A DNA stretch of 63,998 nt, the filler included, from Stramenopiles sp. TOSAG23-3 (taxonomy: Eukaryota), in the NCBI GenBank assembly GCA_900128585.1. It is 3 parts of 3 records of this genome, joined end to end, with 100 filler letters (N's around TTAATTAATTAA, not from the genome) between each part and the next. Parts side by side here need not be neighbours in the genome. Positions count along the whole stretch, not along the records: positions 21,971 to 43,749 come from LT642349.1; 2 more parts are not named here. One strand, written 5' to 3'. This document shows, piece after piece, positions 1 to 63,998 of the stretch; position 1 is the stretch's first letter, and the number at the start of each line of letters is the position of its first letter. The notes beneath the pieces are model-generated. The model was not told where the DNA came from. It did no database searches and saw only the letters and a program-made list of their open reading frames with translations. Made by a program: the position numbers and the translations under genes.

Positions 1-58
1 GCGTATTTTAAATATGAATTACCAATGCGCACACGCATTTCTGGAGGCGCTCTTAGTT

Positions 59-1450
59 TCACCAATCGTACTTTATTTCGTCCTGTTCCCGCCACGGAGG
101 CTGGTGTATCACAAGGTAACTAATGGGGTCTTTGTTTGACAAATTATACAAGTACTGCTCAACGTTAGCCGGCACCAAGCAAGTGTCGTTGTCGTTAATC
201 GTATCACAACAGCCTCCACGAAATAATTGGGCGCTACCATTGATCATGAAATACATCTTTGTGGTTGTCCTCAGCATGTGACGATCGGTTCTAGCCCCAG
301 GAGCCAAGGTGCAATGGGTCAGACTGTAGTTGGTACCAACATTCAAAAATAACGGGGTCATTATGTGCCCTTGCTGAAATGAAAAGCTACTTTGCTGTTG
401 CAGCGATCGAACAGGACCACCAGCTTTTTCTAGGACTTCGACTTCACCTGGCAAGTGGCCCTTCCGCAATGTGCCCAGTTCATACTTTAAATTTCGTCGT
501 GCTCGGCGCTCCATGACACCTCGATTTTCCTCGCCTCCGAAGCTTTTGTCGGACAGGTACAGGGGTTTCGTGGACAGGATATCTTCCAGAAGTCCAGAGC
601 GCCGCTTCAAGTATTTCTGATGGGGCAAACGCTGGTACTCGATTCGCAGTTTATGAGCATACTCATAGTATTCTTTTCTGCTCTTTCCAATGTCAAATCG
701 TTTCCAATCTAAAAGTGCCCTGGCCCCTTCTGAGGCGTCTTGCAGGACAGTAAACGGTTTGCTCTGCAATATCAGCAACACCGCCCGCCGAGAAACTTGG
801 CGTGGTATATTAACTTCGTTGCAAAATCTTTTGAGCAGATCGGCACTTTTCTCCTCGCTTTGTCCACCCTCCGGATCTCGCACTGCATGCATGAACCAAA
901 TAACCAGCTCCGCCAAGTCCTTCTCTGTTATTTTTGGGGTCTGAAGCCCCCCCACAGTGGTGCTCGCCTTGTACAGCAACTTATTCGAAAAAATGTCACC
1001 ACCAAAGGCGTCAAACAAACTGTGCATTGTTGCCAACTGGGCCAAAGTTCCCCTGACGACCCGTTGTGAATCAGAATGAAGCTTGAGCAATAGGGCTATC
1101 CAATTTGTTTCTAAAGCGGCCGATGCTGCACTGGCAGCTTTCCAATCTGTCCCTTCAATTTCGCCGGACAAAACCAAGAGTTGCTCCTCCAGTTGAGTCA
1201 GTCTCCCGCCTTGGTAGGGAAGTATTCGTCCACAAAGAGCCCTCCAACGAGCGTCTAAGTCTTTCACTTGTACCCTTTTCATTTCCGGGGGCAAAATTTT
1301 TACCCTATTGTCAGCCAGCTGCTTTTGCCTAAGTTTCTCTTTCCCCGACAAAATCTTTAAACTTCCATCGAGGGTAAGCTCGCGCGAGCGTGGTTGTCTA
1401 CCGGCGAGAATATCTAGATTCCTGTCGAGGTCTTGCTTCGTTGCTGCCAT
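59..1450 (-). CDS. Degenerate HD-superfamily phosphohydrolase-like domain fused to a C-terminal cupin domain
   Basis: IWFMHAVRDP...EEKSADLL, EYYEYAHKLRIEY and ERRARRNLKYEL follow the COG4339-type HD pattern (WFHDAIYDP..NEE.SA; Y...IR.EY; E..AR.NL..E). The C-terminal LAPGARTDRH...MYFMINGSA...LVPANVEQYLYN is a cupin barrel. ATG at 1450. Confidence 0.7.
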   Translation of the reverse strand: MAATKQDLDRNLDILAGRQPRSRELTLDGSLKILSGKEKLRQKQLADNRVKILPPEMKRVQVKDLDARWRALCGRILPYQGGRLTQLEEQLLVLSGEIEGTDWKAASAASAALETNWIALLLKLHSDSQRVVRGTLAQLATMHSLFDAFGGDIFSNKLLYKASTTVGGLQTPKITEKDLAELVIWFMHAVRDPEGGQSEEKSADLLKRFCNEVNIPRQVSRRAVLLILQSKPFTVLQDASEGARALLDWKRFDIGKSRKEYYEYAHKLRIEYQRLPHQKYLKRRSGLLEDILSTKPLYLSDKSFGGEENRGVMERRARRNLKYELGTLRKGHLPGEVEVLEKAGGPVRSLQQQSSFSFQQGHIMTPLFLNVGTNYSLTHCTLAPGARTDRHMLRTTTKMYFMINGSAQLFRGGCCDTINDNDTCLVPANVEQYLYNLSNKDPISYLVIHQPPWREQDEIKYDW

Positions 1451-2561
1451 TTGCACTTCTGCCCAGCAAGTGAATTATTCTTACGTTTTAACAGAGATGG
1501 TATTTTTCCCAGCGGTAAAGAAGCGTGCCTTCAATCAAAAAGTGGATACAAAATTTATCTCATTTCTTCCTTCCACAAAAGAAAAACCAACGTGGACATC
1601 GAACCTCTGGAATTTATCATCAAATACAGCAAACTGCTAGCGCTGTGGTGGATTATGAGCAGCACAACATCATACGTACTACAAAACATCATCAATCAAC
1701 AAAACCAGGTTTTTTTTTACCCGTTACAACAACAACAAGAACACAACAATCGTCAAGAATTTTTTGATACAGTACGTGCATCCTGTTGCCTGTACGGTAC
1801 GGTACCTGGTAAAAAACAAACCAACGAAAACACCAACAGAACAGACAGAAAAGAACGCGTTATAATTAAATAGACACAGCATTGGAACATCTTGTTGTAA
1901 TATATAGACTATAAAATAATTCCTTAAAGAACGAGAGCAGAGGAACAAACTGAAAACCTGAAAAGTGCCACTGTGTCAATACTACTACTTTTATTAGTAT
2001 TTGCTTTTTTCATTATTGGTTGCCCTCTTCAACTTATATTTCTTCCACAGACCACCAGAAGCTGGGGAATCGATATACTATGGAGATATCTCTCCTTATT
2101 TAAGTATCATAAGTTAACTTATCATCATCGTCGATACAGCTGATGGTAATATTTTAAATTATTGTTATAATATATTTTTTTTAATACATTTTTATATAGG
2201 TACAATGATAATAATAGCTAGATTATATTAATATTAGTACCGGTATTTAGTAGTCTGTCTAAAAAAAATAATTTCTTCTTCTTCTTATTACTCGTAGTCT
2301 AGTCTACAGTATTATTATTATTTTTTTATTACATAATAATATTTTTTATTTTTTTATTAAAAAAAATGTTGCAACAAACAATCAAAATAATTATTTGTTG
2401 GTTAGGTTTTGATATTCCATCCCATAGCAGGTTGGAAAGATAGTGACTTACGCCTAGGAATAATTTTCTTTAGAAAAGGAATGAAAAGCGCAACCGTTTA
2501 TTGTCTGTGCTACCTTTTTTCTAGGGTTTACGGTTTTTGCAGCGACTAACAGTTCTGGAAG

Positions 2562-3542
2562 ATGAGGACACGAATAGCCCAATCGAAAAGTGGTATGAGA
2601 AGGAAGAAGAAGTCAGCCCCCCGGCCGCCAACTTCGCAGCTGACGACGGCGGAGTCGTTGTACTTGTTGAGACGGGACATGACGAATTTAGCAAATGCCG
2701 TTGAAGATCAGCAGATGAATATGATGAGCGTAATGGATAAATTGGGCCCGACGGGCAATGTCCCAAAATTTGTCCGGGCGTCTTTACAACCAGCCGACCC
2801 ATCCCCAGTCCGCCAGGTCGCCAAGAACGGGACCGGTGCAAATGGGAGAGCGATAGAGGAGATTCACGCCCAACTGGCGCTATTGACGGAGGATCAACGA
2901 AAAATTATTGGGAAATTTGCTGCGCATGAAAACAACCAAATCGGTTTGGCTGATATGAAAGATGACTGGGAGCGTATATCCCGGGAACAACGAATTCAAA
3001 CGGACCACCTCGGCCGCCTGTCCCAAGCTGTTATGGAGCTTAAGACCTCCAAGCGCTCGGACGCGCTAGCGGCGGCCGCACAAATTAGGGAACAAGCTGA
3101 AACTAGAATGTCCGAAATAACGGGAGAGCTGGACGTTGTTAGAGCAGAGCGTGCAAAAGAGAAAAAGCAAATGGACCTTAGACTGGCGGAAATGGAGTCC
3201 AAATTCACAAGCTTTATTGGCCATATGAAAAAGGAGTGGAAGCATGACCTAGACCAACTGCAGGCGCAGATGAATTCTTCCTTGGTGAACATACAGAAAG
3301 AATTGGACCAAACCACGCGGGTTGTCCGGGAAGAGCTGGAAGGAACTAGCTTTGAGCTGGGACCGGGACCGTTACCACGCACGTCACCCAAAAGAGTTTC
3401 TCCAAGGTTCATATCCCCCTCCCGTCGGGTAGATTCCCCCCTCCGGGATGCATCGGATCGTACGTTGGCATTAGATGAAGAGCTGCGAATTCTTGAAGAA
3501 AAAATCAAATCGGCTCAATCGTCCATGATGAAGGGTTTTTAG
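2562..3542 (+). CDS. Coiled-coil protein of unknown function
   Basis: 326-aa ORF in a GC-richer block with AT-rich flanks; heptad-rich E/Q/K/L composition. Confidence 0.7.
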   Translation: MRTRIAQSKSGMRRKKKSAPRPPTSQLTTAESLYLLRRDMTNLANAVEDQQMNMMSVMDKLGPTGNVPKFVRASLQPADPSPVRQVAKNGTGANGRAIEEIHAQLALLTEDQRKIIGKFAAHENNQIGLADMKDDWERISREQRIQTDHLGRLSQAVMELKTSKRSDALAAAAQIREQAETRMSEITGELDVVRAERAKEKKQMDLRLAEMESKFTSFIGHMKKEWKHDLDQLQAQMNSSLVNIQKELDQTTRVVREELEGTSFELGPGPLPRTSPKRVSPRFISPSRRVDSPLRDASDRTLALDEELRILEEKIKSAQSSMMKGF

Positions 3543-3700
3543 CTGTCCTTCCCAGTGGTGCGGTAAATAAAAAAACCAAAAATGCGCAATACGTTTCCGC
3601 TAAAATGAAAAATATAGACAAAGAGAGTCAGTAAAAAGTTTGTGGCCCAAAAAATGCATGTGCATGTAAATTTAGATTTACAGTTTTTATTTTAAGAATA

Positions 3701-3796
3701 AAAACAAGAAAATTGGCGTTATTTAAGTAAATTTTAAAACAAGAAAATTGGCTGTTATTTAAAGTAATTAAATTTAGCGTCCTCATACCCTAATCC
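3701..3796 (+). repeat. Dispersed repeat family A (partial copy 3701-3730 followed by a longer copy 3736-3796)
   Basis: aaaacaagaaaattggctgttatttaaagtaattaaatttagcgtcctcataccctaatcc matches 14690-14766 and the reverse complement of 31326-31402. Confidence 0.85.
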
Positions 3797-3895
3797 GAAG
3801 TAAATTAAAATCAAATGTACACTGCGAACTGAAAAATCTAATAGAATAAATGAAATCGGTACGTAAAAGGTCCATCACTGCTCTTGGCCGTTTTA

Positions 3896-6700
3896 CTACC
3901 CAGCCCTGTCATACAAATCTCTTATGTATGTAACCAGGTCCTTGATGTCTTCCATGCCTTCATACTTCTTCAGCACCCCCAACAGCCCAAAGCCGAATGT
4001 GTCCCCGTTCGCGTCATACGGTTCACTGCATATTTTTCTTATCGCGGAGTCATAGCTCAGGACAAATAGGCACTCGAGGATAACACTAATTAACGGCGCG
4101 TCGTTGGTGCCAGTCGAGCCCGAGCCTTCTGCTCCGCACAATATATTTCGCAGAGTACTCAGCAAGGGCTTCATCGCCCTTTTGTTATCGGCATGGCGGA
4201 CCGAAATGTTCTTCAAGCAATTTACAACATAAAAGTACAAGCTCTCTTTTTTGCTCTCCTCGGTCAATGAATCTATTGGGGCGTCAGGCCGCAAAAGGTT
4301 GTGCAAAAGCGTCATTATTTTCGGAGCCGCGGGTGGGGGGCGCGACAAATGCTCTGAAATTTCATTTCGAATCCTTGCGTCGATGGCTAGGTAGCCCAGC
4401 ACAGCAGAGGATTGTATGAGTATCGGGAGGGGCCGATGGAAAGGGGGCACTTCGCTTCTCTCCAACAAATGCATCAAACGTGGAATTATACCGAACTGGG
4501 AAATGGTTTGCCGGTATTGTTCTGAGTGTTTTGTGCAGCCTGCGAGCAACTTGCACGAATGCCAGACCAGATCTTCATTCGCCGAACCAAGAAACGTGAC
4601 CACTTTCCGTATTCCCCCGCCCGCCATGACTACATTTTTCATCGCGGGGTGATTGTTGGTGTAATTGACCAATGATACCACGGCAAGAACTTTAATGTTG
4701 TCATCTTGGCTGTAAAGCAAATTGATCAGTACGGGCACTATCATGTTCATCGAAACGTCGTCTGCGGCAACAAATACGCGCTCGTCACTTAACCGATTAG
4801 CCAAATCGTTCATACTCATGGTAACGAATTGTTTGCAGACGGCGTATTTCAGTTTGTGATTTTCGTTGTTCGATTCTCGCTTGATTAAACGAACCAAAAA
4901 TCGTGGGTACTCGGAAACATCACTTCGACCGCCAATGACTCTCTTCAAGTAGTCAGTCTCCAAAAGACGAACCATCATGCGCTCGTTGAACGTGAAAGAT
5001 GCCATAATTTTTGGGTCTTGCAATTTCATTACCAAAGGCGTGTGGCGGTACGGTTGATTGGTCGCGCGCAAGTACAGCATAGTTTCCAGGATGTGGGCGA
5101 TGCGCTCACTCTCCCGTGTACCCCCCGTCATCATTTGGTGATCGTATACCAGCGAGTCGACCCTCAGCAGGTGGGGGGCAAGGCCGCCGTCAACGCAGTA
5201 CGCAATGTACTGCCATACCCGTGCTTTCCAATTCAAAAGCAGCTGCACTGGCGCGTTGTCGGCGAGGCCTTCCGATTCTTTTTCCAGCCTGGAGGCAAAC
5301 TCAAACGGATCGTCTTGCTTCTTGTCCACTTTCACATCTGGGAAAACACTACTGGTGTCCATGCTCCCGTCCCCTAAATTGACCCGATCCAGTAATCGCA
5401 AAATACTTTTGCAAAACTGTTTGCATCGCCGAACCGCCGACGGAAAGATTGCCAGGCGTGCTTGATACCATGCGTATGCATCGTCGTCATACAAAAGCGC
5501 ATTTGCCTTCATCTGGATGACTAAGCGATCCGGCTCGTAGGCCCGGGAACGAGGACTGAGCGTGTCGATGATGCTCTCTGGATGAGACATGAACTTTGTC
5601 CCCTCCGCAGACCCCTGGTCCAGCTTCTTTCCGTAGTACAGAAGCACAAACGTCTGTGCCGTGTCCATGACGGGAGGGATGTATTTTCTCCTTGCAACAA
5701 GGATTGCACAATCTCTATTTCCATACAACCGATTGGATGGACCCGGGGCCGCGTCCAGTCCCCGAATGTGGATGGAAAATGCTTCCCAAGAGGCAGGATC
5801 CCCTGTTAAATTCTGAGTTTTGAAATATTCCCCCGGGGTCCCAATAATCCGGTAATCGACTACTCTACTGCCGACTTCATTCTGCAGCACGTGCTCTGCA
5901 ATCTGTTTGCACGTCACGGCTGACGCCTCGGCCAACGTCGTCGTGTCGCTCATTCGCAAGAAAAAGAAACTCCTCTGCTGCATGTGCATTTTGAATTTCC
6001 CTGCCTTGTCCGATTTCGACCCTTTGTTAGTCCTACTCTTTGGCATACTCACAAACAGCCCGGAGTCCTTTTTCCCGGAAGAGTCGACTTTTGGGGTGAA
6101 CGCGGATAGGGCAAAAAAGAGGTAGTCCCGAAGTTCATGCTTTGAGTATCCCATGGGAGCGTAGGTAAACTCTGCGGATGCGCCCTGCTGATCTCCCAAC
6201 CAGGTGTCTGGCAAGGCTTTCTCTAATGACCTTGGGAGCAAGGCTTCTTTCGTTTCAATTTTTGGGAAGTCTACTACGTTCCAGTGCTGGAACATATGGT
6301 CCGTTTTCCAACATATTTCTAAATACCCCAAGAGTTTCTTGCGCGCCGTCGAGTGGCAAAGAAGCTCCAAAGGACATTTGCACTCCGGGGGCAAGGAAGA
6401 AAACCGCACTCGGAACAGCTCCGAGTCTCGATTCTCTGGGTTGAATTCCACGGTCTTTATACAAGCGTATGGGACTGCAACAAGCGTTCCTCCAAACTCT
6501 TCTTTTCCCACCATATTCCTGTCTAAAATGTGAATGCTATGCTTGCCAAGGCAAAGATAATAAAAATTAAGAAGTTCTTCCTTTTTGTCCTCATTGTCTT
6601 CGAATTCATCGATACGAATGTTACAGTTAATCAGAGAGAAATAACGCAGCTCTGAGCCAACCACAACGCTGAGTGCCCTTTTCACACTTTCCTCCGACAT
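3896..6700 (-). CDS. Armadillo-repeat protein, possibly with a PH-like N-terminal region
   Basis: 934-aa ORF. ARM-type repeats in the C-terminal third (IVPVLINLLYSQDDNIKVLAVVSLVNYT, GGIRKVVTFLGS, GIIPRLMHLL). Confidence 0.75.
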   Translation of the reverse strand: MSEESVKRALSVVVGSELRYFSLINCNIRIDEFEDNEDKKEELLNFYYLCLGKHSIHILDRNMVGKEEFGGTLVAVPYACIKTVEFNPENRDSELFRVRFSSLPPECKCPLELLCHSTARKKLLGYLEICWKTDHMFQHWNVVDFPKIETKEALLPRSLEKALPDTWLGDQQGASAEFTYAPMGYSKHELRDYLFFALSAFTPKVDSSGKKDSGLFVSMPKSRTNKGSKSDKAGKFKMHMQQRSFFFLRMSDTTTLAEASAVTCKQIAEHVLQNEVGSRVVDYRIIGTPGEYFKTQNLTGDPASWEAFSIHIRGLDAAPGPSNRLYGNRDCAILVARRKYIPPVMDTAQTFVLLYYGKKLDQGSAEGTKFMSHPESIIDTLSPRSRAYEPDRLVIQMKANALLYDDDAYAWYQARLAIFPSAVRRCKQFCKSILRLLDRVNLGDGSMDTSSVFPDVKVDKKQDDPFEFASRLEKESEGLADNAPVQLLLNWKARVWQYIAYCVDGGLAPHLLRVDSLVYDHQMMTGGTRESERIAHILETMLYLRATNQPYRHTPLVMKLQDPKIMASFTFNERMMVRLLETDYLKRVIGGRSDVSEYPRFLVRLIKRESNNENHKLKYAVCKQFVTMSMNDLANRLSDERVFVAADDVSMNMIVPVLINLLYSQDDNIKVLAVVSLVNYTNNHPAMKNVVMAGGGIRKVVTFLGSANEDLVWHSCKLLAGCTKHSEQYRQTISQFGIIPRLMHLLERSEVPPFHRPLPILIQSSAVLGYLAIDARIRNEISEHLSRPPPAAPKIMTLLHNLLRPDAPIDSLTEESKKESLYFYVVNCLKNISVRHADNKRAMKPLLSTLRNILCGAEGSGSTGTNDAPLISVILECLFVLSYDSAIRKICSEPYDANGDTFGFGLLGVLKKYEGMEDIKDLVTYIRDLYDRAG

Positions 6701-7935
6701 GTTGCACCTTCCGTTTCGACTTCGTTCAACCGCACAAAACGACGGTTCCTAAACTATAGCTTGGCGGAAAAAAACCCGGCTGTACTAGATCCTTTACTTT
6801 ACACGGTAAGATTTTTATGATGATGCCGAACTTGTCGAAGAAAATCTTGAAATTTTACAAGGTGAGACTCTGGTGCAAGCGTTGTGTTTTCTTTTTAGTT
6901 TGTTATTGTTATTCGTTTTTGCTCTGTGTTGGATGTTGATAATAAAATATATTTTTTTTTTGGTTGTTGTTGTGTTTTTTTTTTTATTATCCGGTATAAT
7001 AGGTACGTACTGTAGTAAAATAGAATTTAAAGAAGAAGAAGGGAGGAGGAGGAAGAAACAAACCAACAACAAAATAGAAAAGGCAGACCCTCCTCTTCTC
7101 TTTTATTGCTTATACTGTATACTCGTAGAATACTAACTAGACTATTAATACCATACCGTATTAGGTCGACTGCAACATTTATTCTCGCCCCCAATTAATT
7201 ACCTCGTATACGAGGAGTGGCTATTACACTATTGTAGCAACCCTGTAATACAAAGGCTTTATTAATTTAATAAAATGTCGAAAGCAAGAGGTCATGCTAT
7301 TCTTTCTTTAAATTGTTATTACGTAATTTTTGGATAATTTCCAAATCCCTATCAAATACGTGCTGCATCTATATTAAAAACAATAAAGATACTAACTATT
7401 GAATTTAACTATACATCCCATTAAAACCAACTGAAACTGGCAGAGGCCACAATTTTCTGAAGCCCTATTCCGAACACTTCATCAAATAAATGTGCGAAAG
7501 TTGGTCTTCAATACTTGCAACAATGTTAAGGTCTTCAATTTGGTATTTTTTATGATTTCATCACCTTCATATATTTAATATCATAAATCAGAAGAGAAGT
7601 GATAGACTATCATCATAGTTCATAGTATTCTTATAACTATATAATTCCTTAATTGAGGATGCGGTTTTGTTAGTGAAAAAAAGAAAAGAAGAGGAGAAGA
7701 AGGAAGAAGAAGAAGAGAGCGAGAATGGAAGAAAAAAAAGTGTGCCCTTTCTGGTTGGTCTCAATTGGTTCAATTAGTGAAATGGTGATGAGTGAGAAGG
7801 AAGTAAAACGGAAATTAAATTGACCAAAATCACGGTTTGTAAAACACCATAACTTAATTTATATAGAAATACCTGGTACGTGTACATCGTACCTCTTCCT
7901 TCCTCCGTTGAACCTCTTCTGAAAGCGTGACAGCA

Positions 7936-9306
7936 ATGAACCTTGCAGATAATCTTCCGCCCGTTGAAAACATGGGGCTTATCAAGCAGCTGGCACACAA
8001 CGATAAGCCGGTTCGTGATAAGGCCATGAATGCTTTGAGTAATTTCTTAAGGGCAAAATGTTCCGATGATTACGATGAAGATGAAGAGCTGATGCTGGAC
8101 TGCTTAAAATTGTGGAAAGGTCTTTTCTATGGAATGTGGATGTCCGACAAGCTTCCCGTCCAGCTTGAACTAGCCCAGGCTATGGCGGAGCTGGTGCACT
8201 TGTTCCCGGAGCACAGGCTGTTCTTGGCGTGGACAAAAGCTTTTTTTCAAACCATACAACGAGAGTGGTACCGTATAGACAAATACCGGCTCGATAAGTA
8301 TTACTCGCTGGTCCGGAAAAACCTTCATGAAATGTTCGTTTATCTCGACAACACGCATTGGGAGCGGGAATTGGTGCAAGACTTTCTGTCAACTCTTGAG
8401 GAGGAGGCCATAACGCAAAGGAAATCGACAGGCCTGCGCTATCATATGGCGCAAATTTACTTGGAGGAATTTGCAAAATCAAGCGGTAAATCTGTTGCAC
8501 CCGAGGCGTTTCAGTCTGTAATGGGGCCGTTCTATAACCGCATAGCGAATAGCACTGATGAGGTATACCTTCGACGAATACAGGAAGGAATATTTGATAG
8601 AATGACGAATTGTGAAATATTCTTTAAGGAGACACCGGGCTCGTTTGACGAGGAGTCTGGTGGCGATTTGCAGTTTGCTGAAGTTTCGCTGGCAGTAATC
8701 GCCGACTTTGTATGGGGTATTGCATCAACTCCTGGGTCTTGCCGAGATCGCAACCGAAAAGACCTTTACGACTTGCACAAGCGCTTGAAGAAAACGATGA
8801 AATTTTGCGGCCGGTCCTACCAAGTGACGATGCAAGTGCAAACGACCGACCCGGAAGAGTCCAAGCGTTGGGAGAAGCATGGCACTAAAGTCCTGGGAGC
8901 GAAGGCAGTCGTCGAAAGCTCAGATGACGGTGCAAGTGGAAAGCGAAAGCGATCATCGAAGAAATCGGCGACAGCGACCGAGGGTCCTGGGCATGATGAC
9001 GACGAAATAGGTTTGGGCGGGGAGGATAGCAAAGCGGAGGAGGAGGGAACGGTAAAGAAAAAGAGAAAGAAGAAGAAAAAGAAGAAAGTACAGCTGCTGT
9101 CAGAGGTAGCCCCACGAAAATCTTCAGAAGATGGGCAGGAAAAACCCTCTCGCCGAGTTGGGCGCTCCCCCCGCCGTGTCGTGTTTGCGAAAAAGAATTT
9201 GTCGAAAGGGTACAAAGCATCGATTCGCGATTTGAGGGACAAGCGACGCCTTCGAGGGTCTAGTGCAGAACGGCCGTCAAAGCGGGGTTCTGGAATCTTA
9301 AAGTAA
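7936..9306 (+). CDS. RRP1: Ribosomal RNA processing protein 1 (Nop52/RRP1 family)
   Basis: LAHNDKPVRDKA, KLWKGLFYGMWMSDKLPVQLELA and REWYRIDKYRLDKYYSLVR are Nop52 signatures; basic nucleolar-type tail. ATG at 7936. Confidence 0.93.
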   Translation: MNLADNLPPVENMGLIKQLAHNDKPVRDKAMNALSNFLRAKCSDDYDEDEELMLDCLKLWKGLFYGMWMSDKLPVQLELAQAMAELVHLFPEHRLFLAWTKAFFQTIQREWYRIDKYRLDKYYSLVRKNLHEMFVYLDNTHWERELVQDFLSTLEEEAITQRKSTGLRYHMAQIYLEEFAKSSGKSVAPEAFQSVMGPFYNRIANSTDEVYLRRIQEGIFDRMTNCEIFFKETPGSFDEESGGDLQFAEVSLAVIADFVWGIASTPGSCRDRNRKDLYDLHKRLKKTMKFCGRSYQVTMQVQTTDPEESKRWEKHGTKVLGAKAVVESSDDGASGKRKRSSKKSATATEGPGHDDDEIGLGGEDSKAEEEGTVKKKRKKKKKKKVQLLSEVAPRKSSEDGQEKPSRRVGRSPRRVVFAKKNLSKGYKASIRDLRDKRRLRGSSAERPSKRGSGILK

Positions 9307-9624
9307 ATGCTATCTTACACCAGCCTGCTGCTGAGGACGCACGAAGTTTCGAAAGTGTGATTTTATAAATGGCCGGTGTAAATATAAGAATGAAACGAGA
9401 CTCTTCAGGTGGACTAGATTGGAACGTCCAGATAAAATGTATTTCTTGAAATTTGTCACAATGTACAACATAGTTTTCGTGTGCACGCGACTAGTCGTGT
9501 GGCACAGTAAGTACCTAAAAATCTCTTAATATTTTTATTTTGTATGTTACCCTCGTATCTTCAGAAAATTATTTTTACGAGAGTGTTTCAACGTGTTTGT
9601 TTACACCTTGTCCAGATCGCGCAG

Positions 9625-10013
9625 TCACCCCGAGAGTTCTGCCACGTTCGGTGCATAAGCTTCAAGCTCCATACCACGTTTGATTTGGCAACAAGCAAGA
9701 CTCGCGGCTACAATTCCGAGTGCACGTTTGCCTTCACATTCCTGTAAGACGTATTTGGTTGGGGTAGAAAAAAATGGAAGAATATAACGAAAAAGGCGCA
9801 TACGAAGCAAAAAATTGACAACACACAAGGGTCAGGCGGATGGTAAAGCTCTTTGAACCTCAGATTCTTGTTTTTTCTCAGTGCTCGTACCTTCTTCCCG
9901 ATATTCCCCATCTTTTGTGGATTTACCCCTCCAAACTTTTTCATTTTCTTTCTCCGAGACTCAATGTTGACTATCTCCTCTAACCTTTCGGCCGAAACCT
10001 CTGGAACAGGCAT
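9625..10013 (-). CDS. Small basic protein (~108 aa), probably two exons: 10013-9804 and 9741-9625
   Basis: A 62-nt GTATGC...TTACAG pyrimidine-rich intron (9803-9742) joins the 10013 ORF in phase 0 to the ECEGKRALG...AELSG* frame. No family recognised. Confidence 0.5.
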
Positions 10014-10310
10014 GGTGTCAAACTCAATTCAAACTGATACGCAATGTGCACAAGGCGTTTTCCCTCGTAAACCAACGAACGTTCTCGTTCGAAAAAAATG
10101 AAAAATGAAACAACCTAAGAACTTGCTGATTAATTATGCAAACACATACATATACAAATATGATTATTCTTTTGTCTTTCTCCTTCTTCTTCCTCTTTCA
10201 ATTTTTTTCTTGAATCCGTTTTACTAAATAAAAATCAAGTTTATCAATAGTCGTCTATAAAATAATAAAATAATAATATAATAGGACTAATAAAAACAAA
10301 AACAAAAAAA

Positions 10311-10405
10311 AAGAAGAAGAAAGAAGAAGAAAGAAGAAGAAAGAAGAAGAAGAAGGAGAAGAAGAAAAGAAGAAGAAAGAAGAAGAATGAAGAAGAAAGA
10401 AGAGG
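10311..10405. repeat. (GAA)n-rich simple repeat
   Basis: aagaagaagaaagaagaag tract seen directly. Confidence 0.85.
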
Positions 10406-11604
10406 AGGCCAATAAAAATTAGATGACTCCTCGTAGTGTGCAGTGTACAATGTAATAAAAAAAATGAATATACTCCTCTGCTGGTGATAATTTTATAATA
10501 ATTATTACTGTGTTATCCAGCACCATCCATACAACATAGACTAATAATATCAGCGTTTTTTATTTTTTATTCTGAAAAAAAAAGAAGAGATTCAAAAACA
10601 ATTGTGTTGTTCTTGTTGTCTCTATATTATAGTCTCTTTCTAAAAAATTTTATAGTCTCTATTAATTATACGAGTGTATTTATTATACATACTGTGTAGT
10701 AGTATTATTGGTATTATTATTATTAAATATTTTACTTCCTGGAATTATATTTTAAAAAATAAAAATACAACTATGGATGGAATGTGGAAGAAGAAAAGGT
10801 GGTAAGGGATAGCAGGTATTCTACACAGTGTTGTATGTATAATAATTGATAAACAATATTATAGGTAAACTTCGTAGTCTACAATTTAAATGATGTTAGC
10901 TTTATAATAGACTATGTAAGATTAGATTTTTATTTATTATTATAATTAATAATAATAAATAAAGAGTCTAAATAATAAATGCTGATTTTCTTCCTTTTCT
11001 TCTTTTTTCTTCTCTTCTTTTTTTGTTGTGCTTTGGATCTTTTTTGGATTCTAGGATTCTTTTTCCTTCTATTTCTTTCTATTTCCTGCCTGATGAACGA
11101 ATGAACGAAAGGATTCCCTTCCCCTCGTACCGTACTTGTATTTACCGTATTATTAGGTACTTCATATTTACCTTGTATTACGACGAAGAGCAACCACAGT
11201 ACGGTAATTATTTCGGAAGAACTTGCTTGCAGTAGTTTTACAAAATAGATCCTCCTACAATAATATCATCTCATATAATACCTCCTCGTCGTGTTTTTAT
11301 ATTATTAGTTACACAGGTAATAGCAACACCATCAAAGGCAAAAAAAATTATTCTTTTTTTTATTTATCATCATTGTCCATTATTATTATTATAGTTTGTT
11401 TGATAATTTGAAGTATTCATCTTTTTGGGGATACTTGTGGAATAGTAACAACACGCGTCGCAAAAAGTCTAGCTGGTGGACTATTTTACAGAGACCTTTA
11501 ACATGTCGCGCAGTTTTTTTGAATGCAAATTATAGCCCAGAAACGAGATCGTAAATATTGTAAAGGCAGGCTATCCTCACGAGGCCTCGTTCTGGAGGTA
11601 TTCA

Positions 11605-11898
11605 ATGAGTTCTCCTGCACGCGACGGCAAGGTCGTGTCGAAAGACGGCAGCCGGGCTGAGGATCACCATGAAATGATAGATTCGCTTTCAGCTGAAGAC
11701 CTTCAGAAATTCATTAGCAACGAGATATTTGGCTTAGAAATGCAAGTGTCCAGTTCAATAGCGCAGCTCATTGTAGAAAGTAGAAAATGTGGAAACTTGT
11801 CCGGGATTTACATGGATATATCGAACCTGACGTATAAACCGGGGGGCGTAGAAATTACAAGCCAAGGAGCCGCGCGCGATAGAACGAGCAGTCCGTAG
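11605..11898 (+). CDS. Small hypothetical protein (97 aa)
   Basis: ATG-initiated ORF with normal composition in a GC-richer island; no motif recognised. Confidence 0.4.
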   Translation: MSSPARDGKVVSKDGSRAEDHHEMIDSLSAEDLQKFISNEIFGLEMQVSSSIAQLIVESRKCGNLSGIYMDISNLTYKPGGVEITSQGAARDRTSSP

Positions 11899-12111
11899 AA
11901 CATTTTTTCAAAACTGGGGAAGGCGTGGGGCATTTTTGACGGGGGTGTTTCCACATTGAGAGGGGGAAAGGTGCGTGCAAATATTGAAGTTCAAATAATT
12001 TTTTACGAAGTATTAACTCAAACTTTCAAAACTCTGTATTATATTAACAAATTAACTTCCAGTAACGTACACTAAAATTTAATAGATAACACAATTGAAC
12101 GGAACTGAAAT

Positions 12112-12147
12112 TGTAATTGATATAAAATGAGAAGTCTTAAAGCATAT
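12112..12147 (-). repeat. Dispersed repeat family B (diverged copy)
   Basis: Reverse complement resembles tatgttttaagactctcattttaaatcaattac at 45419 and the copy at 16277. Confidence 0.65.
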
Positions 12148-12240
12148 ACTATAATAATTTGTTTTTAAACTTCCAAGTTATTTCAGCTCTTTAAAGGCGG
12201 TAAGAGAATTAAGAACTTTACGAAGGTCCAGAGATCACCC

Positions 12241-13368
12241 TCACCCTCGCTCAGTCGCTACATACTTGTCCCATGCCGCATTTAAAGCGGTAAAAATTTG
12301 TTCAGAAATGTACTTTTGTTTGGGCGGAGCTTTTTGTGACCTGTCTGGGTGCACCAGTCTTATGGCTTTGTAGTAATTTCTCTTCACTTTGCCTCCTTGT
12401 ACGCAGTCCGCTAACGTCAACGCTTTCCAATTGCAGTCGTCCCACAGAACGTTGTGCATGGTAGTCAACAGCGCTCTGATGTTTTTCAATGTGCCTTGGT
12501 TAATGTCCCCGGACCATGCTAGAAGCTTCGCGTGCAACTCCTTCTTCACATTGTCTCGGTCTACTTGTCCCTGTTGCTCTTGCTCCAAATTCTGCAAATG
12601 TTGGATTTGCGCGTCGTTAATACGCTTCTGCTCCGCTGCCTTTCTCTTTTGTATTGCTGCTGCAACTTCTTGGCTCATGCCCTCTGTGCTTACTTCTCTC
12701 GTGGTGACCTTTACGTTCGATTCCACGGTTGGCGTGGACAACGTGTCGAATCCCATCATCATATCGCTGGTACTTCCTCGCCCGGCTGCATTGGACGATG
12801 ACGCGCCCTGAAAGTTTTCGAATTGAATCATGTTGCCGCTGGGCCTTCTTGGCTTTTCCACCTCTTTTGCAACATTCTTCTTCCCCTTGCTGGTTTTAGC
12901 CTTCGTCCTTTTCCTAACACTCTCTTTCGGCTGTTGTGCCTCCCCGCCGGCCCGGCTCGGGGCGGTCGTGCTCGCTGTGTGCACCCTTGGCGAGGACCGG
13001 CGACCAACGCTTCCACTTGCATCGTGGGTCCAATCGTGCTTTGACCGCTGTTTGCCGCTGTAAAAGGGGCGGTCCAGCCGGAGCGTCTTCGCGAGCAACA
13101 TTCCTTTGTAAAACGGGACAAAACCTTCTGGGTCGCTTATGTCGACCCAGTTGAAACCGTTGGAAGGTTTACTCGCTGCAAGCTTGAAGCGGAAATGGAA
13201 TTTTCCAGTACCACGAAGCGGAAAGTGCTCTATAATACTTTTCAGTTTCAGCTTTTTCTTCGACAACCCGGGAGTGCTGGAAGGCAAAGTAAACACGTTC
13301 GGGTGCGCCATGTCTTCCCCAGGCTCCCCTTGCACAATATAAAATACCTGCGTACTTGCGGCTGCCAT
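12241..13368 (-). CDS. Auxilin-like J-domain protein with an N-terminal DIX-like domain
   Basis: C-terminal NIRALLTTMHNVLW...VKRNYYKAIRLVHPDR...IFTALNAAW is the auxilin-type J domain (HPD motif). N-terminal HPNVF...IIEHFP...FHFRFK...WVDISD...VPFYKG is DIX/beta-grasp-like. Likely ATG at 13368. Confidence 0.85.
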   Translation of the reverse strand: MAAASTQVFYIVQGEPGEDMAHPNVFTLPSSTPGLSKKKLKLKSIIEHFPLRGTGKFHFRFKLAASKPSNGFNWVDISDPEGFVPFYKGMLLAKTLRLDRPFYSGKQRSKHDWTHDASGSVGRRSSPRVHTASTTAPSRAGGEAQQPKESVRKRTKAKTSKGKKNVAKEVEKPRRPSGNMIQFENFQGASSSNAAGRGSTSDMMMGFDTLSTPTVESNVKVTTREVSTEGMSQEVAAAIQKRKAAEQKRINDAQIQHLQNLEQEQQGQVDRDNVKKELHAKLLAWSGDINQGTLKNIRALLTTMHNVLWDDCNWKALTLADCVQGGKVKRNYYKAIRLVHPDRSQKAPPKQKYISEQIFTALNAAWDKYVATERG

Positions 13369-13665
13369 TTTGTTTTTTTGTATCAAAACGTCCTCGTATA
13401 TATAAATAGATATATGCACACACAATAAACACACGGCTGTACGAATCGATCCCTTGAATTCGGACGAGAAGGCATCATCATTTTCCCCGTGCCGTTTCGT
13501 TTCTTTTAAAATTAGAAACCGCGGCGGCGCGGCGCGGGGGGGGGGCTGTTCAATGATTATATATATTATACTTTGGGCGGTATAATATTATTTTATTCCA
13601 TATAATTATTATTATTTATTAAAGAATCGTGAAACAATCTTTTTTGTTTTTATCTTATTTTTACG

Positions 13666-13795
13666 AAATCGTGCAACAAAGTGTTTCACTATTCTAAAAA
13701 AATAACGAGATATTCTATTTTAATGCTGTGCGCCTCGTAATTGCAAAAAATAACACTTATCCAAGAGAATCGTGAAACAGTTTGTTGCACGATTT
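13666..13795. mobile_element. MITE-like element, 130 bp, with 30-bp terminal inverted repeats
   Basis: aaatcgtgcaacaaagtgtttcactattct (13666-13695) pairs with agaatcgtgaaacagtttgttgcacgattt (13766-13795) at 28/30 positions; an extra partial arm lies at 13623-13636. Confidence 0.55.
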
Positions 13796-13964
13796 TAGTA
13801 CACCTCTTTGTATTCATCTATTTTCGACAGCACTCCTGACGCGAAACCAAAAAAGAGTGATTACATGGTATTGTACTGATTTATTTACTACGCATTCCCT
13901 ATGATTATCGATTCGTCGTTCCTTCGAGGTCAAGGCGCCACAAATGTACATCTGTGAGCAAGAA

Positions 13965-13992
13965 GGGGCCAAACGAGCCCTCGTTTGGCCCC
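13965..13992. other. Perfect GC-rich hairpin (13-bp stem)
   Basis: ggggccaaacgag-cc-ctcgtttggcccc. Confidence 0.8.
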
Positions 13993-14689
13993 CACCTGAT
14001 ATTTTGCCTATGTATATTAAGTACAGGTATTAATACATCTATATACAATATATAAAAGAAGACATAGTGCTTGACTACAAGGGAAAATTTATACATGAAT
14101 CGAATCGTACTACTCTATACAGGCCAAGTAACAGTATCCATATACTAACAAAGTCTTTAGTCACCCGGTTGAATATGGAATAGCAAGCGGTCGAAAGAAT
14201 GAGAACGACAAAAAGATGCAAATCTTGCCACATTAGAAGGGACTCTTAAATCCAGAAAGAGCCTATTGCCTGTTAAACGCTGTTACCTGTAAACAACGCA
14301 GACCAGAAAAGCCCACATGCGTTTAGGCTGGACAAAATCTGAAAACCGCGGCGCCCTTAGCCGAGGCTATTGCCAGTTAAATGATACTACCTGTAAATCC
14401 AATGCCTTAATATTGAATATATACAGAGCATAACAACAATTTGTAATTGCGTTAACGTTTCCTTACTGTAAATTTAGTGCCTTTATACTGAATAGATACA
14501 GAGCATCACAAAAGTTTTAAACTATCGGAAATCAAGTTAACATTTCCTTATTACAGAATCGAATTGGTCATTAGTTTTACGGATCAGCCGTTGTACTCAA
14601 AAGGGAGGAAAGACTACTGACTCTCCCTGTAATCTAAAAAAGTACATATATTCAGATTATTATACGTGACGCGGATGGCATTCCTTAAA

Positions 14690-14766
14690 AAAACAAGAAA
14701 ATTGGCTGTTATTTAAGTAATTAAATTTAGCTTCGTCATACCCTAATCCTAACTTGGTTCTGTAAT
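14690..14766 (+). repeat. Dispersed repeat family A, abutting an assembly gap
   Basis: Near-identical to the reverse complement of 31326-31402 and similar to 3736-3796. Confidence 0.85.
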
Positions 14767-15619
14767 NNNNNNNNNNNNNNNNNNNNNNNNNNNNNNNNNN
14801 NNNNNNNNNNNNNNNNNNNNNNNNNNNNNNNNNNNNNNNNNNNNNNNNNNNNNNNNNNNNNNNNNNNNNNNNNNNNNNNNNNNNNNNNNNNNNNNNNNNN
14901 NNNNNNNNNNNNNNNNNNNNNNNNNNNNNNNNNNNNNNNNNNNNNNNNNNNNNNNNNNNNNNNNNNNNNNNNNNNNNNNNNNNNNNNNCTGCAGCAATGA
15001 TGATTTTTGTTAATATAATTTTTGTCAATAGTTAGCCCACACTATTTTATCATATTATTTTTTCTTTTTTTTTTTGTCGTTTAAGAACGCCTGATGGACA
15101 ACTTCATACTACTCCGAATAGATCCTCGTATATTAACAAAAATTATGATTGTTTTCGTATAACACCCGAATCTTTTCTACAAATTAGTACATACAGAAAG
15201 TACGTGTGAAAGAGATATTACAAGTCAATTTCCTATTTACCCCCTTCCTACTTGTGAATCGCATAACGATCTATACGATTTCACACTCGTAAGTGGCGAA
15301 CCGCCCCCATTTACTCAATTAAACACGCTACTTTTGCCACTCGATTTCCTTTGCTTACCCGTTGATAGCTGAAATGAGAAGTTGCTGTTTGTTTTGGAAC
15401 CCAGTCGCATGGGCCGTAGCATTGCTTTTTCTTCCAAGCGTTGCCTCGCTTTCTATTTCTCCCACGAAGGATGAATCGGGAACTAGCGAATCCCTTCAAA
15501 TTGTATTCTCACATGACATTCCTGGGTCAAAGACGTTTCCAATATTTGCAACTACAGCAAACGTCGACGAGATTTCTGGGCCTCGATACTCAGTCAATGG
15601 GGGGTCCACGGCCCTGAGC

Positions 15620-15823
15620 AACAATGCTTGTCAAAAATCACATTGGAAGAAGGGGCACTCACACCAATGTTCCAATCAGAATGCATCTAAGAGCAGCACG
15701 GGCACCCCCTTTTCAGCACCAAAAAAACCCGCCACTAAACACATTTCACCAAATTCCCAACAATTGAAAAGTGTGCCACAGAATAATGGCCCAAAAGGTA
15801 AATCAAAAATGGTTCAGATATGA
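15620..15823 (+). pseudogene. Fragment of a MYND-type zinc-finger gene (C-terminal half of the finger plus a low-complexity tail)
   Basis: ACQKSHWKKGHSHQC matches the MYND CQxxHWxxxHxxxC motif; the upstream CxxC/YC ligands are missing. Confidence 0.45.
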
Positions 15824-16276
15824 AAAAGTTACAGATTTCCATTTACCTTAATTTAAATTACCCAAATAACAGCCAGACAGAAATGATCACCTCTAAAAAC
15901 ATTCACGCCGCTGCTAGGAATATCACACAAGGACTGATTCATTTACGAGTGAGACACCAGATGACTAAGTTGACTTTGGGTCAGTACATATGAAAATGAT
16001 AGTCAAGTTTGACAATCATGTACTAAAGTGTGTGTTTCTTGACATGGTTTATCATACCATCCAACATACCACGGACTGCCTTGGTTGTACTCGGCTGATA
16101 TATTGGTGGAAACGGTTGTTTAAATTCTTCCCGATAACGAAAAGCGAACGTGCTTTTTGAAACTGTAGACTTATATACTACACCATCTACATCCACATTA
16201 ACAGACTGCACGAGCGCTCCGGTACAGGTAGTCGGTCTAGTATTATTAGTAATATAAAAAAAAACAAATTATATAG

Positions 16277-16302
16277 TATGTTTTAAGACTCTCATTTTAA
16301 AT
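16277..16302 (+). repeat. Dispersed repeat family B
   Basis: The 26-mer tatgttttaagactctcattttaaat is identical to 45419-45444. Confidence 0.75.
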
Positions 16303-16664
16303 TAGTAATATAAATATAATAAAAATAATACGGTATTATTATTATTATATTTTACCGAACAACTGCTTTTTTTCTTCTTCCATTTTCTAGGAAGAATGGC
16401 ACCACAGTCAGTGTGATATATTATCTCTTGGTGGTGTACCAATTTCGCCAACGGTATACGGTGTAAATAGGATTCTTGGTGGTGCAGCAATTTCAGAATT
16501 ACATTTAGACAGTATTACTGCAAATCCAGTACTACGTAATCTTGTAAGTTTCTAATCTTGGTATTATATTATTTCTTAAAGAAGTAAATTAAATTAAGAC
16601 GCTCTCTCTTTAAATTTACGAGAAAAGATCATTTGCATTTTCAGCACTTCACGCGCTTTTAAAT

Positions 16665-17608
16665 TTAGAATTGTCCAGCGGTAAAGCTATCTNNNNNNNN
16701 NNNNNNNNNNNNNNNNNNNNNNNNNNNNNNNNNNNNNNNNNNNNNNNNNNNNNNNNNNNNNNNNNNNNNNNNNNNNNNNNNNNNNNNNNNNNNNNNNNNN
16801 NNNNNNNNNNNNNNNNNNNNNNNNNNNNNNNNNNNNNNNNNNNNNNNNNNNNNNNNNNNNNNNNNNNNNNNNNNNNNNNNNNNNNNNGGGATGGAGAGAC
16901 GCTGTAGACGTTCTTCAATTTGTGTTTGGAAGACTCCCAATCTTCACCGTTGGCGCACTTCTTGGTGCATTTCGGCGTCGGGATGAACTTGCTCTCTGGA
17001 AGGCAAGGCTGATCTTCTGGGTTGCAGGTTGGGACCGGCCCACCCTGACTCTTCAAGTACGGGTAGCACGCTTCGTCGACGAGGCCGGTTTTCTTGATGT
17101 AGTTCCACGCGCCACCGAGCTGTCCACCTTGGCACCCGTTCTCTCCACTGAAGAAACCAGAGTCGCAAGAAGTCATGTCCAGCGGGGCCAGTTGCAAGAA
17201 CTGGTTTTTTCCGCCAGAAATGCACAAGCGGTCGCTGGCGGCTTCAGTTGCTCCAAATGCCCAGCAGCTGCCGCAAAATCCTTGGTCAAGGATTGGGCCA
17301 GTGCAGTTCGGTCGTGCCACCCTGGGGTCAAACGAGGACGGCGCCGCGTCGAGAAGGGATTTGTCGTGTTCAATAGTTGGCAGCCTGACCAACGAGTTGT
17401 CGTTCTTTGCGCCCATCATCATTCGCGCTTGCCCAATGGTCATTTTTTCGAAACGCCTATTATGACCGGCTGTCCAGGTGGACTTCGGGTTGCTGTTGAC
17501 GGCCTTAACGATGTCGTCAGACAAAACTGGGTGGGACGACTTGTCCACGATTTGAAACGCGCTGGCAGCTGTGATTGCCAACACGCAGGTAACTGCACGC
17601 ATGCTCAT
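16665..17608 (-). CDS. CTSB: Cathepsin B-like cysteine protease (papain C1A), interrupted by the gap at 16693-16887
   Basis: Signal peptide; propeptide LSDDIVKAVNS..STWTAGHN; active-site DQGFCGSCWAFGATEAASDRLCI; GCQGG; TPKCTKKC. After the gap the DSFTAGQF* frame fits the cathepsin B C-terminus. Confidence 0.92.
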
Positions 17609-18580
17609 GTTGTTGCTTTTGGGGTGTGTGGGTGTTAAATATTATTTATACTTGAAATGTTGTGGGAGTTGTATAAATTGGATTGAACGCTTCAGTGTTA
17701 AATTTTTTTGTTTATGAAGATATACCTCAATCCACAAACTCTTCAACTTCAAGTCATTTATAATTATGAAAATGGATATTATTATTATTTTTTTTTTCGG
17801 AGGATAGAGAAGAAGAGAAGAAGATATGATGCCATCCTCCAATGATGAATCATCATTATTAATACATAATATGCTGCACCAAAAACAACCCAAATCAGTT
17901 TTCTAATAATAGCGTTGCCAGCAGCAGCTAGCTTGAAGAATTATTAAATAACAGGTCTTCAGCAGGGCTTCAAGGTGCAGCATTTACAGGTCGTCCTGAG
18001 GGCTGAAGCTGAGGTCCTCCGTACTCGAGTGGGCCCTCGCCTCAGTTGTTCCTTGATAGACCAGACAATACTGATATTTAAGTACAAGTGCTGATGAGAG
18101 AAGAAGATTAGATAGAGTTTTCCATTTTCCATTTAAAATATTCGCATTTAAAAAATAAGAAGAAGAAGAAGAGTTTTTTTATTTTTATTATTATTTATTC
18201 TATTCAATTATAATTATAAATATTAGCTACCAGGTACGTACAGTATAATTATAATCTATATTAAATTATACTTTAGACGACTATTAATATTTCTCTTTTT
18301 TCGAGTCAGTTCATATTCATTCATCTCTCATATCATCTCAACAACAACAACCAACCAACAAAAAAAACAAAAACAAAAAAAAATTCAAAAAAACAAAAAA
18401 TCATTCATCCATCACCATGCATAATTCATGAACCGATATGGAAGTGTCACGTATATCATCATTGTTTGGTTTTAATATACACAAACAACATGAAAGAGAA
18501 CGTCTTACCATCCATTTTATTTCACAGTATACTTCTTCGTTGCAAGTGTATATTGTATAAAAATTTTCTCGTTGAAAAAA

Positions 18581-20374
18581 ATGTATCACAGCACCAGTAT
18601 AGCAATTGTTGCGTTTGCAACAATCGCCAGTTCCTTTGCGCATGAGATAAACCCAGGTGTATGGACATGGGCTTGTGGGGGTGCAGCCTATCATGGAGAT
18701 CATCATCCGGGGTATTATGAAAGTATATGCAGAAAGGAAGTTCATGCTTCGCCCCCACCAGAGCTCCGTGGGGCACTGCAAGTTTTCAATTGGGCGGTGT
18801 TAGAACCGGAAGATGGAGTGTTTGACTGGTACTGGTTAGATAAAAACTTAACAGCAATGGCGGACGCAAAGGTGCAAGCGAACCCAATCATTTTTATTCA
18901 CAAAGGGCAAACGATCAATGGCGCGGCGACAACCCCACAGTGGTTGTTTAAAGTTTCCCCTGGAATTCCATACACACATACGCCTCAAACGAAGCCAGTG
19001 TTTGTAGCGCCGGATTACCTCGATCCTAAATTTCAGAAAATATTTTCGAGATTAATCTATGCGTTTGCGAATCACTTGAACGAATTGCCAGCCCGTGTTA
19101 AAGATAACATATGGGGAGTACAGGCAGCGCTCGGTATTACTGGTGACTCACGTCCATGGAAAGGAAGTCCAGTAAATAAAAGCCAGCAAATATCGTACCC
19201 ACAGTGGGAGCAGTACTCTCGCACCATGCTTGAAGTATTTGTTGAAGCCTTTCTACCAACTAAAATACCAATTGTTGCCAACGTCGATAACCCAATGGCT
19301 GGCTCACAGAGTCAGGTAGAAAACACGTGGTTTATTGACATGGCGGAGAAAAAAGGTATGACAGGTGCTGGGCTTAAACAAGGTGTACCTACGCATGGGT
19401 ACAATTTGAATGGCGAAAAGTTTCTATACCAGCTTGAGGCAGTGCCGTTGCTCTTAACACCACGGTCCGATGGTACTTACACTCCGGCTCGAGGAGAGCT
19501 GGCACTTGAACCCGATGCAGGCGTCCCTGGTGAATACGGTAATTGGGCCGAAAGTCCATGGTGGTCGCTGCAAGCAAACGCAGAGTGGGTTCTCACCTTT
19601 GGGATTTCCGCTTGGAACCTCTATGCGGGATTTTTATCAAATGAAACATTTCGTGAAACTCTCCAATTTGTGAATCGCCATGCCGGGTATATGAATGCAA
19701 GCACTGCACCTGCAGCATTTATATCTTTTCGGGATTCATTGAATACTGAAGACACAGCACGGTGGCCAGAAGCAAAATATGGAAAAGTCGCCGAAATTCC
19801 ATGGACAAATGGGACGCTGCCGCCAAACTGCAACGCGAATAAGAAGCGAATGAAATTAATCGCGGAGGACTTTAAACAGTATGGTGCAAAGTTGGAAAGT
19901 GCAAAGGAAGCGTCCGACCCAAGGAGTATTGTTCAAAAAAAAGGTATGCATCTCAATGATGTCTGTTGGAACTGCTGGCCTGGAAATTATTTCAGATACA
20001 TTAAGCAAATCGACCCTACTGAAACATCAGTTGGATGGTGGCGGGTCGGGCCGAAACAGCAAGGATATGGAAGGTTTGCCCGAGGGTTAGAACATGAAAC
20101 AGGACGCAAGTTAATTACATTGCAATTGGATCCCAAGTTTAAGACAATGAACGCAACTGCCACGGTTGTATATTTCAATGCGGGCAGAGGGAGTTGGTCA
20201 ATAGCATACAATGGAGAAACAAAAGGAACGATCGTAAAAACCTCAACTGACTCCTGGATAACAACAGCCAAAATTCCACTGGGCAGTATTTCAGGCAACG
20301 GCAAAATTACACTGTTTTCTCCAGATCAAAAGGATTCCATCTTTTCCCTGTTGGAAATTTTACAGGTGAATTAG
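18581..20374 (+). CDS. Secreted glycoside hydrolase-like protein (GH42/GH35-like N-terminal motif, C-terminal beta-sandwich)
   Basis: Signal peptide; FNWAVLEPEDGVFDWYWLDK and TPQWL are typical of clan GH-A beta-galactosidase-like enzymes; no introns. ATG at 18581. Confidence 0.7.
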   Translation: MYHSTSIAIVAFATIASSFAHEINPGVWTWACGGAAYHGDHHPGYYESICRKEVHASPPPELRGALQVFNWAVLEPEDGVFDWYWLDKNLTAMADAKVQANPIIFIHKGQTINGAATTPQWLFKVSPGIPYTHTPQTKPVFVAPDYLDPKFQKIFSRLIYAFANHLNELPARVKDNIWGVQAALGITGDSRPWKGSPVNKSQQISYPQWEQYSRTMLEVFVEAFLPTKIPIVANVDNPMAGSQSQVENTWFIDMAEKKGMTGAGLKQGVPTHGYNLNGEKFLYQLEAVPLLLTPRSDGTYTPARGELALEPDAGVPGEYGNWAESPWWSLQANAEWVLTFGISAWNLYAGFLSNETFRETLQFVNRHAGYMNASTAPAAFISFRDSLNTEDTARWPEAKYGKVAEIPWTNGTLPPNCNANKKRMKLIAEDFKQYGAKLESAKEASDPRSIVQKKGMHLNDVCWNCWPGNYFRYIKQIDPTETSVGWWRVGPKQQGYGRFARGLEHETGRKLITLQLDPKFKTMNATATVVYFNAGRGSWSIAYNGETKGTIVKTSTDSWITTAKIPLGSISGNGKITLFSPDQKDSIFSLLEILQVN

Positions 20375-20816
20375 ATGAAGACGACACGGGCACAGAATCA
20401 TAGACTATCAAGGTACAGGTACCGGTACGGGTACCGGTAATGCCGATGATGGTACATTTGAGAAAGCATGAAAAAAGGAGGTTACAAGCCATCTGAGTAC
20501 AACTTAAAAATACTCTAAAATACACATAATCCCCTATTACATTTTATAATCACCACCACCCACCACCTCGAATTCTTGCTGTTATTCTAATAATTTCGAT
20601 CGGTGTCAGGTGGTTGTTTGAATGAAATTGTTTTACCTGTGTAGTATTGGTTCTCAATATCAAAGTCATGTATCTCCATCTACACACTTTCCGGTTAATT
20701 GTTTGCACTCTATTAGACGAAGGGGGCGACATTGGAATTTGCCTTCATCCTCATCTTCCGGCGACTTTATAAGCGTTCGACTCGCACGCCGTTTTGGGCA
20801 TTAAAAAGTGCTCTCG

Positions 20817-21827
20817 ATGATGAAAGTTCCAGTCGCAGCTTTGCTATTTCTAGCGCGATTGGCATATGTTGTCTCTGCTACAAAGTTCCGCGTAACTGTC
20901 CAAATAGCAGCAAATAAAACGTGGGTCGTCCCTGTATCAGAAGAAGCGAAAATATATGAGTTGATCGAATCGATAACCTACCGGCATAATGCAATGGGCA
21001 ATCTCAATCCCCATGATGATGGGAAAATAGAACTTCAAATTGATGGGTGCACTTTGGATGAAAGTGATAATATCATCGATGTAGTTCAAACGAATGACGT
21101 TGTTGACGTTCTATGGCTCCATCATGGTGTTGATTCAACGGTTACTTCTAGAAGTCATTGCACAGGCAAAACGGGTTGCCCATCGTGTGTCGAAGAGGAA
21201 AATTGCTACTGGTGCTCCGTGAATCACAAATGCTTGTCGAGCACAGAAACGCATCTATGTCCATTGCAGGCACCACGTCAGACATGTTCAGATTTTAATC
21301 TGAAAGAAGATAGACGACAATTTTTGAGACCTTGCTTTCGTCTTCCGAGCGCGTACAAGATCGCGGATGGTATTTGCTGCGGTGATGCAATTTGCGATGG
21401 CAGCAATGAAGATTTTGAAAACTGTAAATGGGACTGCACGGTTGATGACTTGCCGTACGCTGAGAAACAATTGACCCCAAAACAGTTGCCTGCTACAAGC
21501 CATACAAAGCTCTTTGGACTATTGAGCACATTGGTTCATGATACCTACCATTGCGAAGATACGTACCATTGGAAAGATGGCAGCCCTTGCAGCAGGGAGA
21601 CTTTCAAGGTGCGCAATAGACCATCAAGGTGGCTCGATTCCCTGCTAGACCGTGTAAAAAGAAAAACTATGCCTTTCGCTTTTCCAAAACCAGTAAAGGA
21701 AATGGTGGTAGTAGAGTTGGGGTGTGGCCTTGGACAAGACACGCGGAATATGTTGACGGCGGGGTTCGGAGCCGTTGTTGGTATCGATGTGTATTGGCGA
21801 TCTTCGTTGCTGTTGTATAATTTCTAG
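20817..21827 (+). CDS. Multidomain protein: signal peptide, ubiquitin-like domain, Cys-rich PSI-like repeats and the start of a class I SAM methyltransferase; 3' end probably incomplete near the contig end
   Basis: KIELQIDGCTLDESDNIIDVVQTNDVVDV (beta-grasp); CPSCVEEENCYWC (PSI-like); CGDAICDGSNEDFENCKWDC; VVVELGCGLGQDTRNMLTAGFGAVVGIDV (SAM motif I). Confidence 0.6.
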   Translation: MMKVPVAALLFLARLAYVVSATKFRVTVQIAANKTWVVPVSEEAKIYELIESITYRHNAMGNLNPHDDGKIELQIDGCTLDESDNIIDVVQTNDVVDVLWLHHGVDSTVTSRSHCTGKTGCPSCVEEENCYWCSVNHKCLSSTETHLCPLQAPRQTCSDFNLKEDRRQFLRPCFRLPSAYKIADGICCGDAICDGSNEDFENCKWDCTVDDLPYAEKQLTPKQLPATSHTKLFGLLSTLVHDTYHCEDTYHWKDGSPCSRETFKVRNRPSRWLDSLLDRVKRKTMPFAFPKPVKEMVVVELGCGLGQDTRNMLTAGFGAVVGIDVYWRSSLLLYNF

Positions 21828-21870
21828 ATCTTCTATGGAGAAAGGGATAATTATTCGTGGAGGTGTGCGA

Positions 21871-21970
21871 NNNNNNNNNNNNNNNNNNNNNNNNNNNNNN
21901 NNNNNNNNNNNNNNTTAATTAATTAANNNNNNNNNNNNNNNNNNNNNNNNNNNNNNNNNNNNNNNNNNNN
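21871..21970. other. Artificial contig linker
   Basis: 44 N + TTAATTAATTAA (stops in all six frames) + 44 N. Confidence 0.95.
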
Positions 21971-22442
21971 TCTAGTTAAATTGGCAGATGCATACAAAAA
22001 TCAAGAGGACGTTTTTGTTGATTTACAGAATCATTTCGAACAAGCGAGTAGTAAATTACACTTGATTGAACAGCTTATGAGGGTATTGGGGGGCGAACGG
22101 CATCGGTGGTGTTGCGTAATTCAGCAACTGGACGTTGATATTGATCAGTTGCATCAACAGCAACTCAATTTATTGGCAAGTGGCATTTTTGAACCGACAA
22201 CGGAAAATTATCGGAGAAATAACAAGCCCTCACAAGAGAAAGGAGAGTCCGAATTGCTCTTGGCGAGACACTTAGAATTAGAAGATAGAATAATGCATAC
22301 TCTCAAAACAATGGACGGAAGCGAGATAAACGCAGATTGTATTGAAACCATCGCTTCGTTGATTGACGAAGCAAAGGTCCTTTCTATGCAAATTGATGCC
22401 CGTGCTGTCGTCAAGGAATCGAATGAAAAAGGTGAAGAGTAA
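21971..22442 (+). CDS. 3' part of a coiled-coil/helical protein, truncated at the contig start
   Basis: Frame is open from the contig edge to the stop at 22442; helical composition. Confidence 0.5.
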
Positions 22443-23055
22443 TGATAAAAAGATGATAAAAAGTAAAAAGAGTGAGTGTTTCATATAGTATTATTGTTAA
22501 TAATGAGATTTTTATTGGAACGATTCGTTACAGAAAGAACATAGAAGAATAGGATTTAGTGTGTGAAGAAAGATGTTGTTAAAAGTCTTAGATATTTATA
22601 TAATAATAGATGATGGATAACAACATACAGGGGAATAAAATGGAACAGAAGAACTAAAGAGCGACGAATTTGGTATGTATTTGGAACTTAGCAGCATCAA
22701 AAAGGAGGTATTATTTCCTCGTATATTTAGAGACTAATAGTGTATTATTATAAATATAGATGATCTTTATAACCAAAAAAATAATAAAAAATATTATTAT
22801 TATTATAAAATACCAACAACTACCAACACAGCAGCAGTGTAAAACAGTCGTCGTTCTTTCTGATACGTTTTTTTTTTTCTAATTAATAATTAATAACAAT
22901 CATTTATTTTATTAAATTTTGTTCTTTTAATTAACTTCTTTAGACTAACCGAACGCACTAAAAATATTTCCTCTACGAATCTTAATTTTCGAACAGAGAA
23001 ATTTTCTTATAAGCAGTGTTGCACCAAGCACAGAGCAAAATGTGTCTCTAAACGT

Positions 23056-24477
23056 TTATGCATTCAATTCTGTGTTCAGTATTTCGTACGGGCCAATCTC
23101 TTCCCCACGTTTCTCCGCCTCCGTGGCCAACAATCTACAGAAAGCGTCAATGTCGATCACTGTCCGGCGGGCCAAGTCAAGGTCATTGTCGTCGGCGATC
23201 TTTACTTTCACCAGTTTTCGGACGTCTATCATTTTTTTAATCATTTCGACCCTTTTCTCCTCGCTGATTTCGGTGAGTTGTGCCCCAAACACATCGTACT
23301 TTCCTGTCCGCAGGCGATATATGTTCGTCTGGTCAGACGCCGAAGTGTTGCTATCGAACGGCATCAACCACTGGGAGAGAGCACCTTGCAACACCCCGTA
23401 CTCTTTTGCAATCGATTCGATTTCCTCTAAGAAAAGAATGGATTGGTGCGATGTTTGGTGGACCAGGTTGAAGTTTTCCGTTTTGTCTATTGGTATACGC
23501 AAAAGAAATTGAACCTCCCCCCATCGCTGCTTCAAGCCTTCAAGGCCTTCCACGAAGCGTTTCGAGGCGAAGGAATCCTTCACCGCTTCGGTCGGCGGCC
23601 CAAGCGGGACTGTCGGGTGCGGTATGTCGTCCTTTGGCAGGTCGAGTATGATGAATTCCTCCACTTCTTCCTCCTTCTCTTCCTCAAAAGCCTCGCTCCC
23701 CTCCATCCCGTCGCCGCCGGCCAAAGAGTTTTTCCCTTCTGAAAACTTTCCACCAGCGTGCAAATCTATATTGCTGGTCGCAAACGGAAACGTGCTGTTT
23801 ACAGCCGTTTTCGGTTTCTTCTTCTTTCGTTTATGGATGGACGCTTTGAAGACAGGGGCGGCGGCTTTATTTGACGGCGCGATTCCCGCATCTAAATCAC
23901 CGCCGACGACCTTGTCGCTTCTACCGCTCTTTGCGCTTGCCCCTCCCGGAGGGGTCATGTTTGTCTCTGGGAGAGCAGTGTTACCGCCCGAGTTATTCTT
24001 TGCGTAATCGTCGACCTTTTCGTCCAGCTTCATGTTACTGTCCATCGCGGTCAGCGTCGATACCCCCGGGAGGGGCTCCTCGTACGTGCCGAAGCCCCTT
24101 GGCTCTTCGGACCGCCGCCTCGTCCCGTCGGGGGAGCTGAGCGGAGAGTTGTGAATGAGGCTCTTCTCGGTGGACGACGACACTGCGGGAGGTTCTAAAG
24201 TTAAGGACGGGCCTCCTTGCGAACTATCTCTATGAGGAGTACGGTACCTGGGACTGATATTTATTTCACGCGGGGTGTTTGGTTCACCAGCGCTCCGAGG
24301 CGTATGTATGATTTCGTTTGTGGGAAGAAACGGCGTGCTACTGTCAACAGCAGCGTTAGATCCGCTTAAAGCATCCGATGCCGGGTCATCCCCTTCTACC
24401 AAGTCTAGATCGGGCGCTTTGTCCACCTCCTTCGGGACACCGCCAGGGGGCAACTTACTACTCGCACCAGCACCCAT
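23056..24477 (-). CDS. Hypothetical protein with a predicted N-myristoylation site, long disordered region and helical C-terminal domain
   Basis: MGAGASSK start (ATG at 24477); S/P/G/E-rich N-terminal half. Confidence 0.7.
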   Translation of the reverse strand: MGAGASSKLPPGGVPKEVDKAPDLDLVEGDDPASDALSGSNAAVDSSTPFLPTNEIIHTPRSAGEPNTPREINISPRYRTPHRDSSQGGPSLTLEPPAVSSSTEKSLIHNSPLSSPDGTRRRSEEPRGFGTYEEPLPGVSTLTAMDSNMKLDEKVDDYAKNNSGGNTALPETNMTPPGGASAKSGRSDKVVGGDLDAGIAPSNKAAAPVFKASIHKRKKKKPKTAVNSTFPFATSNIDLHAGGKFSEGKNSLAGGDGMEGSEAFEEEKEEEVEEFIILDLPKDDIPHPTVPLGPPTEAVKDSFASKRFVEGLEGLKQRWGEVQFLLRIPIDKTENFNLVHQTSHQSILFLEEIESIAKEYGVLQGALSQWLMPFDSNTSASDQTNIYRLRTGKYDVFGAQLTEISEEKRVEMIKKMIDVRKLVKVKIADDNDLDLARRTVIDIDAFCRLLATEAEKRGEEIGPYEILNTELNA

Positions 24478-25649
24478 CCGAAAGTAGTGCACGCAGTACT
24501 ACAGTCACTACTGGAACCACAAAACAAAGGCAAGTAAATAATACAAACCCGATCTTTTCAAAGAAGGAAACCGCCCTTGTTGTGATCGGTGCAAATAAGA
24601 TCCTTTTAAAGCAAAGAATTTCTTAAACATGTACTAGAGTTGCACAAAAAGAACTAAAAAGCGAACGAAATTACTACTGTTGTACTTCCTCGTCGATTAT
24701 TATGGTTAAGGGTATATGTATACATGGAAATATTATTTTATGTTTTATTCTATAATAATACCCTAAGTCTACGAAGTAATAATATTTTTAATTCCAAATA
24801 AAGGCAAATTATACCTTATTATAATTATTTATACTAAAAAAAAGAAATTTTCTTCTTTCTTCTTTCTTTCGTTTTTTCGTTGTTGTTGTATTATATAATG
24901 TTTATTATTTAAATTATACTATTTGTATGTTAAATCATTGTTGTTATGTTGGATTTTTTAGCTATTGACTTATCGTTATTTCTTCTAGTGCTATTTATAG
25001 CTAAAACAGTATTTTTAAAATGTAACAGTTTTAAAGAATCCAGAATAATTAAATAGGAGAAATAATATTATAATTATAATAATATTGTAATATGATATAT
25101 ATCAGAACAAGCTTCCTAATTTATTACATCGTGTTACATATGCTTCATTCAAAGAAAAAATACGAAACTTCCCTTTTTACCTATTTAATATACAAAATAC
25201 AAATATATAGATTGTATAGGCTTAACTTAATTGATCGAAAAAGAAAGAAAGAAGAAAGAAAGAAAGAAACGAATACATGTTGAGAATTTAAAGTAGATAG
25301 GGGCAGTCAGTAGTCATTCATCTACGAAGTCTAANNNNNNNNNNNNNNNNNNNNNNNNNNNNNNNNNNNNNNNNNNNNNNNNNNNNNNNNNNNNNNNNNN
25401 NNNNNNNNNGTGTGTGGCTGTTTTTTTTTGAATTTGTTTCAATAACTATACTATACTTGCTAAACTATTAAAAATAGAATAACTTCGCCATATAGATGTA
25501 TCTAAGTAGGAAAGCGTCAGCAAAGAAGAAATAAACCGATGAAGTATTTGTTCTGAAGGTATTCACTGTATTTATGTGAATGTATAGTTAATATTGAACG
25601 GTTCGTTTACCAACCTTTAGTTGTGTCCTTTGAATTTAACAAAGACAAC

Positions 25650-26288
25650 ATGGCGCTTGCACCGACTGGAAAAACAAAGGCGTGGTCAACCCCAGAGTAC
25701 ATGTTGCCCATAATAGCAGAGTTTGCAGACTTGAAGGAGGATGACGTGGTCATGGACTGTGGGTGTGGCAATGCGAGGGTGTTGATAGAAATTGCAAAGA
25801 AGTCTAAATGTCGGTGCATTGGGTACGAAATCAGCCCCGACCGGTTGGAAGAAGCCCACAGCAATATTGCCAAGCACGGCATGGCGAAGCACGTTGAAAT
25901 TCGTGACGATAATGGTCTGAACTGTTGGCTAATTAACGACAAGTTTACATTTTTGTGGTTGGCCCTGACCGCGAGGGGACTGGAGAGGGTGTTTAAAGTG
26001 TTGCTAAAGGATCAAGGGTTTGTCCCTGTAAACTCCATAAAGGACTCGTCGAGGATACCAAAAGATGCATGGCGCATCACCGCCGTCACCTTTTTGTACA
26101 AGTTAAAGTCCTCTTCAATAAAGCCTACCGAAACCGTGTGGCACTTAAACCCAGAAAACGAATACAGCAAGTACCCAATGTACAGGTATGAGTTTGTGAT
26201 GATGGATTACCCCCAAAAGATGTTTGGTCGGAAACTTTTCGCTGGCACCATGTCCGCCCTTGCTCTTTACATGAGTGTCTTTGCTTAA
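25650..26288 (+). CDS. Class I SAM-dependent methyltransferase
   Basis: LKEDDVVMDCGCGNARVLIEIAKK..CIGYEISPDR (motif I and post-I). ATG at 25650 (MALAP). Confidence 0.85.
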   Translation: MALAPTGKTKAWSTPEYMLPIIAEFADLKEDDVVMDCGCGNARVLIEIAKKSKCRCIGYEISPDRLEEAHSNIAKHGMAKHVEIRDDNGLNCWLINDKFTFLWLALTARGLERVFKVLLKDQGFVPVNSIKDSSRIPKDAWRITAVTFLYKLKSSSIKPTETVWHLNPENEYSKYPMYRYEFVMMDYPQKMFGRKLFAGTMSALALYMSVFA

Positions 26289-27334
26289 TTTAACAGATCA
26301 TTCTTCTTCCTTATAATAATAATAATATAATAATAATAATAAAAAAATTGAAGAATCAATAATCAATAATAAAATATTAATTACCTATTTATCATTTAAT
26401 TTTCTTTACTTAATTGTATAAACGTATACGGTTATAATAACAACAACAAAATAAACAATACTAAACTATAAGTAAATTAAGGTGGGGAGTTTAACGTTGG
26501 TGGTTCAGCATCTCATTCTTTCATTCGCACATGATCATAGCATAGGATTTCTTCAATTCTTGAAAAGTACTACTGGTAGGTAATACAATTATAAAATCTC
26601 GATTAGAATACGTATTTCTATACTATTTGTACAACAAAGATTTCTCTTCCATTCCTTTTTTTTTTCTCTTTACAGCATCTTTCTTTATGAAAAAAATGCG
26701 GATTTTTTATAATGCTATATCGCTGTTGTTCACGAACCGTTAGTGGACTACGAATAATGCAAGATAGATACTTCAGAAAATGATAAAAGTAATTTGTACT
26801 TATCTTTCTATACTAATCCATTCAATAATAGGTAATTTCTTCATGACCGGTGAGAAATGAGCGAGAAAAAAAAAGAAAAAAATTATTAATAATTAAAAAA
26901 AGAAAAAAAGCAGGAAAAAGATGAATATATAACAGGTACACAGTATAGAAAATAAAAGACCTGAACGTCCACTTTCAATAATAATTAAATTTATTTTGCT
27001 GTCTTTTTGCTACGACTGTTGTAGTATTACCCAACAAAACAAAAAAAATATAATTACTACAACAGGATGATAGAATGCAATTATTAGAGAAAGAGTGCCA
27101 AGAAAGCCTTCTTCTTCATTGAACGTTTACGATTTTTATTACAACGAACGAAAGAAAGAAAGATCGATTTGGTTGAGTAAACAATTTAATTCGTGTCAAA
27201 GAATCTCTTGTTAAGATTAACATTTCTTTATTTACAAAGTGCTGTAAAGTTTCCCATTCTGTTTTTGACGCAAACACTTTTTTTCTTCTTCCAAAGACAC
27301 CTGAACTACGTATCGATACTAGAAATACACACAC

Positions 27335-28961
27335 ATGTCTGAGAATATGAAGCCGTCGACTTTGAACACTAATCTTTCCAGTGGGCCCAGCAAAAAAATT
27401 GTCGGCAAAAAGGTCGCAAATGGCACTGGAGCCATCAAGTTGGCGTTTAAGGCCCACAAACTTATGGATACTTTGTGCGCCCGTGAGCAAATGAAAGCGG
27501 TCACTGAAGCAGTGAAGATGGAAGACAAGAAGATTAAACAGTCGTACGAGAACAAGTGCCGCGTCGAGTGGAGCTCACAACACGACGAAATCCTTCGTAG
27601 CGCAGTCGAGCAACACTCTCAGACCAGCGATAACCGAGACTGGCACGAGATTGCAAAGAACATCCAAAAAGACATCCCAGGAAGAACCGCGTCGCAGTGC
27701 TCTGAACGCTGGAACAAAGTCTTGAAGCCAGGCCTGACCAAGCGGCCGTGGACGAAGGAGGAAGATGTCAAGTTGGGCGAGCTCGTCACGCTGTACGGCC
27801 CCAAACGATGGTCGCTCATTGCCATGCAACTAAAAGGTCGCATCGGAAAACAGTGCAGGGAACGCTGGCACAATCACCTAAACCCATGAAGACAATGTCA
27901 TATTTCAGTACCATAAGAAATGGGGCAACCAATGGGCGAAAATTGCAGAAATGCTCCCCGGCCGCACCGACAATTCCATCAAGAACCGTTACTACTCCAC
28001 GATGAGGCGGTTAAAGAGGCAAAAGCAGAGAGAAGAAATCGAAAACAGCGAAAAGGGCGTCAAGTCCAAAGGACATAGCAAGAAAGAGAAGATCGAAATC
28101 ACTTCTTTTAAAGACTTTTCGATGGGGTACGCTGTCCCACCGAACCAACGCAAAAAGGGAGACGCCGACTCGAAGGGCAAGGGCTCCAAGCCAAAAGGTG
28201 GTGCAAAAGGAAAAGTAGCTGCAAAGAGAAAGAGCAACGTGCAAGGCAAAAAAAAGGCGGCAAAAACGGCTGGTAAAAAGGCGACAAACTCGCGCAAAGT
28301 TTCTGGGACAAAGGGCAATAGTAAATCGGCAAACAATGCCGCTAAAACCAAGAAGAGGAGCGCCGCAGCAAAGGAGCGAGAGCAAAAAGCAAAGCGCAAG
28401 CGTGTCGACCACTTGATGCTGGACAGTGACCTGGTTCGCGGATTACTAAGTCCAGAGCCATTCTCCAGTTCGACGATGCGACCATCGTCTATGATCCCTA
28501 ACGACCAACTCTCCATGGGCGATTACGAAAAAATGTTGTCCATGCAATCGCCAGGTGCCGTAACACCCATGGCCATCCGTGGCGGCCTCATGTCACCATC
28601 CCTTAGTATAAATGGCACGGCACTTTCACCTCATCATATTAACTTGTTGCGTGAACAGGGAAGTGCAAAAAGCTTCCAGATGCTTAACAGCGCGCGGTCA
28701 AACAAGAGCTTTCAGCACTTTTCGGGGGAGGAAGTCCTAGGATTCAATATGAATGGGCGCTATGGAAACGGTCAAGAAAACTTTTCTACCAACTTTAGGT
28801 CCCAAATGACGCCGACTGCCTTTGGTGGCCCAAATTCACCACACTTTGGGGAATTATTCACGTTAGACACACCATCCAACACATTTTTGGCTTCACCAAC
28901 AAACATGGGCTGCTTTGAACCTTTGTCACCATCAGAAGTCAGAACTCTGTTGATGGACTAA
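27335..28961 (+). CDS. R1R2R3-type MYB transcription factor, frameshifted at 27886-27888 where ~29 nt are missing
   Basis: R1 WSSQHDEIL...[13 protein letters not shown]2 WTKEED...[29 protein letters not shown]3 continues in the +1 frame as [36 protein letters not shown]. Confidence 0.88.
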
Positions 28962-29595
28962 GGCATGGAGGCGTGTCCGTGCATTCCGGGTGCGTGTACG
29001 CAAGTGCACCGAGATTAAAAGACGTTCGTCGTGTAGACTGAACATCGACAAAACCCATCCGGTTCATATATATTTTATTAGGAAAAAGTTGGTCCAGGGA
29101 ATTATTCCTTGGGCACCCTTTTCGATTAGGTAGGTCAAAACGTTATGCCCGTAAATTAGTTGCGTGCGGCGTCCATTGGTTAGTTTTTAAACATTTTAAT
29201 ATAGTTGTTTTTCAATTACGAATACATTTAGTTTTTTGTAGTGTTCAAAAACAATTCCTGTCTCATTTTATTTTTTGGTATGAGTTTGATGACTTACTTG
29301 GAAGGTAATAATGAATGAATAGCACTATCATCATAGCACTATAGTTCATTTATATATTTTATTGATTAATAATTCTTCATCAGCAGCAGAGTAGTATCTA
29401 TTTATTATTTGTGTTTTGTTTTTTCGCGGTTCTTCTTCACTCACCATTTTCACCATTCGTATCTAACCGCCACTTCTTCTTTTCTTTATAATTTTATTAC
29501 TAATTTATTCTTTATCTAAAGCACAAGATGTTGAATCAAAGGTGTTGCAACATTCGAAAGAATAGAGGAGTTTATGCCCAGAATAATCTAATAAA

Positions 29596-31076
29596 ATGTG
29601 GAGATGCGGTGTGCTCCAAGGCTCCCTGATTGCTGCAATTGCAAACTTCGTCGTACTGTCTGTCATGGCCAGACGACTGTCGTTTCAGACAACGTCCAAG
29701 CTGTACAAAACCATTGACAGTAGGCATTATTTTACACACATTCGCATTGGTGCGCATGAAGGGAAGCAGCAATTGTTTTCAGTGCTCGTCCTGACAGACA
29801 CGAGCGATATCATCATTCCATGCGATGGCTGTTCAGATTGCGATTCTTCTGCGTCGCCCCGTCGAAAATTTTCCAAAAGGCTCTCGGCGTCAGTCAATGA
29901 CACTAGCCCCAATGTAAAAAAACGGGGGGCTTCGGGACCACAACTAATGGACAAGATATGCCTTGGGGAGCATTGTAGTCCATCGGAATCTGCCTATGTT
30001 AATTTCATGTGCGCTACTAAGTTCAACAAATTTTTAAAAGGGGTAGCTGTAGATGGAATTGTGGGAATCGGGAGTGGAGATGGAAAATTCAACTTGATAC
30101 AAAAGCTGGATGATGGTGCAAAACTCACATCACATCAAATAAATATTTGTCTCCCTTCACGCGGGAGGACGGGTACGCTTACTATTGGTGGCTACGAGCA
30201 GATGTATGACTACGAGAGTATAAGGTGGACGCGGCTGTACATGGTGGATGCGTCACACTTGTTTAAAGTAAAGTGCCGTTCCGTAGGTATTCAGGGCGGG
30301 GACAAAGCAATGCATTTTCATCAAGAACCTGGGTTTAGAGACTACCGCACCAAGTATTTTTTGACTTGCACGTCGTTTTTCAAGAATATTGTGACAAGGG
30401 CAAAAATTGTAGATACACTAGAAAAATAGGCCCTGATGATGGGAGTATCCCGGGTTCGGTTGCGTGCTACAAAAAGTTAACAGCAGAACAAAAGAAAACG
30501 TTTCCTACGTTTATTTTTCAATTGGAAGCAGACGACGCGAGTTTCCTGGTTCTACCAGAGAACTACTTTTTCGATGCAAGCCTGCATCCCGACGCGCCAA
30601 ATAAAACACGTGGGTTTATGGACTGTATCGGGATAATAAAGTCCGACCAATATTGGTTTGGAGCCAACTTTATGGTAAACCATAACATAATTATGGACCA
30701 AGAAAGATCTTTGATGGGAGTGGCTAGCTCTGCGTGTGCGGAGGATTTGCGTGTTGGTGACAAAGGAGAGGACGAGGGTGCGCCCACAAAGCCAATAGCA
30801 CAAAACGATATTTTCAACCCGCGCTCCAAAATACCTGAAAAATCTGGGGACGAACTCACAGTCTCTTTGGTTGTAGTACTTATATTATTTGTTGCCCTGC
30901 CTTGTTTCTTTTACTGGCGAAATCGTAAACAATGCCGCTCTAAAATGTATGCAAACTTAGATGAGAACAATTCTGGCTCCGTCGAGTTATCGAGTATAGC
31001 TCCAGGGAATGAATACAAGGACGAGCCGTGCGAGGAAGGAAGTGAAGGAGAGGAAGTGGTGGGTCCGGCGCAATAG
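29596..31076 (+). CDS. Membrane-anchored pepsin-like (A1) aspartic protease homologue, probably inactive; frameshifted near 30337
   Basis: HYFTHIRIG..QLFSVLVLTDTSDIIIPCDGCSDC, DGIVGIG, GTLTIGGY; the second frame gives RLPHQVF, FPTFIFQL, PENYF, FGANFMVNHNIIMD..MGVASSAC and a C-terminal TM helix. Confidence 0.8.
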
Positions 31077-31196
31077 AAGTTATAGCGACAGGCACAATTG
31101 TGTCCATTCGCCTGATCACACCCACTCAGGCCATAATTTATGTGATAGGTTTCTGTATTTATTACATTACGACATGAGTGTAGAGTTATCAGCCGG

Positions 31197-31299
31197 ATTG
31201 ACACAGCATCGCGAAGGATGCTGTGTCAATGTGAAGGCTTAGAATCTACGAATTTCACTGTACCTGGTATTAATATAATATTAATACCAGGTACAGTGA
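31197..31299. other. Two adjacent perfect hairpins (14-bp and 20-bp stems)
   Basis: attgacacagcatc-gcgaag-gatgctgtgtcaat (31197-31230) and tcactgtacctggtattaat-atata-attaataccaggtacagtga (31255-31299). Confidence 0.85.
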
Positions 31300-31325
31300 T
31301 TGACAACGAACAATGATGAAACAAA

Positions 31326-31402
31326 ATTACTGAACCAAGTTAGGATTAGGGTATGAGGAAGCTACTAAATTTAATTACTTAAATAACAGCCAATTTTCTT
31401 GT
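31326..31402 (-). repeat. Dispersed repeat family A (inverted copy just downstream of the ABCG stop)
   Basis: Reverse complement matches 14693-14766 with a 3-nt insertion and two substitutions. Confidence 0.85.
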
Positions 31403-31416
31403 ACTTAAACACACTT

Positions 31417-33363
31417 TCACAGGCGGTGTCCTTTTTGCATAAATGCCCACCCCAAGAACAGGTAAAGCACGGGTATGAGCAACAGTCCAATTACATCTAC
31501 CAACACTGTCTGTGTACTGAATCCCATTTGCGCTATTATAGTTTTTCCGGGGATCAGTGCCCCCACTTCCCCCAACCCGGCCACCTTGGCCCCGCTGCTT
31601 ATTTTAAATGCTTGTCCCAAAAGTTCGTTCCGAATCATACCGTCGTAGGCAAAATGACTGGGTGTTATGTACGGCATCCACTTAAACAGCTTTGGTAGAG
31701 AGTCTATGCTCAAAAAAATGCCCCCAAATGCTAAGAACAGCAGCATAAACAATGCCCCGACAAAGGTCGCGATAGGCATGCTCGGAGAAGCGGCCGACAT
31801 AAACATGGACGCACTAGTAAAGCCAACGTTGCCCAACACGAGCAATACTAAGAACGTTAAAAAGTAACCAGGGCTTGAAGTCCTCAGTCCAACAGGCCAG
31901 TACACTATAGTCCCCAGAAATATTGGTGGCAAAATGCGAAGGAATAAAATGTCCATTAAAACTTCGACCAAAAAGTAGACTGTTGGGCTGTACATTCGAC
32001 CTTTCCGTTCCCGCATAAACATTTGGCGCTCCGATATAAATGTCCCCAAGGCGCTGAGTGAAGAAAAACCTAGGAAGCAAGATATGAAAAACAAAACTCC
32101 CATTCGGTTGTGTAGACCTTGAAGGTTCATGTTCTTCCCCGTTCCCGCCCAAAGTGCTGAGATTACGAACGCAGAAACAACGGTCATAAACAGGTGCATC
32201 TTGAACAACAAATTGTTTCGCCAGTGTCGTTTCGAAGATCGCGAAATCAGTGCTTTTGCCTGGACGCTGAATGGTCCCAAATCGCTCCGATTGCAGCACA
32301 GGCAGCAACACCCATTGCCTCTGTTCTCTTTTAAAACATCGTCGAGAGTGCTATTGGAATTGGACAGTAAGGATTCTACAAGGTCGCTTGTGTTTTTTCC
32401 CAAGTCCGAGTCCCAGAAAGTTTTGTGGTGATTGTTCAAATTGGCCAGCCCATCAGCCCCCGCCTGCTCAAGCATTACTTCTGGCACGGACAGTTTGATC
32501 TTGTGGGGTGCACTCATATCTTCCATTACGGGGTTGTCCTCTGCAATTGGTGCAGAGCTGGTATCGTGATCGAAATAATCCTGTGCTTCTTCTGGTGACC
32601 CAAAAAACGAAACTTGCCCCAGTCGATTGAGACACACAACTTTTGACAGTTTACTGAACAACAGGGTCGAGGGTTGGTGCAAGCTCAGAATGACAACTCG
32701 GCCTTCCGTTGCAATATTTTGCAAAACCTCAATTACTTGCAAAGCAGCCTTGCTGTCAAGTCCTGACAATGGCTCGTCCAAGAGCAACGCGCGGACTTGG
32801 TCCGCACGTAGCAGCTCTGCACCAACAGACACTCTTCGCTTCTCGCCACCACTCAGAGTCTTCTTAGCCTCGCTTCCAATAAGAACCTTTTTCTTCGCAG
32901 CTTCCCCGAGGTTTAATTTTTCTATGACGTTGGCGACCATTTTTTCCCTGTCGGTGTCTGAAAGCGTGTGGCAGCGAAGGCGGCAGCAGAAATCAAAATA
33001 TTCCTTTATGGTCAAGTACGGTGGTAGATGATCCGCTTGGGTCACAAAGCCGCAGTGTGCCTCCCAATTCTTCAGAGAAGATATATCAGCGCCATTTATT
33101 TGCAACTCTCCTTTACTCAATTTCATGCGGCCGCCTAAGAGATGAAGGAAAGACGTCTTTCCTGAACCACTGGGACCCAACACCCCATATAATTTCCCTG
33201 AAACAAACGCACTTGTAATATCTGACAAAGCATCCGACTTTGTTTCCCCCTCGCCTACCGTAAGAGAAACTGAACGGCACGCAATTGCCACTTCATCTAC
33301 CAAAGGTGTACTTCTTACTATCAATCGCTGCTCCTCTTCATCGTTTTGCTCCTCGGCCATCAT
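31417..33363 (-). CDS. ABCG (White-family) half transporter
   Basis: Walker A GPSGSGKT; signature LSGGEKRRVSVG; LLDEPLSGLDS; LHQP; C-terminal ABC2 membrane domain (ERQMFMRER). Confidence 0.95.
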   Translation of the reverse strand: MMAEEQNDEEEQRLIVRSTPLVDEVAIACRSVSLTVGEGETKSDALSDITSAFVSGKLYGVLGPSGSGKTSFLHLLGGRMKLSKGELQINGADISSLKNWEAHCGFVTQADHLPPYLTIKEYFDFCCRLRCHTLSDTDREKMVANVIEKLNLGEAAKKKVLIGSEAKKTLSGGEKRRVSVGAELLRADQVRALLLDEPLSGLDSKAALQVIEVLQNIATEGRVVILSLHQPSTLLFSKLSKVVCLNRLGQVSFFGSPEEAQDYFDHDTSSAPIAEDNPVMEDMSAPHKIKLSVPEVMLEQAGADGLANLNNHHKTFWDSDLGKNTSDLVESLLSNSNSTLDDVLKENRGNGCCCLCCNRSDLGPFSVQAKALISRSSKRHWRNNLLFKMHLFMTVVSAFVISALWAGTGKNMNLQGLHNRMGVLFFISCFLGFSSLSALGTFISERQMFMRERKGRMYSPTVYFLVEVLMDILFLRILPPIFLGTIVYWPVGLRTSSPGYFLTFLVLLVLGNVGFTSASMFMSAASPSMPIATFVGALFMLLFLAFGGIFLSIDSLPKLFKWMPYITPSHFAYDGMIRNELLGQAFKISSGAKVAGLGEVGALIPGKTIIAQMGFSTQTVLVDVIGLLLIPVLYLFLGWAFMQKGHRL

Positions 33364-34259
33364 CGTTGCAATCTTCTCTCTCTCTCTTCTTATGTGTAGA
33401 GCAGTAAATGTATTTTTGTTAATCTTTAGAAAACTTCTCTTCTGTTAACCGGCGTTTGATTTTGCATTGCTTATTCCTTAACTGCTTCGAATTTATCAAT
33501 TCACACACGCGAAGTATACATCTATACATCAATGTTCGAAGTACAACAAAAATTTAAGATCATTATTTTATTAGAAGTAGTACTTTTAGTATAAGTTGTT
33601 TTTATTTTTATTATAATTCTTTTTTTTTCCTTCATATTATTCGTATGTTGTTATTATTTATTATATTATATTTGATGATGAGGATAGCAGCTTTTATCAT
33701 CATCGTATACTACGACGTATATTTTTCACTTTATGTTAGCTTATACCAGGTATAAGGAAAAAATACAAAAAAAAACAAACAAAAATCACATATATTATTA
33801 TTATTAATTTTATTATTATAGATTTAGCTGGAATAGAATAGAATAAAATAATATTATAAATATAAGGAGGAAAGAATATGTAAAATAATTCTATTATTTT
33901 ACATTGTAATAGTCGTCTAATTAAATTATAGACCTAATATTATGAGAGTAAAAATGATTCATTGTTATCAACTTTTCTTGACTCCTATTTCCACTTCTTA
34001 AAAAATATATTAATAATTTAGAGGAGAGAAAGAAGGTTACAATATACGAGGAGTACGAACAAGGCGGAACGCATCCGAACTGATTATTTTTTAGTAAATT
34101 AAATTACGAGAAAGAAATACAATATTTATTAGTACATAGCTCAGACTAGTAATGAAGTAAAACGAACGATAGTATAGAGAGAAGAAATATTTTTTTTTGA
34201 AAGATACTCACGTTGTATTTACATTTTTAGTTATTTACCAAAATTTGAAATTTGAATTT

Positions 34260-35126
34260 TTACAGATTTTTTTTTCTTACAAGGCAATGAGCGATAGACA
34301 ATGGTATTTTAAATATTGGCCATTTGCCCTTGGATTCGTCCATGTCTGCGTTCAGAATAGGATTTAACGTTGGGTCTGAGGATTCGTTGTGGCTTGCGCA
34401 TGCAATAATGACTACCCACGGGTACATCAGGGAGTACACGATTGCGTTCACGAAAAAGTTGGGGTAAAAGTAAGTGAAAGCTGTGATCGGGGTGCCGAAG
34501 CCAGCGTAGAAAGCAAAATTCGTCTCGATCGCACGAACTCTCCGCAAAATCCCGACTCCCTGCAATTTCCACTTCGTATTGAAGGCACAAAACGCCATTA
34601 TCCATGTCCAAAACAAAAAACTGCAAGGATAAAATACCCAAAGCAATGGGGACACGTATGGGGCGAGAGCGACCAGGAGGTCGATTACGGCCGCGACAAT
34701 CATGCAAACGGCCACGAAGATGGATTCAAATATAACATCTGCCAATACCCTGGCAGCCTCCGAACTAACGTCCTGTTTGATTTTCAGCACGATAAAAGTA
34801 TCTTCTGCGACTTCCGTAACCGCTGACATATTAAGCATTAAGCTGATCACGTACAGTGGTAGCAACCAGAAGCAGTAGTACACGACGCGCGTTATTCCAG
34901 CCAACAGAGTATCAAGCCACCCAAAACTTGCGATCAAGAACTTTGCACTTCGAAACAGTGGGAAGATAAAATACTCAACAACCAATATGCTGCTCAAAAA
35001 TATTAGTCCATTGAACAAAAAGCTTTGCAGCGCATTTTTTCTAACTTTAGAAGACTTCAAGAACACTGGCCAGGCCACGTAGAATGCGATTCCTGTTGAA
35101 ACTCCGTTCAAAAAGTCTGCAAGCAT
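34260..35126 (-). CDS. EI24: EI24 (etoposide-induced 2.4) family membrane protein
   Basis: [50 protein letters not shown] and YSLMYPWVVI match EI24 motifs. Confidence 0.85.
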   Translation of the reverse strand: MLADFLNGVSTGIAFYVAWPVFLKSSKVRKNALQSFLFNGLIFLSSILVVEYFIFPLFRSAKFLIASFGWLDTLLAGITRVVYYCFWLLPLYVISLMLNMSAVTEVAEDTFIVLKIKQDVSSEAARVLADVIFESIFVAVCMIVAAVIDLLVALAPYVSPLLWVFYPCSFLFWTWIMAFCAFNTKWKLQGVGILRRVRAIETNFAFYAGFGTPITAFTYFYPNFFVNAIVYSLMYPWVVIIACASHNESSDPTLNPILNADMDESKGKWPIFKIPLSIAHCLVRKKNL

Positions 35127-36150
35127 GCCGCTCCTATGTATACGTTCAAGCTACAGAAAGGAGAAGAATATTCCCGTTTTTTTTGTGTATGTCGTATCCA
35201 TGTACTTAATCAATGAGACATAGTATCACGAACTATACATTCTTATATACAATTGCTCGTACACCGGCGAGTATGAATGAAACAACAAATAGTCATTGTG
35301 TTTCTCTTCTTCTGTCAAAACATTATCAGTTCGAATTCGATTATTATTATTATTATCAATTATTGATGATGATGAAGAATTTTTTATTTGTATCTATTAT
35401 AATATTAATAAAAAAAAAAAAAATTTTAAATTAAATAAATAATATAGAGACTACTAGTTAGCTATAAAAGAAAAAAGAAGATAGAAGAAGAAGGAAGAAA
35501 GAAAGAAAACAATTATCTCTGCTGTTAGTCCAGTTAGCTGTTCGTTGTTCTTCATTATTTGGTAAATATAAAACTTACAGTATTTTATTTGAATATTTTT
35601 TATCACTTCTTCTTCTCCTCATCAATTGTAATTAATTGTAATATGTATGATGTAAAAATAATAATAGTCGTCTAATAAAATACAACAGGTATTATACGGT
35701 ACTGGTATAAATACACAGAAGGAAAATAAGTGGTTGTATTATATGTAGTATGTTGTTTATTATAATAATATATTTTTTTTCAAAAAAATAATAATAATAA
35801 TAATAATAATGGATTCGGTAATAATAAAAAGAAGTATTATTATTATTACTACAGTATTATTATTATTATTTTCTTCTATTTTTTTTTAATTTTAATAAAA
35901 GAAGAAGAAGCAAATCAAATCACACCACATCTCACACCATCCACACACACACACACACATTATTTTATTCATCTTTTTTTTTAAATGAAATGTTCAGTTT
36001 GATACAGGGGTCTCTTTCTTCATTTTATGAACTGGTATAAGGTTGAAATTGGGGAAATAGTTGTGCGACGCGAGTTGATTACCGTTTGCATTTTTATAGA
36101 GACGACGATTTTTTATATTTCTCTTCCGTCCGGGCTAATTACCAATTACC

Positions 36151-37134
36151 ATGGGAAACGAGCAGTCGGTTGGAGCGTCCCTTGATTCGGTTCAAAACGG
36201 CCTACAGCGCATGGAAAATTCTGCCTTGCGGAGTTCGGCTGGTTCAGAATCGCACTGGTTGGTGTTTTGGCATTTTGGGGGGCATATAGTTAGGGTGTAC
36301 CACGACTTGGTGGGTATTATAGTGATTTTGGACGACAAGGATGACGTTTTCAAGAAGCAGGCGCCTACGCCTGCGGGCTCCTCAAACGCTGAAAGCAGCA
36401 CGGAGAAGAACAAAACGGTCTTTTCCGCCACGGTGGATGGAAAAGAGATTAAATTAGAAGTTGTCAACGAAAGTCCGACGTACAGTATTGGGGGTGTAAC
36501 CCTATTCAACTCGATGTCTCAGTATTCTTACAACCTGTACTACGCCGGGGCCCGTATACCCCACGCGCACGAACGTGCCTCCAGCACCAACTTGCAGCTT
36601 CAGGCGAGTGTTATTGCTGCGGAGTACGTGGGCGGATCGACGAGCCAAAAGTACAAACGTGGCGTTTTTACGGTAGAAGCGAAGTTGTATTTAAGGCACG
36701 AGGTTATAGGAACGAAGACGTCCACTCACCGATTCAATAATTTTTTGGAAATTTCCTCTGACGCGTACGCGTTCTACAGGCCAAGGGCGGCGCTCTACAG
36801 CGCCATCCCATCCTTGCCGTGGCGGATCCCAAAATGGGTTCAATCACAGGGACTGGAAGAGTTAGAAAAGCGACGATCAGCGATACACACGTGGATTCAA
36901 AAAGTCGCGAGTATGCCAGGGGCGTTCATGCTTCCCTCGCTGACCAGGTTTTTGGGGTTTACAGATGGAGAAATGAAGTCCCTCATTGAATACCCAGTTC
37001 CTGGCCAGGCCGTAGAGCCCTCGGGCGAGGCCTCTGCGAACCCTGATTTATCCGCACCGATGCCGGGGAGCATGGCCGGGATTGATGTCGTGGCGGTGAC
37101 GGCTGTGCCGACGGAGGAAGCAGAGTGTGTATAA
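36151..37134 (+). CDS. Myristoylated protein with a FAIM-like beta domain and a PX domain
   Basis: MGNEQS start; HIVRVYH..VILDDKD..VDGKEI..YSYNLYYAG (FAIM-like); HRFNNFLEI...IPSLP...LEKRRSAIHTWIQ...LTRFLG (PX). Confidence 0.7.
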   Translation: MGNEQSVGASLDSVQNGLQRMENSALRSSAGSESHWLVFWHFGGHIVRVYHDLVGIIVILDDKDDVFKKQAPTPAGSSNAESSTEKNKTVFSATVDGKEIKLEVVNESPTYSIGGVTLFNSMSQYSYNLYYAGARIPHAHERASSTNLQLQASVIAAEYVGGSTSQKYKRGVFTVEAKLYLRHEVIGTKTSTHRFNNFLEISSDAYAFYRPRAALYSAIPSLPWRIPKWVQSQGLEELEKRRSAIHTWIQKVASMPGAFMLPSLTRFLGFTDGEMKSLIEYPVPGQAVEPSGEASANPDLSAPMPGSMAGIDVVAVTAVPTEEAECV

Positions 37135-37304
37135 ATTCGCGTTCTAGGTTCTAGGTGCAATCTTTGAGCAATGTGCATAATAATTTTTAATACATATCTA
37201 GTACGATTACTAAAATTAACGTCGTACTTCTTAATATTTAAAAATACACATTTTTGGTTTTTTAAAAATACACTCGCTCCTCTCTCCACACGCTCTCCCT
37301 TCCC

Positions 37305-39239
37305 TCATTTCTTCCCCAATCGATCATGAAGAATGACGGACATGGTGTCCAAATCGGCCATCAAAGTTTGTCGCAAAAGCTCAGACGTCATCATATCGCC
37401 GCCTCTCCTCCAGTTTCGAAACGCCTCGGGGGAATGCATGGTAATGTTCAGCAAAATGCCTGCCTTTTGGTCAAACCGAAGGGATATGGATGGGGGCGAA
37501 CCAAGCCATTTTTTCATCCCCACTGCAGTGTGACGCTCCTGCCATTTCAGCGTCATTATGTCTCCACGCCGATCGAATTCCTCGACTTCCTCGATTATGT
37601 CCTTGTCTTTCAGCCAGAACTTCAAGGATTTTATGCTTATTGGGATATTGCAACCCATGCGGACGTTAATTCCGCCCAAATTTGCGGTCTGCTGCCATTT
37701 GTACGTTTTGATGACCCAGCGGCTCGCGAGCATCCACCCTATCAGAGAGGCAGCAAGAACAACGGGCCCCCACCAGACTTGGTCGTTTAAGCCGGCTGCC
37801 CAGGACGCACCGTCCAAATTCAGGCGATCGAGGGTAGCGAACGCCAGCATCCCTGCACAGATGTACTGGATTATGTTCATGCTGGTGGACGTCCTTTCGG
37901 CACTTTTGTAAAGACGATCTACGCGCTTCGTGGTGATCATAATCTGGTCGTTTAAGCGGACGAGCAGACTATCCCGGACCACCGCACTCATTTCTCTCAG
38001 TGCCCGCAAATTCCGCTGCGCTCCATCTACGTTCCGGTCCAAATCCTCCACTCGGTCCTTAACGTCTTCAAAGAGCATTTGCACGTTTAACAAGTCGAAA
38101 AGCTTCAAGGCCGCCTTCGACGTGTTCGATTCCATGTCTGGCATCTTAATTTTTTTCAAACCGTTTGCCATGCACTCCAAGGCCTCATGCAACCGAATCG
38201 CTACGTGGGACGCCCCGCTCAACCCGTTTCGAATCTCCTGCACCTGAAGCGAGCTGCTTTTGTTCGGGTCACGCTCGTAGACGTCCAAGATTCTGTGCAC
38301 GTTGGTCAAACCATCATTCAACTCAAACAGCCTTTCAAACAGTCCGCCAATAAACATGTTCATTGACTGCAGAAACAGAAACGCGATCAAGATTTCTTCG
38401 TGTTCTCGCACGGAAGCCCCAACCAACAGAATACCTGTTTCGCCAAGGATCAGCAAAAAGTCGTCTTCCAGGTCGTACGCGTCGGAAGTTGCCCCTAAAA
38501 TTTGTCGAAGCTCGTTCTCGTGGTCTTCTCCATCCATGTACTTCTCCGCCAGCATTTTGGGGTTGATGCTGTCTGCCAGGAGAATGGAAAACTTCGGGCG
38601 CTGCATAACATGCCCTCTGTACACAACGTCCAGCACAGAGCGCTGGTAGGGGGACAGCAATGAATCCAGGAGAGACGACGAGTCCATCTGAATGTCTACC
38701 ATCAGGCGCGCCAACAAATCGATCGCCATCTCGTCTTTTACACGGTCCATTATGCTCTCTATTTGCAAGCCACAGATTACTCGACCACTGGAATTTATAG
38801 ACAGCCCAAAATTTTCTATCTGCGTTATTCCCGCACTTTCGGGGTAATCAATTGACGCCTCGCAATTCACATGCCTGTTGTTCAGGTGATCGAGCACCCG
38901 AACAGAGGTTAAGCCTGCGTCTACCGCGCACTGCGTAGCGCATTTTCCATCGTCCAGCTGGGCTGTAAAGTTTCCCCCCTGAACTTTGTCGTCGCTTCCG
39001 AGCCTTGCGTTCAACCCAGCCATCTCGTTGGCCCCAAACGGGATCCATTCCGCCATCAGCATGTGAACATTTTCCAAATGCATCAGCTCCGACAGCTCGT
39101 CCTTGATCGAAGCACACCCGTTGGCTGCGTCCTCCGCCTGATCGGCGTAACTGTGCGGCTCGGGCGCGTACTTGTCAATTCGCAAACACTGCGGAATGTA
39201 CGCGCTACTCACGTACGAAACGTCCTCGGCGTCCGTCAC
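37305..39239 (-). CDS. Membrane protein with CorA-like topology (large soluble domain, long helices, two C-terminal TMs); no in-frame ATG at the 5' end
   Basis: 644-codon frame. A long coiled helix leads into MNIIQYICAGMLAFATLDRL and WWGPVVLAASLIGWMLA; there is no GMN motif. The frame is closed by TAA just upstream with no ATG. Confidence 0.6.
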   Translation of the reverse strand: MTDAEDVSYVSSAYIPQCLRIDKYAPEPHSYADQAEDAANGCASIKDELSELMHLENVHMLMAEWIPFGANEMAGLNARLGSDDKVQGGNFTAQLDDGKCATQCAVDAGLTSVRVLDHLNNRHVNCEASIDYPESAGITQIENFGLSINSSGRVICGLQIESIMDRVKDEMAIDLLARLMVDIQMDSSSLLDSLLSPYQRSVLDVVYRGHVMQRPKFSILLADSINPKMLAEKYMDGEDHENELRQILGATSDAYDLEDDFLLILGETGILLVGASVREHEEILIAFLFLQSMNMFIGGLFERLFELNDGLTNVHRILDVYERDPNKSSSLQVQEIRNGLSGASHVAIRLHEALECMANGLKKIKMPDMESNTSKAALKLFDLLNVQMLFEDVKDRVEDLDRNVDGAQRNLRALREMSAVVRDSLLVRLNDQIMITTKRVDRLYKSAERTSTSMNIIQYICAGMLAFATLDRLNLDGASWAAGLNDQVWWGPVVLAASLIGWMLASRWVIKTYKWQQTANLGGINVRMGCNIPISIKSLKFWLKDKDIIEEVEEFDRRGDIMTLKWQERHTAVGMKKWLGSPPSISLRFDQKAGILLNITMHSPEAFRNWRRGGDMMTSELLRQTLMADLDTMSVILHDRLGKK

Positions 39240-39253
39240 ACCACTTCTTCTAG

Positions 39254-40303
39254 TACAGCTATTTCGGGGAAGTTGGCTTGCTTGTTACCCATGGCCGCCA
39301 CTCAACGACTGTTGTGAGTCTCACCCGCTGCCAATTGAGCACCTTGTCCAAAGAAAATATTCGAACGCTGTGCCAAATCTTTCCCGAGTTTCGCAAATCC
39401 TTTCGCGAAGAAGCGTTGAAGCGAATGAAACGAACTCAGACCTCCCTAGTAAAAGCCAGGCCGGCAAAATGCAGTGAGCATAGACTGATGGTAGAAATTA
39501 TTAAAGCACACGGCGTTGCCCACGACGATGGCGCAAAGACGTATGCAAAATTACAGCTGCACGTACAAGACAAACTCGGCAATTTGAAACCCTTTGGAAC
39601 GTCCCATATGACAACGAAAGCAAGGGGCTCCAGTCCCGAGATTAAATACATTTGCAACATGGTTTTCTTCTGCCACGCAGATTTAGAAATGTCCCAAATC
39701 GTACTTGACATTACGTTTTGGCATACCCATTCGTGGAGAAAAGATACGTACATCGGCAGCGCAAGAATCACACCCGCATCTGCGCAGCCAGGGAAAGTTA
39801 ACTACGAATGGCACTATTTGGAGGATCACCGTCCGGTAACAGAGTGGGACAAGCTGTGGCACATGGTCCAAGAGCAAGGGCCAGTCGGGAAGGACGAGTT
39901 TGACCTTGGGCAAGTGCTGGTGAAAATGGCCAGACACCGGGATGGGTCCGGAGAAATTGCCAGGCTTCGCGCACTCCAATCATTGCGAGAGCTGGCCATG
40001 TTAGAGCATGAACTGGAACGCTTGTATGGGAAATTGGATCCCGACGACGACACGGAGAAGTACCACAAGAACAGGCAGAGAAGCAACACTGCTCTGAACT
40101 TGATGGATGACGATGGGATGGTGGGATTTACTGACACTGTGGGGGGGATGCCAGTTGCCAAAGCGGCCTACATTGTTCAAAAAAGTGTTGATTCGTCTCA
40201 AACCTTGCTAGATAAAGCTCGTCGGCTTTCTGAAACGCTTATGAGAATAAAAGCAAAGCAAGAGACGGAAGAAACGCTTCTAGAGAGAAAAGAGGAGTTA
40301 TGA
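39254..40303 (+). CDS. 3' fragment of a protein with a cyclic-nucleotide-binding domain, a C2 domain and a coiled coil
   Basis: Frame opens after TAG (39251-39253) with YSYFGEVGLLVTHGRHSTTVVSLTRCQLSTLSKE..FPEF, the second half of a cNMP domain. LMVEIIKAHGV..TYAKL..LDITFWH..KDTYIGSARI..EWHYL is a C2 domain. Confidence 0.75.
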   Translation, partial: YSYFGEVGLLVTHGRHSTTVVSLTRCQLSTLSKENIRTLCQIFPEFRKSFREEALKRMKRTQTSLVKARPAKCSEHRLMVEIIKAHGVAHDDGAKTYAKLQLHVQDKLGNLKPFGTSHMTTKARGSSPEIKYICNMVFFCHADLEMSQIVLDITFWHTHSWRKDTYIGSARITPASAQPGKVNYEWHYLEDHRPVTEWDKLWHMVQEQGPVGKDEFDLGQVLVKMARHRDGSGEIARLRALQSLRELAMLEHELERLYGKLDPDDDTEKYHKNRQRSNTALNLMDDDGMVGFTDTVGGMPVAKAAYIVQKSVDSSQTLLDKARRLSETLMRIKAKQETEETLLERKEEL

Positions 40304-41082
40304 GAACGAACCAAGTCAGAGTCGTAATGTCGTTTAAAACTTTTTTTGCAGCTAGATTATATTATTTAATGATTACCCTATTCATAACTCTATTATGCGT
40401 CGTGCAAAAAGTCTTCCTCTTATTGTATTACCTCGTAGTCGTCGGTGTGACCTTCATTCAACTTCCTCATCAAAAGCCTTCGTTGGTAACGTACCATAAT
40501 AAAGGTCCATTTAAAACTACAGCAAGCATTAAAATTTTTAAATACGCAGTGCTATTTATATACGTATATTACTGTATGATACAGTAGTAATACGATCTTT
40601 TTTACGATCTTTTTTTTTTTCCTCCCTCCTTTTTTTTATGGTGGTATCCTCGTACTACTTCGTAATACAGGTACGTAGTCGTCTACCCTAACCCTAACTC
40701 CTCGTACATAATGCTGGTAGAAATTCGAATTAAATCTATTAAGAATTCCATCACACATTTTTACTACTAGGTACTAGGTACCTGTAAAATAGGTACAGGT
40801 GCCATACTCCTCAGTCCTGGTGACTTGGTGTTGTAGTTAGATCCAGTAAAAAATATTAGGCTCCGAGGACATCAACACAAACGTGTTTCTTCTTAGTTGT
40901 TCTTTTCATGCCTTTTCTTTTGGAAAATTAGTTCCATTTCCATACATCGTAAGTTCGTAATTGCACAATCTTAGGAAGTGGAACGAGAACAAAGCACAAC
41001 ACCAACAACAACCAATTTTAAATTTCTTTTGATTCAGCTGCTTCTTACGTTTCTTGTAATCTTGCAGTTCCTAATCGACACT

Positions 41083-43404
41083 ATGTTAAAGAAGTTTCCT
41101 TCCGTGATTTTCAATGGCGCCGTTCGCAGAAGACACCCAACTTTGTTTCTTGAGAAACCTTTGACAAAAAATGCGTTGTTTGCCCAATCCCCCTCTTTTT
41201 GCTCGAAAAAATTCTCGGCGGCAGCTGCAGCGGCCACCTTCGATGCGGACAATACCCTGAGGGTACTGCACCGCGTGCAACAACTACTTGGCCACTCCTT
41301 TCGTTTTCCGCGAGTTGTTATGGTAGGGGACCAAAGTGTTGGGAAGACGTCCGTCGTGGAGTCCATCATAGGGGCTGACATAAGTGTCAAGGATCAAGCA
41401 ATGGCAACACGTCGTCCCCTGCTTTTGACGCTAATAAACATCCCCCACGGTCCCTTATACGCTCAATTTCGGGACGGTGAAAAAATGCATGATTTGAAAG
41501 ATGTAAGGGAACGCATCGAAGCGGAGAACAGCGTCACAGAAGGAGACATTTCCAATTCGCCTATCGAGTTGACAATCTTCGGTTCGCACGTATTTGACAC
41601 CATACTAATCGATTTGCCAGGGTTCATTATGGCCCCGGAAAGGCACCAGGCCTCAGATTTGCCGGAGCAAATCCAAAGGATGAATTTGGGATACTTGAAT
41701 GACCCGCAAAATATACTTGCCGTCGTAAACAGCGCAACTGCAGACCCGGCGACTTCCTTAGCCTTACGGGAAGCCTACAGGGCTGATGCTTCGGGGGATC
41801 GCTCACTTGGTATCGTCACCAAGATTGACTTGTGCTCAAAGAATGCAACGAATGCTGCTGGTCTGCTACGAATGTTAAAAAACGAAACATTGCCCCTTGG
41901 CCTTGGCAGGATTGGGATTCGTTGCAGAACAAACGAAGAGCAAAAGGACAACGTGGACTTCGACACTGTTATTGAGCGCGAAAAAGAGTGGATTGATAGT
42001 TCTGGTTTTACTAAAGATCCAAACGTGCGCTTGGGGGTTCCATTGTTACGTCGCGTTTTGTCGGAAACGCTGATTGAAAAAGTTTCGAGTGAACTACCAG
42101 CAATCATACGAAGACTGGACGTTAAAATAGCAAAAGCAAAAGAAAACGAAGACTTCTTGTCACGGCTGGCTGGTGAAACGAATATGAGAGCAGTTGCAAA
42201 AGAGCTTGAATACTTGGTCAACCAGTTGCACCCGTCCGCAGACGCAAGAGCCGATTTTGAGAAACTGCTTCGGAACGAAATACTGGATAAATGTGACGAA
42301 ATAACAGCAAAGGCATTTTCATACAATTTTGATGAAAACGAACCGATTCCGTACACAAAAGAAACTGAGATGAAAAGCACCGGGGAAGATTTCTGTGCTG
42401 GCCAGGTTTTGGGTAATCTCGATTATGATCCAAATGTAGACCGGGAAGAGTTTCGGAGTAACATATTACGTTACAGAGAAATGTTTGTTTATGGAGGAGA
42501 ATCATCGAATCTTGATGGAATTGAACAGCAAGGACTTGATGAACTCAGGGTTAGAGGTGTTGAAATTGGAGCGATCTCTTCCTATTTCAGGCAGCTAATG
42601 CCAGAGCATCCAAGGCGTGCCCGAAGCGCATGGATGAGGCGACTTAATGGAGCCATAGACGATGTCATCCAAGGGGATTCGACTGCAAACGAAGTTCGAG
42701 GCAAACCCTCTGTAGAGGCGAAGCCCGAGGAACAGGACGCCGACGTCATGACCCCAAGTGCACCTTCCGTGCCCGATCGCCCAGATATGAATACAGAATT
42801 GCCTGGTTTAGTCACCGAATCGTTCGATATATTTATGGATCGGCTGGACACTTTTGCAGAAATGGCCGACTCACGACACACAAAATCTGGCAATAACGAA
42901 AAAAAACTAGCTCGTATGTATTTTGAATTCTTGCTTAAAAAAATAAGCAACAGGATACACGATCAACAGATGCAAAAAGAACTTGTCGGTGTTATCGAAC
43001 GTGAACGGCGTCCCATGTCTGGCTATTTGGAGTTGCAGAACGAAGTTTCCAAATCTTTACGTTACCCAGAAAAAACTTCATTTTTTAACAGTGTTTTCTC
43101 GTCCCAAGAGACTGTGGAAGTTTGTATGTTCAATAAGGAATGGACCGAGGCATACCGTAAAGTACTGGCGCTGCGGATGGGCGATGATATTTTCAGGTTA
43201 ATGGCCGTCCGCTTGCTAGAACCGCTTGTGTTTGAAGCTATTCAATTTAGTCTGAATCTGTTTAACAACAACAGTACTGTTGTTCGTGAAGCAAAAATGG
43301 CGGGGAAAGAAACGAAAGAGTTGATAGAGCTTCGTGACGTTCTCAAGAACACTCTTCAAAGGTACCATAACAAGGAAGCAGAACACAACGACGATGGTGA
43401 ATGA
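41083..43404 (+). CDS. Dynamin-related GTPase with a predicted mitochondrial presequence (candidate MidX-type)
   Basis: G1 PRVVMVGDQSVGKTS; G2 ATRRPL; G3 DLPG; G4 TKID. The N-terminal ~50 aa are basic/hydroxylated and nearly acid-free; no TM segment after ATG 41083. Confidence 0.9.
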   Translation: MLKKFPSVIFNGAVRRRHPTLFLEKPLTKNALFAQSPSFCSKKFSAAAAAATFDADNTLRVLHRVQQLLGHSFRFPRVVMVGDQSVGKTSVVESIIGADISVKDQAMATRRPLLLTLINIPHGPLYAQFRDGEKMHDLKDVRERIEAENSVTEGDISNSPIELTIFGSHVFDTILIDLPGFIMAPERHQASDLPEQIQRMNLGYLNDPQNILAVVNSATADPATSLALREAYRADASGDRSLGIVTKIDLCSKNATNAAGLLRMLKNETLPLGLGRIGIRCRTNEEQKDNVDFDTVIEREKEWIDSSGFTKDPNVRLGVPLLRRVLSETLIEKVSSELPAIIRRLDVKIAKAKENEDFLSRLAGETNMRAVAKELEYLVNQLHPSADARADFEKLLRNEILDKCDEITAKAFSYNFDENEPIPYTKETEMKSTGEDFCAGQVLGNLDYDPNVDREEFRSNILRYREMFVYGGESSNLDGIEQQGLDELRVRGVEIGAISSYFRQLMPEHPRRARSAWMRRLNGAIDDVIQGDSTANEVRGKPSVEAKPEEQDADVMTPSAPSVPDRPDMNTELPGLVTESFDIFMDRLDTFAEMADSRHTKSGNNEKKLARMYFEFLLKKISNRIHDQQMQKELVGVIERERRPMSGYLELQNEVSKSLRYPEKTSFFNSVFSSQETVEVCMFNKEWTEAYRKVLALRMGDDIFRLMAVRLLEPLVFEAIQFSLNLFNNNSTVVREAKMAGKETKELIELRDVLKNTLQRYHNKEAEHNDDGE

Positions 43405-43472
43405 ATTGAGTTATAAAATCCCTACTTTAAATTTAAGACGAAGTAATTACGAAGTATTGATTATATTAACTT

Positions 43473-43648
43473 TTGTACTTATCCGATTTTGTGTCCACAG
43501 GGGTGTGTACCGGTATGTGTGTTAACTTTGTGTGAACTTTTTCTTTTAATTAAAAAACTAGCAGGGAGGTAGTTTTAATTTTTAAAAAGTTCACACACAC
43601 AAACTCCTCCCCCCTCTGGACACAAAATCGGATACTTTAAAAGTACAA
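43473..43648. mobile_element. ~175-nt foldback (MITE-like or hairpin RNA precursor)
   Basis: Nested inverted arms: ttgtactt/aagtacaa; tatccgattttgtgtcca (43480-43497)/tggacacaaaatcggata (43617-43634); tgtgtgaacttttt/aaaaagttcacaca; aaaacta/tagtttt. Confidence 0.6.
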
Positions 43649-43749
43649 CAATATAATTTTTCAAGTTTTATTACAAGACAGACAACGAGCACCTCAAAAA
43701 CAATTAAGCCGCTGCTTGGAAGATCGTACAAGGATTGATTTATCTCTGA

Positions 43750-43849
43750 NNNNNNNNNNNNNNNNNNNNNNNNNNNNNNNNNNNNNNNNNNNNTTAATTA
43801 ATTAANNNNNNNNNNNNNNNNNNNNNNNNNNNNNNNNNNNNNNNNNNNN
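43750..43849. other. Artificial contig linker
   Basis: 44 N + TTAATTAATTAA + 44 N. Confidence 0.95.
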
Positions 43850-44549
43850 TTCTTTGAATGGACAAAACATACAACTGGGGGAAAGGTTACAAAATTAAAA
43901 ACGGAAAATTGGCCCTGTTATTTAAAAAGCAAGAGATAAAATTAAACATAAAATATATCTATTCATATAGACACCTGTATTTATAATACTAATTCATATT
44001 ACGTGCCATCACTCATCACTGTGAACTCTGATGCTTCGACATTATAATATTTAGCTCAGCAGCCGGAAGGCTTTCATAGCGCCAGTGTGAACAAGACTCT
44101 ACTAATAATTAGTGTCTATAATAAGTATAGTAATCTTATATTCTAATTTATATAAATAATGTCTTCTTCTCCCTCTATTCTCTATGTACTTTTCTTTAAT
44201 TATTATATATTACGTATAATTCGCTGATTGAATTCTCCGCCAGAAGAAGAGAGAAGAGGGGAGGAAGAGTAGTATTACCACAAACTTCTTCTTTTTTTTT
44301 TTTATTAATAATAATAAATAATAAAAGGTATTCTTTTATTAATAATTTGTTGTTCGGGGTTCTTCTTCTTTATTGTTCGTTGTAGGTAGTATAGAGGATG
44401 ATAGTAACTTTATATCTAACCTCTATTTGAAATATCAAGCTGCTCTTGTACTCGAGAAGATGACAACAATTATTCTATTGCAACGTCGGAATTTCGTATT
44501 ATAATTATTCAGTGTGGTACTGTACATAACACACGCAGAGGAGAGGGCA

Positions 44550-45368
44550 ATGTCCTCGGGGTCGAGCTCCTCTTCTGATGACGAGGAGTGGGGCAGTGTG
44601 AATTTTACACCACTTTTCGGCGGCGCCCTTCCTTATGGCGCCTACGTCGTTAATGATCAGCGCAGCATAAAAATAGAGACGGCAAATTTCCACGATGTCC
44701 CCTCAAATTTGTTTGCGACAGACATTTGGGGGGGCGCGCTGGCGGCAGCCGACTATTTTAAAGAGAACCGGGGCACCATTGTAAATAAAACTGTTATCGA
44801 GTTCGGAGCGGCGGGGAGCCTGCCGAGCTTGGTTGCGTTAGCCTTAGGGGCTCATTTTTTATGCTGCACAGACTACCCCAACGATGCACTGATAAAATCG
44901 ATCAACAAACAGTTCGATTCTAACGGATTTTCTGAAGCGAGGGGCAAGAGCTTTGAGTGCAAGGGGCACCTTTGGGGATCGGATACAAAACAACTTCTTG
45001 ACTTGATACAGACAAACAACGACACGGAGAAACGGTTTTACGACGTTGTTATTTTGGCGGAGTTGCTGTGGAACGATACGTACCTGCAGCACGAAAGTTT
45101 GCTCACGTCCGTAGACTCTGTTCTAGCCCAAGACGGGTCTGTCTATGTTGCACACACACACCACAACGTAGGCGAAGAGCATTTGGACATGGAATTCTTC
45201 AAAAGAGCGTCTTCTCAATTTTCGTTTGATGTACGTACCGTAATGGTGAGGCATGATTTGGTGTACATTGATAGTTCGGAAGATGACGTTAGCCCAGTGT
45301 ATTTAAGGGTGATGACGAGGGCAAAGGGTGCAAAAGGGTCCATTTGCTTAGAGCCTGCCGCTACATAA
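44550..45368 (+). CDS. Methyltransf_16 family protein methyltransferase (EFM7/NNT1-like)
   Basis: LFATDIWGGALAAADY, NKTVIEFGAAGSLPSL, TDYP, GHLWG, YDVVILAELLW, HTHH. ATG at 44550. Confidence 0.88.
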   Translation: MSSGSSSSSDDEEWGSVNFTPLFGGALPYGAYVVNDQRSIKIETANFHDVPSNLFATDIWGGALAAADYFKENRGTIVNKTVIEFGAAGSLPSLVALALGAHFLCCTDYPNDALIKSINKQFDSNGFSEARGKSFECKGHLWGSDTKQLLDLIQTNNDTEKRFYDVVILAELLWNDTYLQHESLLTSVDSVLAQDGSVYVAHTHHNVGEEHLDMEFFKRASSQFSFDVRTVMVRHDLVYIDSSEDDVSPVYLRVMTRAKGAKGSICLEPAAT

Positions 45369-45418
45369 TCATTATTTGTGTTGCAATGGTAAAAATAAAT
45401 AAATTTTATATTGTATGA

Positions 45419-45462
45419 TATGTTTTAAGACTCTCATTTTAAATCAATTACTAATTGAGTTG
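45419..45462 (+). repeat. Dispersed repeat family B
   Basis: Contains the 26-mer identical to 16277-16302; similarity extends to the reverse complement of ~12102-12147. Confidence 0.75.
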
Positions 45463-45627
45463 CAATTTACAGAACTCGTTTTTTAACAAAAACTACGTTA
45501 AGAATTATGTGCGTGCAATTCTTTACGTTTATATAATTTGTTTTTTTAAAAACTTTCCCATAGAATACAAAGTCCTTAGAAAGGCTTCCCAGTATGATTG
45601 ATAGTAAAACAAGTTTGGCGGCCTCTT

Positions 45628-46320
45628 TCAATCAACCCTTCGCCCGTCACGACCGTAATACAAAATCTGAAACACCATCGTCGAGTTGATCGCCAAGGAG
45701 ATGCTCTGGGTACTAACCATCAGCACATCCCCAGCCAACTGCTTGAAAACCGTGTAGATTCGAATAAAGCTCCCGAGTGCGTTGAGCGCGGACGTAGATA
45801 GACTGAGCTCCCCAACAGCCTTCGCTTGGAAATTCTGGAGTACCTGGGGCAGTTTCCCGGTCAAACTCAAAAGGACGGTAACGGACTTCAACGTATTTAG
45901 CAACGACTTGCCAATTTTTTCCCCGAAAAAATTCTGCGCTCGACACAAAACGTAGCTTGACGCTGCTGCAAGAGTGCCAAACTGGGCCAGGCGAAGCAGG
46001 GACCCGCGTTGCTCAAAGTATAATATCTGCAAGCATATTGCTAATGTTCCCAACCCTTGAAATAAATTCTCTCCGTAAGCGGAAAAAGGGTGGCCTTCAT
46101 GGTACGAGTACGAGAACGCAAAAATATAGGACGCCAAATCTTGCAAATTCGTCAAAAAGTTTACCCCCTTCGCCGACCTTGCACGCTGAATTTGAACCAC
46201 TTGAGGAACTTTGTAAATCATAGCCCCAGTTATTACACAATACCCAAGCAACTCTGCTAGCCAAGGTTTCTTCGAGCCCGACCGTTTCCCCTGCTTCCCC
46301 AGTTCCCTTGACGAAGACAT
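45628..46320 (-). CDS. MPDU1: Mannose-P-dolichol utilization defect 1 (PQ-loop) protein
   Basis: LGYCVITGAMIYKVPQVVQI..ARSAKGV, PFSAYGE, KLPQVLQNF...VGELS, GSFIRIYT. ATG at 46320. Confidence 0.88.
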   Translation of the reverse strand: MSSSRELGKQGKRSGSKKPWLAELLGYCVITGAMIYKVPQVVQIQRARSAKGVNFLTNLQDLASYIFAFSYSYHEGHPFSAYGENLFQGLGTLAICLQILYFEQRGSLLRLAQFGTLAAASSYVLCRAQNFFGEKIGKSLLNTLKSVTVLLSLTGKLPQVLQNFQAKAVGELSLSTSALNALGSFIRIYTVFKQLAGDVLMVSTQSISLAINSTMVFQILYYGRDGRRVD

Positions 46321-47000
46321 GGTAACCCTATTTACAAAATTTCGCAAAGGAATAGAATGAACTATCTTTTGCGTTCAGTCTATTAACGACAGTTGGGGCA
46401 AAATATTATAGAGAGTGAATGGCAAAATAAAGCCAAAGAAAGAAAGTACGATTAGAGTAAAGCAAAAGAAAGAAAACGAACTATTGTCGTAATAAGAATT
46501 AAAGAAAACGATGAAAAATCGAAATCGATTAATTTTGATGCTTCTTTGACATGTTTCTCTCGGGAAGCTGGTGTGCGGTGTAAGAAATAATAGTATTAGA
46601 AGAAAAAAAGAAGATACATGTATATTGCTAGGGAGGAGGAGGAGGATTCCTTATTTTCATCACGACATAATATGATGATCAAAATATCTCATGATCAACA
46701 ACAAAAAACAAACAAAAACAAACAAACAAAAAAGAAGAAGAGATTTTGATGAAAGAAGAAAAGAGTTTTTTGTTGTTGTTCTTTTTTTTCATTCTTCTTC
46801 AATGTTTTTTCGTTGTTTTTGGTTCTTCTTTCAAGACTTTTTTTGTTTCATTTGAGATCGATTGTCTTCGAAAACGGAGAACTCTTGGACGGTTTTGTTC
46901 ACATCCGGTTGGGGTACACACAACGTCTTCCCCGCTGCCAAGTGGGTCGTTCGTTCGTTGCTTTGCTCGCGCATTGTGGTTGGCGTCGGAGGGTTGTACT

Positions 47001-48674
47001 ATGGAACCGTTCGGTGCCGATGGGGACGAGGAATCTTCGATTATCGAATTGTTCTTGCATGGGCAGGGCTGCGAAAACGAGGGGGATACGGAAAGCGCTG
47101 CGTCCGTGTACGAGCACATTGTCGAAAACTACGCCGGGCAGATTGGCTTACCGTACTTGCACGTCCACGGGGAGTCGTCGGAGGAAGACGACGTGCCGCC
47201 GGCACTGGTCTACAGCTGCACGCTTAATAGTCTCGGGGGGCTCTATTTGGACATAGAAATGTTGGACAAGGCAAAGGAGTTGTTTGAAAAATCGACCAAA
47301 GCGTGGCCAAGGAATGCAATGGCGATTCTGAACATCGCAAACATGGAGCGGGAGTGTGGCGATTTCCACGCCGCCCTTCGTTTGTACGAGGCCATAATCG
47401 ACAACGCCCCGTCCGCAGAGGAGGTGACCCGGATCGAGGGGAGCGACAACGGTACGCTTGGGTGGGAACGGACTTACATCTACGGGCCCTTGCGGCAGTG
47501 CCTGGAGCAGGCCCATTACTTGTGCGCCCTCGGCTTGCACCAGGTAGGCCAGTACCGCAAAGCACTGCAATTTGTCAAGATGTTTAATGTGAGATATCGG
47601 ATCCACCCGCACGTGTGGGACGCCGCGAACCGAGGCGGCCAAGGTGCCGAGTGTGTCGAGGGGACAGAGGAAACAAAGGCAAGGCGGCCCTGCAAAGGAA
47701 CGCCCCCCGAATTGTACGCTAGAGCAGTCCCGCCGAAGCTGAAGCTGGAATTGTGCAGCATATTTGCAAAGAATTCGCAGTTTTGGGCGGAAACAGACTA
47801 CCACGAGCGAGGGTACTATTCTTTTTGGTACGATTTAAGCGAGCCCCCAAGCAACACAGTAGAGGATTTTATCCGGCATTTTTTACCACTCGTTGAGAAG
47901 CGCGCTGGAGCAAAGATCGTCGGTGCAGAGTGGTGGGTGCACTCACGCCCAATTGGTCGAAATTTGGGCCACCAGTTGCACCTGGACACAGAGGAGAATA
48001 CACTAGAAGCGTCCCACGAGATAGTCCACCCGAAAGTTAGCTCGGTGACGTACTTGTCGCCACCGGTAGACGGGGGAGGTTCCACCGTCGTGTTTGACCA
48101 GCGCCTAGGCGACGACGAGGCGAGCCACGCCTACATTGTAAAACCCTGTGAATCGGGCTTCATGATGTTCGACGGCGACAAAATCCACGGCGTCCTCCCC
48201 AGCTCGCCCAGCGCCTTCCCGATAGCTGGGTCGAAGAGGCAACGAACCCAAGGGGTCAAAGGAAAACTTCACAGGAAAGTTGAACAGCCGCATCGCCTAA
48301 CGCTTATGGTCGGTTGGTGGAACAAAGACGTCCGAAAAGTCGGAAAGCGGACCTTGCTGGGCCCATGCGGACCCGTGCCAAGCAGGCCTACTCGAAACTG
48401 CAAATGGCCAGGGCTCCTTCAGAGCCCGTACCATTTTCTTGGGGCAGACGAGAAACGGGAAGATTCGTTGAAAGCGGAACAGTCGCGAGCGGCCGTCCCC
48501 ATCAACGTCGCAAGCCCTGCCTGGGAAAAAATTCCAGGGAACGACGACGCGAGAACTACTACCCGCAAGACGCTTGATATCCCTACGGCGGTAGACCAAC
48601 GGTTCTTTTTGAATGATTTTGAAGAGTTCAGAGTTCACCTTTTGGAACGAGCGTTAGGGAATCAAGGTAAGTAG
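47001..48674 (+). CDS. TPR-repeat protein fused to a 2OG-Fe(II) oxygenase-like domain
   Basis: TPRs LNSLGGLY...AKELFEKS and AILNIANME...ALRLYE; oxygenase motifs GAEWWVH, HQLHLDT (HxD), SSVTYL, FDGDKIHGV, RLTLMVGWW. ATG at 47001. Confidence 0.8.
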   Translation: MEPFGADGDEESSIIELFLHGQGCENEGDTESAASVYEHIVENYAGQIGLPYLHVHGESSEEDDVPPALVYSCTLNSLGGLYLDIEMLDKAKELFEKSTKAWPRNAMAILNIANMERECGDFHAALRLYEAIIDNAPSAEEVTRIEGSDNGTLGWERTYIYGPLRQCLEQAHYLCALGLHQVGQYRKALQFVKMFNVRYRIHPHVWDAANRGGQGAECVEGTEETKARRPCKGTPPELYARAVPPKLKLELCSIFAKNSQFWAETDYHERGYYSFWYDLSEPPSNTVEDFIRHFLPLVEKRAGAKIVGAEWWVHSRPIGRNLGHQLHLDTEENTLEASHEIVHPKVSSVTYLSPPVDGGGSTVVFDQRLGDDEASHAYIVKPCESGFMMFDGDKIHGVLPSSPSAFPIAGSKRQRTQGVKGKLHRKVEQPHRLTLMVGWWNKDVRKVGKRTLLGPCGPVPSRPTRNCKWPGLLQSPYHFLGADEKREDSLKAEQSRAAVPINVASPAWEKIPGNDDARTTTRKTLDIPTAVDQRFFLNDFEEFRVHLLERALGNQGK

Positions 48675-49492
48675 GTACGAAAAACAAAGTTAGCTTAATA
48701 TGACTTCGCTTACGTATAGCTAATAGTTCAATATATACGCGTCCAATTTTACCCACTTCTTCTTCCTCCTCCTCCTTCGTTTCCTCTCTCCTCGTTTTGT
48801 CGTCGTTGTTTTTATTTTCTTTCAAAAAGTGTGATGATGTGTCAATATAGATTAATATTATTAATAAGATAAACACAGCATATAAATTGTTATTTATATT
48901 TTATCTTTTCTTTCTTCTTCTTTCTCTTCTTCTTCTTCTTCTTCTTCTTCTTTCTCCAAAAAATAAAAAATAAAAAAAGAAGAAGAAGTTGTTTTTTTGC
49001 TTCTTCGAATATTCGAATTAAATAAAAATTAATAATAATAATAATAATAAAAAATATGAAGAAGAAGAAGGAAAAGAAGAAGAAGAACGAGAACGAAGAA
49101 AAGAAGAAGAAGAAGAGAAAAAAAACAAAGAAGGCAACTATCTACCAAGGTATAATGATGTAAACTATAATTTAATAGCCAAAGTATGCGCGTTTTCTTG
49201 TATTATTTGTTTGTTTGTTTGTGTTGTTGTTGAGCCGTGAGATATACAGTTTGGTAATTCTATATTATTCCTTACAGCTTAAGTGTGCGCGTGCACTGTG
49301 AGTATTTGTATTTTTCGGGGGGCACGACGTACACGATTTTTCGTCTGCACGTAGCGGTCGCAACTTTTCTACGCAATAGTTCGTTCTCCTAATACAGTGC
49401 ACCCCTCGTCGAAGCGTCTTTCGTATACATACTCTACTAAATAATTTTGAAAGTTAGAGAAGCTATATAAAAGAGAAGGTTTGGCGTATATA

Positions 49493-50569
49493 ATGGGGCA
49501 AAAGGAAGCGATAGAAGAAAGAAAAGGCTTAGAGGTTGAGGTATTAGACGAAACAACGAGTCAGGAAAAAGATGTAACAGTCATTGTGGTGCCACAGCAT
49601 TCGGAGTCGATGTCAGTCAGGCCCGAGCCACTTGGAAAAGGCACTCATGCCGCCGACAGTAGAACCAACTGCGGGGTGAGCCTCATTCAGCTAAAGTTCG
49701 TGAACTTGGTTGGTTTCATTGTCGTTATATTGTTTAACTACACGAGCAGCGCGGGGTACTTTTCCTCCTATGGGATTGGTACGGTTTCACGCATGAATCC
49801 TACCAAGATATCCCCAGCAGGCGGGGCTTTCGCAATCTGGGCGTATATTTATATTCTTCAAGCCTTCTTTGTCGTGTATCAGTTCGTTTGGCCAAAGGAA
49901 GACGAGGCCCTGCTCCTCCACGGCGTAGGCTTTTGGTACCTGGGCACTTGCCTGTGCAACTCCTTTTGGATAGTCGCTTTTGTCCAGGGTAATGCTGCGG
50001 CCCTTTGGTGTTCCATGTTTATAATATTTGGCCTGCTCGCGTCCATCTGCAAGGTATACATGAACGCATCTTGCTGGAGGAGGACCCGGCCGGGTGGGGT
50101 CTTTCAGTTCTTGGCGCTGGACGTTCACTTCTCTCTATATGGTGGGTGGGTTACCGTTGCGTCGATAGTGAACACCTCCATCGCCATAAATACTGCATGG
50201 GGTGCAGACCCCGCCACCGCTAGTGCTTGCAGCGTCATCATGCTCGTGGTCGCTTTGGTGCTGAACACGATCATCGCCGTGACTCGCCGAGACTGCGTTT
50301 GGCCCGGGGTGTTGGCGTGGGCATCGAACTTCATATCTGCCGCCCACCAGGATGATACCGCCGTTTCCACTTGCGCCCTAGTTGTTTGTATATTAATTGG
50401 AATCGTCTCTGCAGGGGTTGGGGTGCATAATATTTTCATGTTATTCAGAGGTAGGAATGCAACCAGAGACGAAAACACGGAGGGGGCCACAGGGGGAAAA
50501 TTCCCGACGAGCACTGCTGGACTTTTAGAAACGCGCGTTGCTGTGCCAAGTGAAACGAGCGGCAAGTGA
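49493..50569 (+). CDS. Multi-pass membrane protein, tryptophan-rich sensory/TspO-like (ISPA-AFAIW family)
   Basis: PTKISPAGGAFAIWAYIY, NSFWIVAF, FSLYGGWVTVASIVN, VLAWA; about 8 hydrophobic segments. Confidence 0.75.
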   Translation: MGQKEAIEERKGLEVEVLDETTSQEKDVTVIVVPQHSESMSVRPEPLGKGTHAADSRTNCGVSLIQLKFVNLVGFIVVILFNYTSSAGYFSSYGIGTVSRMNPTKISPAGGAFAIWAYIYILQAFFVVYQFVWPKEDEALLLHGVGFWYLGTCLCNSFWIVAFVQGNAAALWCSMFIIFGLLASICKVYMNASCWRRTRPGGVFQFLALDVHFSLYGGWVTVASIVNTSIAINTAWGADPATASACSVIMLVVALVLNTIIAVTRRDCVWPGVLAWASNFISAAHQDDTAVSTCALVVCILIGIVSAGVGVHNIFMLFRGRNATRDENTEGATGGKFPTSTAGLLETRVAVPSETSGK

Positions 50570-50703
50570 TTTGTGAGGGCAGATGCTCTGCGAAATTTCA
50601 ATCTACAATTTAATATACGAAGTAATTAAAGAACAAAATATTGATTGTTTAAATAAGAAATTCTTAATTTGCTGTGATTTCGTGAAGATTTTCTTTTTAC
50701 CAA

Positions 50704-51927
50704 CTACAAGTTGCACTTGGATCCGTGGTGATGGCGGGGTTCCTGTTTATTACTTTCATTGTTTGATGCTTCAATAGCGCGTGCAATGACATCAAACTTA
50801 GTTTTGTAAGAGAACGGCGTACGATGAAGACCTTTTTTTGAATTTTCAGCGCGAACGTGTTCCTCAAACGAATCGTTCAGCCCTGTGATCAATCTCGCTG
50901 TTCCGTGCTCAAAATTCCCCAAAAAAAACGAGTCGTGGTCCGAAGGGGTTGCACCACAGTTAACAAAAGGCATCCCCTCCTTTTGGAAGCACGTCAGGGG
51001 GTAATCATTCCCTGTCGGGCAATCCCCGACTCCCAAAGCTTGTTCGATTGAGAAATCAACGCTGTCATTCTCATGCAGCCACCTGATTGCGGTCCCTTTG
51101 TCGATGGCCTGGTTAGACAGGCACACAGAGTTGGGCGCTGCCGATGCTAAGATGCCCAGCGATTCGAAAGTTTCGCGGTATTTGGAAAGGTACGGACCAG
51201 ACACCGATTTTGGGAACCCTAGGACAAAAAGATTGGTATACCTAGGGATCTTGCCGTGCATACCAACGTCTTTCTTTCGCACCCACTGGCTAGCTGGCCC
51301 GGCCTGGTTCATCCACACCAAAGACCCCCGTTTCAATAGTTTCGACATGCTTAGCATGTTGCCTTCCGTCAACGCTGCCCTCAGCTGTTCCTCCGTCGGG
51401 TTCTCGTGCAAGATACGCTGATACTCTTCCCGCCTTCGCCCATCGAGCGACGACAGAAGCGATGGGTTCTTTTGTGCGTCAAGAAAAAAATCCCGCAGCA
51501 TGGAGCATCCAAGTGCAGTCGCCTGGTCAGGGTTCGGCAGGCCGCCTTTTACTTCCTTCCAGTATTCTACCAGTTCGTCCACCCCACCATTTTCGTTACC
51601 TCGAAATAATGTCGCCCCACCGGCAGTGCTAAGCAAGACCTGCCCGTTCGTTCTATACTCCACGTCTATCTCGTCCCAAAAATGCGTGAATGGCCGGTAC
51701 CCATCGTCGGATGTCACGCACAAAAGGTTCCCTCCTAAACGCAACCATCGCATCAGTGGACCGTAACACGGCCCCTCCTTCAGCGTCGGGTACGCCCCCG
51801 GGCCTTTGTCTATCAGGGTGTTGTCCATGTCAGCAACTATCCAGGGAGCCTTCATCGTCGAGCAAGTACGCGAGTGTGGCCGGCTCCGTTTCAAGCCCGG
51901 AATCCTTGCGCGTACGCTACACCACAT
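50704..51927 (-). CDS. HAD-superfamily hydrolase (class II-like) with a possible organellar presequence
   Basis: Motif I IVADMDNTL; motif II VTS; DKGTAI; motif IV GVGD...GND; Arg/Ser-rich N-terminus. Confidence 0.8.
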   Translation of the reverse strand: MWCSVRARIPGLKRSRPHSRTCSTMKAPWIVADMDNTLIDKGPGAYPTLKEGPCYGPLMRWLRLGGNLLCVTSDDGYRPFTHFWDEIDVEYRTNGQVLLSTAGGATLFRGNENGGVDELVEYWKEVKGGLPNPDQATALGCSMLRDFFLDAQKNPSLLSSLDGRRREEYQRILHENPTEEQLRAALTEGNMLSMSKLLKRGSLVWMNQAGPASQWVRKKDVGMHGKIPRYTNLFVLGFPKSVSGPYLSKYRETFESLGILASAAPNSVCLSNQAIDKGTAIRWLHENDSVDFSIEQALGVGDCPTGNDYPLTCFQKEGMPFVNCGATPSDHDSFFLGNFEHGTARLITGLNDSFEEHVRAENSKKGLHRTPFSYKTKFDVIARAIEASNNESNKQEPRHHHGSKCNL

Positions 51928-52732
51928 TCATGTACTACACACACACACTGTACCAACACACTCCGTTATTATATTTTGCATAATAAATATGAAATTTTAC
52001 TTCCCTTAACATAATTAATCTATTTGAATTGTATATTATAAATATCTGCAATACAAGTTTTTAGGCATTGAAAATTTGAAAAGAAGCAGGGGGGGGGTAA
52101 TAATAATAATAGAGGAAAAAAGAATGAGGATTATTTGAGGATTATTGAGGAGGTCACAGATCAGAGATCAGATCAGATCACAGAAGAAATTTGTTCTTTT
52201 CTATTTAGTTATATTAATACCAAGTAAATACAAAATAAGCTAATTAAATAATTATTAGAATACATTAATATTGTACTATGAGTCCTTATTATCTCATATA
52301 TTTTCTTTTTTCTTTTAAAATTTAAAACTAATAAAAGAAAGAAAGAAGAAGAAATCAAATAGAAATAGAAAAGAAAGATCCAAGAAAAGAAGTCGATCGA
52401 TTGATCGATTGATTCGTATAAAAAGAGACTAAATGTCATATAAATTTATATATAGTAATAGCATATTAATAGGTCCTATATTATAGCTATATATCCTCGT
52501 ATACGAATGTTAGTCTGTCTCTCTATATAATCTTATTAAATTTGTATAACTTCTTCATTCATTCTATATAATATTATTATATAATAATTACTTAATTAAA
52601 TTCAAATAATTAATATATAATTAGAATAAATAAACAATAGATAATATAAATATATTACATTAATATGATATATTATAAATCAATGGATGTTAAGATATTA
52701 TGAAAAAAGGACAAAGTAAAGAAAGTAAAGTA

Positions 52733-52839
52733 AAGAAAGAAAAGAAAGTAAAGTATAAAGAAAGTAAAGAAAGTAAAGAAAGTAAAGTAATAAAGTAAAG
52801 AAAGTTAAGTATAAAGATGAAAGTAAAGTAAAGAAAGTA
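52733..52839. repeat. Degenerate (AAAGT/AAAGAAAGT)n satellite
   Basis: aaagtaaagaaagtaaagt arrays seen directly. Confidence 0.8.
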
Positions 52840-53494
52840 CTTCCAGATTATTATTTATAAATACTCCTGCTGTGTTCATATATTCCTATTCAATCATCAC
52901 TAAATCATACCAAGTTCGTATTAAATACTAAATCTCATTATTTGATTAATATCATTAATTCTTATATTTAAACAACAGGATCATACCATAGAGAAAGAAA
53001 GAGAAACTGATGAAGATGATGATGATGAAGGAATAATAATAAAATCTTCTTAGTCTGGAAAAAAGAAGAAATGTGATGCATATTCTATATAGATGAAACA
53101 TAATAAATTAGTTTAAGAATCAAACAGAACAAACGAGAAATATAGAGGAAAGCATAATAGTTTTCGATTGCACAAAGACCGTTTCGATTTCAAACTCCCT
53201 TGACGATATTCCCTACACCCCTGTCCTTTTACCCGTTCATACCCATAGTGTGCCCCAGCCCCATCAGCCGCCTTCAAACGCTGATTCGCAGCCCTCTCAC
53301 CACAGCCAGGACGCGAGCGTTTAGCCTCAAAGAGCTTCAGGGCATTCGAAGAGAATTCGTCCCCCGAACCCTTGACACTTGCTACACAAGATCCCTGTGC
53401 CATCACTACTCGTGCCGCCTACTTTCTCCAGCGCTAACCCCCGTCGGCGCTCAAGGCAGTGCTTTTAACGCGCCATCTCTGCGAAAGGAACACT

Positions 53495-56400
53495 ATGTAT
53501 CCGATGAACACTGGTGTGCCAGCGCCCACCAATCTAAACGGCGCCGGATACGGTACTTTTCACACCGAACACGGACTTCACGAAGAGCAGTTCCAACAGC
53601 CCTCGGCTGCGTCAATGTCGCACCCGAACAACCTGGTGACGGCCCAAGCCCTTCACCAGCAAGTCCTGATCCAGCAGATGCGCCTTATGCAACAGCGGCA
53701 GGAGTTGGAGCGGCAGATGCTCGAACAACAGTTGCTAGCACAACAGCAGCAGCAACGCCAGCGACAGCAGCAGGAGCAGCGCAGTCTACTCAGCAGCAGC
53801 AACGCAACGATGCACAAAGCGTCTTACTTTTACGACCCGAACGACAACTATTGGAAAGTAAGGGCGACCAACGGCCAAATCGTCGGCGTTTTCTTGTCGG
53901 AGGAGCAGGCGAAACACTTTTTGGAGGAAGCCCATCCGGTCGTAGAAAAACGGGTAAAAGAAAAACGGGTAAAAGAAATCGCGCGCGTGCCGGAATACTT
54001 CCAAATCAAGCAGGCAATGCAAAGCTTGAATCTTACGCGGTCGCAGGTCGCAGAGTATTGCGGTATTCGGGCGAACGTTTTTTCTCGATTCATGAACGGT
54101 AACTCGCAACTTCCCGGGGAAATACCGTCGGTGCGGAAGTGGCTGAAGAAACTCCAAGGGCAAGGACACAACGTTATGTCCAGGGTAGACGCGCAGGCGT
54201 TGGCCGCTCGTAGCGGGACCGTTGTTGGCAGCAAAAACGGAGGCGAACGAGAGAAGCCCCAGCGAAGATCACGCAGAAAGCAACGGGCGGGAAAGAGCAT
54301 ACACGCTTCTGACAATTATAGTTACTCTCCCCGAAAGGATGGGGCAGAAAGCGACGAGGACGTGTCGGCCAAAATTGGCCCGAACCACCAAGCGGACGTT
54401 CCACCGTGGGCGCATGGCCAGGAAAAAACAGTGTCCAACGAGGACGCTGCGACGAACGTTCCCGTCGAAAGACTTATCAGAGACTTCGTTGCCGAGTCAG
54501 AGAATGAAGCAAACCCAATGCACATACTATGGAGCGCGTCCGAAGCCGACAAAGCGTTCAATGCTCACCTGAAAGGGAGCACGCTTGCCACGCAGCAAGA
54601 CAGGTCTCACGCAGAGGCACAAACCAACTCGTATTTGCAAGGAATAGAAAAGGATTTCGGCGGCGACCACGAGCAATGCCTTGCCCATCTGCAGGAGCAG
54701 TTTGTTTACGTCACCGAGAGACCGGAAATGCCAGAAAGCCCCGGGGGAAGCAAGGCCAAGCAGGACGCCTTCGTAGTCCTAAAAAGCCAGTTGGAAAGCA
54801 CAGGCGGGGGCGCCAAGCTGGACGTTCAGTTAAGTTCTAAACGGGCCGAGATGCCAAAGGGCCACCAGTGGCCGGAAGAAGCACGTGTGCACTTCGCTGC
54901 CCTGCTGCACCAGTACGGTCGGGATTTTACCAGGATCGGAAAGGATCTGCGAAGCAAATTCTCCGGCGCGATGGCGAGCAGCGGGCCACCGCCCTCGTAC
55001 TCAAATGCCTTGTTCAGCACAAACGATTGCAGCCGCTATTTTTTTGACGAGTTCACGCGCACTCCGGACTTCGCTGCCTGGATAAGTCACGGAAAACCCC
55101 GGGAAGAAAAAATCATGGAAGACCAAGCGATAACATTGGAGGACTACCGCGACGATGATCACGAAAACGGAACGCACGACGCGGAGTGCATGGTCTGCGG
55201 TGGTATCGGCGAGTTGTTGATGTGCGACACCTGTTCCAACGTCGCCCATTTAGCTTGCAACAGTCCCCCGTTGTCAGCGGTCCCCAAAGGGCAATGGTTT
55301 TGCATGGTATGCAAAAGCGGAAAATCCATCAAGTCGTTGGTGGCCGAATACAGAGAAAAAAGAACACGCGAGTTGAATCTACATAGTTCTTCCTTGACGG
55401 TGTCTCCCTACGACCTGTTTTTTAAGCACAACGAGCCCGCGTTTCGCTCCAAATACGGCACTCGCGATCACTCGGGCGACCTCTTGCAAGAGGCAATCAG
55501 GCAAGAATGGGAAGATCTTAACCGCCGAGACAAGCTTCGCTTCATTACAAAGGCCAACGAAGTGCGCCAGGCTTACAAAGAGGGGGTGGAAAAGGTTAAC
55601 GCAGAGGCAAAGAAATACGAGCGCAAGTTAAGGGTGGCGGACCGGGTCAGTAGCGCAAAAGCCGCAAGGTCGCATTCATCGCACGTTGAAGAAAGAGACG
55701 ATGCCGAATACGACGCGCCGGAAAGCGAGTACAGAGACGCGGAGCAAGATGCGACCAAGGCCATTAAAGAGTGGGGGAAGTACCAGCGGAAGGAGAAGAA
55801 ACGCTTTATTGCGGAACAGTATGGGGTAAAGTACCCGGTCATCCCGTATGGAAAATTTCTGAAAGAGCAAAGCGTCACGGGCTCGTGTACGAAAAAAGAG
55901 GCCTCGTTGCTTTGGAAAAAGTTGCCGGCCGACAAAAAAGCGCAGCGCGGCGAAATGTTTGGACGGGAACTGGTACAGTACAGAAACAAAATCAAGGCAA
56001 TAGAGAAAACGAAGGAGTACAAGAAGTTCGACAGGCGGCTCAACTCAACCACAAGGCTCCAATGGGAGCGGCAGCATTTCGCAGGGAGCGGAAAACGCCC
56101 TCCCGTGGAGAAAGCAAAAAAACGGAAAATGCAAGCTTCTTCGCACGACCACAGCCGCCAGGCCGAAAGTCCGCGCCAATCGAAGAAACACCGTTCCAGA
56201 AAAATAGACGCTTTTACGTTCGACGTTGACTTCTACGGTGCTCAAAATCGCACAGAGCACAACTGCCGACCGGGGAAACGGCAGAAAAAAGCCCCGAAGA
56301 ATCAGCACAAGCAGCACAAGCAGCAGAAGCAACCCGCCGCAAAACTTGTGGAGCCGAACCCGTCCGAAATGAACAAGTTTTGGAGCAAACGACGACGGCA

Positions 56401-57940
56401 GTTGCTGAAAGAGCACATGAAGAAGAGGAATATCATCCATCCCGGGGCACCCTACGTCATGTTTACCCGGGCGAATGCAACACGCGAGGGCGTTGACGGA
56501 AAAGGCACAACGTATGGGCAAAAGGAGCTGCCGAAAATATGGTCGGGAGCGGGAATGAAGGCGGTGTGGACAAAAAAATTCGACGAAGTACTCGAAAACT
56601 ATCGCAAAGACAGGGCCAAATATGAACGCACTTCCCAATACGTGAAGTTCGTAGAACGCGTGGACACAGTTTTAAAAGAGAAAGAGTATTCGAATTTGAA
56701 GAGAAAGTACGCGTTGCAACATTCTATGTACACAGACGAGGGCAAAGGCAAAAAAGTTTCGAAGGCTAGCAAAAGCATGATAGAAGTGGTCGGCATGCAG
56801 GAACGAATGTGGGCTCTTTACCGTAAACGCAAAGTTGCCGCTTTTGAGAAAGCCCACGGTCTAACCCGGCCCGCATCGGCGTACGTGCTCTTTATGTCAG
56901 ATAAGAGGAAAGAGGGCGCAGTGGTTTCAGGATCAGGGCCGGCCGGGGGGATAACCTCCAAAGACATATCAAAAATCTGGAACAAGATGTCCCAGTCAGC
57001 ACGCGGACCATGGATAAAGCGATTCGAACGCATGCAAGACACGTTCAAAACAGACAAAAGCAAGCTGGAAAAGACGAAGACATACAAAACGTTTCTCATC
57101 GATTTGAAAACGTTTCTCATCGATTTGGACACAACTGGTATTAAAAAATGGCAAGCGGAGCAGCAGGGCTTATCCGGACCGACTACGAACCAAACGGAGC
57201 GTCGCGCGGCGAGGCGCCCTTTGAACCAAAATCGAGAACAATTGTCCTCATCGGAAACTGAGAGCGAAGAGAGTAGCAGCGAAGAGAGCAGCAGCGAAGA
57301 GAGCAGCGCCTCCGAGTACGAAGTCGAAAATGTTCATGTGCAAGGCGCCGCAAACCGTCGTTCCAACCAAACCATCAAAGGCGACATCGAGAAACAGTGG
57401 TCAAAAATTCGAGCCCAAAAAATGCGCGATTACATGAAAGCTGCGGACGTTCGAAGGCCATGCGCGCCCTTTCTCCGCTTTTACATGGGGAAGGCAAAAG
57501 CGGAGCGTGAACAAGCAGCAAAGGAAGGACGCGCGAAGAAACCATTGGACAGGAAGCGCATGGCGGCTGAGTTCGATTCGCTCGATCTTAAGGTAAAGAA
57601 TGGATTGATAGCACAGTACGAGGTGGAGCTGGGAGAGTACTACGATGCCCAGAAGAAGTTGAAATCGTCCAAAAAGTATGCTCAGTACGTTTCCAAGCTG
57701 GAAAGAGAAAAGAAAACCTTCCTTGCAAAGCAGCAGCGCCTCCAGGCCCCAAGGCAAAACCACCGCCAAACGACTTCTGCCATTGCACCGTACCCACCGC
57801 GCCCCAACTTCAGTGGATATGCTTCCATCGACAGAAGGCATAGCATAGTTCCGCAACAAACTATCAACCCTTCAGCAGTTCAACAACGAAACATCAATTA
57901 CGAAAACGTCCAATTTGGTAAAGGGGAAATCATGCTTTGA
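53495..57940 (+). CDS. Large chromatin protein: Q-rich region, HTH, ELM2-SANT, PHD finger and ~5 HMG-box-like repeats
   Basis: LTRSQVAEYCGIRANVFSRFMNG (XRE-type HTH); KIGPNHQADVP (ELM2); WPEE..HFAALLHQYGRDFTRI (SANT); CMVC..LLMCDTC..HLAC..PKGQWFCMVC (PHD); repeated P.S/APY.LF...W HMG motifs. ATG at 53495. Confidence 0.85.
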   Translation: MYPMNTGVPAPTNLNGAGYGTFHTEHGLHEEQFQQPSAASMSHPNNLVTAQALHQQVLIQQMRLMQQRQELERQMLEQQLLAQQQQQRQRQQQEQRSLLSSSNATMHKASYFYDPNDNYWKVRATNGQIVGVFLSEEQAKHFLEEAHPVVEKRVKEKRVKEIARVPEYFQIKQAMQSLNLTRSQVAEYCGIRANVFSRFMNGNSQLPGEIPSVRKWLKKLQGQGHNVMSRVDAQALAARSGTVVGSKNGGEREKPQRRSRRKQRAGKSIHASDNYSYSPRKDGAESDEDVSAKIGPNHQADVPPWAHGQEKTVSNEDAATNVPVERLIRDFVAESENEANPMHILWSASEADKAFNAHLKGSTLATQQDRSHAEAQTNSYLQGIEKDFGGDHEQCLAHLQEQFVYVTERPEMPESPGGSKAKQDAFVVLKSQLESTGGGAKLDVQLSSKRAEMPKGHQWPEEARVHFAALLHQYGRDFTRIGKDLRSKFSGAMASSGPPPSYSNALFSTNDCSRYFFDEFTRTPDFAAWISHGKPREEKIMEDQAITLEDYRDDDHENGTHDAECMVCGGIGELLMCDTCSNVAHLACNSPPLSAVPKGQWFCMVCKSGKSIKSLVAEYREKRTRELNLHSSSLTVSPYDLFFKHNEPAFRSKYGTRDHSGDLLQEAIRQEWEDLNRRDKLRFITKANEVRQAYKEGVEKVNAEAKKYERKLRVADRVSSAKAARSHSSHVEERDDAEYDAPESEYRDAEQDATKAIKEWGKYQRKEKKRFIAEQYGVKYPVIPYGKFLKEQSVTGSCTKKEASLLWKKLPADKKAQRGEMFGRELVQYRNKIKAIEKTKEYKKFDRRLNSTTRLQWERQHFAGSGKRPPVEKAKKRKMQASSHDHSRQAESPRQSKKHRSRKIDAFTFDVDFYGAQNRTEHNCRPGKRQKKAPKNQHKQHKQQKQPAAKLVEPNPSEMNKFWSKRRRQLLKEHMKKRNIIHPGAPYVMFTRANATREGVDGKGTTYGQKELPKIWSGAGMKAVWTKKFDEVLENYRKDRAKYERTSQYVKFVERVDTVLKEKEYSNLKRKYALQHSMYTDEGKGKKVSKASKSMIEVVGMQERMWALYRKRKVAAFEKAHGLTRPASAYVLFMSDKRKEGAVVSGSGPAGGITSKDISKIWNKMSQSARGPWIKRFERMQDTFKTDKSKLEKTKTYKTFLIDLKTFLIDLDTTGIKKWQAEQQGLSGPTTNQTERRAARRPLNQNREQLSSSETESEESSSEESSSEESSASEYEVENVHVQGAANRRSNQTIKGDIEKQWSKIRAQKMRDYMKAADVRRPCAPFLRFYMGKAKAEREQAAKEGRAKKPLDRKRMAAEFDSLDLKVKNGLIAQYEVELGEYYDAQKKLKSSKKYAQYVSKLEREKKTFLAKQQRLQAPRQNHRQTTSAIAPYPPRPNFSGYASIDRRHSIVPQQTINPSAVQQRNINYENVQFGKGEIML

Positions 57941-58482
57941 ATGAAGGTGTATAAAAGTCCGAAATAAGACTACTTGGTGGTATTTTATTTGCATTTAAAC
58001 AATTACACTTCTACTTTCATACATCTAATATATAAATATAGTTGATAAAAAATACCAGTACCTGGTGCGGTATTTTACCCGTACCTGGTACATAATACCA
58101 TAATAGTCTTGTCTAGCAGAAACTCCGCAGGTCGCACATCGCACACAACAGGTTTTCTTTTTTTCTTTTTCTTCCTTTCTTCTTCTTCTTTCTTTCTTCT
58201 TTCTTTCTTTCTTGTTGGACTACTACCACCACCAGGTATAATACTAACAACTACCGCCGGCGGCGGTGGTGTGAAAATAATAAAATTTTAGTTTCTACTA
58301 CCTCCTACTCTTGTTGTCTTAAAAAGCAAAGCAAAAGACAAACCCCCGAAAGGTATTGAATAGGCAATTGTTCCAGAGTTTAAAACGTTGCGTTTTGTTG
58401 CCCCGAATTCATGTGTATATTTGTTTACTTATATATATTAATTCTTGCAGCACGTTCCTTTGTATAGTTGGTCTTTTCACAA

Positions 58483-59352
58483 ATGTCTTCCCGGCGGTTT
58501 CGCAGTCGTTCTCGCTCTCGAACACCACCACGGCGTGACATATGGTATTTCCACGAGCCCAACGGGCAGAACCTGCCCAACAATGACGTTCGAAACAGAA
58601 GAACGGTGATATTGTCGAATATTGTGGTCAAAGCAGGCACGGTAGATGTCCTCCACTTTTTTGAAAAAGCCGCCAGCTGCCGTGTTTACGATCTGGCGTT
58701 CCTTCGCCACCGACGTAGAAACAGCGAGTCCAAAGGCGTCTGCTACGTTGAATTTTCAAACGACGAAGACGTGCTGAAGGCCGTGGCATTAAATGGAACA
58801 AAGTTTGTGTTTGCAAACGGACATGTTGGGTTGCCGTGCAGTGTAGAAAGGTGCAAGCACCAAGCAGCCCCCGAACCCCGAAGTCCAAACAGCGGAAGCA
58901 CTTCGTCCAACCCTGCCACAGGCATAGAAAAACAAATGAGGACAGTTATCCTGAAGAACGTCGATCCGTCCGTCGACGATACGGATTTGAAGAAAATTTT
59001 TGCATCGATAGGAACCATAATTAGTATAAAAATGCAGAACGAGAGCAACTCGGGCGAGATTCTCTTCGGCGCGCCGAAAGAAGCGGAAACTGCAGTCAAG
59101 CAACTGAATGGATTGCCCCTTTGCGGCAAACCTCTCACCTTATCACTTGCGGGCGGGATGGACGGCAGTGATGAATTCTACCACCGCCCAAGAAACCAAA
59201 AAAAGGGTGCGAAGACAAAGGGCGAGGATGGTGTCTCATCAGCTATGGACTGGAACCTTGAGGACAAAAATTATGGAAGAACTGGGGGTTACAAACTTAC
59301 TGCTGCACGAAGGACCCAAATGATGAAAAACATGATGAAAGACGAACAGTAA
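58483..59352 (+). CDS. RS + two-RRM splicing factor, RBM39/RBM23-like
   Basis: RSRSRSR; RRTVILSNI..SKGVCYVEF..VLKAVALNG; second RRM ending AVKQLNGLPLCGKPL; linker-like GGYKLTAARRTQMM. ATG at 58483. Confidence 0.75.
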   Translation: MSSRRFRSRSRSRTPPRRDIWYFHEPNGQNLPNNDVRNRRTVILSNIVVKAGTVDVLHFFEKAASCRVYDLAFLRHRRRNSESKGVCYVEFSNDEDVLKAVALNGTKFVFANGHVGLPCSVERCKHQAAPEPRSPNSGSTSSNPATGIEKQMRTVILKNVDPSVDDTDLKKIFASIGTIISIKMQNESNSGEILFGAPKEAETAVKQLNGLPLCGKPLTLSLAGGMDGSDEFYHRPRNQKKGAKTKGEDGVSSAMDWNLEDKNYGRTGGYKLTAARRTQMMKNMMKDEQ

Positions 59353-59708
59353 CGTGTGTATATGCGGTTACACAATCAATCAATAAATAATATTCTTCTT
59401 CTACTAAATAATCTCTCTATTCTTCCCCTCTAGGTACCTGTACCTCCTCCTGCTGGTACGGGTTCTTCTATATTACTTTAGTAGTAAATACAATAATAAT
59501 ATAAATAATAAATATTATTATTACTGATGATGATGAATGGACACCACCACCACCACGCCAAATATATAAAAACAACCATTCGTTCTCTTAACAGAACAAT
59601 GGATTACCGCAGGTGAAGTTACCTATTTGAAAAGATTGCAGGCTATTGTTGATTTATTCTCACCGCACTCCCTTCTGCTTCTTTGGAACTACGAACTGTG
59701 CCACGACC

Positions 59709-61277
59709 ATGGAGGTCGCAGTGGCGGATGGTGCGAAAAAGCGAAAGGTAGGCGAGCTTTTGGGCGGCACTTACGAAGAAAGCGAGGAGGAAGACGAACA
59801 GTCGCAGGAAGATCTAGCCGCCCAGTTTATAGTAGAAACAATATCGAGCGCTTACATTTTGGGGTCTACGTTGTTGATTGAAACGGCAAACGAGCCCGCA
59901 GACAAGGCGGCGTTCGTAACGGCGTGCGCGGACTCCGTCAAAGCCGCTCTGGTTGCGTACGGGATACCGTTCGAGGAAGTTTCCTCCTCAACCAAAACTG
60001 CAACCGCAACGGGCAGCGAAACATTTGTCGTCGTCGGCGGCAAGCCGACGGCTGAGCGGATAGCTGCCGTTCGACCCGGGGGCATGTTATCGGTTTTCTC
60101 GTTTTACGAAACTGCAGACCTAAAGCCTACACTGGCCAAGTTTTCCGAGGAAGGTTCGTGGAGGGTAAAACGCGTGATGGACCACTTGTTTCACCACGTG
60201 GAACTGATCCGCAAGACTGCAGTGACCGTCAACGCTTCGCAGGCAGGGGACCTCTTTTTGGACCGCCCAGTGCGTTTGCGCGGAGATTCGGGCATGAAGT
60301 ACAACGAACTGGACAATCTGCGACGGGTCACTGTCCCTTTGACGCTCGAAGAGGTTAAAGCGGGAGAGCTTTCGGAAGCTTCCCACGCGCGTGCAGTGGA
60401 GACGGTCCTTCAACACGGCATGTGCGTCATCCCGTCCCTGTTCAAAGCGAAAGAGGTGTCCCATTGGGGGAAACAAGCCTGCTTAGATTTTGAAAGCATT
60501 TGCAGCGCCGTGAAATCTAACTACGACGGCTTCGATTTGATACACGGAGAGGACGCAGGGGACAAGTTGCCATCCAACTTTTTGGAAATAAGCACGAGGG
60601 AGGCCAAGCGGTTTGACATCCGAGGGGGACCACGCATTGGAGAGGCCAACGCAGCGGCGGATTCGGACGACAAGCACACGACACTGTCACGGAAGCACCC
60701 CTCGATAGTTCGAATCGTTAAAGATTTGTTCAACCCATACGGGGAGCACTGGAAAGGGAATTGGGGAAAGTACAACTTTGAAGGTGGGGGTGTGGGTTCA
60801 GCCCCGGAACCAGCGATCAGCAACATCGGTGCAGTCGTGTCGGTGCCTGGAAGCAACGTGCAAAAAATCCATGCCGACACCCCGCACCTGTTTGAAGATA
60901 CGCACCTGTGCCCGCACTACGTGAACTGCTTTTTGCCCGTTGTTGCGGACCCCAACGACCTTTCCGTGGGCCAGACCGGGTTTATTTTAGGAACGCACAG
61001 GCTCCAGGTCGCGGAGAGCATAGTAAACGAGATCGAAAACACCGCAGCAGACCCTTCGACACCGTCCGACTCGGACATTTTGGAAAGTCGCCTCTGCCGT
61101 CCCCATGTTCAAACTGGGGATTGCATTCTCTTCGACACCCGCGTGTGGCATTTTGGAATGGCAAACAAGAGTAACTCAACAAGACGGGCCGTCCTGTACA
61201 TAAACTACACTCAGCACTGGTTCGCACGGCAAAGGACCGATAAAAACTGGGGAAAACAATCGGTCTTTAAAAAGTAA
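59709..61277 (+). CDS. Phytanoyl-CoA dioxygenase (PhyH)-like 2OG-Fe(II) oxygenase with an N-terminal extension
   Basis: VSVPGSNVQKIHADTPHLF (HxD), GTH, GDCILFDTRVWHFGMANKS..RRAVLY. ATG at 59709. Confidence 0.88.
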   Translation: MEVAVADGAKKRKVGELLGGTYEESEEEDEQSQEDLAAQFIVETISSAYILGSTLLIETANEPADKAAFVTACADSVKAALVAYGIPFEEVSSSTKTATATGSETFVVVGGKPTAERIAAVRPGGMLSVFSFYETADLKPTLAKFSEEGSWRVKRVMDHLFHHVELIRKTAVTVNASQAGDLFLDRPVRLRGDSGMKYNELDNLRRVTVPLTLEEVKAGELSEASHARAVETVLQHGMCVIPSLFKAKEVSHWGKQACLDFESICSAVKSNYDGFDLIHGEDAGDKLPSNFLEISTREAKRFDIRGGPRIGEANAAADSDDKHTTLSRKHPSIVRIVKDLFNPYGEHWKGNWGKYNFEGGGVGSAPEPAISNIGAVVSVPGSNVQKIHADTPHLFEDTHLCPHYVNCFLPVVADPNDLSVGQTGFILGTHRLQVAESIVNEIENTAADPSTPSDSDILESRLCRPHVQTGDCILFDTRVWHFGMANKSNSTRRAVLYINYTQHWFARQRTDKNWGKQSVFKK

Positions 61278-61650
61278 AAATGGAAAAAAAGATAACTCTA
61301 CAAAATCTGTACGCATATATTTTCTCTAAATGATTTTCATTTGAACAAAACGTTTTTATTTTCGATAATATTATTATATTAGTGTCGTCTATAATTAAAA
61401 TATATTTTTTTATTATTATTTTTTAAAGATTATTCTCTATAAAATTATTTTATTATTTTTTTATAATAAAAAATTATTATTTTTTTATATCCTTCATTAA
61501 CCCTAATCATAACCATATTGTGACTTCTCTTCTAGTTTGTCTCTTATCTCTCATTTCTCATTTCTCAGCTCACCTTTCTATTATCATACCATTGTATTAT
61601 ATAATAATAGCATAGGATTCTAATTCATAAATTCAAAAAATTATTCAAAT

Positions 61651-61723
61651 TCTTTCTTCTTCTTCTTTCTTCTTCTTCTTCTTCTTCTTTCATCTTCTTT
61701 CTTTCTTTCTTCTTCTTCTTCTT
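61651..61723. repeat. (TTC)n-rich simple repeat
   Basis: Seen directly; similar tracts near 48905-48955 and 62230-62258. Confidence 0.85.
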
Positions 61724-62528
61724 AATTTAAGCTTAGCTAAGCAAAGCAAAGCAAAGCAAAGCGAAGCTGGAGAGAGAGAGAGACAAGAGAAGCAATTTCT
61801 ATTTAAGGAAATGTGTATATAGAGATAACTATAGAAGACCATTTTGAATAGATAAAGCTATTGTAGATATAAGTATTTAGATGATTTATTATAAATGATA
61901 TTTAATAATAAAGAAATAGAATTAAAAAAAGTGATAAAATATACAAATTGTATATAAACATAGCATATATAAGTATTATAATATATATATCCTTAATTTT
62001 AGATGGATGATTTTGTACTTTCTTCAGTCCGAAGAAGTAAAAGAAAGTAAAACAAACCAAACAATATAGGAATAGTATAGGAATTCGATTCAAAAGAAAG
62101 AAAGAAAGAAAGAAGAAAAAAGAAGAGATGATATTTCATCAAATAATTACTATTTTATGTATTGAATACAAGGGAATACAATAAGAATAAATTTTGAAAA
62201 ATTTAGGAAAGAAGAAGAAGTCTTTTTTTTTCTTTCTTCTTCTTCTTCTTCTTCTTCTCTGTAAGTAATAATAAAGAAAGAAAGAATTTTATTTCAAATT
62301 AATTTTCAAATGAATGAATGACTAATGATATGATGTATATAAAGAATTTGAAAGAAAGAAAGACAACGGTACTTTTGTATATCTATCTATCTATCTATAT
62401 ATCTACGGGTTGTTCGTTTCGTTTTTTATACATTGTCAGCCCGTTCGTTCGTTCGCTCTCTTTTCCTTGAGTAGCAGCAGCAGTAGTAGTAAATATACAT
62501 TCGACGAGATCACATACTATAGACGACG

Positions 62529-63542
62529 ATGGGTGTTGAAGTCTTTCGCGCCCCCCTTTATCGACGGTTCCTTGCCGATAGACTTACGTGTGGGTACGTG
62601 CTCGCGCTGTTGTTTCAGGTAACCGTAGTAATCTTGCCGTTCTTCCTTGCGTACACGTCGGAAGGGTTTTGGATGAAATCGAATACTTTCCGGGAAATGC
62701 CCAAGGTCTCGTTCCAGTACCAGGCAATGATGTCCGCTGGCATAAAGTCCTCCGACGCGAACGACGTAGAAATTCAAAAGGTGAGCTACGCGCTCAAGCA
62801 TGAATCCCTGGAGCTTTTGGAGGAGAGCATGCGGATACCGAAAATTCGGTACTGGAAGGACGACGCCAACCTGGACGGCTTCCCGGAGAAACTCCATTTA
62901 GACGTGGAGCTCCCGTTGAAAACCACGGAGGCGGTCTACTCGCTGGACGCACTCTTTGTCTTCCAGCTGGAGCTGAGCAAGCGCTCGAAGATCCGGGTCG
63001 AGGCGCCCGTCGTCGTGCAGCACGAAAGTGCCTTTCCGGGGGAGTCGCTGTACACCAACGGCGTTCTCACGTTTGTACAGCGCGAGCCTTTGTCCGTCCG
63101 GGGCGGTTTTAGAGAACCGTACTCGAACTCACCATTGTTAGGGAATAGCATCAAAACCGACGCCAACGTGCAAGTTCCGCATTTGTCCGTGACGGAACTT
63201 TCCATGCCATTCTTAATCGAAAAGATACAGGGCCGCAATTACACGACGTACTTGCAGAACACGATGTCTAGCTGGGGCCCACGCCCGGAGGGGGTCACGC
63301 CGTTGACCGGCGCTAGGCCATTTAAATTTAGTGTTGTCGTCAACGTGCCAGAGCAGACAGTCTTGTACTTACCATCCCTGTCTGAAATGTTGAAATTTGC
63401 GTTCGTTCAGTACTTGGCGATGGCCTTCATCGTATACCATTTATGCTGGTACGCAATCGAATTCGTTTTTGCTTATCAAGTCGTTGAGACGACGAGTAGA
63501 ATGGATACACAATATTATGGACCGAAAGTTCATCGGTTTTAA
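62529..63542 (+). CDS. TMEM231: Ciliary transition-zone protein TMEM231
   Basis: PFFLAYTSEGFWMK..FREMPKVSFQY, DDANLDG, GVLTFVQREPL, EMLKFAFVQYLA, FVFAYQVVET match TMEM231. Confidence 0.9.
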   Translation: MGVEVFRAPLYRRFLADRLTCGYVLALLFQVTVVILPFFLAYTSEGFWMKSNTFREMPKVSFQYQAMMSAGIKSSDANDVEIQKVSYALKHESLELLEESMRIPKIRYWKDDANLDGFPEKLHLDVELPLKTTEAVYSLDALFVFQLELSKRSKIRVEAPVVVQHESAFPGESLYTNGVLTFVQREPLSVRGGFREPYSNSPLLGNSIKTDANVQVPHLSVTELSMPFLIEKIQGRNYTTYLQNTMSSWGPRPEGVTPLTGARPFKFSVVVNVPEQTVLYLPSLSEMLKFAFVQYLAMAFIVYHLCWYAIEFVFAYQVVETTSRMDTQYYGPKVHRF

Positions 63543-63998
63543 AAATATACATTTCCTTGAATGGTAGTAAAATAAGTTTCTAAAGTGTTTGTTATTATAT
63601 CATAGTTAAATCATTCTTCCTCCTCCTCTCCTCCTCCCTCCGTCCTCCGTCCATCATCATCATCTCTTCGTTCTACTAAATAAAATATTTCCATTTTTTA
63701 AAATTATTCAGCGCGTTAGTCATATTTCTCATCCATGTATCGCGGTACTTGTAGTATCTAATACTGGTAAAATATATACAAAACTGTATTGCCCATGAAA
63801 ATGTTGCTGTTGTTTGCGATGTGCGTTATTTAATGCAACGAAACATTGCGAAAAGTATAAGAATATTTCAGCGGTGCAGGTTGGTTTATACCATCACCAA
63901 TTGAATTGTAAATAGAGAGAGAGAGGAACTCATATTCACTTGGGCGGGGTTATTTTTTTCCGTTCGTGCAGGCATGGCAACCAACACAAACATTAGGG

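What the first reader, a model, noticed from the sequence alone, without database searches (positions are those of the whole stretch)
41083..43404. Candidate matrix-targeted mitochondrial dynamin (MidX-like)
Seen: intact dynamin G1-G4 motifs begin ~60 aa after a presequence-like N-terminus (MLKKFPSVIFNGAVRRRHPTLF...SKKFSAAAAA), with no TM segment and a C-terminal half unlike the Drp1/Vps1 middle and GED regions. Established: Drp1/Vps1 are cytosolic, Mgm1/Opa1 have a presequence plus a TM, and a group named MidX, found in giant viruses and scattered protists including stramenopiles, is reported to remodel mitochondria from inside the matrix. Inference: this intronless gene is a MidX member or a new matrix dynamin lineage, possibly exchanged with viruses. 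It is the best candidate for unusual biology in the window.
Basis: partly seen in the sequence, partly recalled or inferred. Interest (0 to 1): 0.75.

Follow-up and report, generated by a model that had tools for sequence, protein, structure and literature searches.

The report
Mitochondrial MidX-type dynamin gene, already described

Summary
The ORF at 41083-43404(+) is real. It encodes 773 aa with all dynamin GTP-binding motifs intact. It starts with a basic, acid-poor, unstructured stretch of about 52 aa and has no membrane-spanning stretch. The hydrophobic segment upstream has no in-frame ATG. Metatranscriptome contigs from three studies run collinear with the DNA from about 40996 to 43453, with no intron and no earlier AUG.

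The protein is homologous over its whole length to proteins of Incisomonas marina, Telonema subtile, Choanoflagellata sp. UC4, Thecamonas trahens and giant viruses, including Fadolivirus. That is the taxon set published for MidX (Sheikh et al. 2023, PMC10280142). In two trees this family splits with 97-99% support from Drp1/Vps1/dynamin/Mx, Mgm1 and Opa1. The window protein sits in a 100%-supported eukaryotic subclade, not in the viral one.

An AlphaFold2 model (pLDDT 84.6) shows G domain, three-helix BSE and four-helix stalk. Inserts sit in the H1-H2 and H3-H4 links, the split variable domain reported for MidX.

Verdict: a MidX member, most likely matrix-targeted. Localisation and function are inferred, not shown. 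No sign of recent viral origin. Known family, so modest interest.

The parts
40996..41082 (+). Probable 5' UTR. It contains the in-frame hydrophobic-looking stretch but no ATG in any frame.
   Evidence: RNA contigs of two studies begin at 40996 (X11) and 41003 (X10). No ATG lies in 40996-41082. The in-frame stop is at 40972-40974. Contig ends are only a weak hint of the true transcript start.
41083..43404 (+). Coding sequence of the MidX-type dynamin-related protein: 773 aa plus stop, no intron.
41083..41238 (+). Presequence-like N-terminal extension, aa 1-52. A candidate processing motif K42-K43-F44|S45 lies within it.
   Evidence: Net charge is +6 in the first 40 aa, with one acidic residue. 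pLDDT is below 50 for 1-52/53 in both models. The [RK]x[FYL][SA] motif occurs in 27 of 59 complete family N-termini against 139 of 1346 background windows.
41245..41289 (+). BSE helix 1 (aa 55-69).
   Evidence: DSSP of the model. GTPase-BSE constructs align across model residues 51..765 at Z 33-34.
41314..42003 (+). GTPase domain (aa 78-307). G1 is at 41326-41349, G2 (T109) at 41407-41409, G3 at 41611-41622 and G4 at 41818-41829.
   Evidence: Pfam Dynamin_N, the alignment to dynamin-1 and the invariant columns.
42094..42171 (+). BSE helix 2 (aa 338-363), followed by a 4-residue break (364-367) that I read as hinge 1.
   Evidence: DSSP. The hinge assignment is my own reading.
42184..42327 (+). 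Stalk helix H1 (aa 368-415, kink at 383-386), carrying the family motif R389..F392-E393.
   Evidence: R389 is kept in 65 of 69 and E393 in 64 of 69 sequences.
42328..42525 (+). Variable-domain segment 1 (aa 416-481), inserted between stalk H1 and H2.
   Evidence: DSSP elements E429-432, H439-445 and H454-469.
42526..42693 (+). Stalk H2 region (aa 482-537), with the basic motif P510-R-R-A-R514..W517.
   Evidence: R or K at position 514 in 59 of 66 and W517 in 59 of 67 ungapped sequences.
42694..42807 (+). Disordered acidic and proline-rich loop (aa 538-575) between H2 and H3. Length varies across the family.
   Evidence: pLDDT below 50 for 538-571. The alignment is gapped here.
42808..43008 (+). 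Stalk H3 (aa 576-642), ending in the first two residues (E641, R642) of the family motif E641-R-R643-P644; R643 and P644 open the next segment.
   Evidence: E641 is kept in 59 of 67, R643 in 61 of 68 and P644 in 57 of 68 sequences.
43009..43134 (+). Variable-domain segment 2 (aa 643-684), inserted between stalk H3 and H4.
   Evidence: DSSP elements H648-659, H667-672 and E676-681.
43135..43392 (+). Stalk H4 (aa 685-728) and the C-terminal BSE helix 3 (aa 730-770), which is the structural equivalent of the GED.
43405..43453 (+). Probable 3' UTR.
   Evidence: RNA contigs end at 43450 (X11) and 43453 (X10, X12). This is a weak hint only.

Best explanation
The locus is a nuclear gene of a marine protist and is expressed. 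It encodes a member of the MidX group of dynamin-related proteins.

Proposed mechanism:
- Translation starts at the first AUG of the mRNA (41083).
- The basic, unstructured N-terminal stretch of about 45-52 residues acts as a mitochondrial presequence.
- There is no hydrophobic stop-transfer segment, so the whole protein passes into the matrix. It may be cut near K42-K43-F44|S45.
- In the matrix the protein binds the matrix face of the inner membrane peripherally, through the tip of its stalk. That tip is a variable domain built from two inserts (aa 416-481 and 643-684) plus conserved basic motifs (PRRAR..W, ERRP).
- Like other dynamins, it uses GTP-dependent G-domain dimerisation and stalk-mediated assembly to bend or remodel that membrane.

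Shown here: gene structure, presence in RNA libraries (metatranscriptome contigs), intact GTPase motifs, family membership and domain layout.

Inferred: import, matrix location, membrane binding and remodelling. These rest on the published heterologous work with the Hyperionvirus MidX.
For: Family membership
- Full-length relatives include Incisomonas marina (47% identity), Telonema subtile (55% over 60% of the query), Choanoflagellata sp. UC4 (53% over 48%), Thecamonas trahens and an uncultured giant virus (24% over 88%). These are the lineages the MidX paper names.
- Fadolivirus is one of only two isolated MidX-bearing viruses according to the paper. Its protein P0266 lies in the viral branch of the family.
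- P0266 aligns to the window protein in both halves: 29% over 75-533 (E 8e-48) and 25% over 609-754 (E 7e-17).
- The predicted Fadolivirus structure is the top BFVD hit, E 2.5e-38 against 7.9e-19 for the next.
- Mgm1 aligns only over residues 61-412.

Trees
- FastTree, 137 rows: the family of 73 is one clade at 97%.
- IQ-TREE LG+C20, 61 rows: the family of 36 is split off at 99%. The window lies in a 100% clade of 10 with Incisomonas, UC4 and Telonema.

N-terminus
- Net charge of the first 40 aa is +6. The family median is +5, and 55 of 66 members are at +3 or more. GED-type DRPs have a median of -2, and 0 of 28 reach +3.
- Residues 1-52 are disordered in both models.
- The longest uncharged run before the P-loop is 12 residues.

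Structure
- The model has pLDDT 84.6 and pTM 0.75, with inserts in both stalk-tip links.

RNA
- Contigs of runs X10/X12, X11 and X19 (three studies) lie collinear on 40996-43453.

Published function
- The Hyperionvirus MidX expressed in T. brucei is protease-protected in mitoplasts and fractionates as a peripheral inner-membrane protein.
Against: - The clade is identified through its named taxa and Fadolivirus.
- No trained targeting or TM predictor was available. My hydropathy control was weak: only 1 of 4 Mgm1-like and 0 of 5 Opa1 N-termini reached KD 1.6. Hydropathy scores alone therefore do not exclude a weak TM segment. The 12-residue limit on uncharged runs is the stronger argument.
- The candidate cleavage motif has Lys rather than Arg at position -3.
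- In FastTree the family is sister to Opa1 (93%), not to Mgm1 as published. In IQ-TREE the deep order is unresolved.
- The closed conformation reported for MidX models could not be measured, because no coordinates were returned.
- Matrix location has been shown only for one viral homologue in a foreign host, and that homologue shares roughly a quarter of its residues with this protein.
- RNA contigs come from RNA libraries that can carry DNA, and contig ends do not prove transcript ends.
Confidence: 0.8

Rival explanations
1. It is an Mgm1/Opa1-like inner-membrane fusion dynamin that works in the intermembrane space, and its membrane anchor has been missed. The anchor would be either the upstream hydrophobic stretch or an unannotated 5' exon.
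For: A strongly hydrophobic in-frame stretch lies just upstream (KD 2.38). The published sister group of MidX is Mgm1. The protein shares 29% identity with Mgm1 over 61-412.
Against: - There is no in-frame ATG between the stop at 40972-40974 and 41083.
- There is no ATG in any frame in 40996-41082, and RNA contigs show no joint.
- The 71%-identical relative (P0003/P0099) has unrelated, non-hydrophobic sequence upstream of its Met.
- No LIS_MGM1 or OPA1_C hit.
- The P-loop is at residue 82, against 170-350 in Mgm1 and Opa1.
- 0 of 66 family N-termini reach KD 1.6.
- The family is separated from Mgm1 and Opa1 at 97-99%.
Confidence: 0.05
2. It is a cytosolic or otherwise non-mitochondrial dynamin-related protein, and the N-terminal extension is a disordered linker with no targeting role.
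For: No trained predictor was run. The extension has little amphipathic-helix signal: the best 18-residue hydrophobic moment in residues 1-50 is below that of the BSE helix. The putative cleavage motif uses Lys.
Against: A basic, acid-poor extension is a shared trait of the family (55 of 66 at +3 or more) and is absent from GED-type DRPs (0 of 28). Several close relatives have textbook Arg/Ala/Leu/Ser-rich N-termini, for example P0005, P0006 and P0115. The paper reports predicted MTS in nearly all complete MidX proteins and shows import of one.
Confidence: 0.08
3. The gene is a recent insertion from a giant virus (an endogenous viral element) rather than a resident cellular gene.
For: The family is shared with Imitervirales. 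The gene has no intron. Its GC3 (0.461) is 1.7 SD below the mean of the 26 other long ORFs.
Against: - It sits in the eukaryotic subclade, apart from the 99%-supported viral subclade.
- Neighbouring genes are cellular: Nop52, ABCG-type transporter, PQ-loop, TMEM231 and peptidase C1. No viral hallmark was seen among 26 ORFs.
- Codon-usage cosine to the other ORFs is 0.932, inside their range of 0.83-0.97 if one outlier at 0.47 is set aside.
- Most genes of the window are also uninterrupted.
Confidence: 0.03

Closest known systems
MidX, the mitochondrial DRPs of unknown function of Sheikh et al. 2023 (PMC10280142). The reference protein is HypMidX, Hyperionvirus14_8.
   Same: Same taxon set of relatives and the same clade structure: a eukaryotic subclade holding stramenopile, telonemid and choanoflagellate sequences, and a separate viral subclade. 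Both have a short basic N-terminal extension, no TM segment and no GED signature. The variable domain is split between the H1-H2 and H3-H4 links. The link between BSE and stalk is short, with no extra helix.
   Different: This is a cellular rather than a viral member, with about 24-29% identity to the viral proteins. It carries a longer disordered H2-H3 loop (aa 538-575) that is gapped in most relatives. Nothing about its native location or role has been tested.
Mgm1 (fungal inner-membrane fusion and crista dynamin; PDB 6ql4, 6jsj)
   Same: Mitochondrial dynamin with G domain, BSE and stalk. 29% identity over the G domain and BSE helix 2. VIA-align gives Z 30.
   Different: Mgm1 has a long N-terminal region with a TM anchor and works in the intermembrane space. 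It carries the LIS_MGM1 domain, which is absent here. No sequence alignment extends beyond residue 412. The full-length superposition has rmsd 23-26 A.
Opa1 (animal inner-membrane dynamin; PDB 8ct1, 8eew)
   Same: Presequence-bearing mitochondrial dynamin. The G domain aligns at E about 1e-22.
   Different: Opa1 has a TM anchor and the OPA1_C domain, with its P-loop at about residue 240-350. It forms a separate, 100%-supported clade.
Drp1/Dnm1/Vps1 and classical dynamin
   Same: These give the best sequence and fold matches for the G domain plus BSE: E 5e-39, Z 33-34 and 28-35% identity.
   Different: They are cytosolic, with the P-loop at about residue 32-45 and no basic extension. They have a complete Dynamin_M and a GED domain: 45 of 56 generic representatives carry GED. 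They form a separate clade.

Membership tests
MidX | Falls in the clade that unites Imitervirales proteins with proteins of stramenopiles, Telonemia, Picozoa, Amoebozoa, apusomonads and one choanoflagellate, apart from Mgm1, Opa1 and Drp-type proteins. | tested here: met
   The family clade has 97% support and 99%. Named members are Incisomonas, Telonema, Choanoflagellata sp. UC4, Thecamonas and Fadolivirus. The paper names the same lineages and Fadolivirus.
MidX | Short N-terminal extension with presequence character ahead of the first BSE helix. | tested here: met
   Residues 1-52 are disordered. Net charge is +6 in the first 40 aa with one acidic residue. The same trait is found in 55 of 66 family members and 0 of 28 GED-type DRPs. 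These are proxy measures only.
MidX | MTS called by trained predictors such as TargetP or MitoFates. | not testable with these tools
   No such predictor was on hand.
MidX | No transmembrane domain between the MTS and the G domain. | tested here: met
   The highest KD-19 mean before the P-loop is 0.67 and the longest uncharged run is 12 residues. The upstream hydrophobic stretch has no AUG. The hydropathy control on Mgm1 and Opa1 was insensitive.
MidX | Variable domain made of two separate segments, one between stalk H1 and H2 and one between H3 and H4. | tested here: met
   DSSP of the pLDDT-84.6 model shows structured inserts at 416-481 and 643-684 in exactly these links. Contact between the two inserts in 3D could not be inspected, because no coordinates were returned.
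MidX | No short helix in hinge 1. | tested here: inconclusive
   H338-363 is followed by a 4-residue break and then H368-382, with no separate short helix. The hinge assignment is my own.
MidX | AlphaFold2 predicts a closed conformation, with the stalk folded against the G domain. | tested here: inconclusive
   Indirect evidence only. Full-length open structures superpose at rmsd 17-32 A. The lowest values are for 8t1h (12.8 A), 5a3f (17.2 A) and 6fgz (17.3 A). The TM-score to the Fadolivirus model is 0.52/0.57.
MidX | Located in the matrix, peripherally bound to the inner membrane. | not testable with these tools
   Shown in print only for HypMidX expressed in T. brucei.
Mgm1 | TM anchor after the presequence, a long pre-G region and the LIS_MGM1 lipid-interacting stalk domain (PF24550). 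| tested here: not met
   No PF24550 hit at E<=1. The P-loop is at residue 82 against 170-341 in Mgm1. It forms a separate clade.
Opa1 | OPA1_C domain (PF19434) and a TM anchor. | tested here: not met
   No PF19434 hit. It forms a separate clade.
Drp1/Vps1/dynamin/Mx | Complete Dynamin_M and GED (PF02212), G domain at the very N-terminus, and placement in that clade. | tested here: not met
   Dynamin_M matches only profile positions 3-101 of 287, and there is no GED hit. It is separated from the clade at 98-99%.

The most novel reading that the evidence does not exclude
In this protist MidX is the resident and perhaps the only inner-membrane dynamin. It would work natively from the matrix side in inner-membrane division or crista shaping, and would replace Mgm1/Opa1. 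Its tight grouping with Telonema inside a stramenopile-dominated clade would mark one more protist-to-protist transfer of this machine. The gene is intron-free, 2.3 kb long and its sequence is recovered in RNA contigs from ocean metatranscriptomes, which makes it a convenient cellular MidX for a first functional test.
Probability: 0.3. Interest if true: 0.6.

Novelty: already known. Interest (0 to 1): 0.3.

Why it matters
MidX is the only dynamin reported to act from inside the mitochondrial matrix. So far only a viral member has been tested, and only in a foreign host. I found no native function of a cellular MidX in print (searches: the 2023 paper, plus two papers that mention MidX).

This locus adds no new family. 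It does give a clean, complete cellular gene model: first AUG, no intron, RNA contigs from three studies. It also corrects two public models of the same gene. One is an 808-aa GTG-started version with a false membrane anchor. The other is a 788-aa version with an unsupported 3' splice.

Tried and rejected
I could not check whether this exact protein is among the 130 published MidX sequences. A member of its 90% cluster is in EukProt (P0091), a resource the authors say they searched.
- No whole genome is held for the window. The presence or absence of Mgm1, Opa1 or Drp1 paralogues in the same organism is therefore unknown.
- Earlier notes of this scan held nothing, by place or by sequence.
- The organism's taxon was not determined. 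The gene tree alone cannot decide between a stramenopile and a telonemid-like host.
It was replaced by the 69-sequence model.
- Hydropathy thresholds as a TM test: the positive controls mostly failed, so I rely on the uncharged-run length and on gene structure instead.
- Tupanvirus: its BFVD entry 'Dynamin family GTPase' matched only weakly (E 5.8e-4). I cannot say whether that entry is its MidX.
- No Hyperionvirus entry matched strongly (best 2.8e-11, a 343-aa protein). HypMidX itself was not available to any tool I used.
- Rfam on 40300-44600 gave only a sub-threshold miRNA-precursor match to a hairpin (33.9 against 245 bits).
- RNA contig cover is absent at 40400-40959 and 43536-43647. This is no evidence that those parts are silent.
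- Complex prediction was not used. Two full-length copies exceed its size limit, and no binding claim is made.
Full report
**The sequence**

The window holds an uninterrupted ORF at 41083-43404 on the + strand, giving 773 aa. Pfam finds Dynamin_N at residues 78-248 (E 6.5e-26). It also finds only the first 101 of the 287 positions of Dynamin_M, at 262-360 (E 1.5e-11). There is no GED, OPA1_C or LIS_MGM1 hit at E<=1.

The best solved relatives by sequence are dynamin-1 GTPase constructs (E 5e-39, query 73-358). Vps1, Mgm1, Drp1, Mx and Opa1 follow, all through the G domain. The GTP-binding motifs are G1 GDQSVGKT (82-89), G2 T109, G3 DLPG (177-180) and G4 TKID (246-249). All are present, and they are invariant or nearly so in the family alignments.

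**Start codon and membrane anchor**

The frame is open upstream to a stop at 40972-40974 and there encodes a very hydrophobic stretch (19-residue Kyte-Doolittle mean 2.38). It contains no in-frame ATG. The 808-aa public version of the protein (P0002) starts 35 residues upstream of the ATG, where the window's frame reads valine and has no ATG; I read this as a prokaryote-style call on an alternative (GTG) start. The 71%-identical relative has unrelated, non-hydrophobic sequence in the same place.

Contigs of four metatranscriptome runs were laid on 40400-43740. The runs come from three studies; X10 and X12 are one sample.
- X10 covers 41003-43453.
- X11 covers 40996-43450.
- X12 covers 41112-43453.
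- X19 covers patches.
They carry 0-1 differing letters and no joints.

No ATG in any frame lies between 40996 and 41082. So 41083 is the first AUG of the RNA as assembled, and the gene has no intron. Contig ends are only a weak hint of transcript ends, and RNA libraries can carry DNA.

A 788-aa public model (P0092) has a different C-terminus, as if spliced near the 3' end. The RNA contigs run unspliced through the stop codon.

**N-terminus**

- Residues 1-40 carry 7 basic and 1 acidic residue, net +6.
- Residues 1-52/53 have pLDDT below 50 in both models, and the first helix starts at residue 55.
- Before the P-loop, the highest hydropathy window is 0.67 and the longest run without a charged residue is 12. 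That is too short to cross a membrane.
- The hydropathy threshold itself is a poor test. Only 1 of 4 Mgm1-like and 0 of 5 Opa1 N-termini reached 1.6.

The basic extension is a family trait. 55 of 66 complete family members have a net charge of +3 or more in their first 40 residues (median +5). Among GED-type DRPs, 0 of 28 do (median -2), and their P-loop sits at about residue 34.

A motif [RK]x[FYL][SA] resembles the R-3 processing motif as I recall it; that definition comes from no call. It occurs in the 30 residues before the first helix in 27 of 59 complete N-termini, against 139 of 1346 background windows. Here it is K42-K43-F44|S45. No trained targeting predictor was available.

**Relatives**

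The first search gave 87 hits. The top 16 align over most of the protein and list no GED. The rest align only to the first 27-43% of the protein, the G-domain end.

Named members of the near group are:
- Incisomonas marina (EP00750), 47% identity.
- Telonema subtile (EP00656), 55% over 60% of the query.
- Choanoflagellata sp. UC4 (EP00912), 53% over 48%.
- Thecamonas trahens, as a fused 1658-aa model.
- An uncultured virus protein on a 650-kb contig, 24% over 88%.

A profile search of 1.84 billion representatives listed 150 hits. The first 82 (988 to 275 bits) come before the first hit whose match is confined to profile positions 43-338. Most of these 82 match nearly the whole profile.

Of 56 lower-ranking representatives scanned with Pfam, 45 carry GED, 3 carry LIS_MGM1 and 2 carry a PH domain.

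In IMG/VR, 32 giant-virus loci encode relatives, and two of them (L001, L032) match the query nearly end to end. A profile of the viral branch retrieved the 693-aa 'dynamin superfamily protein' of Fadolivirus algeromassiliense (P0266). It aligns with the window protein in both halves: 29% over 75-533 (E 8e-48) and 25% over 609-754 (E 7e-17). Mgm1 of Geotrichum aligns only over 61-412.

**Comparison with print**

For Sheikh et al. 2023 (PMC10280142) I read the abstract and outline, section 6 part 1, sections 7 and 9, and passages. The paper defines MidX by these features:
- A predicted MTS.
- No TMD.
- A variable domain split between H1-H2 and H3-H4.
- No short helix in hinge 1.
- Closed AlphaFold2 models.

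It states that telonemid, picozoan and the choanoflagellate sequences nest in a fully supported, stramenopile-dominated clade. It also states that Tupanvirus and Fadolivirus are the only isolated MidX-bearing viruses. My family has the same named taxa and the same internal structure.

**Trees**

FastTree on 137 rows used 69 family sequences, 31 IMG/VR ORFs of 500 aa or more out of 32 (L003, a 230-aa fragment, was left out), and 37 named or Pfam-labelled outgroups.
- The 73 family rows, including 4 IMG/VR ORFs, form one clade at 97%.
- The other 27 IMG/VR ORFs fall among the GED-type, Mx and DRP4C-like proteins.
- Mgm1-like and Opa1 are each 100% clades.

IQ-TREE (LG+C20+F+G4 PMSF, quick search, SH-aLRT) was run on 61 of those 137 rows.
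- The 36 family rows are split off at 99%.
- The viral subclade has 99% support.
- The window protein lies in a 100% clade of 10 with Incisomonas, UC4 and Telonema.
- Its nearest rows are P0003 (100%), then P0004 (99%), then Telonema subtile (99%).

Against the paper, FastTree puts the family next to Opa1 (93%) rather than Mgm1, and IQ-TREE leaves the deep order open. Many rows have deviant composition, and several branches are long.

**Structure**

With 69 family sequences, AlphaFold2 gives pLDDT 84.6 and pTM 0.75. The order of elements is:
- Helix 55-69.
- G domain 78-307.
- Helix 338-363, then a 4-residue break.
- Helices 368-382 and 387-415.
- A structured insert at 416-481.
- Helices 482-537.
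- A disordered loop at 538-575.
- Helices 576-594 and 604-642.
- A second structured insert at 643-684.
- Helices 685-728 and 730-770.

GTPase-BSE fusion constructs of dynamin, Drp1, Vps1, MxA and Opa1 align at Z 30-34 over 306-339 residues, spanning model residues 51 to about 765. So helices 55-69, 338-363 and 730-770 form the BSE.

The two inserts lie in the H1-H2 and H3-H4 links, as described for the MidX variable domain.

Full-length solved dynamins align 460-540 residues, but at rmsd 17-32 A. The lowest value is 12.8 A for the native Drp1 dimer 8t1h. Next come the dynamin-3 tetramer 5a3f (17.2 A) and CmDnm1 6fgz (17.3 A); the paper calls the CmDnm1 crystal structure closed. That 8t1h is an autoinhibited, folded-back form is my recollection and comes from no call. 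This fits a non-open conformation but does not measure it, because no coordinates were returned.

In BFVD the Fadolivirus protein is the top match by far: E 2.5e-38, TM 0.52/0.57 and rmsd 11.2 A over 759 columns.

**Conserved C-terminal motifs**

These motifs lie at or near the stalk-tip inserts, and the window protein has all of them:
- R389..F392-E393: R in 65 of 69, E in 64 of 69.
- [KR]-x-R514..W517: R or K in 59 of 66, W in 59 of 67.
- E641-[KR]-R643-P644: E in 59 of 67, R in 61 of 68, P in 57 of 68.

I propose the basic ones as the membrane-binding face. That is inference.

**Context**

Among 26 other long ORFs, Pfam recognises cellular eukaryotic genes: Nop52, papain-type peptidase, an ABCG-type transporter, PQ-loop, PHD/HMG, RRM, PhyH and TMEM231. 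No viral hallmark was seen.

27 ORFs of 200 aa or more fill 59% of the window. The dynamin gene has GC 0.459 and GC3 0.461, against 0.499 +/- 0.029 and 0.562 +/- 0.059 for the others. Its codon-usage cosine is 0.932, within their range. The stretch is held by runs of 12 studies, mostly marine metagenomes and metatranscriptomes.

**Verdict**

The gene is a cellular member of a family published in 2023, so it is not new. A member of its 90% cluster is in EukProt, which the authors searched. I could not see their table.

What remains open is what MidX does in its own cell. In some searches I found only the 2023 paper plus two that mention MidX: PMC11789081 (passages read) and PMC11885689 (listing only).

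Noticed in passing
window 43480-43634: A long hairpin begins about 30 bases after the RNA contigs end. The outer arms are 24 nt (96% complementary) and the inner arms 14 nt (100%). It is unique in the window. The only Rfam match is far below threshold (MIR2646, 33.9 against 245 bits).
   Followed up: partly
window 43671-43740, next to N runs at 43750-43793 and 43806-43849: A short stretch with very high summed depth in all four metatranscriptomes (34-192) and loose ends on both sides, directly beside two 44-base N runs. It may be part of a multicopy or widely conserved RNA or repeat whose core is masked or unassembled.
   Followed up: no
window 40975-41082: Public prokaryote-style gene calls of this locus (808 aa, P0002, P0089, P0094) begin 35 residues upstream of the ATG, at a non-ATG start. 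This adds a false N-terminal hydrophobic 'anchor'. JGI names for the cluster ('GTPase Era...') are also misleading.
   Followed up: yes
window about 43360-43404 (3' end of the CDS): A 788-aa NCBI-source model (P0092) replaces the last 11 residues (from N763) with 26 unrelated residues, as if an intron were spliced near the 3' end. RNA contigs run unspliced through the stop codon.
   Followed up: partly
window 40683-40700: Two and a half telomere-like units (ccctaaccctaac) in the intergenic region upstream of the gene. This could be chance.
   Followed up: no
window 62529-63542: A TMEM231 homologue (Pfam TM231, E 7.6e-60). TMEM231 is a ciliary transition-zone protein by my recollection, which would imply a flagellated organism.
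   Followed up: no
L002, L004-L018, L020-L028, L030, L031 (IMG/VR): 27 of 31 giant-virus dynamin ORFs fall outside MidX in two viral-only clades. One clade of 15 sits near the Drp-type proteins. The other, of 12, is sister to a plant DRP4C-like protein. They may be the MADS or Mx-like viral lineages mentioned in PMC11789081.
   Followed up: no
P0124 (Thecamonas trahens, 1658 aa): The public Thecamonas model fuses the MidX-like protein (first ~710 residues) to a long unrelated C-terminal part. UniRef names it 'Coronin'. It is probably a merged gene model.
   Followed up: no
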